NCBI GenBank assembly: GCA_017654855.1
Contig: CM030332.1
Span: forward strand, 1,364,001 to 1,428,000
DNA: 64,000 bases
Direction of reading: 5' to 3'
Source of the DNA: Podospora anserina
Taxonomy: Eukaryota
The translations under genes and the position numbers were made by a program. Below the pieces are notes generated by a model that saw nothing but the letters and a program-made list of their open reading frames with translations, was not told where the DNA came from and searched no databases. This document shows, piece by piece, positions 1-64,000 of the stretch. How positions within the stretch are numbered: position 1 is the stretch's first letter; the number at the start of each line of letters is the position of its first letter.

Positions 1-335
1 ACAGTGGAGACGTAAGGAACAGACCAATGAGATTGGGACCGGGGACCGCGGCGGGGCTCACGGTCCACGGTCCACTATCGGCCAATAGGGAGAGGACCGA
101 GGACCGTCTGGGAGTCAACGGTCCACGGTCTTTAGGTCTATATGTACGGAGGAACTGGCTGGTGTAGATAGACAGTTCCGCAGTATGCAATACAAGTCAC
201 AATCGTTGGTATCTAGACTGTTGTGATTGAGACAAGCCATTTATTGTACACTGTTTAGCTGTACCGAACCAGGATTGTTCAGAAGTGCCTTTAGCCAGTA
301 TCCTTTTCAGAGGTTCCGGATAGGGGTTCGTTACA
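1..335. mobile_element. 3' part of an LTR-like element (possible solo LTR), truncated by window start
   Basis: Non-coding, with short internal repeats (CGGTCCACGGTC twice, GGGACCG, CCAAT twice) and a TATA-like TCTATATGTA. It ends in ...TTCGTTACA at 335 (typical TG...CA LTR terminus), followed by an abrupt shift to AT-rich DNA. Confidence 0.5.
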
Positions 336-510
336 CTGGGTAGATATCTATAGTAATAGTAGCGGGGATTTTAGAAGCTAAATTTCTTAAGATTTTCACG
401 TATTAAATCCTAACCCCGGGATAGGAGGTACGTATAAGATAAGAGAAAACTAGATATAAGACTGGGAGGGCATATATAAGATATTGGGGGAGGCACCTTG
501 ATTAAGTCTC

Positions 511-547
<37 letters not shown>

Positions 548-580
548 AATATCTTTATAATTTTATTTAAATCTAAAGAT
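336..580. repeat. AT-rich, TpA-rich degenerate repeat relic (RIP-like) with (TA)n microsatellite at about 514-544
   Basis: TpA excess and CpA/TpG depletion judged by eye; perfect (TA)n run; adjacent to the LTR-like end. Confidence 0.55.
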
Positions 581-1231
581 TATGGGTGAAAGTGCTGTGG
601 ATGGGGGTCCGACAAGTTGAAATAGAGGTCCCGAAAAGTATTGCGCATAAAATGTTTTGACGTTTGTACTTTTTTACCATGGCCTACCAGCTTGCCTTGG
701 GGAAAGTAGCCCCCAAAGCAAGGGAGCACGTGCTCAATCTGTGGTCTTCATTCCTTGGCAACTTTCTGGAATGTTCACCAGTTGCAGGGTAATATTGAAA
801 CTGTGCATTTCCTTCCCCGGATTCTGATCGCCGGAACCATTCTAGCTGCAGGACATCCAACCGGTGAAGCTATGGCGTCATTGGGCTTTGGTGCCACAGA
901 GGCACAGAAAAGCCAATTAGCTCAGTTCTGAATCAAGCTTTTTCGGCATCGGGAACGGGCACTGGGGGAGATGGCGCGATTGGAGTGCGTTTAGACGTTT
1001 TCCCCCGGATCTTGAGGGTGGGAAGACCCGGATTGGGGGTGGGATCGTCGTTTAACAATTGAGGTTACGGTTACGGTAGGACGACTGCACAAGTTGACAG
1101 CTGGTTTAAGGGCGGGGGAGGGAGGAAATGGGATATGAAACTGGCCTTTTTTTCATCTTTTCAATTTGTTTGTTACTATTTACATGGTTCTTGTGTTGTT
1201 GTTTGCGAGTTCTGAGGTGAAGTGAGTTAGC

Positions 1232-2973
1232 ATGGTGGACAACAACGGTGCCATCACCGCAGCAAGCGGAAACAGCGACGGTGACGACAAGAAGGTTGGG
1301 GCTGGTGTAAACGGTGGGGGAGAAAACGAAAGAGACCACAACTCCTCCCTCTCTTCTGGCTCGGGCTCGGAGGAGTTCGACGACGCGATCCTACCTAGGG
1401 GGCAGGTCGATCCTGTGTATGAGGAGAAGGCGAGGATTCTAAACCGGGCGGTAATGTTTCCCCCCCCACTCTTCCCAATCATAATCATTACTAACTGAGA
1501 AAGCAGATCCAAGAAATAGGCATAGGACCCTACCAATACCTCCTCTTCCTCGTCGTCGGCTTCGGCTGGGCGAGCGACAACCTCTGGCCCATCGCCACGT
1601 CCCTCATCCTGCCCCCCGTCGCATTGGAATTCCTCCCTTCCCGCCCGGCATACCTCACCCTCGCGCAAAACATTGGGCTTTTGGCAGGGGCGATATTCTG
1701 GGGGTTTGGGTGTGATGTTTTTGGGAGGAAGTGGGCATTTAACCTCACGCTTGGGATCACGGCCGTGTTTGGGATGTGTGCTGCCTCCAGCCCAAACTTT
1801 GCGGCCATAGGGGTCTTTGCGAGCTTGTGGAGTTTTGGGGTGGGGGGAAACTTACCGGTGGACAGTGCGATCTTTTTGGAGTTTCTGCCGGGGAGTCATC
1901 AGTGGTTGTTGACTGTGTTAAGTGTGGACTGGGCGGTTGCGCAGGTGGTGGCTACGTTGGTTGCGTGGCCGCTTTTGGGCGGGATGACTTGTCAGGAGGG
2001 AGGAAACGGGGGTTGTGAGAGGGGGGAGAATATGGGGTGGAGGTGGTTTTTGATTGCGCTCGGGGGGTTGACGTTGTTGATGTTTGGGTTGAGGTTTGCG
2101 GCGTTCAAGATTTTCGAGAGTCCCAAGTTTTTGATGGGGCAGGGAAGGGACGAGGAGGCTGTGAGCGTGGTTCACGAGGTGGCGAGACGGAATGGGAGGG
2201 AGAGCGGGTTGACGGTGGAGGACTTGAGGAGGGCTGAGCCGGAGGGGTATGTGGCGAGGACAAATGTCAAGGTTGCCGTGAAGAGGAGGTTGGAGAATGT
2301 CAAGATGGAAAGGGTGAGGGTGTTGTTTTCGACGAGGAAGCTGGCGTGGTCGACGGGGTTGATTATGGCTATTTGGGCGTTTATTGGGTTGGGATATCCC
2401 CTTTACAATGCCTTCTTGCCGTATATTCAGGCCACCAGAGGAGCCGACTTTGGAGACGGGTCTACTTACCTGACATATCGTAACTCCCTCATCATTGCCA
2501 CTGTTGGCATCCCCGGAGCGCTTCTGGGAGGATATCTGGTCGAGCTGCCTCGCTTCGGCCGAAAAGGGACGCTGTCTTTGTCGACAGTCTTGACCGGAGT
2601 GTTTTTGTATTGCTCGACAACGGCACTTGACTCCCAATCGCTACTCGGCTGGAACTGCGCGTTCAACTTTACGAGCAATGTGATGTACGCTGTTTTGTAC
2701 AGTTTCACGCCAGAACTGTTTCCAACACCCCAGAGAGGGACGGGGAACGCTTTGACGGCTACGTGCAATCGCATTTTTGGCATCATGGCGGTGAGTCTTT
2801 CGTCATTGTTGATTGTGTGGATGGAATTGACTGACAATCTGTAGCCTATTGTGGCCATGTTTGCGGATCTACGAACTGCTGCGCCGGTCTACACCAGCGG
2901 CGCTCTTTTTATCGCTGCCGGAGTTTTGGTTCTTTTGTTGCCATTTGAGTCAAGGGGGAAAGCGGCGTTATGA
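1232..2973 (+). CDS. MFS transporter (SV2/SVOP-like sugar or organic ion transporter), 3 exons
   Basis: Exons 1232-1450, 1507-2790, 2845-2973 with GT..CTRAC..AG introns. Motifs DVFGRKWAF, GGNLPVD, ESPKFL, ELFPT..RGTG; multiple hydrophobic helices. Confidence 0.9.
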
Positions 2974-3314
2974 GCGGTTCTGAGGGGTAGCTTAGCCTCG
3001 TGATGTTGGACTTGACCGGCGTATTGGTTGAGGGGTAATGGACTTGGATATTATGATTGTAATGGCGAAAAGCAATGACATCTTGACTTTCTGAACCGAA
3101 GACTTGAGAGTAAAGGGTAGTTCTGTTAACCTTGTGGCTGCCTCGTGTTCCGTTATGCCCTTCCAGCTACCTAAATATACACATAATCGTCACATTCTTC
3201 TCCAAGATCCTACATCAGCCTTGCTTTCTCATTTTGTGCCATCATCCGTGATCTCATTCCATCCATTTGCTCCCCGTCACCCATCACCTTCATCCCTCGC
3301 ACAATAACCAGTCC

Positions 3315-3821
3315 TTAATGCAATGAAGTCCAAGCCCCGACCCCCAAAGCCCCCAACAGCATCCCCGTCCTTCCCAGATTCAACACCCCCCACCAATCCA
3401 CCAGCTCCTTCGCTCCCTTCTCCTCACTCTCACTCACCACCACCGCACCACTCGTCTTCACCCTCGCAGTCAGATCCGCCTCTCTCTTCAGCAGCGCGTT
3501 ATTAGTTCCCATCATCAGAGCCAAGGTATAAGGAATAACCCCCACGCTCAAACCTCCAGCTGTCGTCCAGAGGTTTCGATGAGCAGGTGACTTTGCAGCA
3601 AGGTAGAAAAACCCGATCGCCGAGAGGATGGACAAAGGCGGCATGTGGGATTTACCGGTTAGGAACACCTTCTTCCACTGCTGGAGCATGAGCGGGGTTG
3701 GGGAGGTAAGCAGCAAGGGGGTAATGAGGGTGGAGAAGGTGAGGGAGAGGCCGGTTGTGAAGGCTGTTAGGAGGAGGGTGGAGGTTTTGATGAGGGGGAG
3801 GGAAGGTTTGGAGAGGGACAT
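3315..3821 (-). CDS. DUF1772 / anthrone-oxygenase-like small membrane protein
   Basis: 168 aa; hydrophobic helices with QW...F..GK, IPYTL..M..TN..L and ELVDWW..LN.GR motifs typical of fungal DUF1772 proteins (recognised from memory). Confidence 0.75.
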   Translation of the reverse strand: MSLSKPSLPLIKTSTLLLTAFTTGLSLTFSTLITPLLLTSPTPLMLQQWKKVFLTGKSHMPPLSILSAIGFFYLAAKSPAHRNLWTTAGGLSVGVIPYTLALMMGTNNALLKREADLTARVKTSGAVVVSESEEKGAKELVDWWGVLNLGRTGMLLGALGVGAWTSLH

Positions 3822-4066
3822 TTTGATGGGTTTTGAAAGAGGTCAACTTTGGGAAAAGTAATGGTTTTTGGAGGAGATGTAACGGAGATGGTTGATGATG
3901 TTAACTGATAATTGTCGGACAAAGCGTTCAAAGTGGGGCACAAAGGTCCGGGCGGGATTGTCGGGATCGGCTGCTTTGGCTCCGGATGGCGGGACTCGGT
4001 GACCAATTCCCGATCCGCCCGAAAGTGTTGGTGACATCAGCACAGGTGCTCTCATGTTGTGTGCGT

Positions 4067-5037
4067 TCAGCCCAGCAGCACTGCGCTAGTGTATACATTT
4101 GGATCAGGCGCCGCACCTGCAGTGTTGGGTCCTGTGTCATTCTTCAAGAAGCAATAATGTCCGGCTGGTCGGCAGATTGTTAGCAAGGCTTTTTCTTGGA
4201 GAAGTTAAGAGCCCAAACCTACGCCTTTTCACCAACGACACAGCTTGACGAAGACTATCCCCTGGGGTAGGAACATTTTCAGCCAACGCAACACGGTATG
4301 AAAGATTGTACTCGGCGCAAATCTGGATGCACTGGTCCAGGCTCTCCACGCGGACTCGCAAAATATCGTGTGACCCGATAAGATAGGATCACATCGGAAA
4401 AGTCTGTTGAGCACAACTTCATAAAGCTTGCGTTTGAATAGGGCTTCCCGTTACCCTCGCGAGGTGTATATATCGTTACGTTAAAGCTCTGGGCAGCCGC
4501 CGTCTGTAGCCACAGTACCGACCCTGAGATTGCTGGGAACTGTACTAGATGGGATTACACCACTCGATGTTACTGTTGCCATAGTTTCACTTGTGTTGCT
4601 TTTGGGGGGTATCGTGGTTGTTGGTTCTGATTGCGATGTGCTGTTACAGTCAAGTCAGTCATCGAATGCTTTGCCAGCCGGGGTTTGCATACCTTGGTTG
4701 ATGACTCGCCGCCAACCCTCCAGCAAGACCGCCTCCATTTTCCGCCTGCCAGTATCACCACCAACCCGACCATGACTACCCAAAATACCTTCACCGGGAG
4801 CCCAAGGACCTTCGGCTGGTTTACCGGAGACTTTTCTTTGGTGGTGGATGTAATTTCATGGCCAAACGAAGCCCCGGAATATGGCCCATGATCTTGATGC
4901 TGCGGGTGTTCATGTGGTATTGCCTCCAGCCCAGGACAATGGAGCGATTGTGTTGTTGGGCTCTTGACTAGGCTTGATACGTGTAGTTTGTCAGAGAATG
5001 GAACACAGAATTTATCCGAAGGAGTGGATGGGAGCAT
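4067..5037 (-). pseudogene. Frameshifted single-pass membrane protein with Ser/Thr linker and Cys-rich extracellular domain
   Basis: TM segment LGLPVKVFWVVMVGLVVILAGG continues as GGGLAGGLAA only after a frameshift near 4740. DGGCPE / NVTIYTP / FMKLCSTDF / DILRVRVESLDQCIQICAEYN / YCFLKN lie in changing frames; two plausible introns. Confidence 0.6.
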
Positions 5038-6005
5038 TTTGTCTGCCGCACGTTGAAAAAAAGAAACAGAGGGTTATCAGACTTGAAGGGCTGGGGCAGT
5101 TCTGACCACTTAAAGCCTGTTGATCAAGGCTCCCATCTTGTTCTTAGGTTCGGCGACCTAAAGTCGGCGATGTGGCCAAGTGCTACTCTAGCTGCTGCTG
5201 TGCCGTATGGTTTGATGGAAAATAGATGAATTAAGATTCGCCATCGGCTCAGTCATAGTCTTCTGCACATATGCTTTGGCTTTGCCATGATGATCAGCAT
5301 GACGGTTGTGCCGTAGCAGCCCGGTCGACCATCTGGCGCGGCTGGTTGAACTTGGTGTAACAGTAATATGGCCAGAATCAAGGGGCACTCAAGCTAAAAT
5401 GAAGTCAATGGTAAGTAATGCTGTATTGAGCCCCCAAGTCCAGGGATAAACCGTTTGACAACCTGGAGAAGTTGCCTTCTACGACCTCAAAACCCACCCT
5501 CCCTTGTGATAGACATCAGGTTGCGATGACAGCCTGCGGTAGAAGCAGATTTTTAAAAAGAGTGTTCATAAGAGTCCGTTGTTATTCAATAGAAATTATG
5601 CGTAAATAGAACAGAATGTTAAGAAGTCGGAACTCAGCATCAGCTTTGAGAAATGAGATGAATATGAAGCTGAACCCACAGAAGCAGGTGTGAGCGCACA
5701 GACCATCCATCAAAATGCCAAGCTGCAGGGGTGTAACAGAAAAACTGGAGAAGACACGAACTGTGCACGGACAGCGTCAGCACGAAAACATCAGAAAAAA
5801 ATTGAGGCGGTTGTGATGCACTATAAGTGCAAACATCGCGGATTGAAAATGAGTTTTTTGGCCTTGTGTGCTTGTCGCCAACCATGATTCACTAGATGGC
5901 TTCTCAATCAAGGTGATAAAGTCCTTGCCCATCTACCAGCATTCTCCCCACTCCATTTTTGCCTCTGTGGCTGCCCGGCAAGAGCTGTTGTGAAAAAAAC
6001 TTACA

Positions 6006-7688
6006 ATGGCGCATCACACCAAGCGCTCTCACAACAATAGACTTGTTGTCAATGGCACTGCCATTGTCAACCACCCATCATCGACGGGTGTTGCTGATGC
6101 CACGCTTGCCCAACAAACTGCCTCCTTTTCTCACACCCTACTTGCTCGCAGAACCAATTCTTCCTGCAACAAGTCGAAAGCAACAACCACCAACTCTTAC
6201 ATCAAAACATCTGCCAAAGCATTTATCCCTCTTCTATCTTCCTTGTCCTCAATAGCTGCTGCTCACACGACCAGTCTCAAAAAGTCCCGACTTTCATCTG
6301 GGCCCCAGACCTTGTCTTCTGCGACCACTAAGTTCCTGTACAAGAGACTCCGCAAGCACGACCGCGCGACCTCCTCCTATTTTCAGAAAAGAAAGCAGTG
6401 GAAGCGCACTCACCGCCGTGTTGCTGTCAGAATAATGACTTCTCCTAGCCAACCCGGCCTCCCTGCGGCCTATGAGCCTTTGTCAGATGAAGAGACGGTC
6501 AACCAGCCCATTTCAAGCAGCGCCAATTCTTCCAGGAGCACCTCGCCTTCGGATAGCAGCAGTAGTCGCCAGCAATCAGAGTCTGTCACCTCAGTGTCTA
6601 GCTTTGCGTCTTCGCAAAAGAGTACCGATGGCAAGTCTGAGGAGGTAGAGGAGAAGGAAAGAGTCAAAACCAAAGTCGAAATTAAGGTTGAGGCTGCCAG
6701 CATCAGCACTCAAGCCACCGAGGCAGCTGCCATCACTACCAGCGACACCAGAACCAACCCGGCCAAGAGGAAACATGAAGAGACTGAGGATGACCCGACG
6801 CCTCAGCCGAAGAAGGTTGTGAAGTCAATCAGGCTGGTTATTAAGAAACCCACTGTCGCTATCTTGCCGCCGCCCTCTGCGATAGGCGCCGCCACCGAGG
6901 AGTCCCCTCTGACGTCTGGAGCTCGGGCTAGCCCACCATCTCCCATGGCAACTGCTGTCGCTAAGCCTACCACCAAAATCATCCTCAAGCGGCCTTCTTC
7001 CAGCGTTGCCCCCCCAGTCATGACCACAGCCGTTGGCAATAACGGGGATCACGGGGAAACGGCCAAGCAGAAGAAGTTGGATAAGGGGAAGCGCAAGCTC
7101 ATCGAACAAGAGGATGACGATGACGAAGAGACCATTCCCGCCCCAAAGAAGGCCAGATACACCAAAAACACCTACCAGGGTCCAGACAAGCCCTTGCAAA
7201 AGATGGAGTATTTTGAGCGCCGTCGTCACGAAATGCTTGCTGATCCTCTTGGGTATGACGACCTCGTTCGGGACACGAATAAGCAGCCTGATGCCTACAC
7301 CCGAAAGAAGTTCTTGCGATGGGAGAAACATTACCGACACCCCAAGCCTGAGAAGTTTGAGATGAGCGGTGCGCTCAATCCGCCAGACATGACTTCTGCA
7401 CTTGCTGGCACCCCCAAGAAGAAGGGGGGAGAGAGCCTCTCCAGGAATGCCCGGAAGCGCGCTCACAGGAAGAGAGCTGAGGAGGAAGCCAATGCTTTGC
7501 GTCGGGAGAAGTCACGGGAAAGGACCACATCTGGCGGGGAGACAGAGGGCGAGGAGAAGCTCACTGGGAAGGGAAAAGGGGTCGCCAGGATTGGGCAGGG
7601 CAAAGACACCAGTATAGGTTATAACAAGCAACAACAACAGCGCATGAAGAGCACCGGTAGACAATACAATGGCGGCTCAGATTATTGA
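6006..7688 (+). CDS. Hypothetical low-complexity Ser/Lys/Glu-rich protein (start 6006 or 6435)
   Basis: 560-codon uninterrupted ORF with several basic NLS-like clusters (PAKRKH, PKKARY, RKRAHRKR); no recognisable domain. Confidence 0.6.
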   Translation: MAHHTKRSHNNRLVVNGTAIVNHPSSTGVADATLAQQTASFSHTLLARRTNSSCNKSKATTTNSYIKTSAKAFIPLLSSLSSIAAAHTTSLKKSRLSSGPQTLSSATTKFLYKRLRKHDRATSSYFQKRKQWKRTHRRVAVRIMTSPSQPGLPAAYEPLSDEETVNQPISSSANSSRSTSPSDSSSSRQQSESVTSVSSFASSQKSTDGKSEEVEEKERVKTKVEIKVEAASISTQATEAAAITTSDTRTNPAKRKHEETEDDPTPQPKKVVKSIRLVIKKPTVAILPPPSAIGAATEESPLTSGARASPPSPMATAVAKPTTKIILKRPSSSVAPPVMTTAVGNNGDHGETAKQKKLDKGKRKLIEQEDDDDEETIPAPKKARYTKNTYQGPDKPLQKMEYFERRRHEMLADPLGYDDLVRDTNKQPDAYTRKKFLRWEKHYRHPKPEKFEMSGALNPPDMTSALAGTPKKKGGESLSRNARKRAHRKRAEEEANALRREKSRERTTSGGETEGEEKLTGKGKGVARIGQGKDTSIGYNKQQQQRMKSTGRQYNGGSDY

Positions 7689-7851
7689 TCATCTTTTATT
7701 TTTATTTTCTCCCACTGTGGGAGGAGCATCGTGGCGTGGGAGGAGCATCGTGGCGTGGAAGCTTTGGCCAAGGGCTGGTTCTTGGCTGGTGCCATGGGGA
7801 ATCGATCCTTTTTATTCACCTTACCCGCGTTCAATGTATCTTTGAACGACA

Positions 7852-7883
<32 letters not shown>

Positions 7884-8152
7884 AACGATCACAACACCAT
7901 CTTGTTAAGCCTATGCACTTGCTTACGTGTCTCCCCCCGTCTGTACTGTCTTCAGTTTGAGTTCGTCCATTTTGCTAACAGTATGGTCGGCCACGCGAGT
8001 TCGTAACAAGCCTCCGCCATGATGGAGCCACCTCTCAAGCCGCTATCTGAGTGAAACCCTTTCTCTCCTGTCCCATGGTCGCGTGATAAGCTTTCCTCCT
8101 CTCACCACTAGCCTCATCAAAAATTTGCAACGCAAGACATACAGTTAACAAT

Positions 8153-8871
8153 ATGGATCCGGGGTACGTGGCCCTCTTCATCTATCCCGACACCCGTGTG
8201 CCATCGATCGAGGGCCCAGACGAATTTGCGGTCACCATGACATATCCGTTCGGAATATCCTGTAAGTTCCAAGATCCCATATGCGAGAGGACGACTGACC
8301 ATCTGTGGTAGTGGCGAATCCCCAGCTCAGGGGTCGATATGAGACCGAAGATGAAGAGACCTCCCCACAAGCCCAGGTCACGGAACGACAGGCTGTTTTC
8401 CCAACTGATGAGCTCGGTTCTCGAGGCCGGAAAAGAGGCTACACCCTCGCGCACCAAGACGATTAACAACCGGCTCCCATTCTCCCAGGACACTTGGAAG
8501 GTTTTCTCCACAACGAGGAGGAATACGCTCGGCTCACCAAGAGGGGGCGATACGAGTTTGCCAGGTCTGGAAAGGAGCCTCGCTTCGAGGATATTATGGC
8601 AAACTTGGAGGATTTCATGGCAAGCTTAGAAGATCACTTGCCCGAGCCTCAGACCACTGAAAACAGATACACCCCAGCAATCTGTCCGTGTGGCGTTGAG
8701 TACTGACTGATTCCGTATTGGGAGAGGGATAAGAAAAACTGGATCTGTCGATGGGCTGCGTTGATCTAGGATGATGACGGGGACGGGAGATATGATCACG
8801 ATTGTTCGTTGGGACCTATATGGACGACATTCAAGCTCGATTTCTGGAAGTTGGTCTTACCAAGCGAATGA
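8153..8871 (+). pseudogene. Orphan family module A (interrupted by in-frame stops; AT-donor intron)
   Basis: ATG 8153; phase-1 intron 8262-8311; in-frame TAA 8464; putative phase-2 intron 8667-8726 starting AT; TAG 8767. Motifs VPSIE, RKRG, EEE..RLTKRGR, LGPIWTT shared with neighbours. Confidence 0.5.
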
Positions 8872-8951
8872 TAGCCCCTTTCTTGGGGTGGAACCCATGG
8901 GACAAGTGCTGGCGGGCGGGCGGGGACTCTATTCACTGAGTTTACTGATCA

Positions 8952-9507
8952 TTGATTGATAACCCTATCTCCTCCGCCATCAGACTCGCCACGGAGCCGT
9001 CTACCAGTTTTGTTCCCGCCAACTATACCGGCTTCGACGTTGAGTCGGTGCTCATGGAGAAGTTGCCCAGCATTGAGCAAGCGACTACTGCCACAATTTG
9101 CGACCCCGACATCCCGCTTCCCCCGGTCGAGCTTGAGGATGCAATCGCCCCCAACTATATCTATCGAGAGCTGAAGGACTTGGTAGGTTCAAGACCGCGT
9201 AATACATATCATGATGAACGTACGGTGTTTACAGGTCCTGATCTCGCGGGGTTTATACCTTTGACTCCGTTCATTGGAGAAATGTTCGAAACCAGCTGCC
9301 CAAGAGGTGACGCCGCCGTTATCTGGAGGCTTTCTACCAGCTCACGAGCCGGCCCTTCACAGTTGCAAGAGAAAGCGTTACAACAAAACGCCATACCCTC
9401 GCAGAGACCCTAAGACCGGCTACGTGGCTCCCATCCTTCTGAGAGGGCAGCTCAAAGTCGAAGATGATGAAGAAGATGGCCGAGAGCTGAAGAAGCCAAG
9501 AGATTGA
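8952..9507 (+). pseudogene. Orphan family module B
   Basis: IPLPPVELED, then putative intron 9183-9234 (weak branch site), in-frame TGA 9262, then KRKRYNKTPYPR...APILLRG...DDEEDGRELKKPR, similar to modules A, C, D, E. Start uncertain. Confidence 0.4.
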
Positions 9508-10255
9508 TTCACTCCTGTGGGGGCAAAGAACCTCGATTTCAGAATGGGACGACAGAAGTGTTACTCTTGAATATCATTCAGGGATCAGGCAAACCTCGGG
9601 TTGGGATGATTGTAACAGCACGCTCGAGCTGAGTCTGTTGCCTCGAGTGGATGAGGACTTTGCCTGGGATGGCTATAAATATAAACATTTGTTGCTTGTA
9701 CTGTTTCGTTGCCGCCATGACTACCACTTCTCTGACCCGTGAACACTGGTGGAAGTTCATGGTCTGCGTGGAATTTCCATATTCACGTGATTGTTTATTT
9801 TATGTTGCCATTGCTTCCCTCCCACGCTCAAACTTCGAGTGTCGTCCCAGCCCTCAGGCAGACGCGCGTGGTCCGCGTCAGGTTGCTCCTTCCTCAAGTT
9901 ACTCCGTGCCATTCAGAAGAATATCTTGCTATTGTTCATCTGAATAATAATAGGGCAATGACGGCAGGGGTCGACGGAGCCGATGAACTTTTTTCCTGTT
10001 GCAGGAAGAACAGTCTCTTCCCACCACCGCTCTCCTCTCACAGATCTATTCCCAGATCTCTGCCCAGCTCTCTCTTCCCACCGACTTTTCCATTCACTGC
10101 CTCCTTTAACCAGATCTTGTCGACAATATACGTCGAGCTTCACTCTCATTATTCGTCATCGCCAGGGTTGAGACCAGTGTCTTCACACCGACCAATTCTC
10201 GGAATACTCCATCCTTGCCGCAGTCGCAACCAGCACCTCTTCAAAAGTCGCTACC

Positions 10256-11470
10256 ATGAGATTCGCCGGCTGCTACGGTGATAACCCCCGTACCGCGCTG
10301 TTCCCCTGGTACAAAGCGCTTGGAGACCTGATAATTCCTGTTCCTTCGATCGCCTGTGACGAGCGCGATGTGCCCATCCGGTCGATGGAGCACGAAGGAG
10401 ACCATGCCTTCAAACCACGCGCGGGAGCCGGGCGATTTGGTAGGCTCGGGATATTCAGTATCAGAAAAAGCCATACTGACAATATTAACAGCTGAGTTGG
10501 TTGCTTCACAGTTCGATTCTTCTCCAGCTCAGAAGCACGATACCCCGTGGGCTGGATCGTGGACGGAGGCGGCCAAGAATGCGTCTGAAGCCATCAAGAC
10601 AGGGTTTATTTCTACGACTCAGTCTCGGAATAATTACAGCCAGAAAAGAGGCTTCAGGAATAGCTCTTATCCTCGATAAACCCGAGGGACTGATCATGTG
10701 CCTGTTCTTTTGGGAGGGTCCATCGACAACACCAGCGAGAGCGATGAGGAGGAGCATTTTCGTCCGACCAAAAATATGCGTTTCCAAGCGACTTAGATTT
10801 CCCATGATGACCATCAGGACCAGGAAGGCAATGAAGGAATCGAGTCAGGAGACAATATTGAGGAAGATGACGGCCAGTATGCCGATTCGCTGTCTTTCTC
10901 GCCACCCAACAGGTTTGGCCCCTGTTTATATATTGCTGAGTACCTATCATAAACAGCCTTTACTAACTAGAAACCGTAATAGTGACGACAAAATCCTCAC
11001 CGATGCCTGGCTGGAGTCCATTGTCGATCTGAACCCAGCCGATCACGAAGCCGACACTGATGACCGAAACTTCATTAAGGCCTCGCTGGAATCCGTTGTC
11101 GGCTTGAGACCAGCCGATTATGAAGCCCAGAATGACGACAACGCCTTTGATAGGTTTGTCTTTTCCTATTCACATACTGCTCAGCTACTATCATGAACAC
11201 CCTTCGCTGACTAGAGACTGTGGTAGCGACGAGAGTAGCCTCATTGGGGCCTGGTTAAATTCCATTGTCGACCTGAGCCCAGCCGATCACGAAGTCTGGA
11301 ACCACGATACCGTTTTGGGCGGCCCTGTCTTCCATAGCCGTTATACAACCGCCAGCCGTTCTGTGTCTTGCAGATCATGCGCCAGTCTTGGCCGTTCTGT
11401 CTCTTGCGGCTCGTCCGCTATTCATAGCCGTTCCGTTTCTGACGGCTCGTCAGTAGCTCTTGGCCGCTAG
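10256..11470 (+). pseudogene. Orphan family module C (4 exons, two in-frame stops)
   Basis: ATG 10256; introns 10440-10491, 10913-10982, 11154-11226 all keep frame; in-frame TAA 10677 and TAG 10794; three WLESIVDL.PAD-type repeats. Confidence 0.55.
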
Positions 11471-12325
11471 AGAAAGCTTTATGGGGGGCCTTCTGGGATT
11501 TTATACAGAATGCGGTCGCACAGCCGTTTGGCTTGCCCTAGCTCATAGAGTTTTCTCAACTGGTAGGAGGAACCAAGATAGATAAACGTACTGAATATCA
11601 TATTTTGTGTCAGAACGTGTGTCCCCCAGATTACTTCGGGTACCTATAAGACAGATCAAGACGATTAAAATGGAAGTATTCTGGATATATATCCTCTAAC
11701 TCTGAGCTATGGTCCGTCATCAAAAGATGACTTTTACATTGAGGACGTTGTAATTGTTGACAATTCTTGGCATCTCTGTACCTCCCTCCAGCTTTGACCT
11801 GAGAGAGTGGAGGACGGACTTTGAGTAGATAGTTTGTGATTCCTAAGCTCAAGCCTCCACCTTCAGAATTGAAGAGATTCGGCTCAGGTAATAACGGGAG
11901 TGAGGATATATAAATACGGATTTGAGATCACCCATAGGGCAATGTCAGGCTACTTCGTCGTGTAAGCGTCGTAGGGAAGTCAGCTAGACCAGAAGTTAAA
12001 GCACGTGGTTGATGAATTCTTCATAGATTTCAACTTGCTCCGCGCTATCCACTTGAGCATCTTGCTATTGTAGGCTGGAGCAACAATAAGAGCAATACTT
12101 ATTGAAGGGTGGGCCGTGGCCGACTGCTCCTCTCAAGTGAATCGGGACAGTACCTTTTCTCTTGAAATATTTTCTTTTGTCACCTCTCATCTTCGACCTT
12201 CTCTTCACAGAGCATCCGTCCTCAGAATTTGGGCCCGCTGCTTGTATCGATCGGTTCGCACCTTTCAACCTTCAATCGACATCCCCAACCATAACAACAG
12301 CTCGAGATCCTTCAGCACGACCAGC

Positions 12326-13464
12326 ATGGAGTCTACATCCAACTATTATACGGGCAGCTTTTGTGGCGAATCGCCATCTCTGAATCGCAGGTAGTTTAGC
12401 CATGAAGGTGAGCTCGAAATGAAAGCCAATGAATTCTTGATGATCTACCACTTAACACACCTACAAGTCATGGAAGCCATGAGGATCGAGAGACTGCCCC
12501 GTTGGAAGGGTTCCTTATGTCATGTGGCTCCCTTGCCTTCCCACTCGGATGCTTTAATGAGCCAGACTCCTGCCGAGCGCGGGCAAAAGCGACAGAGACG
12601 TTCATCGACGCCATACTACCCCAAGGAGGGGCCTCAAGCCAGTCACACCAGGGAGGACCCTGACAACCAAGACGGGAACAACGACGAGAATTCCCGCCCA
12701 ACCAAAAGACAGCGGGTGACCCACGACGACGCCGTGCCTGTGGCGCCCTCCAGGACTCTTGACTTTGAGGATATTCGTTGTTCAGCTTCGTCAGAGACCC
12801 TCGACTTCGAGAAGATTGATTCTTCGGCCTCTTCAGAAACTCTCGACTTTGAGAGACATGATTCTTCGACCGCTTATGAGCCCACGCGTTCTTCCTCTGG
12901 CCATCCTACCGCCATTGTTGATCAATTGTTTGATTCCGATATTGCAGCCCCTTCTCCCGAGGCTGTCGAGTCTGTGATGAAGTCAGTTGAAACCGACGAC
13001 GATTGCGAGGAGTATTCTGAGCTTCTATCGTTCTTGCCACTGACCAGATCCGTTCTTCCCCCTGAATTCATTCCAAGCTTTTATCTTTCTGAATCTTACT
13101 AACGGGCTATGGCAGTCACGCTGATCCAACAATCTTGGATCACTGGACGGAATCTATTGTGGGAATAGACCCAACAGAGCTCGAGAACGAAGCGGTTGAG
13201 TCGGCAGATCTTGGTGTTTGGACCACTCATCTAACTTTTGGAAGGAGGGTGTCCAACTGGCTGGAATCAATCGTCGAGGTCGGGGAGAACTGGGAAGATG
13301 ACACGCCCAGCTCAGTTATTCCATTTTCAAGGAACGACCAACGCAACACCATTAATAGGGGGAGCGTTCATGATCGGTACCCACGAAGTCCCAGCTCAAT
13401 CCCAAGACGCCGTCAGTTTGGTTTCGTACTAGTATCATGTATGTTAGAGTCTGGAGTGTACTAA
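12326..13464 (+). pseudogene. Orphan family module D (in-frame TAG in exon 1; AT-donor intron)
   Basis: ATG 12326; TAG 12392; phase-1 intron 12408-12467; motifs PRWKGSL, QKRQRR, RPTKRQR; putative intron 13048-13115 starting AT; then WTESIV and WLESIV motifs. Confidence 0.55.
12755..12868 (+). repeat. 42-bp coding tandem repeat, about 2.7 copies (TLDFE....SASSE)
   Basis: ACYCTYGACTTYGAG starts at 12755, 12797 and 12839. Confidence 0.85.
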
Positions 13465-14449
13465 ATAAATGGACAGAAGGGGTCAATTAGCTCTTTACTT
13501 CATATTTTGTGCTGGGAATGCCTGAAGACTATGACTAGTTCCAGCAAGAGCGGAAGAAGATGCTCACATAAGCGTTTCCAGAAACCCACAACAGATATAG
13601 GACGGTTTATAGAAAACACTGCTTACATACTTCCCATCGTTAAATGAAGTTTCCCCCTTAGTTTCCCTGTTCTAAACCTACTACTTTGAGAAAGTTTACC
13701 TTGATAACAAACTATAATAGCGCTGATAAAAACCTTTACGAAGATATGTAGAAGTTTATTGCCCATGAGCACAGCAAATCAAGCCGCCTGGGAATGGTAA
13801 GTAGTGCCCTGGATAAGACAATCTCGGTTGTTTACCTTTCCCATATTCTTTCTCCTCACTGAAAAACCAGTCAAACTCTCATCATCCATTACACCAAGAC
13901 TTTGAAACTTCAACAACATCTCTTTACATACCTTCATACCGATTTTCTCCAATGCCACTGCTCCCAGCCGCTGGTCCTGTTCCTGCCCGGGTCTCATCCA
14001 ACATGGGCCAGAAAACTAACACCACGCTTCCTGACCCAGATATGCCTCTTCCGTCCACAGCTGTGACTTGAAAACGAAAGACTTACCACCCTAGATGAGG
14101 AAGGGGGAGACTGAAGCGGGGAGTGTCAAATGAAAATGTACAAATTAGTTCTTCTTCAGCGACACCTTCTTGCAATGTAGTCATTTTTGTTGTTTTCAAA
14201 GTTGCTCCCGGCGTTCTGGTGGACCACTACTTTTGCGTAAGCTGATCTCTTCTGTCCACCACTTTTGGCGAAAAGCTCTCCCGAACTTTTTTCTACTGTC
14301 CGTCCCAGATTGCCTCCATCGATAACCTTCATCGGCCACCCTCATCGCACAAACCATGAATACTACCCTCAACGGGTTGGTGGCTGGCCGACAAGCGCAC
14401 CGCAGGCAGAGCCTGTCGCGCCCAAGCCCAGGAAAATCAGTACGATGTT

Positions 14450-14998
14450 ATGATGCCATTCTTGCCACTTCGCAGGTTCGTTCCTTTCCTAATAACGACT
14501 TTGCTTCTCACGTCCCAAATGAGGCCACTCAGAAGCAGTGATAGTAGCGATCGGGATGTTGTGGATGAGTGGCTTGATGATGAAGTCAGTATCACTCCTG
14601 ATGATAGTGAGATGTGGGACGAGAGCACAGCTGTGGATAATTCCGTCTCACCCAGCTCGTCACCTGTAACGGAGGACTATTTCGAAAGCGAGAAGGATTT
14701 CGAAAGTGAGGAGGAGTTTGGTGATGATGAGGAGTATGAGTATGTCGAGAATCTCGAGAATGACGACACCAGAGACCCTCATTCAGCCCGGGGTTGTCGT
14801 TCGGTCACACCCGAATACCGTCCGGCAACGCCCGATCATCGCCAGGCCACTCCCCACTTTCGTCCGGACACGCCCAGCTACCGCCTGGCTACTCCCAAGA
14901 GTTCCAGCATCGGCACGCGCAGTCCCAGCGTTGACTTGAGCAGTCCAAAGTTCCATTCGGTTCAGCCCGAGCACTTACCCAGCCAGCCCGAGCTATAG
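14450..14998 (+). CDS. Hypothetical acidic, Ser/Pro-rich ORF, possibly the 5' part of a degraded gene joined to module E
   Basis: 182 codons with an acidic tract and RPATP-type 7-aa repeats; ends in TAG-TCC-TAG; start uncertain. Confidence 0.35.
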   Translation: MMPFLPLRRFVPFLITTLLLTSQMRPLRSSDSSDRDVVDEWLDDEVSITPDDSEMWDESTAVDNSVSPSSSPVTEDYFESEKDFESEEEFGDDEEYEYVENLENDDTRDPHSARGCRSVTPEYRPATPDHRQATPHFRPDTPSYRLATPKSSSIGTRSPSVDLSSPKFHSVQPEHLPSQPEL

Positions 14999-15136
14999 TC
15001 CTAGGCCTTAAGGAATACGCCCTTTGCTCGGCGTCTGGACTCTCTTCCAGCATTCCAGAACCCCTGTTAGAGAAGAAGCGGAAGGAGCATGACGACGGAA
15101 TCAACGAGATATCGGACATACCTAATGTATGTCTGA

Positions 15137-15771
15137 GTGCCCAAGTTGGTCAAGGTGAAGGGGGGCAGGACTATTCACGATGGTAGGGGAAGCTATTCGC
15201 GTAGCTTCACACCTTTGTACTCACTTGTAAAGACACGTGTAACAACGCACAGTGGCCAGCGGCCTATCCCTTCCATTGAGCACGAGGAAGACTTCGTCTC
15301 CCAAACATCCCCCAGAACCACTCAACTCAGTAAGTTTGAGAATCCGACTGTGGGTTACCAAGAAAGCTGACAAGACCGACAGCCAAAAGAGCTGCAACTT
15401 CTGAGTTGGACTTCTCAGTTTCGCAATCACAGCTTGATGCTCCTCAGCCATACCCCCAGTGGACTGGTGGGTGGGTGGTACAAGGGAATGGACCAAGTAG
15501 AAGCTGCCACGCCCAGGACCCGATTTTCGTTGCCCAAGCAAGCTGTTCACATAAGAGGGCAGAAGAAAAAGAGAATCATCTACACCCTGTAACCACGTCA
15601 AGATCCTCAGGCCGGATAGATCGCCCAATCATGTTGCGAGATCATCATGATGCTAGCAGTGATGAGGAGAGCTCTCCGGGACAGCACCCAACCAAAAGAA
15701 GGCGACTGGATATCACACCAGGGCCTCGGCGGTGTGTCGAAACTGCCATTGGCAACCGAAGATCACCATGA
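15137..15771 (+). pseudogene. Orphan family module E (5' end unresolved)
   Basis: PIPSIEHEED, phase-1 intron 15330-15382, then EL..SQ.D..PQWTGGW...HKR...SDEE...HPTKRRRL, colinear with module C; no in-frame ATG found. Confidence 0.5.
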
Positions 15772-16337
15772 TGTGGTGTCGAGATTCTCGCCCTTCAATC
15801 TGTTCGTTATCCTCCTGTGTCCAAGACCTGAAGGATGGAAGACTCGAGACTTGCGAGGTTAGGATAAGGAATCAGAAAGGGGTCAGCAGCAATACTGTAT
15901 ATTAGTTTACTTCTGGGGTGGTTCCTTCTGTAGTCGAAGAATAGGAACAGTCACAAACGGACTCTTATCTATCAGTGAGTAGTGCCTGTCTTGGCCTCAA
16001 GCTCGATGGATTTTTTATGCAAGACCCAATATTGATCAAACAATGAGACGATTGTGTATGCCCCGGTCTGGATCCAGTTATCACCCCAAGAATGATGATG
16101 GGGAGAGTCCATCGAAATCCATGTAGGCCTTTTGCGCTGGAGAAACTTGTCAGATAGATGGCCTTGCCGACGTACCTTTGCCTCCCGAGGCAGAAAGCCA
16201 CTCTTCCTTGATGAAAAACAACACAAGCCTCGGGTCAAATTCGGTGGAGATAGGCGCATCGTCGATGCTGTTTTGAACCTTACCATGGCCTCTGATAGGC
16301 ATTAATGTTCAGCCTCAACCCGTAATCTGCAGCCCTT

Positions 16338-16403
16338 TCAACGGCGCTCGAAAGAGTCAACGGCTCTCGAAAGAGTCAACGGCTCTCGAAAGAGTCAACG
16401 GCT
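16338..16403. repeat. 19-bp tandem repeat, about 3.5 copies (TCAACGGCTCTCGAAAGAG)
   Basis: Directly visible; one mismatch in the first copy. Confidence 0.9.
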
Positions 16404-16613
16404 GTTGCCAGACGAAACAGACCTCGAACTCCAGACAAAGCCACAAGAAACTCTTCGTCCTCAACGCCCGGTTTCCCACCACCACAGCCAATCGAGAGGT
16501 ACCGTGTCCAAAGCCCCAAAGCCAGAAGCCCAGAGATGAACACAGTGAAACCTAGATTTTTCGTTGGTCAATTTCCTCCCATGAAAAGATAGTACAACCG
16601 CTCAACCACAAGC

Positions 16614-17480
16614 ATGCCCGTACATCAACCCCCCAACCTAGCCGCCCTCGCAGACGCAACCTCAACCGCCCTCCACACGCGCCGACGAACCCCTCCGTAC
16701 CAAATTTTCAAGTTCGACATCCCCAATTACAAACCCCCATCCTCTCCCGCCGCTGTCCTCCCACCAGCAATCCAAAAACTGGTTTCCCACCCCAAGAAAC
16801 CACCATTCAACTACCCCCCCAGAAACCCGACCCAACCCACTCATCCCCAGCCTCCCAACCCCTCCCCATTCCCTTTCGGCTCGACACCCCAAGAGATTGA
16901 CACCTTCTTCCTCTCTCCCAGCCCCGGGCAAGACCCCCAAGAGGAATACGTCCTTAGCCCACCACCACAAGGGGAACCACCCAGGCCCGACGCCGCAAAA
17001 GTCAAGATGGGGAAAATGAAATGGTTGGCTGGGTACGCCGTCACCTCTCCCTGTGAGCTTCCCGGTCCGGTCAAGCAGACAGTCGTGGAGGAGGAGAGTG
17101 GTGAGGTGGTAGGGACGAGGTGGGTTGGGGTGAAGGTTGACAAGGAGATGGTGGACTTGTATGTACCAGAGTGGGAAGACTTTGACTCTGATTGTGAGGG
17201 GTACAGCGAGAGGGAGGGGGGTGTCACTCCAAAGGGGAAGGGGAAAGGGGTGGGGGGTGACGAGGTTGGATCAGAGGCTGAGGGGATTGTGAGACAGAGG
17301 GGAAGCAGAAAAAAGATGATGGGGACGATCAAGAGGTTTGGGAGGAGTTCGGCTGGTGGGAGGAAGCCAAGGGCGGGGGAGGGGAGGGAGCAGACTCGTG
17401 TACGTGGCGGGAAAATAGATAGGGACCAGACTCCTGGGCCCCATGGGGCAAGAGGATACAAAGGGAGAGGTACCCGGTGA
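16614..17480 (+). CDS. Hypothetical protein, Pro-rich N-half and Gly/Glu/Arg-rich C-half
   Basis: 288-codon ORF with CAAGCATG start context; central non-repetitive segment KWLAGYAV...VDLYVPEWEDF. Confidence 0.6.
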   Translation: MPVHQPPNLAALADATSTALHTRRRTPPYQIFKFDIPNYKPPSSPAAVLPPAIQKLVSHPKKPPFNYPPRNPTQPTHPQPPNPSPFPFGSTPQEIDTFFLSPSPGQDPQEEYVLSPPPQGEPPRPDAAKVKMGKMKWLAGYAVTSPCELPGPVKQTVVEEESGEVVGTRWVGVKVDKEMVDLYVPEWEDFDSDCEGYSEREGGVTPKGKGKGVGGDEVGSEAEGIVRQRGSRKKMMGTIKRFGRSSAGGRKPRAGEGREQTRVRGGKIDRDQTPGPHGARGYKGRGTR

Positions 17481-18146
17481 TTTTGGGCGTCTCAGAGGCA
17501 CATGACACCCACCGATTTGGGCGTTAAAAGCCTGGAATGCACGGGTTGGCTTGGTTGGAAGCGTTTGGGGAACCAGTGTTTCAAGACTTTACGATGGTAA
17601 CGATGGATGATATTCATGGAATTTGGTGTGATTTTGATATGTAGAGGAATACAGCAATACATGTTGGTGCCTGACCTTGATATCAAGACTTGATACTTGA
17701 CAACCCGGTATTCCGGAATCACAAGGTGTCCGCGGTGGAATAACATCATTCCAGAGTGGCAGAATATATCAAAACGGCGTCAACCTTGATGAGGCTGAAT
17801 GTCTCTGCGGGAAAAACACAGGCTGGCAACGGCCGTCGAGGACCCCCCAGCAGCCGCTAACACACCCCTGCCAGCAGTTCTTTGCGGGGTACAGCTCCCC
17901 CGGGCCCCGTGGCTGCCCACTTGGAGGAACCTCGGCTGGCGGTATCGGCCCCCGCAAGACGCTGTCGCCAGCGCAAATCCGTCGGTTGCCATGAGACCCG
18001 GACCTTGGCGTCGCCATAAATGGTATATCAGGGCCGAGTCCCATCTGGTCTGATCTGATAAGTTTCTGATCGTCAATTGACTGACTCTGTATCTTTGCTG
18101 TTTACTTTGTTTCTGTTCAACATATACCCTCCATATAATATCCAAA

Positions 18147-19183
18147 ATGTCTGGCCCTGGTGTTGGTTTCGAGTATCCCTCTCGCGAGGTGAGCTGGCTC
18201 AAGCGTGATGCTCTCCTCTTTGCCAACTCGATTGGCTGCACCTCGGAGGAGCTTCACTTCCTCTACGTATGCATACTCACCCTCATATGGCCATTGAATC
18301 GCTACTAACAGCACATAGGAGCTCGACCCCAACTTCGCTGTTTTCCCCACCTACCCTGTCATTCTCAGTACGTTTGAGCTGCCATTAACAGCCTCGTGGT
18401 GCATGGAAACTAACAAACAGCAAAACAGTGTTCAAGGAGACGCACCCCGAAGTAGTCGACTTCTACGCCGCCCAAAAGTCGGTCACCATCCCCGGCGTCC
18501 CCGTCTTCGACCCCACCCGCGTCGTCGACGGCCAGCGCCTCCTCGAGTTCCTCAAGCCCCTCCCTACCTCCTCCGCCGGCCGGAAATTCGAGGTCCGCAC
18601 CAAGGTCCTCGGTGTCTACGACAAGGGCAAGCCCGGGACCGTCGTCGAGACCCAGACCGACCTCGTCGACGCCGAGAAGAACGAGTCCTACGCCCGCGTT
18701 ACCACCTCTTCCTTTTACGTTGGCCAGGGCAACTGGGGCGGTCCCAAGGGCCCTGCCACCGTCAACTTCCCCCCTCCCGAGGGCAAGAAGCCCGACCTGG
18801 TGCTTGAGAACCAGACCACCAACGAAACCCCGTTGCTGTACAGACTCAATGGCGACTACAACCCCCTCCATGCCCACCCGGAGCCTGGTGCCAAGATGGG
18901 CTTCGGTGGTGTGATCATCCACGGCTTGTACTCATGGAACTGGGCGTGCCATGGCTTGCTGCAGCACCTCGGTGGCAGCAACCCTGCCAACTTCAAGGAG
19001 TACCAGGCTAGATTTGCGTCGCCGGTTAGACCCGGTGACAAGCTCATTTTGGAGGCGTGGAAGACTGGCGAGTTTAAGGGCGAGTGGGAGGAGATCAGGT
19101 TCTTGGTGAAGAACAGCCACGGCAAGGTTGTGCTGAGCAACGGCCGGGCGCTCATCAAGACTGGCGCCAAGGGCAAGTTGTAA
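18147..19183 (+). CDS. MaoC-like peroxisomal dehydratase (enoyl-CoA hydratase 2 family), 3 exons
   Basis: Introns 18267-18318 and 18368-18428; hydratase-2 motif YRLNGDYNPLH.....A...GF...IIHGL; ARFASPVRPGD; C-terminal GKL. Confidence 0.92.
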
Positions 19184-19433
19184 AGTTATGATGTTGTGTA
19201 TAATTTTGGATAAAAAGCGTAATGAGATATGTTGGACAACCAAAACTTGTTATGATGATGATGCTTGTCTCGTGTGAGGTGCCCAGAGATGATGCTCTGG
19301 CAGCTCAACTTGCATGTTGCTGCCTGACTGTCCTTTCCAGTTTCAATTGAACCCACTCACCAAATTCACTCCATTTTCACAACAAATCAAAGACCAGTCC
19401 CGCGGAAAAAGCAGCTCAAGCCGATTAAAAAAA

Positions 19434-21304
19434 ATGACAGAAGCGACAATTGGCCAGCGCAGGTCTTACGATGGCGCTCTTTGCACTGTGAGATATATCG
19501 GTGAAGTGGCCGGCACGACAGGATCATGGCTGGGTGTTGAGTGGGACGACCCATCGCGGGGCAAGCATGATGGTCAGCACAAGGGCGTCCGCTACTTTAC
19601 ATGTGAGTCTCTGAACTGATTTCGTCCATCATGGCGACGCGAGGCACGATTGACTGACATTCTTGATCAGGCAAAAGTCAAGCTCTCACATCGGCCTCTT
19701 TTGTCCGCCCGACCAGACCGGTGGACCCACCTCGGACCTTCCTCTCTGCGCTGCAATACAAATATGCACCCCCTGAGGAACAGCAGAAGCCTGGGCAACC
19801 TGCTCCGAGGCCGATTGTTTTCTCAGGGAAGGTAGCGGAAGAGGTTGGGTTTGAGAAGATCAGGAGACAGCAGGCTCAGTTGGGAGAGCTGCTGTATGTC
19901 ATCTTGGACAGCACCAAGGTTGCAACAGCATACTCGGACGATGAGAAAGCAAAGGGACAGCAGATTAGGGAGGTTTGCCCCAAAATCAGAGAGCTGGATC
20001 TGAGTCGGAATTTGCTGGAACACTTTGATCCTGTTGTGGACATCTGCGCTGAGCTGCTTCTACTGAGGAGCCTCAAGGTCAACTGGAACCGCTTCCGCAA
20101 CGTGCTTGAAGACAAGAAACTCGAAAGAGCAGGCGATGCCTTTGAAGGCGTGAAGGAGCTGGCTCTCGAAGACACGTTACTCACCTGGCACGAAATATGC
20201 CACATCGCCGCTCGATTCCCAACGCTGATCACCCTACACGCCGGCTCAAACCAGCTATCCTCTCTCTCACCCCTCCCGCCATCAGCTCCCTTTACCTCCA
20301 ACCTCGTCACCCTCGATCTCGAATTCAACCAGTTCACCTCCCTATCCGATCTTGCTCCCTTATCATCACTCACCTCTCTCAAAAGCCTCATCCTCAAAAA
20401 GAACAAAATCACCACCCTCACCACCCCCACTGCCCCTCTCCCAACCTTCTCCCCCACCCTCAACTACGTCGACCTCTCCTACAACCTCATCTCCACCTGG
20501 TCCACCGTCGACTCCCTCCCTTCCTCCTTCCCCGGCCTCACCTCCCTGAGATTCACCCACAACCCCCTCTACGACAACCCCGACCTCGACACCCCAGGCT
20601 CTCTTCCTCCACCCCCCCAACAAACAACCACCACCAGCACCTCAACCAGCGCCGCCAGCACCCTAGGCAAAACAGAAGAAGCCTACATGCTCCTCGTCGC
20701 CCGCCTCCCCCCAACCCTCAAAACCCTCAACTTCTCCACCATCACCACGGCCGACCGCTCCGACGCGGAAATGTTTTACCTCTCCCGCATCACCAAACAG
20801 CTGTCCTCCGTCCCGGAAACGGAAGAGCATTTAATACGGGAGAAACACCCCAAGTGGAAGTACTTGTGTGATAGTTACGGTGAACCGACAATCACTCGTC
20901 GGCAGGAGGTGAACCCAAACTTTTTGGAGGCCAGGTTGATAGATGTCAAGTTTTGGGCGGTGTTTGATGGGGAGGAGACAACAGCAAAGAGTGTGAGGGT
21001 GCCGAGGGCGTTTGATATTTATGCTGTTAAAGGGATTGCGGGGAGGTTGTTTGGGCTGAGGGCTTGGGAGGTGAGGTTGGTGTGGGAGACGGGGGAGTGG
21101 GATCCTGTTGGGGGGTTTGAGGTTGAGGGTGGGGATGGGGAGGAGAGTGATGATGGGGGGGAAGAGGAGACCAAGGAGGGGGCGGGGGGAGAGAACAAAA
21201 AGGGACGGTGGGTGAAGAGGGAGGTTGAGTTGAAGGATGGGCCTAGACAGTTTGGGTATTGCGTTGATGGGACGGAGGTTACTGTGAGGGTTGAGAAGAG
21301 GTGA
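19434..21304 (+). CDS. PAC2: Tubulin-specific chaperone E (CAP-Gly, LRR and ubiquitin-like domains)
   Basis: CAP-Gly motif WLGVEWDD..RGKHDG.HKGVRYF; intron 19603-19670; LRRs (ELDLSRNLL, LDLEFNQF, VDLSYNLI); AEMFYL motif. Confidence 0.92.
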
Positions 21305-21516
21305 TGAGATTTGTTTGGCGGTTGTTGTCTGGAGCTGGGGTGGGAAACTGCAGGTTGTTTTACGGGATACTACAGGTTTCGTTTGTTGCAGTCACGATAC
21401 TGGCGGCGGTTATTTTTAGTTATAAAACTCGGTTTCTTGCCTTTTCTATTCCAGACTCTCTTCATCTATTCTTCCTCGAGTGCTGGCTGCCTATTATCAA
21501 TCATCAGTGCACCGCC

Positions 21517-23172
21517 ATGGCTCCCCGTCCCTTTTGCTACATCGTCAGACCTGACACCCAACGCAGGACCAAGACTGGCCAGATTCAGGCTGTTCGTGGG
21601 CCCAATGTCCCGCTCATCGCTGTTGACGAACTTCCCGACTGGATTGAAATCTATGGGGTGCCCCGTGAAATCCCCAGCGAGCAGACGATTGGGCTTCAGA
21701 ACCTGGGGCTAATGTCCAAGAACTCGGAGCCCTATCTGGTGCAGCTTCACCAGAAAGTCTTTGCCGCCCGCCGTGAGCAATACCAGGGAGACGATTCAAG
21801 AGGTCAGGCTACCGCGGTGCCTTCAAGCAGTCCTGCTGTTCCTTCAAGCCGTCCCGCCGTTCCTTCAAACCGTCCTGCTGCTCCTTCAAGCAGTCCTACT
21901 GCGTCTCCTACAAGCCATCAGGCGACACTTTCGCCCCAAGCTCAACCCCAGGTTCCAGTCGCCAACACAGCACCTGCTACCAACTCGCCACGGCAACCAC
22001 CTCAGGCCATGTCCACAGCTATTCCTCAGACACAGGCTGCCCCGGCTGCTCAACCGGTACAGACCTCTGTTCCCGCCCACGCATCTGTCACCCAAGCGCC
22101 ACCACCGACATCTACTGTCCCGGCGGGACTCCTGACCTCGCGACACGCGCCCAAACCCCCGACAGCTAAACCGGCACAATCAGCACCGCAACCTACTACC
22201 GTTCAATCCCCCGCTACTCCCTGTCCCCCTCCACCTCCCCCAGAAACCCCATCATCAGCCCCAGCGCCTGCCCCTCCAGCAGCAGCCTCCCAGCCCGGAG
22301 CCCCTGCTCAGCAAACTGTCTCTATCACCACCACCACCGCCACCACCACTCAACCCCAACCCCCGCTCCAACCCGCTCCCCCAGGAACATCAACCTCCTC
22401 CCCCATCACCATCACCCCAGCACCCCAAGAACCCTGCCTCCACTACCTAAAATGGGGCAAATGCAAGTTCCAACCCCACTGTAAACACTCTCACCTCATC
22501 ACCCCCGCCTCCCTTGTCCTAGCCGGCTTCCCCTCCGGTTCTTTTCCTCCTTGGATCAAAAAACGAGTCTCCCGACTAAACAACAACAACCCCAACCCCC
22601 CCTCTCAACCCTCCCGCCCCCCTTACTACCCCCAGTGTCACTACCCCTACTCCTCCTCCTCCTCCACCACCACCACCACCACCACCTCATCCGACACCCA
22701 CTCCCTCACCTCCTCCTCCTCTTCCTCCAGCCCCCGGGTGAAGGTGGCCAAAAGAGGAACGGCAACCAAAAAAGTGAAAAAGCAGGAGAGACTGCTGCAG
22801 GAGATGCAACTCCGGCTTGAGAATCTAACTCTCAAGCAGAAGGAACGGGAGCTCAAAGTTGCGTTGATGAGGCAGCAGCAGCAATTGGGGTTGGGGTTGT
22901 CGGGGGGGAGTGGGGGTGGGTATGCAATCAACTCTCTCGGGGGGGTCGTCACCGCGACGACAACAAACAGTAAAAAGAGGCTGAGGTTGCCCAGACGGGG
23001 GAACACGCCTCTTGATCGGCAGAGGAAGCGGGTTAGAGAGGAAACACCGGAAGGGGGGAAGGTCGGGGTTGTTGGTGTGATGGAGGAGGGAAAGGGGAAG
23101 GAGGTTGTTGAGGAGGTCAGGAAGGAGGAAAGCACGGAAACCGAAAAGGGGGTGGTGCTGGTTGAGATTTAG
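21517..23172 (+). CDS. CCCH-type zinc-finger protein with Pro-rich linker
   Basis: GCCATGG start; N-terminal YIVRP...VPLIAVDELPDWI motif; C-x8-C-x5-C-x3-H (CLHYLKWGKCKFQPHCKHSH); C-terminal coiled-coil-like stretch. Confidence 0.8.
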   Translation: MAPRPFCYIVRPDTQRRTKTGQIQAVRGPNVPLIAVDELPDWIEIYGVPREIPSEQTIGLQNLGLMSKNSEPYLVQLHQKVFAARREQYQGDDSRGQATAVPSSSPAVPSSRPAVPSNRPAAPSSSPTASPTSHQATLSPQAQPQVPVANTAPATNSPRQPPQAMSTAIPQTQAAPAAQPVQTSVPAHASVTQAPPPTSTVPAGLLTSRHAPKPPTAKPAQSAPQPTTVQSPATPCPPPPPPETPSSAPAPAPPAAASQPGAPAQQTVSITTTTATTTQPQPPLQPAPPGTSTSSPITITPAPQEPCLHYLKWGKCKFQPHCKHSHLITPASLVLAGFPSGSFPPWIKKRVSRLNNNNPNPPSQPSRPPYYPQCHYPYSSSSSTTTTTTTSSDTHSLTSSSSSSSPRVKVAKRGTATKKVKKQERLLQEMQLRLENLTLKQKERELKVALMRQQQQLGLGLSGGSGGGYAINSLGGVVTATTTNSKKRLRLPRRGNTPLDRQRKRVREETPEGGKVGVVGVMEEGKGKEVVEEVRKEESTETEKGVVLVEI

Positions 23173-23822
23173 TTGTTTGACGAGATGGGTGGTCACAGGA
23201 ATGAGCATGAGGAGAGGCGAAAAATGGCATCATATTGTATTTCTTGTTGGCTACTGAGTTGAATCTAAATGCGATAGAGCTATCAATCTCAGTTAGCCAT
23301 TGCCCTCGCCCAATGAACAGAAAGTGAGTGACAAAGTCGAGAAAAGAGGCATGTCAGGAATAAGTGTAATGTGAGATAGTCCACACCGATGTCCCGAGGG
23401 GAATCTTGAGAATTGCAGAATTCTTGGAAGAATCATTCATCATGTTGCCTGGAGATAACGACAGAAAGGGAGAATAACTTACATCTTTATTCTTGATTGT
23501 GCCGCCGCATCAATTCCATGTTTCCAATTGGTCGTGTCAAGTTGAAAAAAGAATGGCAAAAATCGAAGGCTTTAAAATTTCTTAGTGGGCGGGGAGAAAA
23601 ATTGCTGCCAGGATTACGTAAGCGCTCTTCCATGCACCTTGACCAGGGTTAGGGTCACGACAGTGCCCCTATTTCTGCTATGCGTGTATGCTCAGTTCAC
23701 ATACATGTGTGCAATCTTTATCACAGAACCATACTTCACCACAAACCCATATTCTCTCATTCACCTCATACAGATAAGATACTACCACATACCCCATCCC
23801 TCATTAATAAGTGATACTAACC

Positions 23823-25957
23823 TCAAACAGCAGTAACCCCATTCACCCCCACCGCCTCGATCCTGTTCACCAACTTCTTCACACTCGTCCACTCTTCATT
23901 CCTCAGATTCTCCTTCCCGCCCAGGTCCGGCCCAACCTCAAACACCGTAACCTGCCCATCAATCCCACCAGTCGCCAACCTCTTGCCTTCTGACGGCTCC
24001 CAAGCAACCTTGTTCAAACTCTTGCTCAACATCGTCCTCCCGTCCTTCCTCGCGCTCGGGCTGATCCTCGCCACCGGTTCCTCCGTCTCAACAGTGATGT
24101 CCCACAGCTCCAACCACCCGGCACCATCCACAAGAGAGAAAACCCCCGGCTTCACCGGCGACCAGGCCGCATCATACACCACATCCTCCCTGACAAAGTC
24201 CAACAGCGGCGTAACCTGTGACTCGGTCCCCACAGCAGATCCCAGAGCGGCCACAACCGCAGAGGTGGCAGCCGGCGCCCTCACCTTCCAGAGCTTGACA
24301 CTCCAGTCCAAACTAGCAGACAAGACCAAATCGCCCAGATCCACCGGGCCCTTGGAAGGGTGAAAGTCAACCGACATGACCGGCGCCGCGTGGCCCTTGT
24401 AGCTAACCCTCGCATCAACACCCGCCTTGGCCCCGGCGCGATCATACCGATGGCAGGGATAAATCGTCCCTTCTTCTGATCCCACAAGAAAGAACGTCGG
24501 GTCTGCTTGCGGGAACGCAAGGCAGGTCGGGCTGAGATCCTCGTACTTGGCGGGCGCGGGAGTGACCAGTGTCATTGCCTCCTGTGGCTGCGTGAGCATA
24601 TCGACACTCCATCCGCAGACGGCACCGTCAGTAGAGCATGAGATGATGTTGTTTGCGTTTTGGGTGCCGACAATGTCGACTGAATACACTGGGTGGGTGT
24701 GGCCGAGGCCGGTGAGTGGTGTCTTCTGGACAGGCGCTGATCTAGCGCGCGTATCCCATAAAAGCACCTGGCCGCTGTAGGCACCACCGATGATCAGATT
24801 CGGGTGGAAAGGCGAGAATTTGGCGGTAAGAATGTCAGACTGAGCGTGAAAGACGAATTCAGGGCGGTCATGAAGGTGCATGTTCCAGACCTGCACAATG
24901 CCATCCGGGTCGTGGGGGGCGGTGGGGTTCTTGGTGTAAGATGCCAAAAGGAGTTCTGGGAATTTTGGAGAAAAGTCGATGGAGCTGATCATGCGTTTCT
25001 TGGACCAGCGTTCGTCATAGAATTGGGCAATTTCTCTGACCTTTCGCCGGCCTTTTCCTCCAGTGTTGCCGCTTTGTTCATCGTCATCGTCGAGGTTTGC
25101 AGCCTGAAGGGTGTAGTCGGTGAGGATATCGTACTCTTCGTCTAGCGCTTTCTCGATAACCTTGGTTGATCTTTCGACAAAGTCCATGAAATCGTCAGAC
25201 TGTGTAACCGCCTTCAATTCCTCGGCCGTCAAGGCCCGGACAGGAAAGTTCTCCTTGGCTGAAGCTTTCAGCGTCCCATCCGTCACAAGCTCTCTCGCCG
25301 CTTTCAACTCCTCCTCGATTTCTTTCCGAATATTTTCTCTTAGTTCCTCCTCTCGGTCTCGTTCCCTCCTGCTTAATCGCTTGTTGGGCGTAGCTGGCAC
25401 TGTATCTTCGAGGTCCGAGTCTGAAGCAGCTCGTGCTCTGGTTGGTGGTATCCATTCCTCTGTCGTTTGCACACCTTTGCTGTAAGAGAACACCTCCTTC
25501 ACCGGCGACGGAGGACACTCGTAGACTGTTTTTAACGAAACCGTCGAAAGAATCTGGGGCTGGGTTGGTGCAGGAACAACCTGGGCATTCGCAGGAACCT
25601 GAAATTCGGAAGTGGCCGCATTGCTGAGCTCGCCTCCGCTCAAAACACTGTTCGGTCTGCTCCCGCGGCGGGCGGGCGAGTTCATTCCTGTCGAGACAGA
25701 CACGGAGCGGCTGTCGCCCACCAGGCTATTAATCAGGTTTTCGATATCATGTCGCGAGGTGTGCCGACCGGGCATGGGCGAAACAAGCTACAGTGGTGTC
25801 AGCCAGCTACTTTGGACCCTAACTGCAGGACAGGACGCACCTCGCTGGGGGTTATGCTGCCACGACCAGCTGACTGGCTTGCCCGAAGCTCCCTCTGGCG
25901 CTTGAGCTCGGCCAGCTTGGCCTTCTTTGCGAGAATCTCCTCTCTTCGTTGTTGCAT
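23823..25957 (-). CDS. nudI: Cytoplasmic dynein intermediate chain (WD40)
   Basis: MQQRREEILAKKAKLAELKRQRELR N-terminus; intron 25788-25840; YSKGVQT light-chain-binding motif; FVERSTKVIEKAL; WD40 repeats. Confidence 0.93.
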
Positions 25958-26589
25958 GATTGCTGATTTCTATCCGCATCCCACGGCCAAGCCTAGGTTC
26001 AAGTTTGTTGAACTGCCAATTCGAGATATCTATCGTTCGTCTCGCAGTGGTCAGGAGGATCGAGAAAGAAGATAACGGAAAGTAAACAAAGCACGCCGTT
26101 GCTGCTGTGCTGTCTCCTATTTCGTTTGTTGTATGTACACAGTAGATAGCTGCTCTTTCATCCTTCATTGCGCGTCGCCCGCCTTTGCCCAGTTCGAACG
26201 CCTGCCCGCCCGCCCGCCGCGACCCTCCAGGCATGGACCAGGGGCCCGCCTACAATTACGCCCGGGAGTGCGCTAAATCACCTGATCTGCTCAAACTCTT
26301 GGCAAATGGCATTTGCTACCGCCCGCTGTGAGAGCTTCTTCCAGGCGGGTAGGAGGGACTTGTGGGGCTCCACGTCAAGCAAGCAACCTGCCGCTTCGCC
26401 TTAACCAAAAAAACCGCGAAAACTCCCGAGCTTCCCAAAACTTGTTCCAACCTCACCACACCCAACCCGCGCAAATCGACGACAAGCTCCGGCCACGGCC
26501 AATTCCTTTCTCCTCGACACCGAGTGCTTCCTCCCGCCCAGATCGAATTTCGAACCCCAGCCAATTCGATTGCCCCCAGATTCCTCAAA

Positions 26590-27129
26590 ATGGCCTCTTC
26601 CGGAGTCAACGTGAGTGGACACTGTTACCCCCCATCTGGCTCCCTCCACCCATTGCATAAGAGGAGGCTATAGACACAGGGCCACCTACCTTCCTACAAG
26701 TAATTGGCATGGCCCATACTTGGTATTCGGCTTCACAAGACCCAAAGCTCGAGACATAGCGCAAAATCCGCATCATGTGAAAGTATGGTCTTTCCACAAT
26801 CAAACTAACATGCACACCCAGGTCCTCCGGTACTCCGCCCTCGGCCTCGGTGTCGTCTACGGCTTCTACCACCAGCGCCAGATCTATGCTTCCGACCGCG
26901 CCGCCGCCGCCCAGCGCGAGTATGAGCACAAGCAGCAATTAATAGCCCAGGCCAAGAAGGCCTACGCTGCCAAGCACAAGCCCGCTGTCTCCGCGTCGTC
27001 TTCCGCCAGCCGTATGTTGATCTGAGGGTAGAGACATGAAACTCGGTAACTGACGCAGAACCTACAGAAGACATCAACAGCTCAAGCTTCGACCTCGAGA
27101 GCTTCATCGCCCAGCTGGACAAGGCCTAA
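26590..27129 (+). CDS. ATP21: Mitochondrial ATP synthase subunit e, 3 exons
   Basis: MASSGVN|VLRYSALGLGVVYGFYHQ (GxxxG)...LIAQAKKAY...FDLESFI; introns 26611-26821 and 27012-27067. Confidence 0.92.
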
Positions 27130-28210
27130 ACTGTCCGTCGACGAACTTGACGGATAGTGGTGGAAAAGGGAGGGGGATAATAGAGGTGGTAGATTTGGAA
27201 TGAGCGAACCGAATCTTTTCCGACCAGCGCACAACCAGCCCCTCTTGACTCGACTCGAACTCGCCCTTTGTGGATGTGGGAGGACGGTGGGAAAGACGAG
27301 GGAAGGGACGGAAAACCGAACGAAATGGATGGGACGAATGACATCAGCGCCGGAAATACCCTCACACAACCGGCCAATGTCACATCGTTGAGGTTTTGGG
27401 GGAAAGGGAACAAAACCCCAGAAAAACGGACAGGGCGAGCAAGGCGCGAAAGGAAGGGACGGCAGGGGGGTTTAAAGGCAAAATGGTGTTGTATTATTAC
27501 TGTCGCGGTTAAAAGCGCACAACTACCCACACGGCATTAAAGAGGCTTTTTTTTCGATCATCACACATACACACACACACACGCACTTACTTCTTTCTTT
27601 TTCACAAAAGGTTCCTGTGTACAATTGTTTTGTACATTATACTGATCTAGACAAGAGACGGGGGTAATAAAGGAACTGGAACAGAAGTAACTTGGGTCAT
27701 ATTCGGTGAAACTCGTTTGGGTGTACTCAGGGGGCAGGGGACACGAATATAGGTACGTGAATAGGGGCGGCCAGCCTAGCACTTGGAAGTCTGGACCAAC
27801 AAGCTCATGAGATTCAGCATGTCCAGACTCTGCATATTGGACTGTTCCACACCATATTCAGCAGACCAAGCTTGTTTACCACGCCAAACCCCTCCACCAA
27901 ACTTAGCATATTAAACTCACCATATCAAACTCAGGCCGCAAGCTCACCACACCATCATAACGGCATCTTCATCATCGTAGTCATTTGTCTCCGTCAAAGC
28001 AATCACTACTTATACAGTGACAGCAATCATCATGACAAGTCAGGGTTTGAATACTCCACAAAAAGCCCCTTGTAAAACGCCCTCCTAAAACCGCCATACC
28101 ATCGCACTTAAATCATCATTTGAGTAAGGTATCCTAACATGCGTCATAGTGTTCAACTCCAGTTACTCCCCCTCTACCAAACGCCTACTCTAACCCCTAT
28201 GCTACCCCCC

Positions 28211-30353
28211 CTAATGAGGAAAAATAAACCCTCCCGCCCCTTCAAACCCCCCCGGCGTAACAGGCGTAAACCCCGTGCTCCCTTCCACACCACCACCACC
28301 ACCACCAGTCCACAATTTCCCCTCAAGGACAGTCCTCTCAATCCGATCAGCAACCTCCATCAAACCCGCCGTCAACCCCCCACCACAACTCCCACCCATC
28401 AAACCCCGTAAACACCCCTCCGCGACCGCCAAACTAATATACTCATCATAATGACTAGGGGAACGACACGCCCTCTCCCTAAAGTCTTCCAGCTGCGTCT
28501 GCACCAACCTGACAATCTCCGCTTGGCTTGTTGCGTGTTGTTGCCTCCCATCCGTGGGTGGTAACTGAATCACATTCAGCGATAGTCTTCGACAGGACGT
28601 AACAAGATATAACATTGCAGCGCCAAAGCTGTCACGGCATATATCCAGCAGCGTGGCTGTTGAGCGGTGGGCGGCCCCCTCTGGTAGAGCTATGCTGCTG
28701 CTTGGGTAGTCGAGGCCATGACTTGGTTGATACCACGACTGGTGGACACTCAGAATCTCGAGAGACGAGTTGATTACGGCTTGGGAAGAGGCCGGGAATT
28801 GTCGGAACCTCGGTGCAGAAATATAGTGATGGTGGAGGGCTAGCAGGGAGCGGTTGACGAGGACTCTGAGGAATTCAAGTTGTATCCGAGGTCTGAAGGA
28901 GTAGTTTGCTTGCGATTGAGCTGCCATAAGCAACACGGATGCCGCTTCTCGAACTTTGCGACGGAGTTGCTCGTCCCAGGATTGGATTTTGTCATATTTG
29001 AGGGCCGTCTGAGCCGTGGTTTGGTTCACGGCGGTGGTGATTTCCGAGAGTATCGGAATGAGGTCGGATAGCCTTGTCTGGAAGGTGCCATCGGTCAAAG
29101 CAAGGTCTGATTTGGCGGCACCTTGCTCCAGGACCCAGCCTTGTCCGGTGTGGTAGATGCTGGTGTCGTTAATGTTTAATGGTGGCTCGGCGTCGTAGTC
29201 TTGATGTGTACATGATGTTCCTGTCCTCATGGCCACTTGCAGCTCCAGAAGCTGAATAGTAAGCCACAGTCTGCGGCGGATCTCGACTTCGTATGGCAAG
29301 AGTTCTGGGAACAAAGCAGATGTTCGGTTGAGATGCAGGGAGACCGCCATTCGACCGAGGTATCCCATGAGGCTGGCCAGCTGCGACGTCTCGCCACCCT
29401 TTACAATGTCCATTATTCTCGCGAGAACCCCAAGGCAAAGTGTTCGAGCCGAAGTAAGAGTAGGTGTCGAAACAAACGGTGACCGGCAAAGAAAGTACTG
29501 AGAACTGTTCAGGAACTGGTCCGTCCAAGAACTTGGCCGTCTTCCCGTACTGGCAAATACTTGTGCGGGGGCTGCTTGGCATCCCAACGCCAGTATCATA
29601 AAGAACTGAGCAAGCCATTCCTCGGAGAAATGGTTGACGTTCATCCAAAAGGCCTGGAGCTCAAACTCGTACTCGGCAGGGTGCAAAAGCCGGTATATCG
29701 GGTGGATAACCTCGAAATAACACCGTACCAATGTGTCGACAACAGGTCTTGGTGGTAAACTTTGAAGCGCATTTTCTCGGCTTTCTGAACAGTGGCATAT
29801 TTCGCCAAACGGAAAGTGGTGAACCGGAAGCGCGGCGACCAAATACTTTAAGCTCTGTAGGTGTCTGTATCTCGGCCCCCATTCGGGATCAAGGCCCGCT
29901 ATGTATGGCCAGCCTTCCTGAAACTAAAATGTTTCCTGTTAGCAAACATGCATGCTTCAGCGGAATCTGGTTCGTCTGTACCTCGGAAGCAACGGTGCTC
30001 CAGTGTGTGACACCGTGAAGTCTGGGTCTTGCTTCACTACCACTCGGGCCCGGTGTTGTTTGGGGGCTATCTCGTGCTGGACTTTGCGGTGTCTCTCCTG
30101 ACTCGCCACTTCCAGACTCATGCTTCGAACTGAAGGGGAATTTCTGGTATACACATTCATCGGCAGCGTCGGCCTGGATACAACGGGAGCAAGGCTGCCC
30201 TTTGTCGCATCTGAGCTTCCGTCGATGACATGGTATGCAAACGTAGACTCGTCTGTTTCGTTTTTGGGGTTTCCCTGTGCCTTCTGGGTTGGGCCGGTTT
30301 GGATCGAGGATAGAAAAGGTCGAAAAGTAACCTGCTGGCTGCTCTGATTCCAT
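28211..30353 (-). CDS. Zn(II)2Cys6 fungal transcription factor with fungal-specific TF domain
   Basis: CIPCHRRKLRCDKGQPCSRC....C; intron 29924-29981 joins in frame to the 543-aa ORF; motifs A..LHLNR and EIRRRLW. Confidence 0.92.
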
Positions 30354-32974
30354 AGTCGATGGGTTCTTCTTGGTGTGTCTTGATGATGGTGAAGCACACA
30401 CAATGTGGCATTTCCAACCTTGGGCAAGTAGACCCCTTGATTCCAAAAGGGGTGCCATCACAACTGTCCTGCTGATATGGGTCTCGGCAACCTAGGGTGT
30501 GGCGGGTGAGGTGGCTTCGCCAGCCTGAGGACAAGCAAAACAAATCTTCAAAAACCGATCAGGCAACAGTAGAATGTGAAGCAGGAGTGACGATATGTTT
30601 CCCATTCATGTTCCTCCTTGTGGTACTTGAACTGGCGGCTCAGACGCCAGGGGGGGCTCGAAACGAGTGCCATCGCCATGCGCCAGGCCCTGTTAGGTTA
30701 TGCCGAAAGGCACATCGCCAAGCCATTTTTTCCTTGTATTGCTGGATATCTCGACGCTCATAACTGAAGCTGTGATAGGGCTAATGATAGCCTGACGTCG
30801 AGATATTTCCTGTAATACCCGGTTTGGAAGGTTCTGTTGCACAGGTGGGCAGGCCCAGGATCACGGTTCGGGTCCGGGGCTCGGAATGAGCTCGCACTTG
30901 GAAGATTCGAGAGGTTGTTGAGATCATCTCGTCCAATCCGAAGAAAAGAATGGTCTCATACGGTGAGAAGCAGCAAGAAAAAAAGCCGCGCGGGTGTCAC
31001 CAATGAACCGATGGTGGTGGGAAGGAACCGTCTCCTTGGGTGCCTGGCTCCTGCCGTGTAACCACATGTCGCCCCTCGAGTGACTTTAGTGTAAAGTTTT
31101 GACAGGTTCATCAAGTGGAAAACCGAGCAGGGGTGTTTCGCTTTGGTCCAATATGTCTCCGTGTTTGAACGTTGAGGTTGTTGTTGGACCTGCCGAAGGA
31201 TGGATCCCCCCTGCCAACGACCGCTCAGTGACCAACCTTATTCTGTGGCTTACACAACAAACACCTAAACGTACCTACAAACAAGCCGAACTGAATATTA
31301 TATCCACTGCAAGGCAAACTTCAATATCATAAGGCTTAGGATTCTCAGTCAAAAGCATCTCAAGTCCACTCCTACCATGGGCAGTTCATCAAGACAATGT
31401 TGCTGGATTCCGCGGCAGTGACAAGCTGCTGACAGAAAAGCAGCCTTATACTAGTATTCAATTAGTATCGGACCTGTGCTCTTGATTCCGAGAGTGTATG
31501 AATTATTGACCTCGAATCCGACCCTCCCCCCAAAATATCCACGCCCTTTGGTTGTCATGTTGATGCCTTGCTCACTGCTTTAGTTGCAGTGCCAATTTCT
31601 CACCGCCTCGGCTTCTTGTGCAACAGGGAAAGTCCGTTTTTGTATATTTCGTTATCATCGTCCTTTCGCACATCTCAGGTTTGGCGTGGTTGTGCCTCTC
31701 AAGACAACCACCAACGTGTAACATCGCGCTTACATGTGCCGCATCTCGATTGCATGCTATTCTCTTTTCACTTTGTGCTACAACCCAAATTCGTCATCTT
31801 CCACCGCCGGCCGGCGGGGGACCAAAACCCCGCACTTTCCATAAACCAGGAGGTATTTCACAGCATCTTAACAACCTGAAGATCAGCAAGGTCACTCCGA
31901 CTCCGAGTGCCCTGATATGCTTCCTGAACTACAGCGAATTGTCCGAGATCACAGGGGTGGAATGTCGCGCTTAGACCTAGGTAATGGCTCATTCTCCATG
32001 CATCTCGTGTAACCCCAGATGGTTTATCTACCAGTTGACGTCTGACACCTCACAAGTAGCCTGCAGTCTGTTGACTAATCTAAAAGTCATATAAGTTCAA
32101 ATGGCCCCCACAGTGAGAGAAGAAGAAAAAAAGGTCAATTATGGGCATTACTACTCTGCACTATCACCAAACCAAAGTCCGAGCAGGGCGTCCGCCACGC
32201 CCTCAGAATCCCGTCTGAAGCAAAGACACCTCCTATTCTCACTAAAAGGCTTGTTACAAGCCGTGACGGGGTCGGATGATTTGCATTCTCGTAAGATATC
32301 CAATAACAGCAGCTGGTATAAACCGTCTACATTCCAACCCCTGCAGTTCCATCTCCCGAGTTACACACGGGAAAATCAAAAGACGAGAATATCAGCTCGC
32401 ACACCATCAAGAGAAAAAGCGGATTAGAGAACAGGTATCCTATCCTACTTCAACCCTTCAGTCCCCGGAATATGACCCCCCTCTACTTCTTCCATCATGA
32501 CTGAAACAGATCTTTGTATCAGTTCCCACCTTACCTGTGTCCTTATAAGAAGAAAGCAGACCACTACATTCTCACATGGCCCCTTTTGCATTCCACCCTC
32601 CCCTCCCCTTTTCCTCTCCCCATTCTCCCCAGTCACCTACCTACCTAACCCCAAACCACTCCCAACCATCCTTCCAGCTTCCCCCCAGCTTCATCCTCCT
32701 TCTGTACCTATATCCAGCCAACCAACCCACCCCCCTTCATCCAAAGTCCACAACAACCCCCTTCTCTCCCAGAGCCCCATCACTTACTCTCTCAATCACA
32801 TATACGTACCTAGGTATGTAATAATAAATCAAGACCATCTTCGATACCAACCCAGCTCATCAGATAGCCACACCGTGCCACAAAAGAAGAGAGAACCTCC
32901 ACGGAGCCCACTATTTATCCAACCGACGGCCACCCCCCAACCCCCTCAATAAAGAATATAACTAATACTTCGAA

Positions 32975-33104
32975 GGGATACTTGTTGAGCGTTAAAGATA
33001 TTTAACAAGCCTTAAAAGATAATTAAAAGACCTGAAAAGATAATTAAAAGGCCTTGAAAGATAGTTTAAACGCTTTAAAAGATAGTTTAACGGCCTTGTA
33101 TAGG
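32975..33104 (+). repeat. Degenerate 21-bp-period AT-rich tandem array
   Basis: AAGATA at 32995, 33016, 33037, 33058 and 33079; ends in TTGTATAGG. Confidence 0.85.
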
Positions 33105-34078
33105 CAGGGTAAGTAAATAGACATGGATGGGCGGCGCTGGTAAGACAAATCGGGGGCTCGGTAGAGGTTCTCTCCAAAAGAATGCCATCTAACATGTTAG
33201 AGGATGAATTCGACCCAGATTCATTTTAACAAAAGTACTCTTGCGAAACCTAGCAGCAGTCAAGCAGCATCTTCACCTTGCCAAATTCCACTCCACGTTA
33301 GAAAGAAAGTTGCATGAAGCTAAGTAAGTAGGTGACAACCAGACAACCTCTCCTCATTTTCTTGTTTACATAGGTACCTATCAGACGAAACACAAGAACC
33401 ATAAACCAAAACCAATAACTAACTCTGATCATGTCTCTTCTTCAAATATGTACTTTCCGATATGGTATTCGCTATCTATTGCTTCTTTTTTAACATTCCA
33501 TGTTTCCACACACACACACAAAACTTGTGCTCTTGTCATCATAAACTCTGATATTCGGTGCTGTGCTGTGGCTGCTTTGCTACTGGGTATTTATTTTCCT
33601 TCCTCCATGTTTGTTTTCCCTTCTCTTCCCTCCTCAAACTCATCGCGTCTTCTCAAATGCCATTGCTTGCCAACGCAACGCTCTCCAACTCAAGGCTCTC
33701 CCAAAATGCTACAATCGCATTGTGCATGTTCCCCGCTACCACCCTCCCATTACCTCGGATCAGCCATAGGTAACTGCTGGCTGCCGCTTGGCTTTTCTCT
33801 CATCACCGGCAATATTCCGCTTCGGGGCTTGAAAGCACGGCATAAAAATGTCTTGGTCGGTATGCCGTTTCTCCCCGTCGCAAAATCAGGCGTGTGCAAA
33901 ATATCTCCCGCCTTTCAAGTAATATCAAACATGGGCGGGAAAAGGCAAGGCTGTGAATACGAGAACCTCTCGGCCCTAGACGTCGGATTTGCGCGCAAAG
34001 GGATTACCGGGTCCACCAAATGTGCAAGTTGAAAAGAAATCAACGTAACTCTCGTAAAACCAGCGTGGTGCTGGCACT

Positions 34079-35047
34079 TCAGGCCCCTTGCTGGGCGGTT
34101 CTGGCGGCTCTCGTCGCTCTGGCAGCTGCGTTGGGATACCGAGACGGGTCGATCCGAGAGTGGAGAGGCCCAGGACCATACACGGCGACTCTGGCGTTGT
34201 GGTACCTAACAGATGGTCGCGAAGGAGCTGTTGCTGGCTGTGCCTGGGGTGGTCTCTGTTCCGCGTCGATGGCCTGGCGAATGATGTTGTGAACAAAATC
34301 GGGAATGCCCTCCCAATGGCCTGCTCTCGCAGCAGCCATCATCCTTGGCGGAAACACATCGTCGGCGGTAAGGGAGTGGGGACCAGGGAAACGGGCAATT
34401 TGATCGGCAACATGCAATTCTCCCGACTCGATGGCATTTTTTAGCCAGTTTTCCCATTCCTCGTCCAGCGGCATCGAATTGTCTCCGGATATGTTGCGAA
34501 GAGCCACTCGCTCGCGTAGCCTTTCGTTAAGCGCCACTCCGACACTTTCCAACTCCTCATCGCTTTCTTCCTCGATCATCCCATCCTCTGGCGTGGTTAC
34601 CGGCTCGTCCGACACCTCGGAGGCGCGGCGGTAATATCCGTCTTGTCGGTGCCGAGGCTCCACCCATTCGGGGAATCCATCGGCGGTCGTGTCCCGGATG
34701 GCAGTTCCCTGTTCCCGCTCAAACCGTTCCTTTGCCCACCGTGTGCCCTCCCACTTTGTGAGGCCTTGGATTTCGGCGTATGTAAGGCGAAGGCCGTCAA
34801 AGGCGCGGAATAACCGCCGGTGCCACTGCCATCGACTGAGGCGGATTCGGTGGATGCGATTTGTGTAGTCGAGACCGGGGTATTTAGCTTCGGGTGTGTC
34901 CAAGTGGCCGTAGAACGAGTGGACTTCTTGCCGAACCTCAAGGACGAGATATCTTTGGAGAAGTTGAGTGAAGTTTTGAGGGTCTGTCTGTCGCGGCTTC
35001 GGAAACATGTACTCGTAGACGAGTTGGTCTACTGGGCGGCCCTTCAT
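34079..35047 (-). CDS. Hypothetical protein, apparently conserved in filamentous fungi, function unknown
   Basis: 322-codon intronless ORF with an aromatic-rich, globular-looking N-domain (FYGHLDTPEAKYPGLDY...RLSRWQWHRRLFRAFD...KWEGT). Confidence 0.8.
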   Translation of the reverse strand: MKGRPVDQLVYEYMFPKPRQTDPQNFTQLLQRYLVLEVRQEVHSFYGHLDTPEAKYPGLDYTNRIHRIRLSRWQWHRRLFRAFDGLRLTYAEIQGLTKWEGTRWAKERFEREQGTAIRDTTADGFPEWVEPRHRQDGYYRRASEVSDEPVTTPEDGMIEEESDEELESVGVALNERLRERVALRNISGDNSMPLDEEWENWLKNAIESGELHVADQIARFPGPHSLTADDVFPPRMMAAARAGHWEGIPDFVHNIIRQAIDAEQRPPQAQPATAPSRPSVRYHNARVAVYGPGPLHSRIDPSRYPNAAARATRAARTAQQGA

Positions 35048-38028
35048 CTTGACCGGCTTCTCTCAGCACTGCGTGGCTCTCGCGAGGCAGGTCAAATGTC
35101 AGAAGCGATGGTGTTTATGTGCTGTTATCGTAGTGTGATGATGCTGAGCTGTACGGAATTGTGCTGTCTTGCTGAAGATGTCGTGTCTTGTTGAAGAGGA
35201 AAGCGTGTGAAATAAAGCCAAAGGTGTTTGACAAAGATCGGCACCGAAACAGGCAGGTGATGATATATGGTGGGCAAGAAGAGAGGGAAGAAGGAAATTG
35301 GGGTCCACGGGGCCGGTGTGGATCCCGGGGCACTTAAGTACAGCACGGCAGGAGGGCGTGCGGATGGTGCGGATGCAGATGGCTTTGGTCCCTGGAACGG
35401 CTGGACGGGGGGAACAGGCTGTCGGGTGGGTCGGGGGGGGGCGTCTTGGTCAGTCGCAGTCAGAAGTCAGGAATACTTGGTGCCCGGAATCTGCAGAGCG
35501 TGAATCGCTCTCGGTGTATCGGAAGGTCTGGGTATGAGAACCTGACGTGGACGGCAAACGAGAGGACGGGAAGAATGGAAGAAGCTCTGCCTAGGTGGCT
35601 GTAAAGCACGGCCCGAAGAAAGAGAGAGAGAGAGACAGCTCACAGCGGAGGCAAGTCGAGAGGCCCAAACAGTTTCCATGTGGGCGGGAAGTCGGTGGTG
35701 GTAGGTGGTGGTGCGTGGTGCGACCTTGGGTCAGGAACACGCCTGCCAGCCACTGATAGCCACTGCTAGCCACGGAGCAGCCAGCTGGGACTTACAGGAG
35801 AGTGCCACGAGTGCTCCGGAAAGGGAGAGTCATAGAGGTGTGGTGGCACACTTGCATGTGCCTCTGCCGCCATCTGACTGGCAGCCATCGTATCCAACTC
35901 CGATATTCCGTCAGGGGCGAACAGTTTGCGCCGACCAAACACCAAGCAACGCACGCACGCAACCATCGGGCTGGCCGCCTCAGCTGCATCCCATTATCTG
36001 CCAATAACGTCGCCTCGTTGTTTCCCTCGCCCGCTTTGGAATTCCTTTTTTCTGCTTCCGGACCTTTTCCAACAGCGCATCTCCCTGTGTGGGGAGCACC
36101 ATGGACAGCTCACCAACTAAACTTGCTGTCCAAAGTAGATTCGCCTGAATGGGCCATAGCGCACCGTTGGACTCTCCATGCATCTGGATGACTCGCTGGC
36201 TCGCTGGGCTGAGCTCAGCTTGAACCCAATGCCCACCTCCTTCTCATGGAATCGTGGAATCGTGGTGATCATCATGGCATTGGTTTGATCTTCAACCGCA
36301 GACCCAGACAGGCACGTTGTGTTTATTCCCCCGGCCGCTTTCGCCGACGCCCACGCCCAGGTGTCTGACCTCAGCTGCGAACATCAGCAGCGACTGCGGA
36401 ATCACCCAGTCCGACTCTGCACTGCAGTGTGATAAAATGTCGGCCTCCTCAACGGGCCTCGACCGGAGGAATTCTGCTAACTTCCCCATTCCCACCCAGC
36501 CATCAAATCCAACAAAGCATCTCATGATCCTCAAAAGACAACCCCCTCCTCGGCCCCCCGCTCTCACTGACCGCCAGATCCCAGCCAAGGAGACCCGCAG
36601 AGCCCTGGGCTTCCAAAGTGGAGAGATCTGAGGATGACGTCGGAGTTCATCAAGGGACACCGACTCTGAAAATCTATTTTTTCTCTTCTTTTCAAGTCAC
36701 TTGAGCAGCCAAATCCCGACTCGTTTGTTTTGTTTGGCGCCACGCTCGCACAAAACACCCGCTAATCTAGCATGTCCCCATCGACCGCAACCGACTCTCA
36801 GTTTTCACACGTAACAACAAGACAGGGCTCACCGGGCGGGATGGCATGTGGGTAGGTGGTGGTGGTGGTGGTCGTCCTCGTTTTGGCCAGATATCTGCTC
36901 TGTTCCTTCTTTCTCCAGCTACTATTGATTGATATATCTGCAGCTGCCCGACAACATGCCTAGAAGGTCGACAGTGGTCAGGTAATATGGGCTCGGCTGG
37001 CGGTGAACATGGCGTCTACCCAACCGCCTATCCAATCAAGGCCGCCACGGAGCCTGTCTAAGTCATCCACCGGCCGGGTCTCGGTCACGGCGACCGCCCT
37101 CCAACGGCAAGCGAGCCCTTTGACTATCGGCGAATGGGATGACGCAACCTTCGGGATAGGAAGCTTTCCCCACGCCTGGATGTTTCTTCCTTACTACCCT
37201 CCTTATCCTTCAGGATCGGTAGCTGTGCCCGAGAAACACATGTGTGGTGCCGCATCCCATCTGCACGTTTGTTGGCGCAAACCGCATCTCCGCCCTGCAC
37301 TTGGGGCAATGTTTCTTGTCTTGTGTGTTGTGTAAACCATTCTCCCCGGCCCTAATCCTAACGGGGCGCATGTCGCCGTGCGCTGCTCGAGAGTTGTTAG
37401 CGAGACCGGAGCGGGGCCCGGTCGGGCAGTTTGATGCCGATGTAGTGACCGGTCCTGGGCATTCCCGACCCGCGGCCGATATATATTACATATGCCACCG
37501 GCGACAAAAGCAGCCCTTGTGATGTGGTCTCTTGACACCCTGTAATTTCATCCCGCTGTCTCCGGAGCCAGGAAAAGGGAGATCTGGAACAATACCGCCA
37601 GAGCGCTTTTCTCTCCTCAGACGGGTGGTTGGTGGTGAGGCGTGAGCGAGTATCAGTAAGATGAGAGGGGATGGTTCTCCCGGCCAGTTGATGCGGCCCC
37701 GCTGGGCCATCACCCTGGGCTGTTACTCGCCGCTCACCATCATGATCATCCATGATCCAACCGAAGGGTTCGGCAGCTCTGTCAGTTTCCCTGGCACGAA
37801 AAAAAAACATTGGCCGGTTATCAAGGCCCAAGATGTTTGCAGAGAGCCCAGAGGATTACGCAATCGTTCAGTCTCTTTTTGAGGAACTGGTGATGGTGGT
37901 TGCATCTTGTGGCCGCATGGAAGAGGCGAGCTCTCCACTTCGGAATTTGCACAACGTTGCGATCTCGTGTGAATTTTGTTACCTGGGCACCCTCACCACA
38001 AAATAGTTGACACACAAAAGTAAGTTAA

Positions 38029-38170
38029 CCTATACAACCCTGTGAACTGCTTTACACCTTAAAAGTAACTTAATAGGCCTTTAAATAATCTTTCAAAGCC
38101 TGTTAACTATCTTTGAAGACCCATTGATTATCTTCAAAGGCCTATGGACTATCATTCAAGGCATGTTAGC
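38029..38170 (-). repeat. Degenerate 21-bp-period array, inverted relative to 32975-33104
   Basis: TATCTT-like words at 38066, 38087, 38108, 38129 and 38150; begins CCTATACAA, the reverse complement of TTGTATAGG. Confidence 0.8.
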
Positions 38171-38485
38171 CTACTTTAGCATCTCAATAATTTTGTGGCA
38201 AGGGTGCTGGGATGGGGTGGTGCACAGACTGACCCGTGATGGAATTTCTTGGTGTTGAGGAATGGTTGGTTCTCCCGATTTACACAGGTGCATATCTTGT
38301 GATATGAGTCTTCTTTTTACGTCAACCTCGTACACACGGCTTGACATTCCTTTGCTATCATTCAATTCGATAGCCGAGGAGGGTAGAGCAATTTATCAAT
38401 GGTTTGCAACATGCTACCAGTGGTGGTTGCCATCCACCTCTCACTTCACACCACCTCATAACCACGAAACCCAACCTTACCTTTC

Positions 38486-38604
38486 ACATACGACCATACC
38501 CAGTTGAAAATACGGCATCCCGTCCGCTCTGCCCGAGTCAAACAGCTGAGGGCCGAACTAGTACTCAGGTGGGTGACCACTGGGGAATCCTCGGTGTTGT
38601 ATGT
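38486..38604 (+). rRNA. Dispersed 5S rRNA gene
   Basis: 119 nt, ACATACGACCATA...CCCGTCCGCTC...TAGTAC..GGTGGGTGACCAC..GAATCC..GTGTTGTATGT, with complementary ends and a following T-run Pol III terminator. Confidence 0.97.
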
Positions 38605-39357
38605 TTTTGCTCCACTCTTCAAGATCCACTTTTGAACTTTTGAGGCTTTGTAGAACTGTTTCGAAGTCTTTTTTCCTTCTTTTTCCCCCCATCTTACCCA
38701 ACACTATGTTGGTTGGAGCAAGTACGAGTCTATGGGTGAGACTGATTTTTTTTTTTTTTGGGGCTTTGTCTTATTTGGACACATGTCTCTTCGTAAACAT
38801 CGTCACACGGTTGGGTTGCCAACATCTTGAGACTGACAGAAACCATCAATACCTTTGAACTTGGAACTCAAGTCAGTAAATATCTAGACACCATCAGCAT
38901 ATCTATGTCATTGGTTGATAGGGGCCTCACAGCGGCTGAAGACTCTTGATTCACATCTCGGTAATTAGAGCGCTGATCAACAGTTTTGTTCCCAAAAAAG
39001 TCTTCAAAAAAGAAAATGGCTGATAATTCGGGTAATCTTCACCAGCTGACTGACTCAACGCCATGCCTATAGTACTTGGTGCTAGTTCAAAGCCGTTGAG
39101 GAATGGATCATCATCGGTGGTGGGTTGACCAGCTGAAGAGAGACATTATAGCCGTTCCGGCGAAATAAAATATCTCAAGCGGTGTAACAAGGGTTGCTTT
39201 CTAGTCATATATAAGATAGATCATAAATGAAAAGGTCTTCTTCATCTCTACTATCAACAACTTTTGTCAAGCCAGATCTTTTCCCTGCTTATCACGGGCC
39301 AGCACAACCAGAGATATAAACATCATAACTTGTGCCAATACGTCAACACCCGGCACA

Positions 39358-39627
39358 ATGAAGGTACTCCTTCCCCTCGTCCTCATTTAAACCATGAAAG
39401 CAAGATCAATAACAACAATTCAGTTCACCCCCCTCCTCACTCTAGCAGCAACCACCACCGCCGTCGCCTATCCCTTAATCGACATCTCCCTCGGCACCCC
39501 AAGGTTCGTCTGCCCCAGCCGGGTCCAGGCCTTCTGCAGCGCGAGCAGCATCCACAACGGCTGCACTGCAGCGGGCGAGTTCCGGAGTGATGCCATGGAT
39601 ACCTTTGGGCAGTGTGTTTGTGTCTGA
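39358..39627 (+). CDS. Small secreted cysteine-rich peptide (69 aa, 2 exons)
   Basis: TATAAA at about 39315; CACAATG AAG micro-exon; intron 39364-39423; signal-peptide-like MKFTPLLTLAATTTAVA; five Cys ending QCVCV. Confidence 0.7.
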
Positions 39628-40351
39628 GGTCCCCCGACACTATAGAAATCTGGAATATGACGGAGCTTGTACATATATCTCAAGGGAGGAAGTATTGATA
39701 AAAAACTCAAAATTTGAATTGTCCATGCGCTTGTCAACCTCCTTTTCTGCAGAGTGGTGATGAGAACGAAGATGTTTGAGAAAAGAATAATCATAAAAAT
39801 GATATGCCTCCAGTTCAGGACTACCAAATGTTCCAGTGTATATATACGCCAGTGATCAAAACCCAATAGTAACAAAAGAAAGTAGGATATGATGATGCCA
39901 CCTCGTCCGCCAAAATCCCAGTGTTGTCCTGTCATCCAAAAACTGACCATGCTAGCCCACCCATATACCAAATCCTCATCCATCATATGCCTCATGAAAT
40001 CTGCCCCAACAACTCCCTCGCACTCCCCAATATCTCCCCCCCTTCTCCCTCTGGATACCACCTCCCTTTCCACCTCCTCTCCCTCTCCTTCTCCCTCCTC
40101 TTCACCCTCTCCAAATACTCCCTCTTCCACCTATCAACCCCCCACCTCCCCCTCCTCTCCCTAATCCACTCCACCATCTCCCCCAGCTTTTCCACCAGCA
40201 CCTTCAACTCTTCCTCCTGGATTCCCTCGTTCTTCTCAACAACAATTTTAGTCCTATCCCCCCCGCAACGCTCGCAAAACCCACCCCCATAACACCTCCC
40301 CACCACCGCAGCAGCAACCGGAAAAAGAGCCTCAACCGGCAAACAAGACAC

Positions 40352-43015
40352 CTAGTCCGCCACCGGCCCGCCCCTCCCCCCAGATGCCACCGGTTCGGCC
40401 GCCCCCGCAGCCGACATCTTTGGCGTTGACGGCGGCCACGGCCCAGACGATGAAGCTACAGAGCTGATGTCGGGGTATTTCCTGCCTGAGACTCCTTCAC
40501 ATTTCTAGTCAGTTTTATCTTATTCCATGAGAGCATGCCGGGGGATCATGTTGAGGAGCAGCATCAAGGGGAGGAACCAGGAGGAGGAGGAGTTGGGGTC
40601 TAGGCTGTGGTAGTCAGGGTTATTCGTACCAGTTACTCCCGCCCCGGCAGGACTAGGCATTCGCTCTCTGCCCTCGTTGGGGTGCGGTCTTTCTCTCTCA
40701 CGGTCTCTGTCACGATCGCGGGACCGGCGAGGGGAGCGTTCCATCCGTGGGGGTTCACGGGGTGTGGCCCGCGGGGAAGACAACCGCTCGTCCCTTCGCC
40801 AGCGCTCCCGATCGTCATGGTAGCGGTCTCGTTCTCTTTCTCGCTCTCGTTCTCGACGATCTCGTTCCCGGTCGCTAAGTCGTTGGTCCCTCTCCCGATC
40901 TCGGAGGTGGTCACGGTCGCGGACTTCGCGGTCGAGGTCCCGACGGCGGTCGATGTCGGCGTGGCTGCTTGTGCGGCGGTGGTTGTCCGGACGGGAGAGG
41001 TAAGGGCCGCCGTTGTTGCGGGTGTAGCCCCGGACAGAAGAAATGTCGTCGTCGGATTCGACCTCGATAACGCGGTGGCCGCCGTTGCGGTGGAGGGAAG
41101 CGGCTGCTGCGGCTGGGGCTGGGGGACCGCGGTCTCTTCCGCGGTCGCTGGCTCGGTCGCTGTGTCTCCTCTCGTCGCTGTCTCGTTCACGGTCGCTGTG
41201 TCGTCTTGCCTCTCTTTCGCGGTCTGACTCTCGTGTTGGACGCTTGTCTCGCTCCCTGTCCCTCTCCCGCTCACGTGCTCTATCCCTCTCTCTGTCTCGC
41301 TCTCTGTCTCTTTCCCGTTCTCGCTCCCGTTCTCTGTCAAAGGCAGCTTCGGCAGCTCTTTGGCGCTCCCTCTCGCGCTCCCGGCTTGACTGTTTCCTGC
41401 TTCTTCGGATGCGCTCGTCCTCTGAATCAGTAGAGTCCGTCTCGTCGTGAGACCACGACCGGTTCAGCCTCGAACTGGGAAGATCTCCATCTCTGCTACC
41501 CCTAGAGGCAGTTACCACCACTGGTACTGGGCCTTCCTTTCTTCCTCGTGACCCGCTCAGGCTTCGTTGCCGCTCGCTGGCCGGTGGCATGCCCGTCATA
41601 AAGCTAGTGAGCTTGTCTTTGAGGTCATACAGAGTGCTTTTCCGCCTGTGCTCGTCGTCCCCTCTTGGTGTTGTCCTACCACTGTCACCTGGCGATGGTC
41701 GTGGTGAGTGGGTTCTTACGCCGGGGTGGGCATGTGGGTGCGATGTTGGAATGGGAGGTGGAGGCATGCTTGTGCGGATGATACGGGGCAACTCCTCGGA
41801 GCTGCCGGTATAAACGCGGCGAACACCGGGAATCGGGGGCTCGTTGGAAGGGCGCTGAGTCCGTCTTGGTGTTCGGGGACTAATCGGGGGTTCGTCCGAC
41901 TCCGATGTGCTGTATTGTCTGGGCTGGCTGTGACGACGCGGTTGCGGGCTGCGATCAGGGCCGAGGTGAGGTATCCTAACTGATGGGCGGCCCTCCATAG
42001 GTGAGTGCGGATAATCGGAGAAGCTCCTTCGGCGTGATGGTTCATCGGAGGAAGACTGGCGATGAAGGTAGTGCTCCCGCTCCCTGGCAGCCTGTTCTCT
42101 GGCCCGCTCTCGCTCTCGTTCTGGTGATCTTGATGGCCCTGGTGCTACATTCACATATGTCACCTTGACTGGACGAGAGCCAAAGTAGTCGCGAGGTGTC
42201 CCTGGCTGTGGTGTCGGCGGGACGTGGTGAACATTGTATGAGGGGATCCTGCGCTCTGCATAAGTTGGCTTCGGCTCCTCTCTTGGCTTCTCCTTGGGCT
42301 TCTCCTTGGGCTTCTCCTTGGGCTCCTCTGCAGCTGCTTCCTGGATATGCTTAGCCTTGCACTCCTGATACCACCGATCAGTGTCGATGTCTGTATCCTG
42401 GGGCAGCGCTTCCTTGGGCAAGTCGGCAGGGAACTGGAAGGCAGTGTCAGGGTGCTTCAGGCCCCAGTGCTTGGCCGCATATTGGAGGACTGGGACTTGT
42501 TCCTGTGGCTCAAGCAGTGTCTGGATTGCCTGCCACCGCACAAAGCCCTTCGTTGTCAAAGCTGGAATCGATGGGGGAGCGTAGTCGTCTTCTGTTGGCA
42601 AGAGCCAGTGTTGACAGCCGAGACCCTGGAAAACATCGGATATGAAGGGGTTGTCCATATCGACAAAGAGGACTACCATGGCCGTTGTTAGCTTTGCGCA
42701 TTGTTTGAGTAAGGTAAGATGCCGCCGTCCCACTCACAGTCAAAATTGTAACCGGCAGCCTTGTAGAAGGCTGCTAGCTTCTTTGGCGTCAAGTACCTAT
42801 CATTCTTGTCACCGATCTCCTTGATCTAAACGCGCAGACCATTGTTAGTAAAGGCTCCATTTCTCCATCTCTGGGCAACATACGATATGTAGTGAGAGCG
42901 CCCTCAAAAACGCATCGAGAATAGGGGTCGGAGTGGGAATCGGCTTCGCTGTGGTGAAGAGGTAGCCATAGTAGGCGTTGCCGTCCTCGGCGTCTGTTGC
43001 GGTTGGATTCGCCAT
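40352..43015 (-). CDS. Fungal protein with conserved N-terminal domain (DUF7514-like, from memory) and long Arg/Glu/Asp/Pro-rich tail, 4 exons
   Basis: Introns 42826-42883, 42673-42737, 40495-40629; motifs YYGYLF, LTPKKLAAFYKA, LGCQH, PSIPALT..GFVRWQ; spliced end VTGVSGRKYPD...PVAD-TAG. Confidence 0.85.
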
Positions 43016-44516
43016 TGCTTCAGTTGTCCCTCAGACCAGCTTCTTGCGATGTTGGCGTCGGCGTTGGGTGGTTATGAAATACACCAGTGCACATCATATC
43101 AGCCCCGACTCTGAGTTCGACCTCGTGGGCGGTGGGCGATAATCGGCGTTGGAGGTTGCTGTCGTGACACGATCGGGAGGGGCAAAAATAGGTGGTTTGC
43201 AGCAGGAGGGGTTCACAGCAGAGGGATCCGGACATGAGATAATTAACCAAATTCTTGGATCTAAAAGTAACGAAGGTAAGGTACCCTATCTGAAAAGTAG
43301 GCGGGCAGACAGGAAAGTCGCCGGGCTTCCAAGATGCTGAGTTGTAGTCGGGTATGAAGCGAATAGCTCAGAGTCGCATTCGAGATGCTTCTTAGGCAGA
43401 CTTGAGTCAACAAGAGTCTTCTTCAGCAAAGTGTTTGCAAGAATATCTGCGGCAGCTGTGCGCGGCGCTGTACCAAGTTGCGAAACCAACTCTGCGGGCC
43501 AACATATGGTTGACGCAACCAGTGACAGGGGTTCACCAAGTCTTTTTGCTGAGGGGCTGGACTGGTGGAGGGGCAGTGAGGGTTGGCAGGTTGGGTTCCA
43601 GGTTGGCAACACCACCGCTGACGCTTCAACTGCTGACACGTGCTTCCGGTTTACACAAGAAATCCAGCGCCTGCTTGTAGCTTCTCGTAGCTTCTCGTAG
43701 CTTCTTTTGTACAGGCATACTCGGGGTCCTCTGCCCAAGACCCTGGATAAGGAACTTAGTGTCATGAATCTCAACTGCACGTACGATCTACCCTGAGATC
43801 CACCTCCGCGTGGCTGGGACAGATGATCTCGTGGCTCCGCTGCGTAGCCGTTAGAATCATGGATCTAGAAGAATAAGAGGCTGGTGTTGACGTTGTGAAA
43901 AAGCGGGCGGAGGCCTGCCACTCAGAACCGTTCATCTGATTACAACATCAGACCTATCTAGTGACCATGGCCATCGGGCGCGCGACAACACCAACTCGGG
44001 CGAACGAGGTCAAAACACACAATTTGGGACGGAATTACATTCAAAACATGAGGCCAACACTGTTTGGCAGTTGAAAGACTGGAAAGACAAGCAACCATCC
44101 GTCCACCCCAGCATCTAAATAAACCCCGCACAGCTCTCGGTGTTATCCCAGATTCATCTGATATATAGCTCTTTCCTCTATTTGATGTCATATCCAATAT
44201 CTCCGAGAAACCATGCCAGAAACCGCACGTGCTGCTGTATTTTGGTGTAACCGACCTCTGCTTTTGCTGCAGGGCACCCACATGCCGATGATGTCGACTG
44301 GTAACCTTGCCGTACCCAACCGCCCATACCCGGTCTCGGCACGGCCCCGGTCGGAGCCGGAAGGTGACCCAAGCCGGGGGACACGGACACAAGAGACACG
44401 GAGGACCCACCACCGGGCCACTGCATCCCTCATCAAATCCAATAACCACCTCACACGTGCAATGTGTAGTGTGCACACCTTACACATTCTCCCCTAAACC
44501 TCTCCCAAACATGACA

Positions 44517-45278
44517 TCACCTCCCCCCCTTCCCAACCACAAACCGATACGTAGGCAACCTCACCAACCCCCTCCCCCCCCCATCCTCCTCCTCCCAAGT
44601 CAAAAACCTCTCAAACCCACTCCCCTCCAAGATCCTCTGACTAGCCTTATTCCCCTCCGCCGTAACAGCAATAACCACCTCCTCCACCACCCCCCTTTCC
44701 CCTTCCCCTTCCACCACAACCACACTCCTCGGATCAACCATCAACTCAACCACCCCCCTCTCCAACCCCCCCCAAATCCCCTCCCACCCCTTCATAAACT
44801 CCTTCCCAAACCCCCGCCCCCAATACTCCCGTCTAAACATATACCCAATCTCCGGCCACCCAAAACTCCACATCGCATCATGAAACCCCCCAATCCCAAT
44901 CATTTTTCCTCCTTCTTCCCTCAAACAAATCGCACAGTTGTAATTCTCCCTCTCGTTCCCCTCCACAAACTTCTCCAACCTCTGCCACGTCTCCCCAATG
45001 TCTTTGTCCACCACCCCCAAATAAGTCCACACCATCACCTCCGGCTGGGTTCGCAGTTCGTGCAAAGCCGGGAGGTCAGTCTTGGATAGAGGGCGGATGA
45101 TGAGCCGTTCCGTGTACACTGCCTTCCTCTCCGCGTTTAAGGGGAAAGGTCGCTTGGGTAGCGTGGTTTTCACACGGACAAATGTAGACTTGTCCGGCTT
45201 GGGGTCAATGACTCTGCTGTCGTCTGGATTGTTGGTGCCGTTTTTTATGGCGGCGACGTCGAGGGTGTTGTCGGCCAT
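44517..45278 (-). CDS. GNAT acetyltransferase (RimJ/RimL type)
   Basis: TERLIIRP, GWPEIGYMFRREYWGRGFGKE, N.ASQRILE..GF. Confidence 0.88.
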   Translation of the reverse strand: MADNTLDVAAIKNGTNNPDDSRVIDPKPDKSTFVRVKTTLPKRPFPLNAERKAVYTERLIIRPLSKTDLPALHELRTQPEVMVWTYLGVVDKDIGETWQRLEKFVEGNERENYNCAICLREEGGKMIGIGGFHDAMWSFGWPEIGYMFRREYWGRGFGKEFMKGWEGIWGGLERGVVELMVDPRSVVVVEGEGERGVVEEVVIAVTAEGNKASQRILEGSGFERFLTWEEEDGGGRGLVRLPTYRFVVGKGGR

Positions 45279-45814
45279 GATGCGCGATATGTCTGCCAAA
45301 GGTGAGTGGGATAGAATGGGGACGGCGAGTGTACGGAACTAGGTCAAGTCTGAAAAGAGAGATATATTGGAGATGAAAGGTGAAAATTACGTAGTCGTGA
45401 GGATCAGCCGTTGAGTCAGGCATCCCTGGCTGATATCAATATCGCAACCTAACTTCCTGTTTTGGAGTGGGAAAATGCAAGGCTGACACTGTCTTACACA
45501 ACTGCATCATTCAGCTTGCGCCCTTTGGTCGACACATTACACTTTAACCGCCGCAAACCTACCGCGGTCAATGTCACCACCCGCGGAATCCAGAGAAGCG
45601 TCCAAACTTTTGTTCAATTTCAAAAACATTGCACGAGCAATCCCAGAGACCGTGGACACCAAAAGAGCAATAAGAACAACTGTGCCCCGAAACGCAAACC
45701 CGTGCTTGACCATTTATTCATTTCATGCTCATTCTAGGGAGCAAATGCTGGTAACCCATTTTCCTAGTGAACACCTGAAGAACCTGCCAAACCCAGCCAC
45801 ATCCATGAACCCCT

Positions 45815-46831
45815 TTAAGCAATAGTCGATGGGCGAGTGGCGCTGAAGACCTTCTTGGTGTTGGTCTTGGCGACACGGTGGGGGAGGGGGAAAGTGAGGT
45901 CCTTGGTGATGAGCTGCTTGATGTAGGGGCGCTTGACGTCCTCGGTCTTCTCGATCTCAACAACGCGGAGGATCTAGATGCAAATTGTCAGTATCTAGAC
46001 TCGGGCACGATTTCCGTGGGCTTGTTCATACGTGGATGGATCTGAAACGGGCACGATGGCGGGCGGCCATGTCGGAGTAGAGAGCCTCAACAGCCTTGGT
46101 TCTGGAGGTCTCACGGTACTCCTTGTACATGTTGTGGGTACCAGACCGGGAGTCGTAGCGGATCCAGATGCCGAAGTTCTTGACTCTGAGGGGGTGCTTC
46201 TCGGAGATCTATGATACGGGTCAGTCTCCTCTGTCCCCGGCCAAATATTGATTCCAAGCGAGCATACCTGGTTGACACTGACGATCTCGCCAGTGGCCTT
46301 CTTCACCTTGCGGAGACCACGAAGGAAATACCAGAAACGGGACTTGGCAATAACCTCATTGGGCGCGAAGATGCGCATGCGATAGAGGGCGGGGCTGGGG
46401 TTAGCCTCGGTGGGCAGATGGCGCCCAATGACCTGGTATTCCTGAAGACGACCTGGCACAGATTGTCAGCATCTCGAGTGTTTTGTCGTAAAGATCCCGA
46501 GTTTGCAGCGATGGCGGCGTGTTTGAATATCGAGTGCTGGCCGGTCGATAGAGAATGCACAAACTCCCAGTTCCCCGTCGAAAATAGGCGATAGATTGCG
46601 GCCCCCGATGCCAACCCTGATATATCTCCTCAACATGGTCCTCCACAGCAACAATCAACGAGTCGTTCCCTCCCTGCCCAATTCACATGTCTTGAGGCAA
46701 GCCTCCCTCCCATCGTGTCATGCATTTCGTCGGATGGTGAATTTGTCGTCGTTCGTCGAAATTATTCTCGGTCGCCGCCTTCGCTGCAAACTCAAAAGAT
46801 GCCAATGGAATCGAAAAAATTGCTTACCCAT
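45815..46831 (-). CDS. RPL20: 60S ribosomal protein L20 (eL20/L18a), 4 exons
   Basis: [15 protein letters not shown]...[40 protein letters not shown]; introns 46453-46827, 46209-46267, 45974-46031. Confidence 0.97.
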
Positions 46832-46989
46832 CTGGAAAAGGATCGTTAGATTAATTCAAAGGTATCTTCTCTTTACCACCGAGGCCTAACTTACTTTGCT
46901 GGTTTGTCGTGGATCGCTGTCGATGCCGTGTGCTGTCCGAGTCCAGAATTAGCGATAACGAGGGTCAAGAAAAAATTGGGTGTGCTTGG

Positions 46990-46998
46990 TTTAGGGCT
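46990..46998 (+). promoter_or_regulatory. TTAGGGCT motif, resembling the Tbf1-type site of fungal ribosomal-protein promoters
   Basis: Single TTTAGGGCT about 160 nt upstream of the RPL20 ATG, in the divergent RPL20/CSN12 promoter. Confidence 0.35.
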
Positions 46999-47413
46999 CG
47001 CGCGCATTGACCATCCCCGCAGAGAACCTCAGCCACATGTGGCGGGGCCGAAGTGAGTTTAAAAGCTGACGCCACAGAGGTGGGGCAACTTTAAGATATG
47101 AGCTTGCAAGCCAATCAGAGCAACGCAATCCTCTCACGCTCAAGCTGCCATCTCACTCTTCCACTGCACTCCCAATACAGGACGATATTCCAGCCATTTA
47201 CAAGATATTTGAGACTGCCCACCGAGAGCGATATCTGTAGAATTTGGCGGCTATCCTGCGATCAATCCGCATCTGCAGACAATTGTTCGACTCCAATAAG
47301 AACAACAGTCAACTCGATACCGCTCCCATCACTTGGTGGGGCAACCAAAACATCATACAGCTTGCGCCCAAGCCAAGCTCACCCTGTCAACACCCCAGTT
47401 CAAACATCCCATC

Positions 47414-49027
47414 ATGGAGTTCGGCCCAGCGCTTTACCACGAGTTTGGAGAGGCTTGGAAAACAAGGGATGGTTACCGACTAGCAAAGACCATCTCTCCA
47501 GAGTTGACTCCTAGCCAGTTGTCCAGCATATGGCAAAGTGCGAATGGTGCGGGAAGCTACAAAGCAGCTCGGGACGACGATGTGAAAGCAGCCATTAAGC
47601 GTGGTCTTTCCAGTAGTTCAGCGCGTTTGGACGGCATCGGCCAAAAGGAGATCAAGGGTTGGGTCGAGGTTTACTTTGCTTACTGGCAAGCTGCCGGCAT
47701 CCTTGCTCAAGTGCAGCAGACCTCATCATGGACCAATGCTTATGAGCAGTGGAAAGTCTTGATCAACGCTCTGATCCAGGGGTATAACAGTCATGAGTTT
47801 GAAGCCTGGACCATTCCGTGTCTCTATGTGGCGGGCAAACATCTGCGGCTGTTTGCGATGCAGGCGGATGAGCACATAAGTGTCAACGACAGCTCGGCAA
47901 CTGCATTCCAAGATGACTTTGACCCAGAATTACAGAAACATCAGAAATTGGAGGACTGTGCGCGAGTTCTTAACAAAGTATTCACGATTTGCCTGAGTGA
48001 CAGGTAGGAATTCCGTGCTCTTGATGTTGCTGCCAGCTGAGGCTAATATCATTACAGAGCACCACTCGAAGAGTCTCGGAAATGGGGGCTCTATTACATC
48101 GTCAACCTTCTCTTCAAGACTTACTTCAAGCTCAATGCGACAGGATTGTCGAAAAATGTGCTGAGGATTTTGACCGCAGGACGGGGAGATATGCCAGACT
48201 TTCATGCATTCCCAAAGTCTCAGCAGGTCACTTTCAAATACCACGAAGGAGTATTATGCTTCCTTGAGGAGAACTATGCTGAAGCCGAGAAGCACCTGAC
48301 GGAAGCATGGAACACCTGCCACAAAGACGCCATGAGGAACAAAGAGTAGGTGGCCTTCCATGCTCTACATGGATCTTTTACGCTTTGCTAATATGATGCA
48401 CCTAGGCTGATCTTGACATATCTAATTCCGTGCCACCTCATCACAACCCACACCCTTCCCACAGAAAAGCTGCTGGAGCCTTACCCACGACTACAAAAGC
48501 TCTTCCTCCCACTCTCTCGGTGCATCAAGCAGGGCGAGCTCCACAAATTCGACATCGCCCTTCAGGAAGCCGAGGACGAGTTTGTCAAACGGCGCATCTA
48601 CCTCACCCTCGAAAGAGGACGCGACATCGCACTACGCAATCTCCTCCGCAAAGTGTTCATCGCCGGCGGCTTCGAGCCAGTAGCGAAGGAGGGAGACAAG
48701 CCTGTTCGCCGGACTCGTATCCCAGTAGCAGAGTTTGCCGCGGCTATCAGCCTCGGCAGCGAGGAGAAGGTTGACAATGACGAGGTTGAGTGTCTTTTGG
48801 CAAATATGATTTACAAAGTGAGTCAAAACTATGCCTTACCTTCCATGTTTCTACCTGGGGCGTCAAGGCATCCACGGCTGTCGACATTGATTGGTGTAAC
48901 ATCGTCCGTGAGTCATCCAGTCACTGACACCGTTTGTTTGTAGGGACTGATCAAGGGATATATCTCTCGTGAACGGAGTATTGTGGTGCTCAGCAAGTCG
49001 GGGGCGTTTCCCGGGACTGGCGTTTGA
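47414..49027 (+). CDS. CSN12: PCI-domain protein, CSN12/PCID2-like, 4 exons
   Basis: [65 protein letters not shown]; introns 48004-48057, 48346-48405, 48818-48943. Confidence 0.9.
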
Positions 49028-51220
49028 GCGGGGCAGATATGGGCGTTGACCGCGCCCCATTTGGGAAGGCTTGATAAGATCTTCATCAACTGCTGTGTCC
49101 AACTGGATCTTCTGGGACTCACCGAGTTCTTGGTCGTGTAGGGAGAAGGTGGGACAATTTCATGGTGGTGCCCCCCAACCCGACGGCAGGAAAAGAGGAG
49201 GGATCATCCATCCCGCACGACGGCATTTGTGGTGGTGCCATCGGATATCTATCACCACTTGGCGTGCGTGAACAAGCCTGGGAGCTTCTCACACCATCAC
49301 CAACAAAACAACGGGCTGCAAAAAGATCTTGAGAACGAAAGGGACATGAATTACGGATATGGATAGCATTTGAGCAGGAAAAAAGCTGTTAATCAATTAC
49401 AAAGTCAGTTCAATCCACTGTCTTGTAATTTTGTCTCCTCCACCAAAAATCCAAACTACAGGAATCAGGGTGAGCGTGAACAGCGTGAATCGGTGACTTT
49501 GGGGGGTGTTGGTTTGGTGATATAGTTTAGTGCGGGGTTGCTTTGGAAACGGTCCCAAACGGGGCGGAAACCCACTAAACATCGCCCCCCTTTTCCCGCA
49601 GCAATCAAGTGTGCCGCACCACCATATTTACACCGTAAGCATTACTATTACAGTGAGGTACCGAGAAGGTTCAATCCATGAAGATGACACCATTCCTTTT
49701 TCTTTTGTTACAATCATCTCATTCGGTACTTTTTGCAACAGCCCACACCACCATGCGCCCCCCTGGCTTTTGTCTCTCGATCTACGGTACCCAACATGCC
49801 TCCGTTCTGTGGTCGAACTGCGTGTTCACTGCCTGCGCAACAAGACATGCTTTTGAATCAACCCCTGAGTGATGAGATGAGCAACAAGGCTCATTCATCT
49901 TGAGTCACTTACACAAGGGGATTGTCCATATTCCATCATCACGATGGCACAAAGACATGTTTCTCCACCCCCTCTTCCCATGTCTGATGGAAATATCCAG
50001 AAGGGTGTGTGTGAACGGGTCTGACCGTCTTCTGTCCCCCTTATCTCCCCCCTGCCATCGAAAAGGTGGTGTGGAAAATGGCGGTTACCATCCTATTGGA
50101 CAACCCAAACTTTCCCAGCTGTATGGATGGTGTGGGTAAGGTAGGGGATGAATGGTGCGGCAGGCCATTCTGGACTAGGTAGCAATGCAAAAGCGGGAGT
50201 TGAAAATCCGCTTCAATGGCAGGTCGTGGTGGCAAAAGAAACATTCTTTTTGCTATCGTCATTACCGATTAATCCACAATGACACATTCTCACCGAGATC
50301 AAATTTTCAAGTATGAAGGCTCTCACGGAGATTTCCAGAGTCTGCAGAAATTTTAGGGGGGGGTGAAAGCTCTCCAAAAATCGGCTGGCAAAGCTTGGTG
50401 TTTTTCTCATTCTCAAGAGAAAAAACAACGAGAGAAAAAGCCTCCAGCGTTTTTTTCCTGGTTTTGATATCTTGATATCGTTCCTGAGTTATGTTCCTCT
50501 TTCTTACTGCAAAAAAAAAAGAAGAAAAAAAAGAGAAAACAAGCTTTTTTTTCCAGCAAAGAGCGTAAGAATCGTAGTCATACAAATCACCCACCCTCCC
50601 TCCCTCCCCCCTTCCTACTCCCGTTGTCCCACTGTCCAGAACATCTTGATCATTCTGCCCTGTTCATTCCATCCTCCGAAACCCAGCGTTCGCTCTTCGT
50701 CTGACGACCGACGTGATATCCAAACCAATGTGAGATGATGGTACAAAGGAAACAAGGGAAATAAAACAATCCACCCCATGGTAGTGTGCCGTCTAATACA
50801 AATACGGCTAAAACTTCTCAAAAGCATGCCAGAAGAATGAGAAATACCCGCCCAGAATATATTAGTACAAATGTTTTGGGGTTTTTAACTTGTGAATGTC
50901 AAGGGAAAAACAACCAAAAGAAAAAAGCAAACCCAGAAACTCCAAAAAAATGAAGAACAATCTATGGTGATAATGATCCCATAATTAAGACCCTCCCGAA
51001 AAAGTAATAAGAAATAAAAGGGTGTGAAGAAGAGAAGAAAAACACATGAGTCATTAAGTTATGAGAGGGTGTAACAATAGCAAAAGGCCAAACAAACAGC
51101 ATCTCGAGTCGGGGGTATTTGTTTTGTTTTATTGATGTCGAGAGGGGTGTGCGAGACCGTGGTATCGCGGACAAAGGAAAAACAGACAAAGCAGATCAAG
51201 GCAGTATCATGATGGGCAGC

Positions 51221-52253
51221 CTAAAAACGGCCGCCGCTTCTCGGTGTGCGAGGGGTGCTCCTATTGACCAGTCAGTCAATGGCCAACAGGACTATACGCA
51301 GATGGGCAAAACTTACGCAGCACTCGAAAGGTCATCAACATGGTTGCACATGGCCACAAACAAGTCAAAGAATAGCTGGGTGCCGCCGTTCAACATCTCA
51401 AGCTGCATCGTGCCGCTCTTCTTGAAGGTGCTGCGGCAGCGGATGATGAGGGCGAGATAATGGGCGCGGAGCTTGGAGTCGGTGTCGGGAGTGTGGGCGT
51501 AGGCGTAGCGGGCCGAGGAGAGAATGATGCTCGCTTGGATACCGGATTCTGTCTGTGTTAGCGTTGAGAACAAGTCAAGAGGAAATGGTGTACATACGAA
51601 GACCTTGCTTTCTCAATGACACCCTCTTCAGCTCGTCTAACCCATACTTCTCCGCCGCGCAGTAGATGACCGTGTCCTTGAGAAGCTCGCCGTCAACAGT
51701 ATGGTGGTAGATGGTGGCATCATGACGCGCCTCATCTGTCAGCTGCTCCATCTCCCACGAGTTGCGCTTCTTGTTATGCACGAGGCGGGGGAAGTAATCG
51801 CCCTTGTAGAGATACTCGAGGACAGACGAGAAGATCTCAGGCTCTTCGTCGGGCAGGGAGATCTTCTTCGTCTGGGAGTCAAACATCTGGTTCTGAAGGA
51901 TGTTGAGGAAGAAGGGTGATGTGGAGAGGACATGTTCGTGGGCAGCAAAGACGCGTTGCTCCTGGCCGACGACGAGAGTTACAATGGCGGAGATGGGAGA
52001 GTTGCTAGGGTCATATTATGTCAGTATATTGAAGTGGGCATGCAAAACATCTAGCGACTTACTCAAAGTTTGAGTGAGACGCATTGGCATTGGAAATGGT
52101 GCCTGCACGACGACGGCCGGATTGAGACTCAGGTCGTCGCTTGGAAATACCGGCCTCCTTGCTGAATGACGAAGTCGACTTCCCAGACCGATGACCCCTA
52201 CTGAAGCTCTTGCTCCGCACATGTTGAACAGGCTCGTAGCGGGTGGAAAACAT
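51221..52253 (-). CDS. BTB/POZ domain protein, 4 exons
   Basis: IVTLVVGQEQRVFAAHEHVLS.SPFF, ISLPDEEPEIFSSVLEYLYKGDY, IYCAAEKYGL; three GT-AG introns (about 52005-52062, 51530-51596, 51262-51315). Confidence 0.9.
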
Positions 52254-53617
52254 GATGTTTGATATTCTTTTCCTCGCCCAACTCCCTTCGCACTCGAATA
52301 TCCCTCCTGGATGCTGTGCGGGACGGTACGGTGGCGGCGGAGGTGATAAGTGCGTAATTAAACAGACAGAAACAATAATGATGAAACAAAAGACAAAAGC
52401 CGGGAGTTGATGGCCGATGGACGATGCGATGCTGATGATGGACCCTTCCTTACCTGTGGGGAATGAGGCGATGAAATGCACTCGATGGCAAGACCAGAAC
52501 AAGTCTGCATCGCGCGGGGAAGATGAGCCATATTATATAACGGTACGAGGCGTCCATGCGCAGATGCCTGGAAAATCTCTGCCAGGCGGACTCATGAAGC
52601 CTTCTGGGCGACACCGAAGAAGGTACTTTTCCGCGCGTTCCATGATTGGACGCGTCTGAGTGCTATCGGCCCCGACTGACCCCTGCTCGTCTTGATGCGT
52701 TATTCACACGATATCACCTGACTTGGGAGCTAGCTGTTTTAGGCAAGGCTGACTGGGGGGTTGGCTGGAGTCTGCCAGGGGAAATTCCATGGATCATGTC
52801 TTTTACAGGGATCAGACCATGGCGTGTGCGAGGCAAGGGACGGGTGTGAATGGAAGGACTTGCGACACTGATGACCAGATGTGAAAACGGTGAAAGTGAA
52901 GGCTGATCCTGCGAGGCTGCCTACATATCCTCGAATCACCTGTCTCCCGGCAGTGGCGTGAAGTTCTGCTAAGCAGCAGCTGGCAAGGCAGCCAAAGCCT
53001 CCAGCCTTTTATTTTCATGTCGAGGAGAAGATGTGATTGTAAAAGGATCAGACTTTGACACTTTTCGAGATGCAAGACATCAATTGAGTCAATTGGGTCA
53101 TTGAGACAGCATTGGGGAGAGCTTCGAGCCACAACTTGTTGGGCGAGACCTGGTATCTTATAACACAAGCACACCACCTCCACAGTCCACCCGAGGCCGA
53201 CCCAACGCAACGGACGGAGCAAACGACTGCTTCAGCCGTGCCGCTAATTGACGTGCTTTGGGTAACATCACGACGGATTGTCAACGCTTTACTTTTTCGC
53301 TGCTGGTTTCGCAAGTTTCTGGGATCTTGGCACACACTCTGATGCAGCCAACTGTCAAATAAGGTATGGGGTCGTCAGAAGTGTCAATTCTGGTGTTGTT
53401 CGAGGGAGGGTTGCCCAGGTGGCTCCCTGAGGCCGGACCAGTTGGCCCAGGTCCCACTGCCAAAATATTAATTCCTTAACAGTGGGCCTCATTGACTATT
53501 CTGACGCCAACCGGTGCCCCCCTGTTCTGTCTGTTTTGTGCCATGGGCCCGCTGCCCGGGGTGATCTACAGGGGCTCGGATCTGCCCTACAAGATGCCAT
53601 CGCCACCCCAAAGTTCA

Positions 53618-54946
53618 TCACCGAGAAGTATCCAAGGCCCGCTTTGTCAATTTCAAGATTGCTTCTGAAGCAAGCTTTTTCCCAGGGCCTCGAGCAATCG
53701 CTTCTTGATGGAACGCAACCGAGGCAACCCCCTTTTCAACGGGGAGGCCGAGTTCAATGCATCTTTGATGCAGCTTTTCGGTTTGCTCTCTCGGCACAAG
53801 CTCATCCCGCTCAGCCTGGAGGATGTATATGAAGGGTGCGTCGCAACTTTTCTCTTCGGCCTTTTGAGCCATCAGCTTCAGGTTAGCATAGCTGTCCAGA
53901 TGGTTTCTGAGAAAAGGCCACAGGTATTTGTATGGCAACCATTTTTGGGGATAGAGCGTCCCTAGCATCGATCGTATCGATAGAAAGGGGGTCTCAAGAA
54001 TTACGCCCTGGATAGGTAGCTTTTCCGGGATGCGTCCGGTTGCGGCCAGGTTTGTTGCTACTCCCGAGCCAATCGACTGTCCCCAAATCAGGAAAATCGG
54101 CTTCGTGGTGCTGTCTTTGCCAAATGTTCGCTCATGGTGTTGCAAAATCCAGTTTGCTCCGGCTTCGGCATCGAGGCGGATGCCAGGCTCAGATGCGCGG
54201 CCACGGGACGTCCAATATCCTCTGTAACTCAGGCAGACAAAAGTCAACTCCATTGGTGCCAGAGCATATTGTTTGCTGTCACTGACAGCCCGCAACACCC
54301 ACGACAGGTCTGGCAAGCGAGGGGGGATGGACGAGGCGTTCCCTACCGCAGCGTCAGTCTCGCATACAGTTTCCTGCATATCTCATGGTGGCTGACCCTG
54401 AAAGTAGAGCACATATACATGTGCCACAACAGACTTCCCGACGTCCGCGGCTACCTGCCGATTCCCCTTCGGCAGCGGCACCGTCGCAACCGCCATTGCG
54501 AGATCTGTTCCGTCAGCAGCTTTGGTCCTCTCCTCCCTCCACTGAAGTCCCCCACAGCGGCTTAACCAGTCAGCAATGCGCTCGCTCCTTGCAGTCGGGG
54601 GCAGTCCTGGCATGTAGATGATCTTGTTCTGGAAGACCACCATCATGATACATTTCCAAATCCACAGCCCAATCAACAAGCCAGTGAACATCAACGGTGC
54701 CACTAGAATTGTTTGGGTATGAAGCCTGCGGCGGCAAGTGCTCTCCATTAGCATGATGTGGGTGATACGTGGACGAAACCGCCGCGGTGGACCATGCTGC
54801 ACATCGACCCGAAACTGAGGCAATCTCAAGGGACTGCAGCAACGACAACTCATGTGCAGCAACGACTTGGGGACCGGCTGATGCCATTTGATGTGCCTGC
54901 TGAGAGGCCGATAGCGACCAGAGAGGACTGCGTATGTTACAGGCAT
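53618..54946 (-). CDS. Alpha/beta hydrolase, BEM46/ABHD13-like (start uncertain)
   Basis: FQNKIIYMP, YFQG|N across intron 54343-54396, SYRGYW.S.G..SE.GI..DA, nucleophile elbow GQSIG, ILETPF.S, DELVP. Confidence 0.88.
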
Positions 54947-55720
54947 TGGCGGCAGTCATTGGCGGGATGGCCCGCGGGATGTTGCTGGGGTGGGATGGCG
55001 TGTTGAAACCGCAAGAGATCTCGCTCTTGTACAAGTATTTCGCGCTCCTCATGCCATGGCCTCAGTCATGTGTCCAGCTTCCACTCGTCAGACGTGGAGA
55101 TGAGATGCAGCAAGGTCCACCTGCAGGTAGAGACCCGTACGTGCCGTGTGAACAAAAGGGCTGGGTTTGGTGGAATTGGGCTGGTATGGTTGGGCGGAAA
55201 GCTGTCCAAGTCCCCAGTTGTTGTCGTCATGTAATTCGTGGAGGAGTAGCTACCTGGCCAGCACTATCGCGAAGGGGTCCAGAGAAGATAGCAACCGGAG
55301 ACCCAAAGACGAGGTCGCGGATGGGGAAATTGGGTGTCTAAAGATCAAGCGAGGAATTATGCTTTTCGTCTGATGGGAAATATGATCGAATGGTTGACGC
55401 TGGTACCAGGACGTTGGATATTGACAGCGGGACCGGCTTACCTAACGATCACCGCTAAGCCCCGCGCTGACTTCCCGGCTTAGTGCATTTCGGGTGGCTG
55501 ACAGCAACCGATATGAGGTGATGATAAGCATGGGCGCCCCTCTTTGAAGGCCGGCTGGCAGTTGGTCGACCAGTGACCTCAAATTTCTACCACGTCTTTG
55601 CCCACAGCCGCTGTCCAATATAAACCAGCCTGGGTCTCGCTAGGCTGAACGTCCGCGCCCATTTCTGCCTCTTCTGCTTGATTCTGAATCGCAACACATC
55701 ACAAAACACAAACATCAACC

Positions 55721-56986
55721 ATGCCTGCTTCCGTAGACCTTTCAGAGGAAGCGCCCCGGTCGCCTGGCCACCACATCGAGCTGGTTGACGACAACCCCTC
55801 TCCGCGACACGACGGCGAAACTAGTCCCGGGCTTAAGAATAGCAAGGGCTGGGACGGCAAGCTGCGTGTCACTAAAACTGCCACCCTCGCGAACCCCGAA
55901 GCTCTCTCAGACCCCGAGTACTCTGATGATGACAATGTGGTAATAGGAGAGGAGGTCCCCGCTGACGAGGGCAAGTTCCTTCCTCCAAAACTATGCCAGC
56001 AATCCCCCAGCTAACCTCCCATCCTAGACCTCCTCGACGACGAAGACCCCGAAACCGATGAGATCATTTGCACCCACTCCCGTATTCAGTCTATCTCCGC
56101 CCTCCGCCTCGCGCGCTTCCAAAAAGTCGTCCGCATCTGCCTCCGCCAAAACCTCATCCAAGACATCGAAGGCCTCTCCGGCATAGCCTCCACCCTCCAG
56201 GAACTCGACCTCTACGACAACCTCATCTCCCACATCGGCCGTGGCCTCGAGGACCTCACCAATCTGACGTCTCTTGACCTCTCCTTCAACAAGATCAAGC
56301 ACATCAAGCACATCTCCCACCTAACAAACCTCACCGACATCTTCTTCGTCTCCAACAAAATCTCCAAAATCGACGGCCTCGAAAACCTGACCAAGCTCCG
56401 TAACCTCGAACTCGGCTCCAACCGCATCCGCGAAATCACAAACATCTCGCACCTCACCGCGCTGGAAGAGCTCTGGGTAGCCAAAAACAAAATCACCACC
56501 CTCAACGGCCTCTCGGGCCTTTCCTCGCTGCGCCTCCTATCCATCCAATCCAACCGCATCAGGGACTTGTCCCCCCTGAAGGAAGTCCCCCAGCTGGAGG
56601 AACTCTACATCTCGCACAACGCGCTCGAGTCCCTCGCCGGGATCGAGAACAACACGGCTTTGCGCATCCTCGAAATCTCCAACAACCAAATCAAGTCGTT
56701 GAAAGGGCTGGGGCCGCTAAAGAACCTGGAGGAGCTCTGGGCGAGCTACAACCAGATCGGGGACATCAACGAGGTGGAAAAGGAGCTTGGGGACAAGAAG
56801 GAGCTGACGACGGTGTACTTTGAGGGGAACCCGCTGCAGCTGAGGGGGCCGGCGGTCTATAGGAACAAGGTCCGGCTCGCGCTGCCGCAGGTGAGGCAGA
56901 TTGATGCTAGTAAGTTTTGTTTTGTTATACCCTCTTGCCTGGATGTAGAGCTAACAAGGTGTGTAGCGTTTGTACGAACAACGTAA
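55721..56986 (+). CDS. SDS22: Protein phosphatase 1 regulatory subunit SDS22 (LRR), 3 exons
   Basis: LRRs (ELDLYDNLI, LDLSFNKIKHI, LELGSNRIR, LSIQSNRI), YFEGNPLQ, YRNKVRLALPQ..QIDAT; introns 55971-56027 (GC-AG) and 56910-56966. Confidence 0.95.
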
Positions 56987-57952
56987 ACAGCATGAGCCTG
57001 TAGTTTCTTTTTTTTGGTGTTCCTGAAAGTAGAAATGGTTCAGCCCCGGTGGCGTTTTGATTTTTTCTCCCCCGCCTTTTGCGGAAAAACTCATGTATTC
57101 CCCTGTCTTTTATACCATTTCTTTTTTGTTGTATTGTCAATAGCATTGCAGGTGGCGTTTTTTGGTTTCCCGTCTTTTGAGCTTAGAGGCTCCTTTTTTG
57201 GAGGACGGCTAAGAAGGCCGGGAGAACAATCACATATTTTTTGATTCCCTTTTTCATGTATGTCAAGAAGGTATTATGCATTACTTTGTTTTGATTTTTA
57301 TGTCTGCCCCCCCCTCCCCAACCCTTTGTCGATTTTTTGGGAGATGGATTATTAGCGTGGGTAGGTGTCAGTGAGCAACCTGCTACGTAGGGAATCAAAG
57401 GCAAAATCTGTATGGGAAAGGCAAAAACAATAGAGAAATGAACATGTTTATCAAAGAGGGGGAGCAATGGTTTATTATGGTCCCTTTTTGGATGACGGCT
57501 TCAAACTGGCCCTTGTGTCAATGTAGACCAGCACCATCAAGTCGAGTGTTCACACAAGTCATATACATTCACATCCAAGAGCAGCCATCAATCATGAAAA
57601 AAAGTTGGATTGTACTCTCTTATTCTCTATGCAAAAGAGCTATCCTTTCCCATAAGTACACGTATTCTTCAAAAGGCTACGTATCCTGTCCTGTCTTTCT
57701 TCCATTCCTCCTTTTTCTTTCCAGGGGTATGTGTGTGTTGTTGGGTTGGGTGGGGGGCATTATTTGTTTTCATTCCTTCGTGACAAGTTGACCGGCTGAG
57801 ATGGTGCCAGTCAACCTCCCTTCTTCTTCCATATCAGAAAAGGGAGGTTAAATCTCAACCATGTGCGACGACATGGCTGAGATGATGGTCAGATCGGCTC
57901 GGGTAAAGGGGGTATTTTGTTGTTTTATTTTTGGATTGCTCGGGCTAGCAAT

Positions 57953-59264
57953 TTAGCCAAAGATCCAGAGGAGCTCAGTGGGGAAGTACTATCAAGATGA
58001 GTTAGTCTTGTGTCACAAGGGTTAGCGTTCGCAAAGAGTATACTCACGTTGGAGGGCTGGTTGAAGCGGATGCCGCGGTTGAAGCCAGAGATGGTGGCAA
58101 TGTCCTCCTCGGAGAGATCGAAGTCGGTGTTCTGGAGGTTGGAAACCATGGTCTCCTGTCTGCTGGACTTGGGGATGACGGCAAGACCGCGCTGGGTGGC
58201 CCAGCGGAGAAGGACCTGGGAAGCAGGGCGGTTGTACTTGGCGGCGATGGCCTTGATGGTGTCGTCCTCCATGAGGGGCTGGAGCTTGACGGCGTGCTGC
58301 ATGTTGAACTCGAGGAAAGAGGCAGGGCCGAAAGAGCTGTAGGCAGTGACGGTGATGCCCTCACGCTTGGCAAGCTTGAGGAGCTCCTCCTGGGTGAGGT
58401 AGGGGTGGTGCTCGATCTGGAGGGTGGCAGGGCGGATCTTGGCGTAGCGGAGGAGGTCGTAGATCAGCTGGGACTGGAAGTTGGAGATACCAATGCTGCG
58501 GGCGAGGCCGGCATCGACGAGGCTCTCCATGGCGGTCCAGGTCTCCTGGATGGTGGCCTTGCTGGGGCGAATCTCATCGCCCTCGTAGTGCCAGCCGGGA
58601 GGGTAGCGGACGGAGGGGTCGACATACTCAAGGGCGACGGGGAAGTGAATGAGGTAGAGGTCGAAGTAGTCGACGCCCCAGTCGGCGAGCTGCTTCTTGA
58701 CGATGGGCTGGACGCGCTCACCGTCGTGGAAGGTGTTCCAGAGCTTGGAGACGATGAAGAGGTCCTCACGCTTCACAATACCCTCCGAGATGGCACGGGC
58801 AACACCCTTGCCGCACTCAACCTCGTTGCCATAGTCTGATTTATCTCTGTCAGCTTGTGTTCCTAGCACCACGGCAAACAATGGCCCGATCACCGATAAG
58901 GCGTCTATCCCCACCCCCCATGCTTGTGCCTTGGTGGGGACAAGGGCAAGCATGGAGGGGGCGGGGTAGCAATAATCTGAACTGTTCCTCGTGCCCCTCA
59001 CTTTCGAGCAACACCCCTCCATGAGCTCTTGAGAAGTGAGGTACAACCAGAAAGTGCGAATCCGGTATCCGAGGTGTGGTGTTGGCTGTGCAACAGAATG
59101 AAGGGGGGAGGTCTCAGCTTACCGCAGGCGCCATCGAAGAGACGGTAACCGGCCTTGATGGCATTGTAAACGACATCAGCGGCGATGGCGTTGTCGACCT
59201 TCCAGAGACCGAAGCCCACCTGGGGCATGTCGTAGCCGCTGTTGAGCTTGATGACGGGGGCCAT
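57953..59264 (-). CDS. XYL1: NAD(P)H-dependent D-xylose reductase (aldo-keto reductase), 3 coding exons plus a 5' UTR intron
   Basis: [46 protein letters not shown] cofactor motif, RFNQP; introns 58836-59122, 57989-58047; UTR intron 59283-59351. Confidence 0.95.
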
Positions 59265-59990
59265 TGTGACGGTGTTTTTTGTCTAACGTGCGGGATGAGC
59301 TGTCAGTGCTTCGTCCTCGGAGTCTCGCGGTGATGGTGGGGGTTCACTCACGCGGTGGGATGGAAGAGAGATGGATGGGTATGTGAGGAAAGATCAGCTG
59401 GAACGTCATGAGGGCGTCGAGGTGCTCCCATGGGACTACTTATACCGGCTGGCCGTCTCCATACTAAGCTTTCGAGCCGGAGGGGAAGGTGCCCTCCCAC
59501 CCATTGTGTCCACCCTTGGGCTCTGCGCCGAGTTACGCTTCATCTAGATGATGTGCCGTCGAGCAGGGTCATTCCATCCCGCCCACCTCCTCCCCCTCTC
59601 CCGTGTCCCAATTCCAAGACCCGCCCGCATCGTCATACAGCGCGGGAGCACAAGCTAGAACACCAGGGACCCCCTCACCTGCGGCCTCTCTGCGGTGCTT
59701 GAATGCGACAGTCGCATGACCAAGACCTCGATGATCTCGGCTGGCATGGAAAAAGCGCGTGATTCTACTGGCCAGCAGCTAGATGTTGAGATGCGTGAGG
59801 CGGCTACCTTCCCGACCTTGCCTGCTTGATTGGCGTGGGTAATGGGCAGCAGCCCGTCTGCCATTGTCCACTGACACGGAGCTCGAAGCTGTGGACCCGA
59901 GTGGTGAGAGCCCATTTGTGCGGTTGAAACGGGCATCTCCTTTTTTGTTGGAGAAGCAGTGGACTCTTCGAGGGGTGTGTGGAGTATCCA

Positions 59991-60367
59991 TTAGCCTCGC
60001 ACATACATGGCATGGCATCCTGTAGGTAGCCAGTACCGGCTCTGTTTTGTTGGCCCTTTGAGGCTCACTTTGGAGATATCCTCGTGATATTGAAAGGACC
60101 CCTTTTCAGAACCAGTGACGCCAAAAAGGGATATCGTGAGGTCTCTTTTGGGGGGCGGCTTAACTGCCATATTGGTCCAGATCTGAAGACGCTCACACCT
60201 GGTACCATGATACCATCCGGATGGAACGCAGGCAAATGGCTCCGGGCGGACGTGGCGGAGGGGTTTCTCTGCTTTGCAAGTTTGATGCAGGGCATGTCCC
60301 ACTAGAGCTGTGGAAACCGAGATGTTCGACTTGACCCGGTAACCCGGTGCATGTTCCTCATTTAGCC
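59991..60367 (-). promoter_or_regulatory. Two GGCTAA (XlnR/Xyr1-type) sites upstream of xylose reductase
   Basis: TTAGCC at 59991-59996 and TTTAGCC at 60361-60367 on +, i.e. GGCTAA and GGCTAAA on the gene strand. Confidence 0.45.
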
Positions 60368-62939
60368 TGAAGAAGGCCCCGCCAAAAGCCAACCGGATAA
60401 TTAGCAGCAAAAAGGCGAGATATCCACCATGAACCTCCTATCTCGCCGCCGGCCTCACTCAACCGCGCAAGGCTGCCGTTGTCTCGGGAACCTTGTTGCA
60501 CCACACCCTGGAAGTAGGTATGCCGGTGCTGCTGAAGAAGAGAACAGTTTGGCTAAGGTACGGATCTCTGTCATCTGACTGCAAAAGACAGGCAGGTGCC
60601 ATGTTCTGCCGGGCAATATTTCCGGATGAAGTTGTTAGTCTGCTGGAGCTGTGTTGCAACATCAGTTTTGCCATTGTCAGAAAACCATGCTGAATCATCT
60701 GATGAGAGAAAAAGACGGAAGAATAGCGAGGCTGAAGTGGTCGCTGGGCGAGAACCTTGATGGTCCACGTGGTTGTCAGCCTGTCGTGTCCAAATGAGAC
60801 ATCAGCTTCTGCCCTATTGGACCCCAACCAGTACCCATCCAACCACCTGGCTGCCCGTCATCATGCTTCTTTTTGAGCCTCTCAATTCCATCACCACACT
60901 CAGGGCACACTTCCTGCTCGTCGTGGGCTCAGAACAACCTACATCTAAGAGGAAGTTTCTCAGCAAATCCAATCTCTGAAAGACACCACAGCAGGCGAGG
61001 CTTGTTCTTAGCAGATAGGTCCTCTCGTCATCCAGGCCGCCGGAAGGGGCACCGGGAGAGCCAACCAAACAGCAACCACAATGTCTGTCCAATGGGAACC
61101 ATGTGGGATGATACCGTTATTGCAACTGTCTTGTCACCCTCCCCACATGCTTCTCCAACTCAAGCTTCTCATATGGGCTCAGCCTTCTTGTTCCCAGATT
61201 GACTTCTCTATACTCTTGCGCCTCTCCTTTGAGCTTCCAGAGTTCTCTCATGACGTCTCAGCATACTATCATGACAAGAGAGCAGCTTTTTCTCACCGAC
61301 TAAGCCAAAGAACAGTCGTTATGTCTACCCCTTCCCCAGGTACATGTCATCCGTACCTCCTATTACCACCACTACATCCGCCAAGAAACACTCCAACGGC
61401 CACCAGGCAAGGTACATGCTACCGTCATCCACCGCAGCCTCGCCTCGTCCGCCTTGTCCACAGTTCTGTAACTAAAAACAGCACCTCCAAATGCATTAGC
61501 TCCCTTCCCGTGTCCCGCTCACCCTCAGCGTCAGATCCACAGCCCGTGGCTATTCCTACCTGGGCAGTACCACGCGAAGGAGCTATCCTAGAGAAGTAAT
61601 CTCCTTCTGATTGGAAGGGAATCCTCATCCAACTTGGAGTTTGTTTTGACCTTGTTTGTGGATCACGTGTTTCTCTGTTCCGACCTCAAGCATAACACCC
61701 ATATATCCACACATCTACAAGACGCAATTGTATACATACTTGCACGAGATATCTGTCAGGAGATAGTATACTGCGACCAGGTGTATCATGTAAAAAAATC
61801 TCCTCCACTTCACTCCTCACAAGTAGTTCAAACTTCATCATGAACACGACCAACACCACTCAAGAGAACCCCCCAAAAGTCCGGCCCATAGTCTTGATAT
61901 CACGCCATGTAAAACATGTCGCCAGTAATCCAAACCGCACTCGAATTCTACAAATAATAGAAATAAAACTAATATCGAGACAACTCCAAATGTCATTCTT
62001 CCCCTCAATCCTTCACCACCCTTGGCTACCTACATTTGAGCCCCCTTAAATCAGTTTGGACCCCATAACCTCCCCACCCAAAAAGCACTACATTCATGTT
62101 CCTCCAAATAAGCTATACCTGGAAATACTTACAAAAAGCAGACGTAATACCACACAAAATATTCCGCCACAGTCCACATCAAGCGAGCCACCCATGAATC
62201 ACAAAATCCTTGCCATTAATGTATAGGCAAGAATAGGTCGGGTAATTACCACTCAATTTACGCAAGTAGACCGAAAAAGGTTTATTTGATCGTGCTGGTC
62301 AAGATGATATGCTGGTGATAAGTAGTTTCACATGGCCCCTTGCCTCTGTCAAGAGCTGTTGTTGTCACTACAACATCCCCTACCTAGGTAGGTACGTAGG
62401 TATTCATGTAACTCTCTGCATGCAAACAACAACAACCCCAAAAAAGCCAAATCAACTCTGGGTTCAAAAACCTGTGTGTAAATAAATATCTGCAAACAAG
62501 TAGACTACTTTTTTTATCTACAACCCAGCCATTCGCTGAAACCCCATAAGAGAAAAACCAAATAATTCGAATAAAAAAACCCACGTATTCCAACAAGAAC
62601 AACAAGGAGCTTGGAGCCCAGAAGCAAAAAAAAAAAAAACAACCAGCTACCTATCGTCCTCCCCCCTTTCTTATAAAATGTCTTGCCAAAGAATAATGAT
62701 ACCAAGCACGACTCTTCGCTACTTTTATAAACCGTCCCCCTTCTTTTTGCCCAGCTAACCAACCTCTTTTGAAACACAGAATATTGGTATACACCCTCCC
62801 CCCACACCCATGAAAACAATCATTAACAATTAACTATTGTCCCATGCTTTTCGATCCCACACTACTCATCACAACACCCTCCCCTCCAACAACACCCCCT
62901 GCTGTTGCCGTCCCCATGTCCGTCCTCGAAGTCGCCTCT

Positions 62940-64000
62940 CTAAGACAACCCCAAAAACTTCCCGCTCTTCTTCTTCCCCAACCCAAACGTAAACCTCTCC
63001 ATCAAAGCCGGTTTGTGACCGTCCCTGTCCTTCGTTGGACTCCCCACAAACAACTCGGGCGGCGCCGTGTCCGACCGTGAGGGCCCAACCCCAGGAGAAG
63101 AAGAGGAAGAATGCCCGTTTTGTCCCGCAGTCCCATTGCTCCTAACACCATTCAGATGAGGCAAAGCCGGTACAGGAGGCAGCACAGCATCATGGCCACC
63201 ATTACTCGACGACTCCCCAGCAGCAGTACTAGCCCTGCTCTCCGTCTTGTCGCTCCTGTCACTCCTATCCGCTTTATCGGCATTGTTCTTGTCCTTCTCC
63301 TTGTCCTTGTCCCCACTCTTGAGAAACGCAAGACTCTTCCGTGTCATCGTCTTGCTGTTCCGACCTGCCCGGTTAAAGAACCCCGCTGGGGTGAACTTGT
63401 TGTTGCTGTCTTTCTCAACAGAGGCGCTGTCCACAGCAGCAAATGAGTCAGACCCGGTTGTTGTGGCGTCCTTCTTCCGGCGCTTTTCTTCCTCGTCTTC
63501 TGTTGTAGAATCGCGGGATTTGTCGAGCAGTCTCTCCTTGGCGGCGAGTTTAGCTGCCTCCTTTTCGGCTGCTTTTTCAGCTGCTTTCCGGGCCTTCTCA
63601 GCCTTTTCTTGCATCTTTTGCTCCTTTTTGATTTCCTCCTTTGACTTGGCCGGTACGGTTGCTGCCTCGTCGGCTTTGGTCATGACTGCTGATCCCGGTG
63701 GTGGGGCGGCGACTAAGGGGTGGCCATAGCCTTCTGGTCCGGCTGGTTGTTTTACTGGCGAGGCCAGTACAGACACTGGGCTTATACTGTCGAGCGGTGC
63801 CGACTTTGTCTGCTCCAACGTGGCCAGCGTCTCGTTTTCCTCCAGAGTTGGTAACGGTTGGGTGCTCAGTCTCGTCAGTGGTGGCGGGTGTGTGCCGTTG
63901 GTCTGTTCGGCCGTCATTGTGGTTGCTGCGAGATCTGCCGTTTCACTTGCTTCCCGCACTTGATCCAACCCTTCGGCATCCATCTCTTCCCGTACCTTCT
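62940..64000 (-). CDS. 3' portion of a gene with a low-complexity Lys/Glu/Ser-rich C-terminus (5' end outside window)
   Basis: At least 347 codons, open to the window edge; ends ERFTFGLGKKKSGKFLGLS; no domain visible. Confidence 0.75.
   Translation of the reverse strand, partial: KVREEMDAEGLDQVREASETADLAATTMTAEQTNGTHPPPLTRLSTQPLPTLEENETLATLEQTKSAPLDSISPVSVLASPVKQPAGPEGYGHPLVAAPPPGSAVMTKADEAATVPAKSKEEIKKEQKMQEKAEKARKAAEKAAEKEAAKLAAKERLLDKSRDSTTEDEEEKRRKKDATTTGSDSFAAVDSASVEKDSNNKFTPAGFFNRAGRNSKTMTRKSLAFLKSGDKDKEKDKNNADKADRSDRSDKTESRASTAAGESSSNGGHDAVLPPVPALPHLNGVRSNGTAGQNGHSSSSSPGVGPSRSDTAPPELFVGSPTKDRDGHKPALMERFTFGLGKKKSGKFLGLS

Follow-up and report, generated by a model that had tools for sequence, protein, structure and literature searches.

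Nonsense or splice lesions are said to set lineage-specific genes of Podospora sister species apart, and the genus reportedly contains many pseudogenes. Among introns whose 5' end departs from GT, the telomerase RNA of filamentous ascomycetes displays an AUAAGU 5' splice site, in which A at intron position +1 permits the first step of splicing at most, with almost no exon ligation; in addition, each of +1A and +3C inhibits productive splicing in published experiments, and both are very seldom found in introns that have been annotated (Kannan et al. 2015, PMC4299874). Fungal test systems with A at +1 show a blocked second step or inhibited splicing, and the spliced form is barely detected there. 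U12-type introns with AT-AG ends have also been catalogued, comprising 20 cases in four species (Sheth et al. 2006, PMC1557818).

The window analysed here is a stretch of 64,000 nucleotides of Podospora anserina (GCA_017654855.1, contig CM030332.1, positions 1,364,001 to 1,428,000 of the forward strand), and all positions given below are counted from its first letter. A first-pass annotation had proposed that two paralogues, modules A and D, share one homologous intron with an AT instead of a GT donor, by comparison with module C. The letters and coordinates quoted for A, C and D are all correct when re-read in the sequence, as are the stops of the unspliced frames at TGA 8704 (A) and TAA 13100 (D). 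The interpretation that we favour, with a probability of about 0.7, is a recent G>A loss of the donor in module D, a member of a decaying, lineage-specific tandem family, with module A being unrelated and its AT...AG stretch not an intron.

Transcript and coding sequence of module A

The coding part of module A, as transcribed here, spans 8153..8466 on the + strand and comprises two exons (8153-8261 and 8312-8466) separated by a GT..AG intron (8262-8311), with a TAA at its end (8464-8466). This span fits the row of Pa_1_3691 in the published Table S1, where a transcript of 1784 nt with a 5'UTR of 237 nt and a 3'UTR of 1235 nt leaves 312 nt (1784 - 237 - 1235). Further downstream, the module reads AAC AG|ATACAC at 8667; its TACTGAC occupies 8701-8707, and its GAGAG closes at 8726.

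Fourteen sequencing runs were guessed to be RNA, with no RNA label on record; X1, X2 and X5 were taken as RNA-derived because they display GT..AG joints which the DNA run X15 lacks. The joint 8261>8312 is present in 3/3 of these RNA-like runs, and contigs of 3/3 runs, from three studies, bridge the stretch 8667..8726 (+ strand) unspliced, namely X1 (8312-9673), X2 (8312-9645) and X5 (8312-9376), the same contigs splicing 8262-8311. Neither the joint 8666/8727 nor the A-to-G change at 8667 that the first-pass annotation had suggested looking for appears in the three runs, and X15 shows no letter other than A at 8667 and 13048. Supplementary Table S2 (PMC9801653) holds 0 entries of alternative splicing for Pa_1_3691 or Pa_1_3692. 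The stretch is ordinary transcript and not an intron; a minor spliced isoform of module A may exist, since contigs report presence and not absence.

The annotated orthologue from the sister species Podospora comata (P0008, 167 aa) is translated through this stretch to 8703, the next codon being TGA (8704-8706), so that 8667-8726 supplies its last 13 residues and its natural stop. P0008 carries Gln (Q) where the window reads TAA at 8464, the two codons being one T>C step apart. In the present genome the stretch lies downstream of this premature TAA, which is probably new.

Module A falls outside the family formed by the other modules by every test applied: (i) Smith-Waterman comparison with C, D, E and the Cercophora samala orthologue of D (P0002) gives z of 1.0, -0.2, -1.4 and -0.8, with 82 to 492 of 500 shuffles equal or better; (ii) comparison of the DNA flanks and stretches with those of the family gives z of 0.6 to 1.7; and (iii) its best blastp match has an E of 0.65. 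These comparisons point to an unrelated neighbour gene. A CTRAY branch site and a 3' AG of U2-type are found in both A (TACTGAC..GAGAG) and D (TACTAAC..GGCAG), such patterns occurring at chance frequency, with AG|AT..CTRAY..AG counted 62 times on the + strand vs 63.2 +/- 9.2 in shuffles; the 5' end of a working U2-type intron, GT (or GC), is replaced by AT at both 8667 and 13048. Module A is a false positive, in which intron-like letters were read in the coding and untranslated tail of a gene. The proposal of one homologous intron in two paralogues accordingly fails for A (z -1.4 to 1.0; transcript unspliced) and holds for D, as described below. The idea of a G>A change inherited by, or parallel in, two paralogues is likewise lost, because A is not a member of the family by any test used here.

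Architecture of the paralogue family

Module C, annotated as PODANS_1_3692, spans 10256..11470 on the + strand and contains three RNA-supported introns (10440-10491, 10913-10982 and 11154-11226). The second begins at AAC AG|GTTTGG (10913) and is real, as judged from the joint 10910>10981 (cut +2) in 3/3 RNA-like runs. The published PODANS_1_3692 model conflicts with the RNA contigs, and its correction is possible. Module E (14450..14998, + strand) displays the family donor GTTCGT at 14476, followed by a 63-nt stretch (14476-14538) that is in frame, stop-free and read through by RNA-like contigs of two runs.

The similarity between C and D reaches a z of 7, with 0/500 shuffles as good, and a motif scan places the family motif in C and D only (4/5 matches, the fifth being unrelated). 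Position +1 of the intron is G in C1, C2 and E. Modules C, D and E are paralogues with a common phase-2 intron located right before a W-x-E-S-I-V-like motif. Further paralogues within the window were not found at E <= 1e-3, and seven proteins searched against Pfam matched 0 families. The window, from a fungus of the Podospora anserina complex, contains a tandem set of fast-evolving genes without a known family.

Lesions are seen in the neighbours of D as well, including the TAA of module A and, in module C, an in-frame TAA (10677-10679) and an in-frame TAG (10794-10796), both upstream of the conserved C-terminal exons. Rescue of the stops of C and A by editing was considered and set aside: UAA edited to UGA stays a stop, and the RNA-like runs show no edited letters. 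Repeat-induced point mutation (RIP) was also rejected as a cause: across A, C, D and E, TpA/ApT is 0.49-0.67 and (CpA+TpG)/(ApC+GpT) is 1.18-1.25, values that are not RIP-like; the earlier remark that the classical RIP context differs from GG>GA remains valid, in a region without RIP-like dinucleotide bias. In addition, P0004 could pass for D exon 2 mutated by RIP, but it agrees at 79/79 residues with a translation of the window in which each C is taken as T, and thus stems from a C-to-T converted library as an artefact.

Structure and homology of module D

Module D comprises (i) an upstream part at 12326..13047 on the + strand, starting with ATG 12326, with a putative first intron that would begin at 12391 and end at 12483 or 12492, and then open to ACC AG at 13047; (ii) the homologue of the family intron at 13048..13115 (+ strand), with the mutated donor ATCCGT (+1A, +3C) at 13048; and (iii) exon 2 at 13116..13464 (+ strand), open in a frame that is joined to exon 1 only by removing 13048-13115. 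Both exons are open, over 235 and 123 codons. The branch site TACTAAC (13098-13104), 12 nt before the AG, and the CAG acceptor (GGCAG ending at 13115) are intact. Retention of the intron leads to a stop after 18 codons, at TAA 13100-13102. Contigs of X1, X2 and X5 have no cover at 11744-14083, D included, and these runs are silent on the expression or splicing of D.

The C. samala orthologue P0002 is annotated with an exon junction at the same codon as that of D, the residues around it being ...SFLPLS|SHNDD... in P0002 and ...SFLPLT|SHADP... in D. The overall similarity between D and P0002 reaches a z of 50; by tblastn, P0002 aligns with the upstream part in frame +2 (12503-13045, 39% identity, E 5e-24) and with exon 2 in frame +1 (13069-13407, 52% identity, E 1e-24), the latter being the better conserved part of D. 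The flank of the D donor matches the flank of the GT donor of E at 29/45 columns (z 4.1, 0/300 shuffles as good); similarity of the intron interior to C1 or E is not significant (z 1.3-1.6). The intron of D is a genuine homologue of that in C and E.

A protein search with D returned two matches in a pool of 645 candidates (115-368 aa): an ORF called from an assembly and a C. samala protein. Among translated relatives, P0001 differs from D at 15/227 residues and P0003 at 1/100. The P0001 protein does not tell A from G at the donor, as AGA and AGG both encode Arg, and a metagenome pattern scan for the donor base in relatives gave 0 matches.

A U12-type donor follows RTATCCTT, with TCCTTAAC as the branch consensus. 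Compared by eye with this consensus, the donors ATCCGTTC (D) and ATACACCC (A) do not conform, and the branch sites read TACTAAC and TACTGAC, respectively; a U12-type intron was rejected. The minor spliceosome is not known from ascomycetes.

Fate of the module D donor

In the mechanism that we consider most probable, an ancestral GT donor of D would have mutated to AT, at a site that also carries C at +3. Parsimony argues for the ancestral G, given the G of C1, C2 and E and the annotated junction of the orthologue, and published biochemistry predicts the loss of splicing. Because +1A prevents productive U2-type splicing, D would yield no more than the exon-1 protein extended by 19 intron-encoded residues up to TAA 13100, and, limited to such a truncated product, D is most likely a recently disabled gene. 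The disabling lesion, as expected of a unitary pseudogene, is defined against the orthologue: D has an AT donor, whereas the protein annotation of P0002 places a spliced junction at this codon. An inactivating G>A had been listed among the original alternatives; it is the sole one of them that fits D, and it does not apply to A, where the same letters are ordinary transcribed sequence. The open exons, the perfect branch site and acceptor and the conserved exon 2 would also fit a D that still works.

One form of working D is the truncated protein itself, exon 1 plus the tail RSVLPPEFIPSFYLSESY, in which case the donor change would be a fixed shortening and not the death of the gene. P0001, with its 15 differences in 227 residues, has a 19-residue end identical to this tail, followed by the same stop, which speaks for this explanation; at ~7% divergence, however, 19 unchanged residues are expected by chance about once in four, and the part lost is the C-terminal half, the conserved part of the family, which makes a working short form unlikely. 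Removal of the AU...AG intron by the major spliceosome, perhaps in sexual tissue only, would instead give the complete two-exon protein next to a short unspliced isoform. An open exon 2 that is 52% identical to its orthologue and the intact TACTAAC and CAG agree with such splicing, as does the presence of 21 AT-AG introns (0.0228%) in a long-read-based annotation of Ganoderma lingzhi, but in fungal systems +1A stops the second step or hinders splicing and the spliced form is barely seen, the D donor bears +3C in addition, and an annotated D protein is absent among the 645 candidates, so that this outcome appears distinctly improbable. The same published effect weighs against the switch between short and long isoforms through AU-AG splicing envisaged by the first-pass annotation, which nothing seen here supports. 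Use of an upstream GT with the acceptor 13115 deserves equally little credence: 12982 GTCAGT (12982..12987, + strand), 13012 GTATTC and 13030 GTTCTT all keep exons 1 and 2 in frame and stop-free, for a slightly shorter two-exon protein, but each would remove residues conserved in the orthologue (SELLSFLPL), 13012 and 13030 have no G at +5, and 12982 has C at +3. The GT at 13052, also named earlier as a candidate, is out of frame with the acceptor 13115.

Creation of the donor by A-to-I editing in perithecia (AU to IU), switching splicing on, draws on the stage-specific A-to-I mRNA editing of Neurospora and Fusarium, which are related genera. Published work places >70% of fungal editing sites after a U at -1 and in hairpin loops, whereas G stands at -1 at both sites here, no stable hairpin holds A13048 (MFE -1.7 kcal/mol, z 0.8) and A8667 is part of a stem; in addition, the three RNA-like runs show no A>G at 8667. 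The earlier caution that a preceding G is not the preferred editing context is borne out, and editing as a source of the donor, disfavoured by the G at -1 and the lack of a hairpin loop, is very improbable. The AU donor could also support the first spliceosomal step only, so that cleavage of the D transcript at 13047 would serve 3'-end formation or decay. In Aspergillus telomerase RNA such cleavage is driven by AUAAGU together with a good branch site, and the TACTAAC of D, 12 nt before its AG, is perfect; the effect is nevertheless context-dependent, +1A alone being insufficient in a protein-gene intron, and a stabilising site for the cleaved 5' exon of D is not known, which leaves this outcome with a very slender chance. 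Real AU-AG splicing and donor editing are, in sum, possible but unlikely. Stage-specific processing of the D intron, with complete non-canonical U2-type splicing that brings back the conserved C-terminal half in sexual tissue, or with cleavage at the first step only like that of fungal telomerase RNA, is also quite improbable; if true, it would have no precedent among protein-coding genes of filamentous ascomycetes. Under the preferred reading of a recent donor loss, D is one more disabled gene, of small significance as things stand, which provides a natural +1A/+3C donor in an mRNA of a tractable model fungus.

Comparison with known systems

U12-type AT-AG introns (PMC1557818) resemble the D stretch in their AT-AG ends only, and differ by the U2-type branch site TACTAAC of D and by donors that are off the U12 consensus. 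The edited stop-codon genes of Fusarium and Neurospora (PMC11156358; PMC10776026) resemble the present cluster as expressed cluster genes of Sordariomycetes with in-frame UAA/UAG and U at -1; unlike in those genes, two of the three stops here are UAA, for which an edit to UGA is still a stop, and no edited letters are seen. The telomerase RNA site (Kannan et al. 2015, PMC4299874) shares with D the +1A, a strong branch site and the same subphylum; nevertheless, it is conserved and functional and belongs to a non-coding RNA that carries an Sm/LSm site, whereas the A of D is probably derived and lies in a protein-coding gene whose downstream exon needs ligation. A disabled +1 G>A donor in a decaying gene is matched by D in the single transition at +1, in an intron that is otherwise intact and in a position that is conserved, and differs in that the exons of D are still open and its loss of splicing is deduced. 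The likeness to the lesions recounted for the genus by Silar et al. 2018 lies in module A, with its TAA vs CAA in the sister species.

Modules and Relatives

The relatives found by protein search assign the window to the Podospora anserina complex of fungi. The nearest annotated relative of module D (exon 1, 12326..13047; exon 2, 13116..13464) is a hypothetical protein of 330 aa from Cercophora samala (P0002), and that of module A (8153..8466, Pa_1_3691) a 167-aa protein from Podospora comata (P0008), while PODANS_1_3692 of P. anserina S mat+ (P0009) is 100% identical to module C (10256..11470) across the matched part. Pfam returned no family for seven proteins, these relatives included. Smith-Waterman comparison links module C to D (z 7, 0/500 shuffles as good) and to module E (14450..14998; z 4, 1/500). 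The motif W-x-[EDNQ]-[SD]-[IVL]-[VIL] gave five matches in a six-frame scan of the whole window, four in C and D (11008, 11252, 13144 and 13258), an unrelated one at 54254, and none in module A.

An annotated protein for D was not found among 645 candidates of 115-368 aa, two of which matched, and a representative library contributed six matches at E <= 0.001, none being an annotated full-length form. A 50-residue ORF of some relative (P0007) matches about 13373-13500, joining two frames of the 3' end of D and, by eye, lacking the stop at 13462, pointing to a possible indel and an altered stop in the D tail of that relative. Another ORF, P0004 of the public representative library (13102-13338), considered as a RIP-mutated copy of D exon 2, was rejected: it equals the window translated with every C read as T (79/79 residues, next codon a stop), its source assembly having been built from a bisulfite-like library in which C is converted to T.

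A Homologous Intron with a Changed Donor in Module D

The first-pass annotation held that the same homologous intron carries an AT donor in two paralogues, A and D. This is half right: the intron with the AT donor is a real homologue in D and a look-alike in A. The letters read as quoted in D (ACC AG|ATCCGT at 13048, TACTAAC at 13098-13104, GGCAG to 13115) and in C (AAC AG|GTTTGG at 10913). The C. samala protein matches D by tblastn at 12503-13045 in frame +2 (39% identity, E 5e-24) and at 13069-13407 in frame +1 (52% identity, E 1e-24), and its annotated junction, ...SELLSFLPLS|SHNDD...GIDPTELEN..., coincides with that of D once 13048-13115 is taken out, ...SELLSFLPLT|SHADP...GIDPTELEN..., so that the intron position would predate the split of the two genera and exon 2 would have been kept by selection. 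In addition, the D flank TTCTTGCCACTGACCAG|ATCCGTT and the E flank TTCTTGCCACTTCGCAG|GTTCGTT agree in 29/45 columns (z 4.1, 0/300 shuffles as good). The intron interiors of D, E and the first family intron of C show no significant likeness (z 1.3-1.6), so that position, phase and flank carry the case for D as a true homologue of the family intron with a mutated donor. Since both family introns of C and that of E have G at +1, the A in D is by parsimony probably derived.

Spliced Contigs and Module C

Contigs of X1, X2 and X5, presumed RNA runs that each come from a different study, and of a DNA run (X15) were compared with 8000-15000. The former were presumably assembled from spliced RNA, because GT..AG joints are present there and absent in X15. 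Joint 8261>8312 in module A occurs in all three, as do 10910>10981 and 11150>11224 in module C, so both family introns of C (10913-10982 and 11154-11226) are real. Joint 10438>10491 occurs in X1 only, and X2 alone has an alternative beside it, 10276>10491, skipping 214 nt (GT..AG). X15 differs from the window at four places only (12229, 12700, 13862 and 13884), and its strain thus also has A at 8667 and 13048.

In the published P0009 model (161 aa), a long intron removes 10677-10796 and the second family intron is left unspliced, whereas in the RNA contigs the introns 10440-10491, 10913-10982 and 11154-11226 are spliced and the stretch with TAA 10677 and TAG 10794 is retained, both stops lying in the frame leading to the conserved spliced C-terminal exons; this mRNA would accordingly code for about 124 residues and carry two spliced introns beyond them, in its 3' part. 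The two family introns of C agree in 53/74 columns (z 9.0) and their exons in 118/187 (z 9.2), indicating that the intron was copied along with its exon in an internal tandem duplication of intron and following exon as a unit (10913-11397).

Module A: A Look-Alike

Module A also contains the quoted letters (AAC AG|ATACAC at 8667, TACTGAC at 8701-8707, GAGAG to 8726), yet it is neither a family paralogue nor intron-bearing at 8667-8726. Against C, D, E and P0002 it scores within shuffles (Smith-Waterman z 1.0, -0.2, -1.4 and -0.8; 82, 266, 492 and 420 of 500 shuffles scoring as well), its best blastp match has E 0.65, and DNA comparisons of the stretch and flank give z 0.6-1.7. The + strand has 62 occurrences of the pattern AG|AT, CTRAY, AG (63.2 +/- 9.2 in shuffles), and 7 with the stricter branch ACTRAC (4.9 +/- 2.5). 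The joint 8666/8727 was not found in X1, X2 and X5, whose contigs report forms present and may miss rare ones, and each run crosses the stretch unbroken (X1, 8312-9673; X2, 8312-9645; X5, 8312-9376).

The unspliced frames do stop at TGA 8704 in A and TAA 13100 in D. The P. comata protein, reading ...TTENRYTPAICPCGVEY, continues across the 'donor' to window position 8703, where TGA follows; what looked like a TGA 'inside the branch site' is thus the plain stop codon of that gene. In this genome a TAA at 8464 cuts the frame short, at a codon that is Gln in P. comata and differs by one T>C step. Table S1 in PMC9801653 gives Pa_1_3691 a 1784-nt transcript with UTRs of 237 nt (5') and 1235 nt (3'), and the remaining 312 nt fit ATG 8153 to TAA 8466 (314 nt with a 50-nt intron counted), which places the AT..AG stretch in the 3'UTR. 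This very long 3'UTR (window 8467-9700; RNA contigs out to 9673) holds a 154-codon open frame at 8949-9413, with no Pfam family, and a GTAGGT...TACAG stretch at about 9184-9235, unspliced in the contigs.

A Probably Decaying Cluster

Lesions comprise the new TAA in A, the two stops in the C mRNA and the lost donor of D, and fit the many pseudogenes that Podospora is said to contain. The E family intron (14476-14538, GTTCGT...CAG) is 63 nt long, in frame and without a stop; among the pieces listed its joint was not seen, and two runs read through it (X2, 14300-14545; X5, 14400-14658). A stretch at 7718-7885, between module A and the gene upstream of it, contains a 21-nt sequence in direct duplicate (GGAGGAGCATCGTGGCGTGG-like, about 7722-7763) and, at about 7859-7885, a run of (GATGTC)n. 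To match the window, the published coordinates of Pa_1_3690 and Pa_1_3691 need a shift of about 18 nt between one gene and the other, which may reflect an indel in this stretch between strains or assemblies.

Editing, Alternative Donors, or Donor Loss

A donor created by A-to-I editing, proposed in the first-pass annotation, finds little in its favor. According to PMC11156358, more than 70% of fungal editing sites have U at -1, and hairpin loops are the favored location. The -1 base is G at both 8667 and 13048; in predicted folds A13048 is outside any stable hairpin (MFE -1.7 kcal/mol, z 0.8), A8667 sits in a stem, and A-to-G at 8667 is absent from the RNA-like runs. In module C, a predicted hairpin with a 6-bp stem and a 7-nt loop, UCCUCG AUAAACC CGAGGG (10670-10688), has TAA 10677 at loop positions 2-4, the U-A-in-loop layout favored by fungal editing; as a whole the fold does not improve on shuffles (z -0.55), and editing of this UAA to UGA would leave a stop.

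Of the nearby GTs in D, the one at 13052 is out of frame with the acceptor at 13115, and those upstream at 12982 (GTCAGT), 13012 (GTATTC) and 13030 (GTTCTT) would be in frame but would each cost conserved residues. The inactivating G>A also envisaged does not apply to A, whose stretch is no intron. For D, the best reading (probability about 0.7) is that a fast-evolving gene of no known function recently lost its donor by an ordinary G>A change. The GG>GA change is indeed outside the classical RIP context, and the dinucleotide indices are not RIP-like. Working non-canonical processing of D is very improbable, keeping some weight because its exons are open, its branch site and acceptor are intact, and none of the contigs of X1, X2 and X5 covers it.

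Comparison with Known AU Donors

The minor spliceosome is not known from ascomycetes. The donor and branch of D are of the U2 kind and do not match the U12 consensus. AT-AG ends are known mainly from U12-type introns, with 20 in four species (PMC1557818), and number 21 (0.0228%) in a Ganoderma annotation (PMC11590231). At the natural AUAAGU site of Aspergillus telomerase RNA, Kannan et al. 2015 (PMC4299874) describe a first step that goes on and a second that is blocked, the spliced form being 'only barely detected' and A1 to G bringing splicing back; there, +1A inhibited splicing of a protein-coding gene intron, +3C was also inhibitory, and the paper describes the two as 'exceedingly rare among annotated introns'. 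The D donor, AUCCGU, combines both of these changes, +1A and +3C.
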